Shown: positions 1-64,000 of the stretch, piece after piece
Layout: every line of letters begins with the position of its first letter
How positions within the stretch are numbered: position 1 is the first letter of the stretch
Assembly (NCBI RefSeq): GCF_033153115.1
Contig: NW_026889805.1
Location: forward strand, 14,942,001-15,006,000
From: Saccostrea echinata
Taxonomy: Eukaryota
Length of the DNA stretch: 64,000 nucleotides
Reading direction: 5' to 3'
The notes under the pieces: model-generated
Databases searched by the model: none
The model's input: only the letters and a program-made list of their open reading frames with translations
What the model was told of the DNA's origin: nothing
Program-made: the position numbers and the translations under genes

Positions 1-24500: not shown

Positions 24501-27500
24501 GCGGCCTTACAGGACAAAATTTTTAATATAAAAATGGTGAAAAGTTGACTTGAAACTTCAGATAAAAAGAACTGAATGTACTCTCTGGGGACTGATTTAT
24601 ATTGGGGAAACAAAGTATTCACTCAATAAGAGAATGCCGGAGCAAAGGTTTGAAATAAATAATGGGGCCATCTCCATCTTTATAATAATTTCAATTCACT
24701 TGGCCACTCTCTTCTTTCAATGAGGATAAGAGTTATGATAAATCATCCAACTAATAGTCCAACTTTAAGTAGACGGTGAGAAGAATACTGGATCAAGAAA
24801 CTGGGAATGGCCTCTCCGTATGGATATAACGACCACATAAATAATGTAGGGAATCTTTCAAACCCACAATGTGCCAATGTGGATGTGATAGAACTTTTTA
24901 ACAGTACACCTAGATGTGGGTGTAGTAATGGACATCGATCATACAATAGACCAAATATTACATGATGTCACTTTTGCCTTGCGTCAATAAATAATTAGGT
25001 CTTCAACACATTCGCACTAAACTTTAATCGGTTCCCTTAAAATTTTGAATGGACTATTTGAAGAAGCTAAAGCAAGTCCATACTCAGATTATTCAACTGC
25101 AGAAAACAAGCTAGTGTTTGCGATTATGGACGTTGCTAAGCACATGCTCTTTAAGCTACCATGTGTGTCAGAAGATACCGTCGATTCCTTATCTTAAATT
25201 TGCCAACAAAGAAATAGATGCTACGAACATTAGTAACATTCTTAATCATAAAAAGGTTCAGTCTTGCATTCTAACATATTTCAAGTTGAAGTCATCACCC
25301 TGTATTCCCTACAGATCTTCCAAAACTGTTGCTTCCAAACCTTTATTATAAACGATCCTTAAAGTAAGTAAGATCAGAGTGCATTCGGAAAGATCACAAA
25401 TAATGGACATATGGAAATATAAAAGTTCTGTGTGTCTCTTCTGGTGCAAATGATATGGCCAACGTTAAGATTTTTAAAAGAAGGCCAAACTTCAAGGTCA
25501 ATGTAATAACACATAATAATATATTTGAAAGGTTTTATCACGGGTAATGCACATGAAAATATATAAAAGTCCTCTGTCTCTTCATGTGCTTAAGCCAGGC
25601 CCGTACAACGCAGGGAGCAGGGGAGCGCCCCCCCCCCCTTTTTCTGAGTATTGTATTTTGCTATATAGTAAATTTTCCTTTAGATTCTAGTTGAACCCCC
25701 CTTTTTTTAAGTCTTAAGGTCGGGCACTGGCAAATTCCAGGATATGGACTGTAATTTTTTTTTTGCTTGTCAGATTTGGGGGGGGGGGGGGGGAGAGTCG
25801 CCCCCCCCCCCCAACTTTTGAAACCGTTGCTACGGGCCTGAATATTGAGAAAAAACAATCAAGTCATTTATTATAATATAGTGATGAATGACTGTTGAAT
25901 CAGAGATTTTATGCATATATAATTAATTCTGGTTATAACGCGGTATTTGATTGAATAAAAAATTTACTTTATATCGTATAAATTGGGTTGCCTACGTCAC
26001 TGGGACTTGCGTCAAAAACGTATCGATCACTCTGCATGACGTTACATTTAAATTTTGTACATCTTGAAGTCATTTTTAAAGGCAATCATCTTCACACTTA
26101 ATGAATGAAAATTGAATTACATATAAGGAATGATACGGTTTAAAATGGGGTGGAACAGTTTAGGCTTCTTTATAAACCGGTTTATAAAGCTTAAACTGCC
26201 CACCCAGTTTATATTGTATAAATTGGGTAGCTATTATATTCATTCCTTAAATACATGGAGTATAAAATGAATTTGTTAAGGAACATCCATGCATATTTCG
26301 GTTAGAAAACTAAAGTAAATTTTCTGTAACTGCACTTATATATATTAAATAATGCCCAAAAAATTATAATACACATCTTTACAATCATCTCACAAAGCAA
26401 CTGAGCAAAATTTAGTAATTACTTTGTTTTTATGCTTTTAAATTACTGAGATGGATAGCATTTCAGAACTTTTTTAATCAGCAAGATATGTTACGCGATC
26501 TTTTGATTTAATATGAAAAATACAGCAACCATCTTGTCCCCCATGTCACCCCAAATAATATAGCCTGTGTCATCACCCCAGATAATATAGCCTGTGTCAT
26601 CACCCCAGATAATATAGCCTGTGTCATCACCCCAGATAATATAGCCTGTGTCATCACCCCAAATAATATAGCCTGTGTCATCACCCCAGATAATATAGCC
26701 TGTGTCATCACCCCAGATAATATAGCCTGTGTCATCACCCCAGATAATATAGCCTGTGTCATCACCCCAGATAATATAGCCTGTGTCATAAAATGTGAAG
26801 ATAACGAACAGTGATCGGTTTTTAAAGTCCATTTAAACAATACAAATTATCAAAGCCAAAACGGGTTTGATGATTGATCAAACCCGTTGATGGCACCTGA
26901 TCCAACAATGGGATCAGGTGCCATGGAAAAGTGAACATCCCATGTTGACCGTTCACACCAACCGTGTGCTCCTTGTCCTCATCGGGTCCACGGAAAGTTC
27001 GAAGACAATTAACTCAATCTGCAAATAATTACATAACAATTTGTATGAAAGACCTCTGTCAACATTTGACCGAACGGCAGTTTGTGTTTGCAAAGTTAAA
27101 AAGGTCATTGTATCGACCTTAGAATGTTTTAAATATTGGCTTCAAACCTTAATATCCTTGTATCATCAAGTTATTTGTCAATAGCCTGCCTCATTTTAAA
27201 AATTGTTCGTTCATAGAAAATGACCTTGCGTACTGAATCAACAGGCTTTTCTTTAACTGAACGATGTATACATTTAAAGCCCCTTCCCTACATTCTGAAA
27301 GAGATTAAATAAAACTTTATTCTATTTTCGAGTTTGTTTTGTTTGTTTAGTACTTAGGGTTGCATGCATGATTGATTGATTGTATGTTGTTTTATATCCC
27401 ATTCGTTTTTTTTTCTCATGTAGAGACGTCACCATATACCGGTGAAGGGCTTGAAATTCAGACCTTAATTCGGCACTCGAAGCCATTGAGCATTGAGGGA

Positions 27501-28863
27501 TCTCTATCGTGCCAACGCCTGCCGTGACATGGAACCTCGGTTTTTCAAGGTCTCATCCGAATGATCCGCAACTTTCACTCCAAAGTGCCTAGCGCTTGGC
27601 GAAGAAACAGTTACTACCTTTATATAGCAAGCGCTCTACCGACTGAGCTTTTGTGACGGCGGGTTGCATGGTTGAAACTACTAATTAAAATCAATAATAA
27701 AATACGTCATAAACCTCGGGGCACTAGTGCTTGTGTTTGATAATAGAATCAATGCAGTAACAGATGCAAAAAGTTTGAGAGCTACAAAGATGGCATCGCC
27801 AATATTCGGGTTTTCGTGTGTTTGTAAACCCTGAATCTTACGAAGTTTATGGGAATTGCAGAAACATTCCATCTTTTGTGTTAAATAGGTTTGAAGATTA
27901 AAAAAAAAAGGGAACCGCACTCAAGATCAAATCACAAATATTTTTAATTAAAAAAAATAAAAAGATGTAAATGTATATAACTATACTAATTCATAAACAG
28001 TGCAAAGAAATACCTCACACGCTACTAAAATTATTCCATAATTAACACTCTCTAGCACCATCTAAATCAGATTATAACTGTTCTTTTTTGCACGCAATGT
28101 AGCGTCAATTCAGTGAACGACTGTTGGTATTGCATCGATGATCGTTCGTTTTGCAATCGAGTCTGTTGATTTTATTTTGTTTTAAAAATACTTAACAAAT
28201 AGTGTGTTTCATTTATATAATTTTGCTTTATTTAGATGATTAAGAGAATTCTGCCTTACGCTTCTTGACATATTTTATCTAATATTCATATCATGCATCA
28301 ATAAACAGTTTATCATTTTAAGCTCTGGTGCATCTTATTTGGAACCAAAACATTTTCTCCCCAGTTTCTCTTTACGTTTTCTATCTTACGTTAAAGAAAT
28401 GAGAAATAAACAACTGTACTTGTTTTCCTTTTGGGAAAAAAAAGTAAGTGTTTCAGGTAAATCAATTAAAAGGAAAAAGATAATCAGTACTTGTTTTCCT
28501 TTTGGGAAAAAAAGTAAGTGTTTCAGGTAAATCAATTAAAAGGAAAAAGATAATCAGTTCATGATTTACTCGAATCTGTTTTCAATAGGTTGCAGGTGCC
28601 CGTGTTCATTGATTGGTCAGCAGGGGTTCAACTCTTCAAGTGAACTAGAACAAAGACTTAAACAGTTGAAAAGGGAACTAGAGATCGCTAAAAACTCCAC
28701 AAGTTCCTTTTATCGAAAGAGGAACTGTGCTTTGGACAATCGACTTTCGTCCGCCAGCCTTGGATATTTGTGTGGCTATGGTGTAATTATTTCCATTGCT
28801 GTATATTTGGTGATTCCAGATTTATCGATATTGTACAGACATTTTCGATTTGGAGCAGACTGA
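21529..28863 (+). CDS. Type I membrane protein: signal peptide + farnesoic acid O-methyltransferase-like (Methyltransf_FA) domain + 2 sushi/CCP domains + coiled stalk + TM (372 aa)
   Basis: Exons 21529-21583, 21735-22172, 22375-22548, 23075-23251, 28589-28863; all GT-AG, all phase 1; 1119 nt open. FAMeT-domain motifs FQVKAKNDAHIAL, YEIVIGGWGNKKSCIR, FWVSW. Sushi motifs YECDSGYFLHSGNLQRTC..WSGEPPYC and AVCSDNF..GHLTREC..GSWDGEEPVC. Hydrophobic C-terminal segment. Confidence 0.88.
23356..23704 (+). mobile_element. tRNA-derived SINE (Meta+Deu domain type, BivaMD-SINE-like)
   Basis: Pol III A box GTAGCTCAGTTGG and B box GAGTTCGAATC. Deu-like core CGGATGTGACCTTAAAAACCGAGGCCCCG. (CAAT)n tail. 15-bp TSD TCATTT(T/A)CAACTTCA (23343-57 / 23703-17). 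Confidence 0.85.
23951..24300 (+). mobile_element. Second full-length copy of the same SINE
   Basis: Highly similar to 23356-23704. Perfect 16-bp flanking duplication TCAACCTGAGGTAGCA (23937-52 / 24299-314). Confidence 0.88.
24700..25352 (+). mobile_element. Penelope-like element fragment: end of GIY-YIG endonuclease followed by linker
   Basis: From ~24780 it translates EEYWIKKLGMASPYGYND, the C-terminal GIY-YIG motif (RE.YWI..L.T..P.G.N). Decayed coding sequence continues (FANKEIDATNISNILNHKKVQSCI..YFKLKSSPCI). Confidence 0.65.
25596..25840. mobile_element. hAT-like MITE with poly-G/poly-C subterminal tracts
   Basis: TIR CAGGCCCGTA(G)CAACG / CGTTGCTACGGGCCTG. TSD not recognisable. Confidence 0.55.
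26546..26788. repeat. 27-bp minisatellite, ~9 near-perfect copies (TCACCCCAGATAATATAGCCTGTGTCA)
   Basis: Directly visible. Gives the GDDTGYIIW / MTQAILSGV repeat ORFs. Confidence 0.95.
26789..27245 (-). mobile_element. 3' fragment of Penelope-like element
   Basis: Reverse complement carries the GTGTGAACGGTCAACATGGGATG..GGCACCTGATCCCA tail and the GATCACTGTTCGTTATCTTCACATTTT end. Upstream is RT C-terminal sequence (GATTCAGTACGCAAGG). Confidence 0.7.
27370..27660 (-). mobile_element. Third copy of the Meta/Deu SINE, internally deleted, antisense
   Basis: (ATTG)n tail, GAGACGTCACCATATACCGGTGAAGGGC, and GCGCTCTACCGACTGAGCT (reverse A box). Confidence 0.85.
28416..28556. repeat. Tandem duplication of a 70-71-bp unit
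   Basis: GTACTTGTTTTCCTTTTGGGAAAA..GATAATCA occurs twice, differing only in A-run length. Confidence 0.9.
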
Positions 28864-29949
28864 AATATTTCAACAACCATTTGTGCAAGATTATTTAATA
28901 CACTTTTGTCGAAATATTCTCTTAGGTACTTAATTCTTCATGGTATCTTGTTGCATTTCTTCTACCCCGCCTACCCCTTTCCTAGCCTTTCCTGGCATAC
29001 TCTAATACATATAAAGGCGTTCACATCTTATGAACCATTGTGGCTGCTAATCAATCGAAGAAAAAGTGTTGATATTCCATAAAGAACGGTGAAACACCAA
29101 TCAAACCACAGTAAGTTATAACGTTTTCAAGATTGACGAACATTTAGATATTTAAGAACAATTAATCTGTTATGTAAGACATATGTATTTGTTTGTATTA
29201 TTTTCTTCAACTTTAATTCAGAAAACATCGTCTTTATATCTATTCACAAATTAAAAAAAATAACACAAATTTTTATATGTATGGGTGTGGGTGTGCGTTC
29301 ATTATACTGAACGAAAGACATTCTATGTTCTGCAATGATTTCTTAAGTCTTCTCTTAGGTCCATTATTTGTACACGTTTACATCTGTTTTTCTATGATTC
29401 AATAACACTTTTCCTGTAGTAAAAAAAACAGCCGGTTATATGTTTTGTTTTATATCCATGTTATACGTACATGTATCTTTAAAGCATCTAAATGTCTTTT
29501 ACTCCTTGAGTCAAAGCAATAATACACCTTTGAATAATTTGCAACTACATACTTAAGTTTTAAATTCAGTATAAACTCAGTCCAAAAAGTTGTTGTCCTA
29601 TCAGTTTTCGAAATGTAAATCATAAATAAACTTTCAGAAACCATAATTTTTATGTATTCAGCTAAAAATATTATTTTGAACCCAGAATCGCTAATATGAT
29701 GAGTTTTTATTGCTTGCCAAATCCCAACATCATGAGACACCGATAGATCATGGATAACAAAATACTAAACAGAGAAGGGTTTCAGAGTAGCTACTCAGAC
29801 ATAATTTTATGACAGACAGATGAACAGTCGGACAGCTAGACAATATAAAAAATGAAACGTCTTTTCCCTTAGGGGAAACCTAATACAAATGTCCAAAATA
29901 TTTTCATCTTTGGTGAATGTCTCGTAGTGAAGAGCTACCTTTAACCAAG

Positions 29950-30198
29950 GCTGTTCATACCAATTGTTAGGCCTTTGTTTTTATACTGAATTTGAGTACG
30001 GAATGTTTCGCTCACCTGATCAATACATAGGGCTTACGGCGGGTGTGACCGGTCAACAGGGGATACTTACTCCTCCTAGACATCTGATCCCACCTCAAGA
30101 ATTTCCAGGGGACCCTGTTTTTTGCCTTGTTCACAGATTTGTATTGTTTAAAGAGTTTTTTGAGATCGATCACTGTTTGTTATCTTCACCTTTTTCAT
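29950..30198 (+). mobile_element. 3' tail fragment of Penelope-like element
   Basis: ACGGCGGGTGTGACCGGTCAACAGGGGATACTTACTCCTCCTAGACATCTGATCCCACCTC ... GATCACTGTTTGTTATCTTCACCTTTTTCAT. Confidence 0.75.
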
Positions 30199-30926
30199 TA
30201 TGCAAAGTAAAAATTGGTCTAGGTCATGTTGATCTAGAAAAGAACTAAAAAACATGTCACTTTTACTAATACAACGTGCGGACGCATAGGAAAGCCTCTG
30301 TTGAATTTAGCTTTTGTATATGACCCAAGAGGCAACAAAAACGACATCTCATCTCAGTGTCATTTAAGCAGATATCAAACGAAATATAAACACAAAATTT
30401 CGGCAGATTTATAATCAAAATCAAGATATGCAAAATTCAAAAACGATGACTTTTTGAAAAAGATAAGATTCCATTGAGACTCCGATGAATAAAGGAATTG
30501 CACACACTCAAAAAAATGTGTATGAACAATGATAAAATTTTGAGTGAAATAAAATAGGCTGCTCGTGTGGAAATAAAATAGATTCGTTCTTTCCCAAAAA
30601 AGTATGAAATTCAGATGTTGCTGGTTTCAATGCAACTCGAAATGGATATTATGTAGTATTTCAGAGACCATTAAAAATTAAAATAAAAACCTTTCTTAAT
30701 GCATTTCATACTTTGAGGTGTTTATATTGAACTTGCCATTATTAAATCTGAATCAGATTCAATGAAAAAGAATTTCAAGGTTTATAATTAAAAAATAAGA
30801 AACAAGGATTCACAATGGAGACCCGTCAGGTTCTAAAGGCGTGGTAAGTCCATAAAAACCTGAAAACAACAGACTATAGTTTTGTCCTTTTACAGATATA
30901 ATAGGTTACTCCACCCAAACAGATCA

Positions 30927-31374
30927 TAGGGGTGTAAAAATACCTCGATAAATTGATGTATTGTATTGTGATGCAGAGGGCGTCGATATGGACATCGCAG
31001 CATAATGTGATTTTTAAAAAATACATTCTGGAAATATATAATGGACATGTTTTTTTTCCTTAAAAGTGGAGTATATGAGTAATCAAAATGGCAGGATATA
31101 ATAATAATAATTTTAAAAAGTCAGATTTCTTTTTCCAGCAATTGAAAAGAAAATTTAAATCTTTAATTTTATTTAATCTTGTTTTTTTTTAAAATGCAAA
31201 AGATTATTTGAATAAATTTCTTTGAGAAAGACAATTTTTATTCCTTAAAATCAATAAATAATTATGGAGAAACCAGCAAATGTATAATCTTGATATATCA
31301 TGATTTATTACGATATTTGTTTGAAATATGGTGATGCATCGTGATACTTTTTTCCCTCACGACATACAGTCCTA
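30927..31374. mobile_element. hAT-like MITE
   Basis: TAGGGGTGTA / TACAGTCCTA termini, CGATA subterminal motifs, degenerate 8-bp TSD ACAGATCA / CCAGATAA. Confidence 0.55.
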
Positions 31375-31453
31375 CCAGATAATGGCAATTTGACAGATTT
31401 AAAAATTATTAACAAAATATCCTGTTTTTTTTTTAATTTTTAAAATCGTCAGT

Positions 31454-34225
31454 TTAAGTGCTTTTTTTCTCTGGTAGGGGGTCCATGGATTTAAGAGATG
31501 ACATTCTTTTTTCTTTAAGCAGCTTCCTTTCAGCAGCCACTCGGTTCTTTTTCTTTGCTTCCATAAATACAAGTACAGCCAGAATGATCAAAACAAACTG
31601 AAATATTGGAAATTATGTGTCAGAATAATGCACACAAAGTGTAAAGACAATTGCACACAAGTTAATAAAGAAAAGCCTAGAGATTCCTTACCTGAATAGC
31701 AAATCCAATACAGTATGCAATTGCAATAAAATCTTCACTTCCAAAAGATGTATCCCAAACAATGTCAAAGCAGCCCTGTTTGTGAAAATGTACAGCATTA
31801 CGTGGTTTTAAAAACGTTGACAACATGGTCATTTCAAAAAATTAAAACAATATGAGGAAAATACCGTTATTGCCGTGTTTCCGGTGGAAGTTTGTGTTGC
31901 ACATGTCAGATTGTCAGATTTAGGTAAAGGATCACAGCACACAATTGGTGTCTTTAACGTGTATGCTGAAGTTGATGTGCTAACTATGCGTGTCCAGTTT
32001 GAACGTTCGAAGTCTTTGTAATTAATCAATCCACAACATTTATACTGCAATTTGAAATGTTTTGCAAAATATTAATTTTTAAATATGTATTAGGCACTTA
32101 TTTGGTAATATAAAATCTGAAGCCTTTCATGGCATGTGAAACATGGAATAGAAAAAGAAATCCAATTTCATTCTTTGGACAATTTAATAATGGATAGTTT
32201 ACCTTGACCATAACAAAATTCCAACCCAAAGTCTGAACGTTTTTCCCTGCCAGTCCCGTGTAATCCTTCAATGTCATCAGGACTATCCCTTTGATTGAAT
32301 CAGTCACCTGTAAAAATGACTTCAGGTGTATTTGTTTTGATAAAATAATCACACTATTCAACAGATCTGGTAACAGAGCATTTGTATCTTTGAACTTAAG
32401 ACGACAAAAATTGTTCACATCTTCTTGTTCTTTTAAGTTATGTTACTTTGGCATCTAAAATAGCACAGTATATGTATTTAGATTTATTGAATAAAATGTT
32501 TAATTGACCACATTGTCTAATGGGAATTTTAAAAAATACACTCTAGTAAAACTTTTTGCATGCTTAAATTTAATGTCAATTTATCGTCTTCTGGCTCATA
32601 GTTAGGATATACTAGTATACTATAAATCTACATGTAAAGATTCATAGTATGATAATATATTGTGTGTAAGTGTCTTACAAATTGTATCTGATTTGAACGT
32701 CTGCATTGTATTTGCCATATAAATGAAATATGATACATGTATATATGTGCGAACCCATCTGGACATTCCTAGCAAGAACAAAAGCAGTGAAACATTTTAT
32801 CGAAAGTCCCATTCATGACGAGTTGTGCACGTGCTGCTTTCAGGGACATATTAATATAGAGCCATTGGCTGTAATCGAAGGCAACATCTCACCAAGAAGT
32901 AAAAAATCGGTTGTTTTACCACTCGATAAAATCAATGGAAATATTGGACTTTTATTTTTAGTACAGGTTGATCAAGGAAACTATTTTTGATTAAGATTTA
33001 ACAGATTGTTACATAAACAATTATTACACAAAGAAGAATACATTTTTCACTTGAATTAATTTGATGTTTATAAAAATATTTTCAACTATTTATTTGGCAT
33101 AAGACATACCAATTTTTCATCAGTGTAGACGATTATGACCAATATAAGCTCCACGGCAAGCAAGAAACTGGTCAGGAAAATGTACTGAAATGCAAACAAT
33201 GTTATTCTTCATAAAATAATAATCACATATTTGAATTTATACAAATGTTTGGATATCTTCTTCTTCTGTCAAGTTATTTTGCATATTTTTAGATACATCA
33301 GTTGGAATAGGCATAGATATAAAATATATTCTTAGATTAATTTCTTAACTCGTATTTAGTGAGATATACTGTAATTAGTGAGACATACTGTAATTAGTGA
33401 GCACTTTGCTTTACAACATCCTCCACAGCATCCAAACATAGCCACGATCATAATCACTCCGCAGGAAACGGCCAGCATCAGGCCAATGTCGTAAAAAGCG
33501 CTGGAAAGCGACAGACCAGAGTACTGGTTCTCCGACCCCAGACCTGTGGCCACCAGGGTATCCTTGAGCAGTTTCATCACAGAGTTACTGTTAATCAGAT
33601 GGTCAATCACACCTACATCTGGCAGAATAATCATGACCACGCCTACTCCTATAAATACTAAACATGTTGTCTGAAACGAAAATGAGATAAAAATGGGCAA
33701 AATTTTCTTTTATTAATGACTTAATTTTGCAATAAAAGATGTCAAATTGCCAACAAATTTAATTTTTCTTGCATCACTTGTGTCTCAAATAAAGGTCCAC
33801 ATCCTAAAAATGAATTATAGGAGAGAGCTTATATAGACGATGTCTGTTCTCCAAATCTTTTAGGTTTATAACATAATTACATAATAATATATCTAATAAT
33901 ATTTATTTCAATGGATTAAATTAAATCAAATTTCCAACAGGAAATGATATTGGGCAGCAGGTAAAAGTGTACCGGGTCCTGTAATTTATTTTTAGGTTGT
34001 GGACCTTAGAAGTAGAGTAGAGCAAGTCCTACTTGACTTATCTTACCCATTTCAAAATTTCTTAATGTATCTTTGAAATTCACAGCCTTTTAGTATATCA
34101 AATTATAGAGCATGATATTTTCGCTCATCTGATTATTTTGGCCCGTATTTTCATACAATACTTACGACAACTGTGCCGTTTATAAGAGTCAGGAAAAGGC
34201 GGGTAAAACAAGATAAATATCCCAT
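31454..34225 (-). CDS. Tetraspanin (paralog A), 309 aa
   Basis: Exons 34166-34225, 33389-33670, 33110-33184, 32203-32307, 31865-32044, 31692-31775, 31454-31597; all phase 0, GT-AG; 930 nt open. Four TM segments, FGCCGGC in the TM2 loop, EC2 with YKCCG, PIVCC and GCF. Confidence 0.92.
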
Positions 34226-35080
34226 CTTCAATGTCCTGAAAACATCAACATTATAGCTTAATCTGCATTCATAGGAATATATCACTTTTCCTTGCTAGGA
34301 GATTTTAAAGGTGTGTTATGTTTAAACCATGAAACTATATCCTCTTAACCAACTCTTTAGTTTTACATCAATTAAAATACTACAGTATTCTGTTATTTAA
34401 TAAAAGAGTTCGTAATAAGAATATCATTTGTAATGAAAGATAAACTGAGACTTGTAATCATTTTTCCCCTTTTCCATTACGAAAAGTTTCATATACAAGT
34501 TACATGTATCACAGAATGAATTTCTCTTTTGAAAATAATGTACATTTTAAAAATAATTTAATGTACTTTAGCGTTTACTTCATTAAAAGAAACTAAAAAT
34601 ATATGTAAATAATGAAACACAAACCTGAGTTAAGTGTTCAGTCTGTGTAATTTGTGCTCTAGACAACTGGGAAGAGAGCCAAGTTCAGAAAGGTTACTCT
34701 TAAAGACAAAACGAAGAATTCTTTTGATTTTGATTGTATATTATTTTTTAGGAATAATTTTTATTTTTTGCAACCCTGAAAATTGTTATTTAGTAAATGA
34801 TTATAAATTTCGATGTATAATTAATAATTTAAGCAGAATATTCCTAATAAATCAATTCATCTGATCATGACATGCAAATGTATCGTTTAAATTATTATGA
34901 TATCGAGTATCCCTTTTTTAATACTCAAACAATTACAAGAGCCAGCATAAACACAAAGAAATTCTACCTTATTCAAAATGAATTTAAAAGGATTGACAAT
35001 GACATCTCTGATTTCCATGTTTATCCACATATAACTGGTCAGATGATACGGACGTTAATCAGAAGACGTCAATAGAGAAC

Positions 35081-38000
35081 ATGGCCTGTCCTTATACTCA
35101 TTTGTTTGTTGTTTGTACCAACACTGTATATGTGGTAAGATTTTGTTCTAGTAAAAATAACAAACTATAAATCCGCTAAAAACTAAGCATCTTTGCAAAC
35201 TAGAACTGTTACTCATTATACCTATAATTAAGTTGAATGATTTCTTGAGAATTCTGCATTTAAACAATGCCAGAAGCTTTACCTTTCTTTGAGACTATTT
35301 TCTTTTAAAACCATTATTTTGTTCATTATTTCTTAATTATTTTTACTTCTCCTAAACAGATCCTTTTCCTAGTTCTGGTCGCTGTAGCTTTTACCGTACA
35401 TTTCCTAAAGATCCCAAATGCCCTCGCCCTTTATAAGGGTTCAGTTATTACTGACATCAATGACGTCATACTAGCCACAGGTCTTGGGGACGCAGATTAC
35501 TATGGTGATCGTGACCTGGTGTTGTTTTTGTCCAGTTTCCTGTTGGTGATCTTCATTGCTGGACTGGTGCTCTTAGTTGTAGCATTTACCGGCTGTTATG
35601 CCGGATGCTGCAAATATTCGGCTATCTCCAAACTGGTAAATCTGATTTCATTTTGTGAAAAATATCAAAAAGAATTTTAATTTTGAACTTGAAAAAAATT
35701 TCATTTAAACTGTCAGTATGAATTTGTGTAATTAATTTAAATTCTTAAAGTTATGAAAGCTTAAGATAAAGTATAGAGGTAAAATGTAACTTAAAGGAAT
35801 TTATAGTACTGTGAATTGTTGAAAAATTCAGCCTCTTCCTTTAAAGTACGCAGTGGTCCTTATCCTAATGTTGGTTGTGGAGTTTATGCTGGTGATTGCC
35901 GTATATGGGTTCCCCAACAGTTTGGTAAGATGGTTAAATTAACTCGAAATCAAAAAACTTTAGCATCATACACTACAGATGAATGATATACAACAAAAAA
36001 CGTGCATGTATTTCTCGAATAAAAACTTTACTCTTAAGTAATACTTTTTCATCAAATATGCACTCCCTTTAGTTACCCGAATGGTTGGTTAAAAATTACA
36101 AGTTAATACGTTTTTATGTTATGTTTTATAAAAGGTGATGGGTTCCATCAAATCAACGATGACATCATTTCTCACGTCAAGATACGAGGGACTTGTCGGA
36201 AACAGTACAGAAACATTTGGCTGGAACTTCATTATGTCCAAGGTTAACTTTATGATGATTGAGAGAGGTTTCATTTCAAACTACTTCTTATACACCTTCT
36301 CTTTTATAATGTTTAGACAGTTGTTGATCGTCGTCTCTCCTTATCACTTGTAATCATCAATTTCTCCGGGGTAAGAAAATCATTTTATTCCATTTTGCAA
36401 ACTAATAAGCCAAGATAGAGAAAATTTCTTCAAAATTAAAATAAAAAATGTGTTTCTTTTTTCTTCTATATGTGGAAAAAATTTTCTCTATCTTGGCTTA
36501 GTTGGAGTTTCATCTTTTAAAATAAAATGCTCCTGAACACCTAACAGACAAAATGTATGTTCATAAGAGTACATGTAGTTGAGAAGCTACATAAGGAATT
36601 CACCCTCATATATATCGCAGTTATTTTATATAAGTCCTCTATATAAACCATTTCTTCCAGGCTCGGAGTGAATGGATATGTTGCTATAGTCTTTTGAAAT
36701 TGCAAATCTTTTGAATTTTATTTAAATTTTATTCAAATTTTGTAGCTGAATCAGATTTAAAATGAATGCCAAGAAATTTTTAAGAAGCAGTTCTTAAGAT
36801 TATGTAGTCAAAAATTTTAACAATTTCCGAGCCTTGAAAATAGGAAGAATGTTTATAACGCAAATCTATATTGAGTACCACAACTAAATTTAGAGTTGAA
36901 CAAATTGTTTACATGTAAGTGAGGATTTGTGACAAGATATTATTTATCGTATGTTTTAATGAAGTAAATATTTCTTTCCAGGTTTGTAAACTTTATCATT
37001 TACTTAGTTTCTTTCATATTCCCTAAGGGGTTTATATAGTCTCTTCCTTCACGTTGCATGCTATTAATAATACTTTTCATATTTCATTAAAAAATCCATT
37101 CAAACACATTAACTACTTTTTTCGCGTAAATGTCAACAAAATAAGCATGAATAATTAAAAGAATGTTATTTAGGTAAAGTTTTTAAAATATTTAAATCAA
37201 AGTTAAGTATGAATTATATCTTTCTATTTGTTTTGAGAATAATCTAGCATAAGGGGTTATCAAAAGTTCGTGGACTAGCGCCACAAAATTAAAACCGCTT
37301 TAGGTACATCAATAAATTTTAAGACATTTGGTTACTACCTTCTTTTTCTATAAATAGAATAAACCATAAATCATAAGTTATATTTTTTTAAAATAAATTG
37401 TTAATGTTTTTGTAAGCAATGGTATATATGTCCAGGCGGCGCAACCTCAAATATGAGGTTTTTTTTTTATTTGGGTGTAACTGAGAAAAACCTCATTTGA
37501 TATGAGCATTTGTCATAAAAAATTCCGTTAATTCAGGCATGTAGTACGAAACAATTTTTCCGTAAAATTTGAAATTTTTACCCCATTCTGTATCTTCAAT
37601 GAAATTTTATCGTAAATTTTATATGGAGTGTCCAAACAATAAAGGGTTTGAAAATGACGTCAAAAAGTGGGAGGGTTTTCTTTTTCCAACATTCTATAAA
37701 GTTTTGCACCTGGAAAAACTGGTATAGACCTAGGGGATGTTTAAACGGGCTACAGAAAAATAAAATACATCCAAAAGTACTTGTTTTTAAATGCCCAAAA
37801 AGATTCAGAGAGATGAAAGATGCACAGTTAATGTTGATTTGTAGTCAGGGTGTCAAACGTCAGTCACGTCGAAATGTGTTGTAGAGATTGAACTCCAATC
37901 AGGTAAGTATTCTATCATAATCAAGTGAGAATCTTTTTCTATGTATAAATCCATTTACAATATTAGTATGCATTGAAAGCAGCTGTTCGTGACATGGTAA

Positions 38001-40827
38001 AGTCATGAAAACAAGACGGGTTTAAGTTCTTACTTAACTCCAGGGAATCTCATTAAGATAAGTGTATGAGGTAGAGAGAGCTGACATTGAGAAACAATGA
38101 CGTTGTCGGAAGTCATGAAACTAGACGGCGACAGCGCCGGGTGATCATATAATGTTTTTTTTTTAAAATAATTTGCCAAATTTATCAACGTATCAAGCTA
38201 AAATTTTCAACATTTCTTAAACTTTTGTTGTTTTATGTTACTTATAAATTTTGCAAGCACAGACTACATACACATGTAGTATTGATTTTATCCCAGCCTG
38301 TCAGTCCACAAACTTTTTGATAACCCCTCGTAAACCCTTTCTCCCCTAATTGATTCACAAAGTTAAAGTTACATGCAACAAATTCTAAATCAGACGAACT
38401 AATAAATTTTATAATTTGGAATGGCTTGTGTTGTTAATCAGATTATTGCATTAGTATAAGCAGGAATATTCTTAATTAACACATGCTTTCATACTAACAT
38501 ATATACGTGTATTCAGATAGACATATATAATAAATTGTTTAGAATAATACTGAATAAATTTTGTTCCTTTTGTTCTCCTTGTAAAGCAAAGGGCGTAATC
38601 TTGCTTAAAATTACATGACAATGAATACTTTTTCATCTAATTAAAAAGATATTATTTCATCAAACCACGGCTTCTCGTCAGTGCCTGAACCTATGGCAAG
38701 CCCTTTTGCTATTTAGTCGGAAATAAGATATCTCTTAAAATTACAGAAATGCCTCTTATTTTAGAGAGATATCTCTTAAAAACAGAGATATCTCTCAACT
38801 TAAGAGATATCTGTCTAAGAAAGAGATATCTCTTTCACTTAGAGAGTGTACCAGTAATATATATAAAAAAAATTTATCTTACAGAATTTTACCTTACATA
38901 GGTACAGAAATCCAGAATGAAAATGTATGATTATAGAACTGGACATCTGTTCTTGTAAAGTATCATTGGGACTTAGGTTTCTGTAATGAACAATTCAGAA
39001 ATAGCTATATTTGTTACAAACTCAAGAGACATGTACTATGTCAGAGAACAGGTCCTGTTTCCACGATATTGTTTAGGTATTTACTTAAAATACATATTAT
39101 AATCTACACACATTGTAACGAAAAACACAATTTACACTTTCGCTTCTGTTAGGGCATATTATAGGTTCCTATATACATACAAAAATAAAACCTTAAAACA
39201 ATCTGCATTATGTCAAATTCATATGCGGATGTCTAGATTTAGAACAGGTATGAATTTCTTCATTTCCTGATACTGAGTTCAAATCTGGGTCACAATAACG
39301 ACCTACAGTTTTAACAAAGATAAAATCAAAGTTTCTATAAAGTAAAGCAAATTTCCAAGAGCATTCATCAGTTTTATTTTCTTGTTTGTATATGAAATGA
39401 TCGGTGACAATGCTAATTCAATGCTCATAAATGCTGGTCTACGTCGTTATTTATTGGAGATACATAATGGAATAGCTTTATTTGTGGTTGATACCTTAAC
39501 TGTAGGTTTACTGTTTTTGATTCTCAAAGCAAACTTCATGGAGACAGTTATTTTGTTTTAACTCAGATCGTCGCCATTAAATAACAGATTATTAGATTTA
39601 TTTATCACCTGTTTAAGCGGAAATTCATAATTTATTGAAGACATTTACCCCTCATGATTGTCAGGAAAGGGAGACTTAATAATAAAATTATGGTTGTTAG
39701 ATAAAATGTTTACCATGTTTAATTCATGAATGTTATTATTACTTCGTGGTTGCTAATTTGCGAGCATAATCTAAAACTTATTAACTTAAATTTAAAGATG
39801 CACATGTATTTGACGAAGCAGTCTTAAACCGCATGTGATCTCATTTACCTAAAAAAAACAACATGCAAAGCAAGTAATAACAAAATAAAACAAAAAGGCA
39901 ACCTGAAGTGTGAAATAGACATATACCTATTAACATCAATGATATCTATCAGTATAATGTTTTCAGAAAGGTTGGAAATGTTAGAAACTTCCCAGCTATT
40001 TTCCGTTCAGTAAAATGGTATACAGTTGTCTTGCATTTCATTTTAGTATCAATGTTGTGGTGTTTATGGATACAATGATTTCAAGGGGACAAATCATTGG
40101 AAGTCTAATGTTGTCGCCAAGGGAAATCTATATACATTGAAAATCCCAATTGTGTGTTGTGATCAACTTCCTACTTCCGGGAATTTGACATGCGCAGAAG
40201 CTACCACCGGAATCAATGCAAATAAGGTACAAAAGAGAATGAAACACAATAATATAGCATATTTGTGAGCATCGCAAGTAGTTAACATAGGTTAAAAATA
40301 TTTTCTTTCACAGGGATGCTTTGAAGAGTTATGGAACGTGTCTTTGGGAAGCCCCCCAGTTGCTATTCTGGCCCTAGGAGTGGGGTTGATTTTACAAGTG
40401 AGTGTAAATATTTGCAGTCATCAGTATTCTTAAATTTCTTGGTAGTATTTTTTTTCAGCAGAACTGTAGGTGAAAGCTAAGATATATTCTTTTTGATCAA
40501 GCAAAGTAAAATGAATACAGAATTATTTCATATATTTAGTTAATTATTTATATAAAATTAGCTGGAACAGGAAACCAATTTTCTTTGGTACATGTACTCA
40601 ATTACATCCTTTCTTTGACATTTTATAATGGTGCTTATTCTCTGTTTTCCGCTCATCCTTAAAATAAAATGATAAATAAGGTTTTCCTTTTAAGGCCCTT
40701 TGTCTTTCCATTAAATGGAATACAAACAATTATTTTTCAGCTTTCACTAATTTTTGCTGCGTTTAATTTATCGGACAAAGACAAGAAGGGAAGAGTTGAA
40801 CCACACCTTGACAAGTGGAACAAGTAG
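35081..40827 (+). CDS. Tetraspanin (paralog B), 288 aa
   Basis: Exons 35081-35134, 35360-35635, 35847-35924, 36135-36242, 40047-40226, 40314-40397, 40741-40827; all phase 0; 867 nt open. Motifs TGCYAGCC, GWNFIM, YQCCG, PIVCC, GCF. Exon structure mirrors paralog A. Confidence 0.92.
37250..38330 (+). mobile_element. Internally deleted mariner-like transposon in tetraspanin B intron 4
   Basis: TIRs (C/T)(G/A)AGGGGTTATCAAAAG..GTGGACT / AGTCCACAAACTTTTTGATAACCCCTCG|TA. Internal QHSIKFC resembles a mariner transposase N-terminus (QR.VIKFC), then frameshifts. Confidence 0.7.
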
Positions 40828-41157
40828 TGACATATTGACTGAATGTCATTGATTGATCCATACAGCATGAAAAAAAAAGGAATTGTATTAGTTTTGTTAT
40901 TGTTAAAGTTTTGATGAATATTGAAATTGTTTGTTGTAAGTTATTATAGTTTATAAATTATACTTTGTTTTTATCAAAACACAGGACGAGTGTTTTGATG
41001 ACTTGGTTGTTACATATGAGAAAATAAACTTGCGTATTCTAATAGTCTTGTGGTGAAAACTCCATGTATTACCCCAGAATACAAATCTAATATCCAGAGA
41101 GAGGAAAGACTTTTAGGATAAAGCAATTTCAGTCAAAATCAATAAAGTGTAAGTAAG

Positions 41158-41325
41158 NNNNNNNNNNNNNNNNNNNNNNNNNNNNNNNNNNNNNNNNNNN
41201 NNNNNNNNNNNNNNNNNNNNNNNNNNNNNNNNNNNNNNNNNNNNNNNNNNNNNNNNNNNNNNNNNNNNNNNNNNNNNNNNNNNNNNNNNNNNNNNNNNNN
41301 NNNNNNNNNNNNNNNNNNNNNNNNN
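41158..41325. other. Assembly gap
   Basis: Run of N. Confidence 1.
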
Positions 41326-43249
41326 GTAACTCAGTTATAAGCTTGTTGTGTAGGTTTTTTTTTTGTTTTGTTTTTTTTAAAAACTGTGGCTTAATTTATT
41401 CAATGTTTTCTTACATCTTCACTAATTTGTCAATTTAAGATACAAGATTCTTTGTATGCCTAATTTTTTAAGGCTTTTTTCTGTGTAAAATTACAACGCA
41501 TGGTTTCTCTTACTCTTCTGTAACTGAAGGGAGTTTATTTTTTTATCCAAATAACAACGAGCCATTCTTACTTAAGATGATTGATAATCATGATAATTTG
41601 ATAAAATTCAAAAATAGCAGTTATATGACAAGATGAAGCTGAAAAATCAATCAAGCTTTGTTGTACTGACATATCTTGAGTAAACTGTTCCTCAGTATTA
41701 TAAACAGTTAATCCTGAAATCATTAAATGATCTCCTATGTGTAGTCATGCATAAAAAGGGTCATGAAGTATATTTCAAAGGTTCCAATAGCGTTATTTGA
41801 CTGGCACTCGCCCAATTTCCAAATTGAATTTTATTGCTAGACATAAAATATGCAGGAGTACTGTAGTTTTGCTTCTCTTAAAGTGCAGTTATAAAATGCG
41901 TTCAGTTAATTTCGTACATTTTATTAACTGCATTGATTAATGACTGATTTTCAATGTATATTAGAAACAGAGGTAAAATTTCAAGTCATTACTCTTGTAA
42001 AATGTTAACAATTTCGTTTTTTGATATGATTTCGAATTTTTTTCTCAGCATTTCATCCTTGAAAAACATTTTTGTAATCTAGTATTTGAAAACACGAAAC
42101 AAAACAAACATATAAAAAGAGTTTTCACATGGTCTCTAAGTCATGTTGCAAAATCAGAGATGCAGAAATCAAAAAAGACCTGTAACCATAAAGACTTGGA
42201 TTGATATATATTTTTTGACTGATTTTGATTAGAAATGACATAAATAATAAATCCCTAAAATGTAAAGAAATCGTAAGTTTTCTTTGGTATTTAGATGTGC
42301 GACTTTTTATGTAATTCTATACACAATTTTTGCACAATTTTTTAACATTGTGACAAAATCGTATAAAAATCTCCCACTTTCCTTTGCAAACATTATTCAG
42401 GTCATATATTTGATTATAAATCTATGAAAAATATTGCTGATTTGTGAAAAAAGTTTGTTTGAGTTATTTATCCTTAAAGTTTAGAGAGGAGATGGTAAAA
42501 TATTACTGGGAAAATCAGTGTGTTTCTTATTCGTTGGGGATTTGGTAAACTTTCGACACTGTCCTCCTGTTTTTTCAGTCTGAGATTTTATTTAATTCCA
42601 GCATTACTGTCATGTGGCTGAAATGTATTTAACACGTGACGAAGCTGATTTATTATTTATATCAAGGTCTTTAACAATTAAGGCGTAAATATCACTACGT
42701 TATCTTGATTTAATGATGCATGAATACAACACAATAATTAAACCTATCAGCTACACTGTTACTGGAAAAGAAAAAATGTATTATACATTCGTATAATAAT
42801 AATCATGTTTTTGGCAACCTATCGTGCCTCATGAAAAACATATAAAGTAAAATTAATGTTGTGGCTGTGTTTCTACACAGAAGATATATCTATTCATATA
42901 TCTATTTTGTGCAGAGAGAAAATAATTAGCCACAGAATAATTATTAATGAAAATTGCAAAAATGATTTGTAAACAAGGTATTCTTAGATACATAAAGAAA
43001 GGAAAAAAAAGAAAGAAAACATTAAAGTAAAATACGAGATGCGTTACCATTCAGTTTGTGCTGTACTCGTTTTACTTTGTATGTTCAGAAAATTGTATAA
43101 AAAAAGTCTAGAAAAGCGAAAAATTTGATTAATTAAATAAGGCCACGCCTTAGCTCACATTTAACCACCTGGGGTAATATGAATATGTTCAGAAATTATT
43201 TTCATTATTGTGTGCTTAGCTTCAACAAGGACAAGGTACGGTAACGATG

Positions 43250-44320
43250 AAAAAGGTGAAGAAAACGAACAGTAATAAAAAAAAATCTACACAAATACAA
43301 ATCTGTGAAAAGGACATAAAACACGGACAAAATCCAGAAGGTAGATCAGGTGCCTAGGAGAAGTAAACATCTCCTGTCTACCGGTCACACCTGCCGGGGG
43401 CCCCAAGCAATTATCAGGTAGACGGAACATTTTGTAGTCATATTTAGTATAACAACAAAGACCAAACAATTGGTATGAAACAAGACAGCCAAAATTCGAC
43501 CCAGTGATAGGTTATATTTACTAACAAGGTCATTATAACGATCATAGATTTTACGAAATGCTGACTTTAAACGAGGTTGTTGAAATCTCTGTAACATCAA
43601 CTTATCTGTCAGTAGCTTGCCTCTTTTTAAAAATTGATCGTACCTAGAGTATGCTCTTGAGTATCGAATACGTTTGGAGACGTAAACATCATATGTAGGT
43701 GATAGTTGAATATTAGCTGAAGTCATCTCGTTTTTCATACAATTAGTTGCTAGTTGGCCCTTACTGTCTGTAGTCAGTAAAACATCCAATATGAAACAGG
43801 TGTTGCAGATTCTGTGGTGTCAAATTCACTGGTATATAGAGTCGACATATGAATGGAGGTACTCTGTTACTAGTGTTAATAGATAAAACATCATCCATAT
43901 ATCTGAATGTCGAGTTGGAGTCCACAGCAAATGTTTTCTTCCTCTCATGTAGAAGTTTTTGAATAAATTCTGTCTCATAGGAATATACAAACAAGAAGCA
44001 CAAAACGGATCGCTAACAGAAAAAACGCGTATCCCTGGAAACACCAGAGGAGGGATCAGGTGCCTATAAGGAGAAACACTCTTCATGAGAAGAAAACTCC
44101 TGCTGTGGCCTTCAACTGATATTTAATATATGTATGACGTTTTATCAATTAGCAATGGTTGCTTTCATTCATATGTCGACTTCATATATCCCAGTAAACT
44201 CGAAATAAAAGATACTACATAATTTCATATTTGATTGTTTTACTGTCTATAGACAATAATGGCCAACTACATTTTTTTGTAATAACTAAACTGTATGACA
44301 AACGGGATGACTTCAGCTCA
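43250..44320. mobile_element. Rearranged Penelope-like element: minus-strand RT-to-tail fragment, extra tail piece, and an inverted plus-strand RT fragment
   Basis: Minus ORFs YSYETEFIQKLLHE..NSTFRYMDDVLSIN and YVSKRIRYSRAYSRYDQFLKRGKLLTDKLM, with the tail at ~43250-43400. Second tail at ~44010-44085 (-). 44084-44320 (+) repeats the ~43720-43950 RT segment in opposite orientation. Confidence 0.8.
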
Positions 44321-44795
44321 ACATAATGCAAACTTGATCTATAACTCATTAATGTAGACTCACATACCAAAAATCAGCTCAATATCTATCTGCAAGCATT
44401 TAGAAAAAAATGTGCGGAAAACCCTTAAAAATCAAAATGACTGCAATTCTCTCAAAAATCCAAACTTGATCTGTAACTCAAGAAGATACACTCCCATACC
44501 AAAAATCAGCTCAATATCAGCAAGCGTTTAGAAAAAAAAGTGCGGAAATACTTAAAAAATTTAAAAAGACCCTCAAAGGTCATTGAAGCGGAACGAAATC
44601 CAAACTTCAAATACCTACATAGCGAAAATCAGCTCAATATCTGCAAGCATTTAGAAAAAAAGTGCGGAAAACCAAGTAGGACAGACTGACAGACAGACGG
44701 ATGGACAGACAGACAGACAGATAGATAGCTAGAAGGACGGACAGACGAGGAAGAAACCTATAGTTCCCTACGGTTTCACCAGTAGGGGACTAACA
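44320..44795 (-). mobile_element. HINE/pearl-like non-autonomous element with 3 internal repeats
   Basis: Three AAAATCAGCTCAATATC..CAAGCATTTAGAAAAAAAGTGCGGAAA units, a (GACA)n microsatellite, and terminal hairpin TAGTTCCCTACGGTTTCACCAGTAGGGGACTA. Confidence 0.65.
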
Positions 44796-45844
44796 ATACA
44801 TGCGTAAAATGAAGACATTTACTACATCAGGGTCTGTGTACAGATATAAATAAAAAAAAATAAGTTATTTAGTTAACACGCATTGATTTTGTATAATACA
44901 TGTATGAATATTATTCTGCTGCATTATCTTATTAATGTCTTTGTAGAGGACTATATACGAATTTCACACAAAACATTATAGTAATTTGGTTGTTTATGTT
45001 GTATAATATCCATCTGCATCCTTTCTCATAAGCAATTTGCAAATTAAGCAGGCAACAAAGTTGATAATTATTATTTTTTTTCTATGTTTTCAATATTTGA
45101 AGTTTATATTGATGTCAAACAAGGACAATCGTTAAATACCGATTAAGAAATTTAATTTCATTTATCTATTCACTTACAAATTTATTTCTTAAAGAAAAAA
45201 AATGATATTATGATTTAACACATAACGAGAATTTAGATTTATTCTAGACCGATAGAAAAGTATATGATTTTTAAACGGTTAGGAAATTTTATTTTTTAAT
45301 CAGTAATGAAAATTGAAATATAATTCTATTTTTCTTCTCTCATTGAACAGCTAAAAAATAATGTACTTATTTTATCAATATTTTGTCGTTTTATTGATAA
45401 TTTAAATCATTCTTTTTTTAATCAAATCAATGGCCAGCAATTATCACCTAAATTTAAACTGAGTTTGCGGAGACTATGTGTATGTACATGCTTGACCACA
45501 GCCTATTGTTTCCCTTAGGTAGAAAACCCTCTCAAATCACATAGAATATACAAAAAATACACAGTAGCAAGTGTTTTCGCGACACGTGTCTCCACCTGTG
45601 GCACGTGAGAACAGGTACCCGCGATTACAAGGGTCAGCTCAATCTGACCAGTTTACACTGATTTTTATGAAATTAAAAGTTGTATTAAATCTTCTCTGTT
45701 AATTCCAATTCACGTATCTATATGACTTTTACCGAGACGAAAATGTTAAAAATTATTTAATTTGGGTTTACGGTCACAGAATGTTCAATTTTATTACACA
45801 GAATTACACTAACAGTTTTCTTATTATTCTTTTGATACAAAAAT

Positions 45845-46381
45845 GATACATAGCGGGTTCCAGTAAATGTTCTACCAAGCCTCTTTCTTTACTTCTCACT
45901 AAAATATTAACAGTAGTGAAGGAGAAACTTCAGGAGTACTGTGCAACAATATATTTAAGAAGTGATGTAAATCAGATGTGGATACTTAAAAATTCCAAGG
46001 AACTTTTGGAAAATTTGAAATCACAAATTTTTACCAAAATCAACAACATAAAAACTTACGACTTTTCAACACTTTATACAACCATTTCCCACGATAAGTT
46101 AAAGTCCAGGCTTTTTGATATCATTGACAGCTGTTTTTTTTCAATAAAAATGGAACTCGTTAATTTACTTACCTAGTCATTGGTCGTTTGCAAAATTATT
46201 TTGTTAAAAAACATTCTGATTGTACATACAAACACTCTGAAGATGATATTAAAAAGATGCTTGAGTTTCTGATTGACAATATCTTTGTGGTTTTTGGAGA
46301 CCAGGTCTTTCAACAATCTATTGGAATTTCCATGGGTACCAATTGCGCCCAGTTATTAGCAGACCTATTTTTTGTATTCAT
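45845..46381 (+). mobile_element. Penelope-like RT fragment
   Basis: AGSSKCSTKPLS..NQMWILKNSKELLE..IKTYDFSTLYTTISHDKLK, frameshift, then FQQSIGISMGTNCAQLLADLF. Confidence 0.88.
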
Positions 46382-46619
46382 ATTCCATGTCGGGAATCTA
46401 CGTGGAAACCACTACTGCATGTTTCCACGGTTTCCCATATTGGGTAACTTACGGGAAACCACAGGTTGGTTGTTTCCATATAGGGAATCTACTTGGAAAC
46501 CACTATGTGGTTTCCATAAAATGGAAACTATATGGAAACTACTGATGTCACGATTCCCATATGTTTCCATCGGGAAACCTGGCTTTTCATCCTATGTATA
46601 ATTTCAGCCAAACTCTGTC

Positions 46620-47010
46620 GCTTCAGGCAAATGGCTCGGATCAAAGGGTTTCTAGAAAGTAAGCACTACGAGTCATTGACTTTTATTCCAGGTGGGATTA
46701 GAACAGAATTAATATGGTGGATAAACCAATTCGAAATTTCAAATGGGAAATCAATCATAGCCTCAAACCTATCAATGATTCTTACATCAGATGCCTCAGG
46801 CCTAGCATGCGGGGCCATCTACAAAACACAGAAAGGTTTTAGTCCCCAATAGATAAATCCTATGACATAAATGCAAAGAAACTCTTGACAGCATTTTAGC
46901 ACTTCAATTATTCTCAATTCAAAGAGAAATATTCATAAAATTAGACGACGTACCAACTGTAGCACACATAAACACAATTGGTGGAACAAAAATAAATTAG
47001 TAAATCATCT
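46620..47010 (+). mobile_element. DIRS/Ngaro-type retrotransposon RNase H remnant
   Basis: ELIWW..NGKSI..ILTSDASGLACGA, then decayed (H)INAKELL and VAHINTIGGTK motifs typical of DIRS RNase H. Confidence 0.7.
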
Positions 47011-49431
47011 GTTAAAACAAACACATAAGATTGATAAAGTAAAATTCTTTAGTTGTAATCTCGTTTGAAATTGGTGATAAAATGAATATTTTCACAATGT
47101 TTTTGTTTGTAACCCCCCCCCCCCCGTTGAAACAACGAAAGCTTTGGATGAATTAAATAATACTAGTAATTCATAATACCTGGGGGGGGGGGGGGGTAAA
47201 AATAATTTCCATTTTCAATTGAAAAAACACAAGTTTTACCAATTTATAGTTATCTCAGCAATTCAAAGAATGGGTAAATTTCTTATATGGCTATTCACTA
47301 CATCCATGTTCGCCACATGTGATCCACATAATTATATGACTTTCATAAGTGGATCATATAATTTGCTTCATATGAGTATATGGCACTTTTTCTTATATAG
47401 CATTAGAAAATCATGAGTGACTCAGTTGATCAAAAATAACATAATAATAATAGAAGTTACACTTCCACTGGATCTACCCTATATCTTTAAATCTCACGAC
47501 TAATTGGGATGTTCACATTATACCCGTAAGTATGAATTGAACTTATAAAAATCAATGTGCCTCAAAGAAATAAGTACATGCACTAATATAAAATTCATTT
47601 TACGAGAATGAAAAAAAAATATTGTAAAAATAAAAGGTGACTAGAGAATAATTTCACTTTTATAGTTTAGACATTTTCAAGGTTTTTCAGTAGTATCTTT
47701 GTTTTACCAGTATGCTGGTTTAATGCATGTATTTCAACACATATTATGCATCAAAATCTTCACGAGCGAGTCGTTTCTTAACGAATCATATCTTTACTTT
47801 GATCACATCGTCAAAAATAAAAAAATTATGAACCACATCACCTCACAGTAATGTGTATCATTTAAAGTTTAAATTTAAACTTATCTCCAACTTTCTAGCT
47901 ATAGAGAACTTTTAATAATGTACCAAATGTCTCGATTACATCTTTGCTTCAAATAACCATCTTTTTAGGAAGCCTATCCGATTTTCTCTTAAAAATATTA
48001 AAAAATATCAATTTCTAGAATCAAAATAATAGCTAGAATAGCGAAGAATATGCATGATAATATTTTCTCCAATATCGTTATGTCAGTTATGTATATGATT
48101 GGTTGCTGTGACGTCATATTGTTCATCATCATGCACTAAAGCTACATTCCTGTATTAATAAAACTCACATTACCAGAAAAACACCAACACTAATTCATGT
48201 GAGTGTTTGATTGGTTGCTTTGGCGTTATATTTTTCATGTTTCTCTATATGTACAATTATGCAGAGGCCCTAATGGAAACACACACTAGGAGAAAAAAGC
48301 CAGCACTTTAAACAGTTAAAGGTTTTCATATGAAAATAAAATGTCCAATGTGAACAATATATTTGAAGAAAATGAATGATTTTATTTTTTATTTTCCATT
48401 TTAAATGGAAATACACTCGATTTGAAATCCATTTTTTGTTCACCTCTTTCATTACTAACAATCTGGCATAAACATGTATCTGACATAAGCATGTGTGAAA
48501 AAGATTCTAAAATTAAAATCTAAAAAAAAAAAAAAAGGCAGAATAGAGTAAATGTGGTTTTAAGATGTGAATAAATTGCTGGCAATTGTGGATACATGCA
48601 TAACGTTGTTAATGATTTATTCGCCTTAATTATAAATTCATATTCATGTCGTGTAATCTCGTCATGATTTCCACAATGTATTTATTTTACTACAGGGAAG
48701 CCATCAGAAGGTAGGAATAATTTTTCACTCCCAATTTTTTTCTTTGCTTTGTTTTGTTTTTAATTGTTTAAAACGATAAGAATTTTATCATTTTAGGATT
48801 ATTATTTTATAGTGTGTAATTTATAATAAGAAAGCTTCTTTATTAAAACAAGATTTTTTACGCCCTACTTAAGAAAATATAAATTATAAATAGAATTCAA
48901 TACTAAACATTAAAAAAAAATCAATTTTAATTGTAATTGAATGAAATTAAAAAATTAAAAACAAAGCTTGAAAATATTTTATCTCAAGAAAAATTGTATT
49001 CCAATAAAAAAAAATTAAAAATAAAATACGAGATAGAAGCAAACGGCTCGCAAATCATCTTACACAATCACTCAGAGTACAAGTCAAAATAAGTAATGTA
49101 TATCAGTCATTCAGAAAATGAAGCTCAATACTAGACGGAGCTGGCACCGGCAGCAAGCCATTAAGTTTGACAAATTAGTGCGTCAAAACTCGAAACGAAG
49201 CAAAAATTCATAAGAATACGGCGTGTTTGTGAAATTTTGATGTCTTATTAACATATAAGGTTACTTGGTATCGTCAAAATGATTGATTCGTTTGACGGCT
49301 CGAACTGGCGTTTCTTTGCCTTATTTTAGAAAGATGAAATGAAAATTGTTCTTCCTCAAAACTATTTTTGAATACACTCACCATTTATCGATGTTTTGTT
49401 TTAATTTAGGTATATGTTATAGTTATTTCAG

Positions 49432-52400
49432 ATGAGGGTAACGATACCAATATTGCTGGCCCTCAGCGCTCTGGCACTCGGAAAAATAGAAAGAGTGCCC
49501 ATGCCTGCGAATATGTGCAAGATTTACAGAAACCTTGGTACGGAGTATAAAAAAACAGGAAACACGAAAACGCAGCATGAAATACAGGACCTAGGGCTTA
49601 AGCAATATCTTTGGGAAACCGATCGTACCCGACCGTCCAAGAAAATTCCCGACGCCACAGTGAAATACATCGAAAGTTTAGACAGAGAGATTTACAATGC
49701 AGCCAGCCAGCAAGGTAGAAAAAAGAGGCAAGCTGGGTGGTACCGTGGCGAACGGAAGGAAATTCGAATGCTTAGTGATGAAGAGAGGCGGGCAGTTTTT
49801 AATTGCTTTAACACACTTAAACAAACTAAGGTAAATGTACAGGTGAAAATTAAAATTTTATAAGTATATGAATAATTCTCTGTAATCACATAACTACTGA
49901 TACACCCATTGAATTTCACGCTCTACATGTATCTGAAATAGCTAAAATCATTTCTGCGTTCATTTTATTTAAAATCTGTTTCAGACATTAGAGCCCAATG
50001 TATACGATGCTTTAGCTAGTGTTCATCACGGTGCAACTACTCCAGTAGCTCGTTTTGGTTGTGGCTTCCTTGGATTCCACAGAATTTATCTCCTAAGGTT
50101 TGTACACCGTTTGCATTAGTCCCCACCCTACTTTGTATCAATTTGGGTCATACCATATCGGCATTACCCTATTATTCAGACTATCATCTTAGTGATATTT
50201 TAAGGAACAACAAGTATTCCTATTGTAGTCGACTAGTCCTACTGACGATTACAGATTTTTTCAAATGTGGTCTCAGAAATACAAATAAGGGTGCAAAGTT
50301 TTAGAGCAAGTGTATACAAAGAAAAGGATTAATCCCACTAAAATTTATTATGTACAACATGAGGGATTCCGCTGCACAGGAATATGCATAAAAAATCCCA
50401 GGTTATGCAAACTCTTTCACTCATATCAAATTTGGTACCCTAATCCAAAGTACCAATTGGTAAGGATCTTCTACAGATTATGGGTAGAAAGGAACACTAC
50501 TACCGTGTACTTGCCGAAAAAACGGAATTGAAAAATTATTTGAAATCGTTTCCACATTTATTTTTAGATTAGAGTTGGCGATGAGGCAATACTGTGGCCC
50601 CACGATAACTATTCCGTACTGGGCAACTACACTGGACGACCCACTTCAAGACCCTGCTTTATCCGTTGTATGGTCTCCCGAGTTCTTTGGAAATGCTTAC
50701 AATTTCGTGGAAACAGGGCCATTCGCCAACTGGACAGACCGCTCAGGAAGAAGAATATCTCGTAACCTGAATAACATTGGGTCCCTCATCAACGAAAGAG
50801 ACATTGAACAAGTGATTGAACGAAACAAACATTATCATGACATTTTTTACCGCCCGGAAAATCCATCTGCAGCAAATTTAGTAAATACCATAGAAGGGAT
50901 TCAGAACAATCCCCACGGGTTTGTGGGAGGAACTATGAATCGAATGAATATTGCATCATATGATCCACTTTTCTTTTTCTATCACGCATTCGTCGACTAT
51001 ATATTTGAAAAGGCTAGAGAGAGTTTTAGGAACAGAGGCTTTAACCCTGCAAACGATTACCCAGAATGCGTAGGCGATCATGCAGCCCAGTCTCCAATGG
51101 CCAGCTATACATTCTTTAGAAACATCGATGGTCTGAATGACATCTGGACTAATCAGTACTTTTATTATACCGATCCACCAACTTGTTCAGCACTAAATAG
51201 AGACTGTGGGTCAAAATACCTTGTATGCAGAAACACGAGAGGACAATGGAAATGTCAGTCTAGAGTAACTAACTCTGTATTTGATGTTTCTCCAGAGATA
51301 CGTATGGCATCTTATGCATTGAATGAGCAACTTCCTGGTCAGAGATTTCAAGTAACTAGAGGTAACGTTAACACCGGATTAACTGGTAACATTAACACCG
51401 GATTAACTGGTAGCATTAACACCGGATTAACTGGTCCAACGGATCAACTTGGAGGAACAGTTCAACAAAATCCTTGGAACTTAGCTGGTCCCAAAGTAGA
51501 ACTGCCTGTTTCTCCTCCTCAAACATCTGGTGCTAGTCCGTTTACAGAATCACAAATGGGAACAAATGTTGCCCAGCAATTTGGTGCTGGTGGCAATACA
51601 TTGTCACAACAGGCACAACCTGATCCCCTTCCTAGACAAATTGGAATTGGCCAACCGCAAAATATCCCTGGTTTTCAAACCTCTGTATTAAGTGAAACAG
51701 GTACCTCTCAATTTGGTAGTCAAATGGTACACTCACTGCCAGTTCAACCATCTCCAGTACAATCACTATCAGTGCAATTACCAGTACAGTCACAACCACC
51801 ACAAGGAAATTTGCACACAGGTGTGCACTCTGCTTTTAACCCTTTTGATCCAAAAAATCAGCAACAAGGAATGAATGGTGCTGGCAATGGCAATATGGAA
51901 TTACCTGTAATGGGTAGTCCAGGTGGTGGAATGGAACTTCCAGTGATGAATCCTGTTGTGGATCCTGTGAATACATTTGAACCCATTGGAAATCCAATGG
52001 AGCAAATAGGTCCTAATCCACAGGTATCTGGTCCAGAATTACAAGTTAGGAATCCACAAACAGTTGCACAATCTCCACCTGTTGTCAATCCCGCTCCAGC
52101 AAAATCACCTGTGGATATAGGTCCAAAACCCATTCCAATTACACCACCTCCTAAACCAACAAATCCACCTCAACCTGTTCAGCCCCTAGAACCTCGACCC
52201 CAGCCACCTTCCATCATCTCTAATCTAAATCTACCTGGCAATCAACAAGGAGGAAGTGGTAATTTCTTCAGCTGGCGAACACAACCTCAAAATTCATTCA
52301 GTATGAGAAGACAGAAACGCAGTGTAAAGCAAGATTTGCCCTTGCCACTTGACAATGAAAGGACTTCATGGGTACACCAACTGGCCTATCCAATTCAAAA

Positions 52401-53052
52401 TACCTTTGAAATTGATGGAGTTGCCGATTCCTCCAAATGGCTTTACGTGCCAGTAAGTGTTACAGTTGTAAGGTCACCAAATCGTACATTTGAGATTCAT
52501 GGATATGAAAACAGTATGAATTCTCCATATGATATCTATGATCCAATACAGTCTAGACAATTTCAAAGAAGACTGACCACGCAAGCACTACCAAAGCGAT
52601 CACATTCATCAATAAGTGGTTCTGGTGCTTCCCAGATTTATTTGAAGTCTGATGGCTTGTCTTATGATGGTACCTACATGGACTACGTAATTGTTGATGA
52701 ACGTTTGCCAATATCAGAGTACACAGGGTTTGTGGCAATAAAAGACCCAAAGTATGGAAAATCTGACACACATGTTTCTGTATTTGACTCACTAGGACAA
52801 ATTTGTAAACCAAGATGTGCAACTTCTAAATCAAGATCCAACCCCAAATATCGCCCCTGTTCAGGAGTTATTGAAGCTGTCACTTCTTCTCCAGATATGG
52901 CTTACAAGAGCATTCCAGAAGCAATAATGGACATGTGGGCCGTCAGAGATCCATATCCTCCTCGCATGTACAGACCAACATACCTTGAATTCCTTTGTGA
53001 CAGTACAAACACTCTTTACTGGGAAGGCTGTCAGAATGACAGATATCAATAA
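49432..53052 (+). CDS. Secreted tyrosinase-like (type-3 copper family) protein with degenerate copper site and long G/P/Q-rich linker, 998 aa
   Basis: Exons 49432-49830, 49985-50097, 50568-53052 (phases 0, 2); 2997 nt open. Signal peptide MRVTIPILLALSALALG. Motifs RKEIRMLS, FLGFHR, IPYW, GPFANW, HGFVGGTM..ASYDPLFFFYHAFVD. C-terminal domain QNTFEIDG..W.YVPV..SDGLSYDG.Y..VDERLPIS..C.P.C..PCSG as recalled for mollusc tyrosinase-like proteins. Confidence 0.93.
51361..51432 (+). repeat. Coding 24-bp tandem repeat x3 (G[N/S][V/I]NTGLT)
   Basis: GGTA(A/G)C(G/A)TTAACACCGGATTAACT three times, in frame. Confidence 0.95.
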
Positions 53053-53579
53053 TAATGAAAACAAATTGTGAACTTTTATATTAATATTATTATAAAAACA
53101 ATTGATTGTGGTAATTTAAATTATATTACTGTAAACGTACATAAATTAGCGCACTCAAAATTTTGTGCAATCTTCCTTATCAGTTGATTACAGCAATCAT
53201 GAATTAGCGTATTTAGAGCCAGGGTTCTTCGTGTATTTGTTTAAATCATTATATTAGTGTGTACTTGAATAACCAGACAAGGTGCTAAGATATGATTACT
53301 GCTAAAATAAGTACGTTTACAATAATTGGAAAAAACTCCTGGAGATTCTAATTACAATAATTTAAGATATCACAACATTTTTGACAATCTTTGAAAGTCA
53401 TGATTAGGACTCAAAACAGCACTTTTTTGTGTTCATTCCTGAGCTGCAGTGTCTGGCAGTTTCAAAGGAGTTTTGTCAGCATCCTCTTGTGAAAACGAAT
53501 GGGGTTCTACTGCTCATACATAATGGCAATAAACATTTGTATAAACTAGACATGGATTATGTTTTATGTCAGCTGTTAG

Positions 53580-56500
53580 TTATCTAAGTCTCTTCACCTG
53601 AAAAGACAAAAATACACAAAGACACATATATAATGAGAAAATATTTCAGCATTTATAAAAAATACAAGTTACCATTTCACAAAAAATTCATTTTAACAAT
53701 ACTGCATATACATATTAATTCTGGTAATTAAAGTAAGAGGAATTAAGGTTTGGGTTATTGTCAGAATTTAATTTTAAATTCATATTTATTCAGTACAGAA
53801 AATACTCCTAAAAACGATTCAAGTTACATTCAACAAAAAAATTCTCTTATGTTATACAGCAAAGGGTGATATTTTATCCCTTTATTAGGGATCAATATAC
53901 ATAATAATTAATCCTTAAAATATGATTCAGAGAAAATTGAACAGTTGTTTGTTCTCTGAATGTTCAAGAATCTTGCAGGAGAGAGTAATAAAACAAGACA
54001 CTGTAATTATAGATGGCGTCAGCTGAAATATTTTCCATCTGTATGAAATTTTAAGTGTCTGGAAATTATTCCAGTCTCTTGTAGTGTAGAATTATGTCAC
54101 TGTGTTGACACTTGCTTAATTTAGTAAAAGCAGTCTATGGCATATCTAAATTATGCAATTCAATTTATCAAATATTTCACAAAAAACTAAACATCCATAC
54201 AAAATATTTCTTTTAAAATTTCAAAATCAACATGATTTTTTTTTTGTCATAAATGATGAATTACACAGTCTGCCTAACTAGGGAGGTACAGGTCACTCAA
54301 TCATTTATAACTATCTGCAATATCAGTATCTCCCCAGATGGAGTGGAATCTATTGTTTATGCCTCAAATGTCTTTTGAAAAGTCATATCCATATGGGCAT
54401 AGCCCTTCTTTTAAATAATAAATATAAGATGCTCATTCTGTAAAGGTGATCAACATTTTAACTGGATTCATGTTTCAAGGGTCGTACTAATGACTATGAG
54501 ATGCTTAAAGTAATGGATCTGAACAATTTCCCAAATTTCTTTACTTTTCTAGAATTTCTATTACATCTTTGAGTGAACATTTTTCTAAGCTAAGATGGAC
54601 CTATAACATATCTCTTCACTGTTCTCAATCACCCTAAAAGGTTATGCCCTTTCTCTAACTTAGTTCTCTGCTTGCATTGTACTGTGACTGCTTACAAATT
54701 CTTTGGTAATTACATGTACAACTATACTACTAAAATCCTTTCATACTTTACCTTTGATAGGAAAGCATCACATATTTCTATTGTAAACTGTTCTAATGTT
54801 TGACCTCCCTGATGACTCTTACTTCTCATTCCCTGAATTCAACAAAAATTAAAAATGCATTCATAAAGTTCTTAAAAAATAAATACATTAGCGATGTTTT
54901 ATAACCTGGCATATTTTTGTTTGCTTGTTTTTTTAATTTAATGTCCCTCTTAAGAATTTCTCACTTATATGGAGACGTCACCATTTGCAGGTGGAGGGCT
55001 GCAAATTTAGACCTATATTTGACCCGCAGATCCATTGAGCAGTGAGGGATCTATTTCATGCCAGCACCTACTGCAACATGGGGCCTCACTTTTTACGGTC
55101 TCATTCAAAGGAGCAATCTATTCATCCTGCAAAGAGATTCGAACCCGTGACATAAGGATCAACTACTTACACCCCAACTCTAGAGCAAACACTCTAACCA
55201 CTGTGTCATGCTTTTGACGACATATTTTTGACAATGAGCTGTAAGTTATCTGGTTCAGGTACCTTAAACGCTTCCCCCTCCTCCCCCCCCCCCCCCCCCC
55301 CCCCTTCTTCAGTGGATCCAAAATCCAGGAATTGAAAATGTTTAGGAGTGTTAGAGTGCAATATTGAGATAATATAAAACAAATTATCTTTGAATAAAGA
55401 AATAATTTTTTTAAAATACATTCTTTCATCAGACAATTTTGTATTTAATTTATTCATTATATTTATTTGTTGTACAATTGTTGCTTTTGGAAAAATCACA
55501 TGGATGCTTTGGCAATTGTATGCATACACATTAACCACTGTTAAAAATGACTCTCTCTCTTTCAAATGATATTGTCCTTATGCTCATGCACTGTATTGTT
55601 ATCATGCATTACATCCATGCTCTATGGAGCTACAGAACTTGCTTTTAAGTTTTGAGAGAATTAATCTTTTTTTTAACTTGGTCAATAAAGATATTGTGTT
55701 CATTGGTTTATCAGTCAGTACAAAAGACAAAGAAAGATAACTTCTAAATGCTTCAATTATCGTGGTACATAATTATTACAAAGTGAGTGAAAATTGTTTA
55801 TTAGAGTCTGTACATTCAATAGTTTAACAATGGTTAATGTGACCCTAGACTGGTGACAGATCTTTACTGATGTGAATGACTGACTCATTGATTATTCACA
55901 AAGAAATGGTCGCCCATGTGGTGCATTGGTAGAGCGTCTGCTTTAGAGTCACGGAGTAAGTTGATCCTTACATTGCGGGGTCGAATCCCACTGTGGGACG
56001 TGGAGACCAGTCCTTCGGATGAGACCGTATAAACCGAGATTATGTTGCTGTGAACAAGTAAACTTTACCTAATATGTTTTACACATCCTGTGTGCATACA
56101 TATAAATTATACTAAGTCAGAAAGAAGAACTATCAACTATCCAAGAGTTGGCAAAATTGCAAAAGAAGATAACACAATTTTTACAAAAAAAAAGTTGGAT
56201 AACAGTTTCAAAATGGATGTGGACAAAGTCATTCCTTTCAAAAATGAACTATCATGAGAACAGATACTCACCCTCTCTAGAGCATAAAAAAGACCATCAG
56301 GGCCCAAGTTATAGCCGGCCTCTACAATTCTACAAAGAGCAAGACAAAATTAACCTCTAAATGTAGGGGTGGGAGGGATAGAAGGAAGTAATTAATTAAC
56401 TTAACTTAATAAGTAATTAAGGCATAAGAATCATACACAGAGGAGGTAACTGTTCTGTCAAACAAAAATGTTTACATTACTCATGACAAGATTTATTCTT

Positions 56501-59500
56501 GATAATTTAATTCAATCTTCCTCTGTCAGAAGTAAAGTTGATAAAAGGGTACATGAAGAAAGTGATTTCTAATTAGTTCAGGAATCAACTAGTTAAGATA
56601 GAAACAAGAGGTCCATAGGCCACAAACCTCACCTGAGCCACATATCACAGCTTGAGAAATGGACATGTACAAAAATGAAATCAGTTAAGGCCAAACCCTA
56701 ATTTTGAGAGCTGTGACCTGATCAATTTGAATATATATGAAATGTGGATGCTTCTTCTGTTAGTCTGGGGGGAGGGCAATCAAACTGAAATCTATATAAT
56801 GTCATGGTTGTAGCATGTATAATTTGAGTAACTGTGACACTCTTGTGCTTTAGAGGAACTTTGCAGTGTACCCTATAATTCCTCTGTAAAACTTCTAATG
56901 ACTATAGAAACGCTTAAGTAGACCAATCTAACCCCTGGTTCAATGGTTTAAACTGAATCTACAGTAAAACTCAGTAGGCTGTGGCCCTTAAGCTTATTTG
57001 AATATATGTCACACAAGGATGCTTTGTGGCAAGTTTGTTTGAAATTGACTCTGTGGTTCTAGGGCAGAAGATAAAAATTAATGTGAAAAGTTCACAATGG
57101 CACACACATAGATATATGCTGAACAAACTCTGATCAGAAAAGTTTACTTAAGCCCATAAAATAATGGCTCAGGTAAGCTAAAAGGCAATTATACTAGTTT
57201 GCAAAAATTGAAAACTGTGCCAATATTTTGAACTACTATGGTGAATTATATCAAAATGGTAAAATGTCTATTACAAGTGTATTACTTTTAAGATATAAAA
57301 ACATGGATTCTTGAAAGAAAATCTAAACAATATGATTAATATCTCTACTTGATCATTTTCATTGTAATACATTGTATTGATTTTCAATTCATATTTTTGA
57401 ATTGCTTAATTTACAATATTTGTGTAATTGTGGCATTGTTTGGGTGAGAAAACTATCTTTTCCACACTTTGTGACAAAATAAACCCATGTGCTTTACTTA
57501 CGACAAAGAAAACCGATCTGTCAACCCTGTGTTTGGACTAGAATGGACAGTTATAACACAAAGGGTTACACACTAAAACAATCCACATTTAATAATCATG
57601 AAATGTTTAAAAAAATATCTGATTTAACATTAGTCATTTTAGTTGTTAAAAGTATTTTTTAAACCAAATCTAAAAAAAAAACAAAAAAATGCAGTCAAAC
57701 CTGTATTAAGTAACCTATCAATGAAATTTTAAAAAGGTCACTTATGACAGGTAGTCTCTTACATCAGGGAATCATATTCTAGTAGTTTTCAACGTACATG
57801 CATGAATACTAAATAGTAATAATACCTGTATTTGTTTTCCTGTTCCCTTTCTTTCATCAAAGTTTTGAATCATTTTCATTCTTTCTGATACATAAAATTG
57901 TTCAATAAATATTTTTTTTGTAAAAATTGTTTTTATTATAGTTAGTAGGGATAAGTGTAAAATCCCTCTGAAAGATATCCAAAACAGGTTTGTTTCTATC
58001 AAGTTGCATACTTTTAGGATAAAAACTACCCATGACAAGATAATGCAAAAAAAGAAAACTCCTTCAAAAATGTCCAAAAATTTCAGTTGTTTTATATTTC
58101 ATAAAGAGCACAACCTCTGATTCAGAATATATAATTATATAATGATAGAACAGTTTCTGCAGATTATAAAACATGTTTTATATTTTGGATTGAGGGGTGT
58201 GCTCATATTTTAATTCCTTGCTGAATGTACTCAAATACACCTATTTTCTGCCAAATTCAAGAACACTGCAATTTCACAAAGTCTGTTTTCCAACACCTTG
58301 ACTCTCAGAGGAAATATACATTATAGGAAATGAAAGCACTAAGTCTCTCCTTTAAAATGATGTTGAAATGGGACATACTGATGACAGTCATTTTTTTTTT
58401 TTTTTTTGGTATATGGACAAGGCCATTTTATACATAAAGTGAACCTAACTCTTTAAAGGTAAGGTTGCAAATGACAGGAAGCTGCTAGATATAGGTGGTC
58501 ACTATAGACAGGCTTGACTGTATTTTGATGTAAAGCATGACCTTCAGCAATGAAATACTGAATGTCCTGTCATAATCATCTTTAAATATCAATACCTGTA
58601 AAACGTATTCTAAAGACAATGTAGAAAATAAATAGAATTAGCTTTTACTATCAAAACAATGACCATAAGATGTTTTTGCACAAAAAATCAGCACACATTA
58701 CCAGGAGTTTAAACCAGATATAAAATTATAAAAATCCTTGTATTTTTTAAAGAAAAATTATTATAAATATAGTTTTAGCTGGTATTTCCTATAAATTTGA
58801 TTTGGAGGAAGTGTACAGTATTGCCAGGATCACAAAATTGCAAAAAAGGTCCTTCAATAATTGGAACTTTTAAATTATACAGGGAGTAAGAAATTAAAGT
58901 TCAAAACTATGTTGCGTATGTCCTTAATGTAATAAGAGCTTTGAAATTTAATTTTAATATGAGATAATTAAAGCTGTTCAGCAAAATAAACCACCATTAA
59001 TGAAACCTCAGAGTGCAAGTGCTGCAGAGCTGAAATTTTTTTTTTAATGTTACTAACTAGTTTTTTTTTTTTTTTTTAATCCAGGTACTAGTGTAACATT
59101 CACAAAATCCACTTTTTCATTTCTCTTGACCCGGCCATCTTTAACTAAAATTCATCTAAATTCTATCCCTAGACACAATCAAATCTTGTTATCTTGAACT
59201 CTATGGAACCAAAAAAGAAAAAAAAATCAGATACTAAGGATAAGGTTATCCAAGATAAAACACCTTGTTTTCAATATTTTTATTTCTGTCAGTAATATAC
59301 AGTTAAAAATTGTCATCCTCCAAATAAACATTTTTTGAATAAATTTTAATGAAATATATCTATTAACTATAAATAAAATTTTTCTCTCAGTTAAAAGGAT
59401 TTTTGTGTTGTTGCAACACAAAGTTCAGGAATTGTGAATCTTTTCAATAGAATTTCAATCATAAAGCAGAAATTTGACAATACATATAATTTTCAGTTAG

Positions 59501-61785
59501 TGACCAAGGTACTCATCTTGCACATCCTAGAGTCATTGAAAGATCACAGAGATAATTCTTTTAGTAAACAATTTCCCTCTCTCAATCATGAGGCCAAAAT
59601 CAAAATTACCTTTGTTTCCCCTAACGCGACCGACCCGATTAAATCACGCCGACTGAAAAGTTTTTTAAATAAGATTATTCAAATAATTTTTTTTAATGAT
59701 TATCAATTTTTATAAAATACAATTTCATGAAAATCTGTTTTTATTAGAACGGCCGATATTGTTTTACTGTGATTTTCAAGTGTTTGCTGGAAACAAAATG
59801 GTGCCCATAACATCTGGTTATAGAGGAATACTTTATTTGCGGTGTTATAAAACAACGGCAACGTATCAACCTCATGCCTTTAGCTTATTCGAATCCTACA
59901 CGCTTGAAAATTTCGTTAATAAAATATACCATAACTAATTAAGAGTGTTTTGGTGTTATTTGCAATCCTGTCTTTTGAAATTAAGGTACTTAGTACATGG
60001 CAAGGTCAACCTCATGAGCAGAGGAGGGGCCTACCTTGTGAATACATCAATCAATTTCACTGCATTTTATTTAATTTGAGTTTTGATCTAATAAACAGTC
60101 CATCTAAGTTCCATAGTCCTGAGTTGTAAATATGTCTGCATATTTCATCCTCATGAATATAATTCAGACGTCCTTTCTTCATGCCTTTCATTCATGGGTT
60201 AAACTTCGTGACTATGACATTGCGTACATGCATATTTATCATTTTTAGATATGGTTTGGTTCAATTAAATACTGAAAAAGTACATTGCATTAAGCACTGG
60301 AAGCTCAAAGTAGGTTTGAAAAATACTCGAATGTCCGGTCTTTGCGTATCTGAGAATCTTTTCTTTTCAAATATTCGATTTCAATACATTTACATTGGCG
60401 TGAGATATTGTACAAGTTATATCCGTGAATTAAACTTAAATTTAGCTTTTCAACGGCATTTGTATGATATTCTGTTTACAAATCGCTTTCTTTTGTACTG
60501 TTCTTATTCATATATAATGGCATGATTCCATTAAATTTCAGAAGGTATTTTCAAAGCTGCTGTCAGAAAAAAAATATTTACCTACCTACCTACCCAACTC
60601 GAGATTTTAGGGTCGGGTTAGGGGAAACAAAGATATTTTTAATGATGGCCTGATCCCAATTTTTTGAGTAGTTAACCGATGGACTCAACATATGATGCCC
60701 AGCTCCTGACACTGTGACAACCCACATACATAAAAAAAAATGGTTCAGACTAATACTACTCACTTAGACATATACCCATGATATTTGAAATATTGATTTT
60801 GAGATACCAAAATTCAACTACATGTATACCTCAGAGGAACAAACATGCAAACACAAACAAAAACATGAACAATTCCTTCCTACTTTGTTTACAATAAGTA
60901 ATTAAAAATCAGTAATTAAAAAAAATTTCCATTATATTTTTTCAATCTCAATCCAAGACTTACTTGCGAGCATCCATTCGAGTATTAGCTAAGGCTGCCT
61001 TTAATTGTTCATTAACAATTTCTGCTAGCATTTTGTCCACTTTGCCTGAATTTTGAAAGTCCAAAGACTTAAATAGCATCTCGCTTAACTTCACATAGTC
61101 TGAAATAATAACATTGCTATAATGATTATCATAATAATGTTATTGAATATTAGGTATGTTGAATCTTTGACATTTATAGCAGCAATGATCATTATTCAAA
61201 GTACAGAGAAGGATATCCATAGATTTCTGTTCTTTTCAAAGTTCTATGCAGGGTATCGAAATAATGAATCTTTTTGGTAGCAATTTTACTTTTGTTTTTA
61301 CTAATGCCTATTTTACATAAAAACACACTACAATTTTACCTTGTAACACACAGCAAGTAAAGACCCCTGACTTAAACACATCATATCGAACAGCTTCATA
61401 ATCCAGACACTCGATCTTCTTCAGAAGTTTGGTCGTTACAGGCTGGGGGATGTCTCTGTTAACAATGTGTACAAACAAATCAAGACAGGATATATCTTAT
61501 ACATCTATCTTTAATCCATAATCAAATTATTTGATCAATTGCTCCAAATGTTCATAAATCCTTCTCTTCTTAACAGCAACTGTGTCTCTAAATTTGACTG
61601 CCTGATTTCAAGAAAATCTGTTTATTATGTACAGTCTGACTATAAACCATAATGTTGCAATAAATCTCTGAAAATATGGCTATCTGCTTTTCTTTTAAAG
61701 GTAAACCAAAAATCACCATACCTGCAGAGTGTCTTAATGAGATCTGTATATGAAGTCCCGTTAAGACCATACAGTCTTTTACCAA
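53580..61785 (-). CDS. TPGS1: Tubulin polyglutamylase complex subunit 1, 3' six coding exons (5' exons not identified in window)
   Basis: Exons 61722-61785, 61340-61455, 60964-61099, 56272-56329, 54752-54832, 53580-53597 splice in frame: GKRLYGLNGTSYTDLIKTLCRDIPQPVTTKLLKKIECLDYEAVRYDVFKSGVFTCCVLQDYV..IVEAGYNLGPDGLFYALER..TLEQFTIEICDAFLSKVKRLR*. Colinear with my recollection of human TPGS1 (GLDGRTYSELL..LLRKVQCRDHEAV..EAGSRLGPDSL..FIAKVK). Absent from the ORF track. Confidence 0.88.
54930..55205 (-). mobile_element. Diverged tRNA-derived SINE related to the Meta/Deu copies
   Basis: ATATGGAGACGTCACC..GAGCAGTGAGGGATC..TTTTACGGTCTCATTC, and reverse B box GATTCGAACCC. Confidence 0.7.
55909..56040 (+). 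mobile_element. 3'-truncated tRNA-head Deu-domain SINE
   Basis: A box GTGGTGCATTGGTAGAGCG, B box GGGTCGAATCCC, then TCCTTCGGATGAGACCGTATAAACCGAG. Confidence 0.65.
56602..57184 (-). mobile_element. Complete short HINE (Helentron non-autonomous)
   Basis: AAACAAGAGGTCCATAGGCCAC..CTCACCTGAGCC at one end and GGCTCAGGTAAGCTAAAA at the other, which is the reverse of the 3206 start. Confidence 0.7.
57692..58520. mobile_element. pogo/Tigger-like MITE, probably with a nested insertion
   Basis: CAGTCAAACCTGT / ACAGGCTTGACTG|TA termini. Confidence 0.55.
59592..60650. mobile_element. Zator-like non-autonomous element
   Basis: GGCCA..TTTGTTTCCCCTAAC / GTTAGGGGAAACAAA..TGGCC TIRs, 3-bp TSD TGA, (CCTA)n subterminal motif. 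Confidence 0.65.
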
Positions 61786-62077
61786 CTACAAATTAAATTG
61801 AAATCAAGTGGTTAAAATTGAGTGCATATATATATAATATTCACTCAAGTTCATAATATGTTACCAACAGCAAGGTTGGAATTTCTTGAAGTCAAATGAC
61901 ACAAAAATCCTGACTTGGAGTAAAAAAATTTATTGAAGCTTAAATTTTATTTCTCAAAGCATCAAATAAAAAAGAATGGAAAGAAATTAAGATAGATCTG
62001 CTTGGTTGTTGCTATAACTGTGAATACTGAGACAAATATATTACACCTTAACTGGACATACAAATGTATCCATATAT

Positions 62078-62485
62078 TAGGGCTGGGACGATACAACTTT
62101 TTCTATATTGATACGTATCACAATATTTGAGCCATAATACGATATGTATCACAATATGTTTAATTGGTCATAAAAACTTTTTTTTGAATTGAAATGAACA
62201 AAACATTTCTTCACAAATAAGAATAATTTACCTGGTATTCAAAGAAGTTGTATATCTCTTGTAAAACGAAATTATTTTAGACAAGTGGTGTTAATTATTA
62301 TGTAATTCATATTTATAGTTATATTTAGCATATTAATTTTATATGTTAAGCCCAAAATGTTAAGTATACAAAGAAAAACATAAGTCAGAATTTTTTTTGC
62401 AATATTTCTTCATACATATCGATATGCGTATTGTCCTCACACAGCATCAATATTATCAATATCTCCATATATCATCCCAGCCCTA
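62078..62485. mobile_element. hAT-like MITE
   Basis: TIR TAGGGCTGGGACGATA / TATCATCCCAGCCCTA, perfect 8-bp TSD CCATATAT (62070-77, 62486-93). Confidence 0.85.
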
Positions 62486-64000
62486 CCATATATGTATTTA
62501 TAAGAGTGTTCCCTTAGGACTGCTATCATTTCCTAGAATTTCAAATTTTTCCTTTTTCATCTCTGGCTTGTGGATTTAACCTTAAGTTCAATCTGATTCA
62601 AAAAAACAATATAGACAAAGACAAGTGTCTGATCTTATGCTAAATAACTAATTAAAGTATCTGAAAGTCCAGTTGTCTACGTCAGAGTATACAATTGTTA
62701 GAAAAGACAAATTATAAGTACAAACAAGATGCATGTACAGTTCAAGATATCTCTATTATTTCTACTTTTAGATAAGACATAAAATGAAGACTTTTTTTAG
62801 TTGTACAGTGTAAAAGATATTTTTAGTTATATTTTTACATGCACTTTATACAGTACATGTAAACTGTAATTTCTGAGAATAAATTTTAAATTGAGTTTTA
62901 CTCAGAAGTCTCTGATGTGACAGTAGCTCTGCTGGTTTGCATTTACAGTGTATAAAAGTGGGGGGGGGGAAATGCACATGAACATGGAATTTTTATAAAT
63001 ATAAATACATTTAGAAAATTATATATCTTTGATGTTTTCTTAACAACATGTAGTACCTTTTTCTTTTTTGAAAAACCAAACCAAAACTTCAGTAGAAGAA
63101 GCATTGGTATGTATGAAGTTTACTAAAATTTGACCAAACCTGTAGAAAATGAAGCATTTTGAAAATAATCACAGAAATTTTTATTTTTAGTAACCATGGC
63201 AACATCATCCATTGAAATAAAAAAAAATGACACAGAGGATTATATATGTATATAAGTGAAGTCTACTTATTACCAAGTTTTATTGAAATTGGATCAAAAC
63301 TGTAACATTTAAAAAAAAATTGTTTATGGACAGACAGAGGGACGTTGGACACTTTGCTTTCACAAGTGCATAATTTTTTCTGGTCTTTGATCAGTATAGA
63401 GCTAAAAGAGGAGTGTTTACTCATGTTATTACTTCAAAGGCCTTGTAAACACAAAATAGACAACAGGATATTATTGACATTTATTTACAAACAAAACATC
63501 ACTCATAATAAATCTAATATTGATGGAAGTATAGAAGTAAGAGGAAGATGATGTCAAGTTAACATTTAGACTCTAATATCTATATTCAAGAGGAATATTT
63601 ACATACAGTTATATATATACATGTAGTTACTCACTCTCCTCCTCCATAAATAATAAATCTGGATGTCTCCTTCTATAATCTGATATTTACATTAAAAATC
63701 ATGTGAGATGTCAAAGTGGTAACAATATTATTTAAGGAATGAATTTAATAGCTGTATAGCCTGGACTGGAGCTGTTAATAAATGCTTTTTAAATAAACTG
63801 TGAAGCGGTTTATAAAAAAATGTGAACTGTTCCAACCCAGATTATACCAGTATAACTTCGGTAGCTATTAAATTCATTGCTTATAATTTAATTTTCCATC
63901 ATTAAGTTTAGAAAAATAAGACAATTTCTCCTTGAAAAGCGATATAAACAAATTTTTTATCCAATCAAATGACATGTTACGACCAAAATTAAATTATTCA

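What the first reader, a model, noticed from the sequence alone, without database searches (positions are those of the whole stretch)
49985..50985. Intact tyrosinase-like gene missing two of six copper-binding histidines: candidate pseudo-enzyme
Seen: after splicing in exon 2 (absent from the ORF track in this frame), CuA reads ASVHHGATTPVARFGCGFLGFHR. The usual AH.G..F..WHR His is Arg (CGT, 50051-53). CuB reads EGIQNNPHGFVGG, so the usual E..HN..H first His is Gln (CAG, 50902-04). The other four His are retained, and the 998-codon frame, splice sites and signal peptide are intact. Known: type-3 copper oxidases need 3+3 His. Inference: losing one ligand from each site in an otherwise preserved gene suggests a non-catalytic or altered-metal-binding structural protein (shell matrix, periostracum or adhesive). 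The extra His in VHH could partly compensate.
Basis: partly seen in the sequence, partly recalled or inferred. Interest (0 to 1): 0.8.

Follow-up and report, generated by a model that had tools for sequence, protein, structure and literature searches.

The report
Oyster tyrosinase-like protein losing copper ligands
This rock-oyster gene encodes an expressed, secreted tyrosinase-fold protein that lacks two of its six copper-binding histidines. Its counterparts in other oysters have independently lost other ligands while the rest of the fold stays conserved, so it is most likely a non-catalytic descendant of a copper enzyme.

Summary
The three-exon gene (49432-53052, +) equals NCBI's 998-aa "uncharacterized protein LOC133173779 [Saccostrea echinata]". 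The second CuA ligand is Arg156 (CGT 50051-53) and the first CuB ligand is Gln283 (CAG 50902-04); the other four His are kept.

Transcript contigs from four samples in three studies are spliced exactly as predicted. All four carry CAG. Two carry exon 2 with no difference; the other two have one unlocated mismatch in exon 2.

Orthologs form one well-supported oyster clade with these ligand patterns:
- Ostrea edulis HHHHHH
- S. cucullata HHHQYH
- S. echinata HRHQHH
- Crassostrea virginica HRNNHY
- a second Crassostrea-like cluster ---NHY

That is at least 7 substitutions at 5 of 6 ligand positions. In contrast, 29 of 31 other family-conserved residues in the tyrosinase domain are unchanged (Fisher p = 0.0003). 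The tyrosinase domain (67-73% identity between genera) and a C-terminal beta-sandwich domain with no Pfam match (71-78%) are conserved above the linker (46-57%).

The most likely reading is a copper-site-degenerate, non-oxidase tyrosinase-fold protein. A matrix or adhesive role is untested. The kind is known (hexamerins, Biomphalaria Hcl-1). About 8% of related mollusc tyrosinase clusters also lack ligands.

The parts
49432..49830 (+). Exon 1 (residues 1-133). It holds the signal peptide (1-17, 49432-49482), a helical N-terminal region, and the start of the tyrosinase domain (RKEIRMLSDEERR...).
   Evidence: Translation. Spliced contigs end this piece at the predicted donor. Identical to P0001. 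The AF2 model gives pLDDT 76-94 over this region. The signal peptide is called by inspection only.
49717..49728 (+). RKKR (residues 96-99), a furin-like dibasic site ahead of the tyrosinase domain.
   Evidence: Conserved as RxKR in the consensus of 116 family members and in all oyster orthologs. Cleavage is inferred, not shown.
49985..50097 (+). Exon 2 (113 nt, residues 134-171), which carries the whole CuA motif.
   Evidence: Pfam PF00264 positions 2-39 match at 14.6 bits, below the cut-off for this 38-aa piece alone. Both joints are GT..AG in 4 runs. Single-copy in the genome.
50024..50026 (+). CAT, His147: CuA ligand A1, retained.
50051..50053 (+). CGT, Arg156, at CuA ligand position A2 (His in 92% of family members).
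   Evidence: S. cucullata and O. edulis have His here in an otherwise near-identical motif. C. virginica also has Arg. Confirmed without mismatch in runs X1 and X5. One unlocated exon-2 mismatch remains in X4 and X6.
50078..50080 (+). CAC, His165: CuA ligand A3, retained (FHR).
50568..53052 (+). Exon 3 (residues 171(part)-998 plus stop). It holds the rest of the tyrosinase domain, the linker and the C-terminal domain.
   Evidence: PF00264 matches at E = 1.5e-18 and 68.4 bits, above the 22.6-bit cut-off. Spliced contigs.
50902..50904 (+). CAG, Gln283, at CuB ligand position B1 (His in 95% of family members).
   Evidence: No difference here in any of 4 runs. Gln is shared with S. cucullata. It is Asn in the two Crassostrea-type sequences and His in O. 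edulis.
50914..50916 (+). CAC, His287: CuB ligand B2, retained (Tyr in S. cucullata).
50983..50985 (+). CAC, His310: CuB ligand B3, retained (Tyr in the Crassostrea-type sequences).
51343..52305 (+). Pro/Gln/Asn/Gly-rich linker (residues about 430-750), predicted to be disordered. It includes a 24-nt tandem repeat of 3.1 copies at 51361-51435 (GN(I/V)NTGLT) and two GMELPVM motifs.
   Evidence: pLDDT is below 50 over residues 430-769. Tandem Repeats Finder. Identity between genera is 46-57%, the lowest of any region.
52306..52320 (+). RRQKR (residues 751-755), a second furin-like site directly before the C-terminal domain.
   Evidence: Conserved as R/K-rich ...KR|SV in all five oyster orthologs. 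Absent from paralog P0008 and from the snail and mussel homologs. Cleavage is inferred.
52321..53049 (+). C-terminal Cys-containing beta-sandwich domain (residues 756-998) with no Pfam match.
   Evidence: No Pfam hit at E below 1. The AF2 model has pLDDT 87 and pTM 0.83. Foldseek gives no PDB match at E of 0.001 or better, and the best VIA Z is 5.2, to generic Ig-like or pilin sandwiches. Identity between oyster genera is 71-78%.

Best explanation
The gene encodes a secreted member of the mollusc 'type a' tyrosinase family that has stopped being a binuclear-copper oxidase but is kept as a folded protein.

The orthologous gene shared by ostreid oysters went through a long stem branch. After that, selection no longer protected the six copper-ligand histidines. 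Different ligands were then replaced independently in different lineages:
- Saccostrea ancestor: B1 His to Gln
- S. echinata: A2 His to Arg
- S. cucullata: B2 His to Tyr
- Crassostrea: A2 to Arg, A3 to Asn, B1 to Asn, B3 to Tyr

The residues that build the four-helix tyrosinase fold, four conserved cysteines, the N-terminal region and a C-terminal beta-sandwich domain all stayed under purifying selection.

In S. echinata, a positively charged Arg occupies the CuA axial-ligand position and Gln occupies an equatorial CuB position. A coupled Cu2O2 centre, and so tyrosine hydroxylase or DOPA oxidase activity, is unlikely (inferred).

The precursor probably enters the secretory pathway. It is probably cut at two conserved dibasic sites into a copper-less tyrosinase-fold module with a long disordered Pro/Gln-rich tail, and a separate beta-sandwich module (inferred). 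The retained function is probably binding or structural rather than catalytic. Which extracellular material it serves (shell matrix, cement or other) is unknown.
For: Shown:
- Codons and gene model, identical to NCBI protein P0001.
- Membership of PF00264. The model's fold is closest to Bacillus/Priestia megaterium tyrosinase (TM 0.75-0.78 on the target, E about 1e-12).
- Gln283 aligns with CuB His of solved hemocyanins. Arg156 sits at H2 of the H2(8)H3 motif.
- Ligand strings of orthologs are HRHQHH, HHHQYH, HRNNHY, ---NHY and HHHHHH. The pattern is constant in all members read of the two Crassostrea-type clusters.
- The five sequences form a clade with 100% support and the topology ((C. virginica, cluster P0004), (Ostrea, (S. 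echinata, S. cucullata))). With Ostrea nested inside and fully canonical, the losses are independent.
- There are 7 parsimony changes at the 6 ligand positions. Only 2 changes occur at 31 other positions that are at least 90% conserved in the wider family: 5/6 against 2/31 positions changed, Fisher p = 0.00027.
- Domain identities between genera are tyrosinase 67-73%, C-terminal domain 71-78% and linker 46-57%.
- The gene is expressed and correctly spliced in 4 samples from 3 studies. Ten exon-3 SNPs split 7 synonymous to 3 non-synonymous, and all 3 SNPs in the tyrosinase domain are synonymous.
- It is single-copy, and the nearest paralog is 41% identical.

From the literature:
- A single-ligand mutant (H63F) of Streptomyces tyrosinase has no reactivity toward L-tyrosine even when a dicopper centre is forced (PMC6312201).
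- Ligand-deficient type-3 copper proteins are accepted as non-respiratory or non-catalytic in hexamerins and Biomphalaria Hcl-1 (PMC5201427).
Against: - No metal content or activity was measured. S. echinata still has four His, plus Gln (a possible weak ligand) and an extra His148.
- O. edulis keeps all six His, so the clade may not be uniformly inactive, and the ancestral protein may have been an enzyme until recently.
- The permutation test shows the ligand columns change no faster than random columns of the domain (p = 0.18). The data therefore show loss of constraint, not selection against copper binding.
- dN/dS could not be computed because ortholog DNA was not obtainable.
- Arg156 is verified in only two of the four samples. 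Two samples have one unlocated mismatch in exon 2.
- Tissue of expression is unknown.
- Proteolytic processing and secretion rest on sequence motifs only.
Confidence: 0.7

Rival explanations
1. It is an altered-metal or altered-chemistry enzyme. The remaining ligands (His147, His165, His287, His310, possibly Gln283 and His148) still hold one or two metal ions (Cu or Zn), and the protein catalyses a different or weaker reaction, as TYRP1/TYRP2 do with zinc.
For: Four of six His are retained, together with Glu280, Asn284, Phe161, Phe306 and Asp314 around the site. The A2 histidine is the flexible axial ligand in Streptomyces tyrosinase (PMC6312201). Zinc-using tyrosinase-related proteins exist (PMC3658974).
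Against: Zinc-binding TYRPs keep all six His. Orthologs lose different ligands, and C. virginica keeps only A1 and B2, so no common alternative site is conserved across the clade. Arg at A2 places a cation where CuA sits. The H63F single mutant is already inactive on tyrosine.
Confidence: 0.15
2. The tyrosinase domain is simply decaying. Only the C-terminal beta-sandwich domain, released at the RRQKR site, is functional, and the tyrosinase part survives as a passenger or pro-region.
For: The C-terminal domain is the best conserved part at 71-78% identity. A clade-specific dibasic site precedes it. The ligand positions evolve at about the domain's average rate.
Against: The tyrosinase domain is almost as conserved (67-73%) and clearly more so than the linker (46-57%). 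29 of 31 family-conserved non-ligand residues, including 4 Cys, are invariant in the clade. All three tyrosinase-domain SNPs are synonymous. There are no frameshifts or stops in five species.
Confidence: 0.1
3. It is an assembly error or a rare allele. One or both codons are really His in most S. echinata.
For: Each codon is one base from a His codon. Runs X4 and X6 carry one unlocated mismatch within the 113-nt exon 2. The sister species has His at position 156.
Against: CAG at 50902-04 is unchanged in contigs from all 4 samples, and Gln is shared with S. cucullata. CGT is unchanged in X1 and X5, which come from two different studies. Ligand loss is the rule in the clade.
Confidence: 0.05

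Closest known systems
Arthropod hexamerins and pseudo-hemocyanins (cryptocyanins)
   Same: They descend from a type-3 copper protein, have lost one or more copper-ligand histidines, keep the fold, and are secreted and abundantly expressed as non-catalytic, non-respiratory proteins (as summarised in PMC5201427).
   Different: They belong to the arthropod hemocyanin/PPO superfamily (PF00372), which is a different lineage from PF00264 tyrosinases. They act as hexameric storage proteins, and no evidence here points to storage or oligomers.
Biomphalaria glabrata hemocyanin-like Hcl-1/Hcl-2 (PMC5201427)
   Same: They are mollusc PF00264 proteins in which each copper-binding unit has a canonical His replaced. 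The replacements are fixed across strains, the proteins are expressed in a secretory gland, and a non-oxygen-binding role is proposed.
   Different: They derive from multi-unit hemocyanin (type j) with its own beta-sandwich domains. The oyster protein is a single-domain 'type a' secreted tyrosinase with a different, unmatched C-terminal domain and a long disordered linker. Here the losses differ between orthologs.
Canonical mollusc secreted tyrosinases ('type a' PPOs; alpha-subclass; for example Pinctada PfTy, mussel byssal tyrosinases)
   Same: They share the signal peptide, the PF00264 domain, the short 8-residue A1-A2 spacing typical of type a (PMC11803259), membership of a large lineage-specific expansion (at least 34 tyrosinase-like loci in this genome), and in many members the same C-terminal domain.
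   Different: Canonical members keep all six His: 77 of the 88 sequences in which all six positions could be scored. This orthogroup does not.
Vertebrate TYRP1/TYRP2
   Same: They are tyrosinase paralogs with changed metal use and changed or absent oxidase activity.
   Different: They retain all six histidines and bind zinc (PMC3658974). They are membrane-bound gamma-subclass proteins.

Membership tests
Tyrosinase central domain family (Pfam PF00264) | Significant match to the family profile | tested here: met
   Exon 3 matches at E = 1.5e-18 and 68.4 bits against a 22.6-bit cut-off, covering profile positions 42-209 of 214. Exon 2 covers profile positions 2-39 at 14.6 bits, below the cut-off on its own because it is only 38 aa. 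The precomputed Pfam entry for P0001 is PF00264.
Tyrosinase central domain family (Pfam PF00264) | Four-helix-bundle tyrosinase fold | tested here: met
   In the AF2 model, residues about 100-425 have pLDDT mostly above 90. Foldseek's best hits are Priestia/Bacillus megaterium tyrosinase, with TM 0.75-0.78 normalised to the target and E about 1e-12. This is a prediction, not an experimental structure.
Functional type-3 (coupled binuclear) copper oxidase | CuA site with three His, H1(n)H2(8)H3 | tested here: not met
   The site reads H147 ... R156 (8) H165. The A2 column is 92% His in the family, and is His in S. cucullata, O. edulis and paralog P0008.
Functional type-3 (coupled binuclear) copper oxidase | CuB site with three His, H1(3)H2(n)H3 | tested here: not met
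   The site reads Q283 (3) H287 ... H310. The B1 column is 95% His in the family. Gln283 aligns with His in solved hemocyanin units.
Functional type-3 (coupled binuclear) copper oxidase | Binds two Cu and oxidises phenols or catechols | not testable with these tools
   This needs metal analysis and an enzyme assay on recombinant or native protein.
Copper-ligand-deficient type-3 copper protein derivatives (pseudo-enzymes such as hexamerins and Hcl-1) | Descent from a type-3 copper protein with loss of at least one canonical ligand, fixed in the species | tested here: met
   Gln283 is present in all 4 samples and in the sister species. Arg156 is verified in 2 samples, with 2 unresolved. Ligand loss occurs in 4 of 5 orthologs.
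Copper-ligand-deficient type-3 copper protein derivatives (pseudo-enzymes such as hexamerins and Hcl-1) | The gene and fold are kept under purifying selection after ligand loss | tested here: inconclusive
   Protein-level evidence is in favour: an intact ORF in 5 taxa, 29/31 conserved non-ligand residues invariant, the tyrosinase domain more conserved than the linker, and 7 synonymous to 3 non-synonymous SNPs.
Copper-ligand-deficient type-3 copper protein derivatives (pseudo-enzymes such as hexamerins and Hcl-1) | Expressed | tested here: met
   Spliced transcript contigs are present in 4 runs, 4 samples and 3 studies. No retrocopy exists in the genome.
Type-2 PPO / hemocyanin C-terminal shielding domain (PF14830, PF12143, PF18132) | The C-terminal domain is homologous to the known shielding beta-sandwich domains | tested here: not met
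   There is no Pfam hit at E below 1. No hemocyanin or PPO chain appears among the structural matches. The best Z is 5.2, to generic Ig-like or pilin sandwiches. A weak or missing match does not prove that the folds differ.

The most novel reading that the evidence does not exclude
Ostreid oysters carry a conserved, lineage-specific pseudo-tyrosinase: a tyrosinase fold re-used without copper. It might act as a phenol/DOPA- or quinone-binding module, or as a structural module. It would be delivered as a convertase-processed polyprotein together with a Pro/Gln-rich disordered segment and a previously undescribed beta-sandwich domain. Repeated ligand loss across mollusc tyrosinase expansions (about 8% of the family clusters sampled) would then be a general route by which biomineralising or adhesive secretomes gain non-catalytic scaffold proteins, as with the inactive carbonic-anhydrase-like proteins of shell matrices.
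Probability: 0.2. Interest if true: 0.7.

Novelty: new member of a known kind. Interest (0 to 1): 0.5.

Why it matters
Bivalve genomes hold tens of tyrosinase genes, and these are routinely counted as oxidases for shell cross-linking, pigmentation, immunity or adhesion. This case shows that at least one conserved oyster orthogroup, and roughly one in twelve related mollusc clusters, cannot have a canonical dicopper site. Functional inferences drawn from "tyrosinase expansion" therefore overcount enzymes.

The oyster clade also offers a natural experiment. Ostrea has all six ligands, while Saccostrea and Crassostrea have 2 to 5. Close orthologs could be used to compare copper binding, activity and localisation, and so find out what a tyrosinase fold does once copper is gone.

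This is not a new principle. Hexamerins and Biomphalaria Hcl-1 are precedents.

Tried and rejected
- **Ortholog DNA for dN/dS.** I used protein-level conservation and within-species SNPs instead.
- **Joining the exons.** Exons were translated and searched separately. Full-length analyses used NCBI's own annotated protein P0001 as returned by the search.
- **ESM Atlas look-up of the C-terminal domain.** Not available.
- **Fold search of the C-terminal domain.** No Foldseek match at E of 0.001 or better. VIA-wide's best Z was 5.2, to generic beta-sandwiches. The idea that it is the hemocyanin/PPO shielding domain is not supported.
- **A recent His-retaining duplicate or a retrocopy.** Rejected. 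The gene and exon 2 are single-copy.
- **Selection against copper binding.** Not supported. Six random tyrosinase-domain columns reach 7 or more changes in 18% of draws. Only loss of constraint is shown.
- **Literature.** No paper in the held library mentions the four locus names, links "type-3 copper" with "pseudoenzyme", or describes His-deficient bivalve tyrosinases.
- **Earlier scan notes.** Nothing relevant.
- **Pairwise mapping artefacts.** The initial pairwise mapping flagged P0162 as HHHSHH. The multiple alignment shows a normal His there, so it was dropped as an alignment artefact.
- **ORFs upstream at 45916-46850.** No Pfam match.
Full report
**What is in the sequence**

Reading 49700-51300 and translating the three pieces separately gives this model:
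- Exon 1 runs 49432-49830. It opens with a hydrophobic signal-peptide-like N-terminus and ends ...RKEIRMLSDEERRAVFNCFNTLKQTK.
- Exon 2 runs 49985-50097 (TLEPNVYDALASVHHGATTPVARFGCGFLGFHRIYLL, plus 2 nt).
- Exon 3 runs 50568-53052.
- Both introns are GT..AG.

They were searched one by one. The word search with exon 3 returned NCBI's own 998-aa product, "uncharacterized protein LOC133173779 [Saccostrea echinata]" (P0001). It is 100% identical and contains the three pieces in that order. I used P0001 for all full-length work.

CGT at 50051-53 is Arg156, and CAG at 50902-04 is Gln283. The only correction is that exon 2 ends at 50097.

**Are these really ligand positions?**

Exon 3 is a clear PF00264 match (E = 1.5e-18). 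Several lines place the two residues at ligand positions:
- Arg156 lies 8 residues before His165 of FHR. This is the H2 position of the Cu(A) H1(n)-H2(8)-H3 motif (PMC3658974).
- The A1-A2 spacing matches the 7-9 residues reported for mollusc "type a" PPOs (PMC11803259).
- phmmer against solved structures puts Gln283 under the first His of the HxxxH CuB motif in hemocyanin functional units.
- In a 116-sequence family alignment, the columns of residues 156, 283, 287 and 310 are 92-98% His outside the oyster clade.
- Of 88 sequences in which all six positions could be scored by pairwise alignment, 77 read HHHHHH.

**Is it real, fixed and expressed?**

Nine public runs hold the stretch. I laid four of them, from four samples and three studies.
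- Each holds one contig that skips exactly 49831-49984 and 50098-50567 (GT..AG). These are spliced transcripts.
- The assembly has a single copy of the gene and of exon 2, so a retrocopy is excluded.
- All differences in the exon-3 pieces are listed, and none touches 50902-04. Gln283 is therefore present in all four samples.
- Exon 2 is identical in X1 and X5. In X4 and X6 the piece carries one "other letter" that the tool's table does not place. Arg156 is thus verified in two samples from two studies.
- Ten exon-3 SNPs among the samples split 7 synonymous to 3 non-synonymous. The three in the tyrosinase domain are all synonymous.
- The contigs say nothing reliable about expression level or tissue.

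**Comparative picture**

Cluster look-ups gave full-length annotated orthologs. Ligand strings, in the order A1 A2 A3 B1 B2 B3, are:

| Sequence | Ligands |
|---|---|
| S. echinata | H R H Q H H |
| S. cucullata (83-88% identical) | H H H Q Y H |
| C. virginica | H R N N H Y |
| Unnamed Logan cluster, 464 members, exon 3 only | - - - N H Y |
| O. edulis | H H H H H H |
| Nearest S. echinata paralog P0008 | H H H H H H |
| Candidula homolog | H H H H H H |
| Dreissena homolog | H H H H H H |

All members read from the two Crassostrea-type clusters show NHY.

A quick ML tree (the careful search did not finish) puts the five oyster sequences in one clade with SH-aLRT support of 100, on a long stem of 1.11 changes per site. 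The internal topology is ((C. virginica, Logan cluster), (O. edulis, (S. echinata, S. cucullata))). As I recall the accepted genus relationships, this topology matches them. Ostrea is nested and canonical, so the ancestor had six His and the losses are independent. B1 was lost twice (Gln and Asn) and A2 twice (Arg in both S. echinata and C. virginica), with further single losses at A3, B2 and B3.

**Specific loss of constraint at the metal ligands**

Fitch parsimony on that tree gives 7 changes at the six ligand positions. The domain means, in changes per site, are 0.74 for the tyrosinase domain, 0.65 for the C-terminal domain and 1.06 for the linker.

Thirty-six tyrosinase-domain positions are at least 90% conserved in the wider family. 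Five of them are ligands; A3 falls below 90% in that alignment. Of the 31 non-ligand positions, 29 are invariant in the oyster clade. These include R108, E110, R112, F161, R166, E173, the PYW motif, GP, W226, R236, E280, G292, DP.F, D314, YP and four Cys. By contrast, 5 of the 6 ligand positions changed (Fisher p = 0.00027).

Six random columns of the domain reach 7 or more changes in 18% of draws. The ligands therefore behave like average sites, not faster ones. This shows relaxation, not selection against copper.

Identity between genera is 67-73% in the tyrosinase domain, 71-78% in the C-terminal domain, 64-70% in the N-terminal region and 46-57% in the linker. Distances to outgroups are similar for Ostrea and the His-deficient lineages. 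The fold is being kept and the metal site is not.

**Architecture**

AlphaFold2 with the 116-row alignment gives three regions:
- a confident N-terminal helical region plus tyrosinase domain (pLDDT mostly above 90);
- a disordered region at 430-769;
- a confident C-terminal domain.

The tyrosinase part is closest to Priestia megaterium tyrosinase (TM 0.75-0.78).

The C-terminal 243 residues, modelled alone, form a beta-sandwich (pLDDT 87). This domain has no Pfam hit, no Foldseek match at E of 0.001 or better, and a best Z of only 5.2, to generic Ig-like or pilin sandwiches. It is not demonstrably the hemocyanin/PPO shielding domain.

Two dibasic motifs suggest convertase processing, which is inferred only:
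- RKKR at 96-99, general in the family.
- RRQKR|S at 751-755, specific to the oyster clade.

I could not read model coordinates, so I cannot say where the Arg156 side chain points or whether the C-terminal domain covers the former active site.

**Mechanism**

The most likely reading (about 0.7) is a secreted tyrosinase-fold protein without a working coupled dicopper centre.
- Shown: gene model, substitutions, expression, and clade-wide parallel ligand loss with retained fold residues.
- Inferred from established enzymology: loss of activity. One-ligand mutants such as H63F are already inactive on tyrosine (PMC6312201). From memory, the older His-to-Gln/Asn mutants of Streptomyces glaucescens tyrosinase lost one copper and activity.
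- Inferred from motifs: secretion and processing.
- Not supported by any data here: a shell-matrix, periostracum or adhesive role.

Rivals are an altered-metal enzyme (0.15), a decaying passenger domain attached to a functional C-terminal domain (0.10), and an error or rare allele (0.05, mainly for Arg156).

**Comparison with what is known**

The kind is known. Arthropod hexamerins and pseudo-hemocyanins, and the Biomphalaria hemocyanin-like proteins Hcl-1/2, are type-3 copper proteins with replaced canonical His (PMC5201427).

I found no paper in the held library describing ligand-deficient bivalve tyrosinases or these loci. This is not proof of absence, since key bivalve tyrosinase papers are not open access.

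The phenomenon is also not unique to this gene. Other family representatives show well-aligned ligand losses: P0050, P0089, P0119, P0121, P0145 and P0180, plus the partial P0132.

**Verdict**

- Observation: confirmed.
- Interpretation: supported and extended to the whole oyster orthogroup.
- Novelty: a new member of a known kind.
- Interest: moderate (0.5). It is a clean, testable natural series of orthologs, with biochemical confirmation still missing.

**Tools unavailable or limited**

- Read laying was limited to one call.

Noticed in passing
window 52321-53049 (residues 756-998): A conserved Cys-containing beta-sandwich domain with no Pfam family and no convincing PDB fold match (best Z 5.2).
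   Followed up: partly
window 49717-49728 and 52306-52320: Two furin-like dibasic sites: RKKR at residues 96-99 and RRQKR|S at 751-755. The first is general in the family. The second occurs only in the oyster orthogroup, directly before the C-terminal domain, and suggests polyprotein-like processing.
   Followed up: partly
window 51361-51435: A 24-nt tandem repeat of 3.1 copies (96% matches) encodes GN(I/V)NTGLT units in the disordered linker. In the alignment, S. cucullata has one unit fewer, so repeat number differs between the sister species.
   Followed up: partly
proteins P0050, P0089, P0119, P0121, P0145, P0180, P0132 (representatives search): Other, unrelated members of the same mollusc tyrosinase family also lack one to five ligand histidines in well-aligned motifs, for example HHNVIL, HQYHHH, HNHHHH, FLNYHL, HYNQHR and INNQHR. 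Ligand loss recurs in the family. The source species are unknown.
   Followed up: partly
window about 50623-50625 (residue 190, PYWA): All five oyster orthologs have Ala where the paralog, snail and mussel homologs have the Asp of the YWDST motif. This is a clade-wide change outside the copper ligands that predates the ligand losses, because Ostrea has it too.
   Followed up: no
P0009 (C. virginica XP_078324007.1 isoform X1): It carries an 83-residue N-terminal extension ahead of the conserved MRVTI signal peptide. The other orthologs lack this extension. It is probably an annotation or alternative-start artefact.
   Followed up: no
G000 contigs C54, C30, C1, C62, C75: At least 34 tyrosinase-like exon matches occur in the S. 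echinata assembly, several in tight clusters (for example C54 at 15.6-15.7 Mb, C1 at 52.69-52.87 Mb, C54 at 36.4-36.5 Mb). Some pairs on different contigs have identical scores (C54/C62, C75/C77, C30/C54), which may be uncollapsed haplotigs.
   Followed up: no
window 45916-46852: A run of overlapping + strand ORFs lies upstream of the gene. None has a Pfam match at E of 0.01 or better, and their nature is unresolved.
   Followed up: partly
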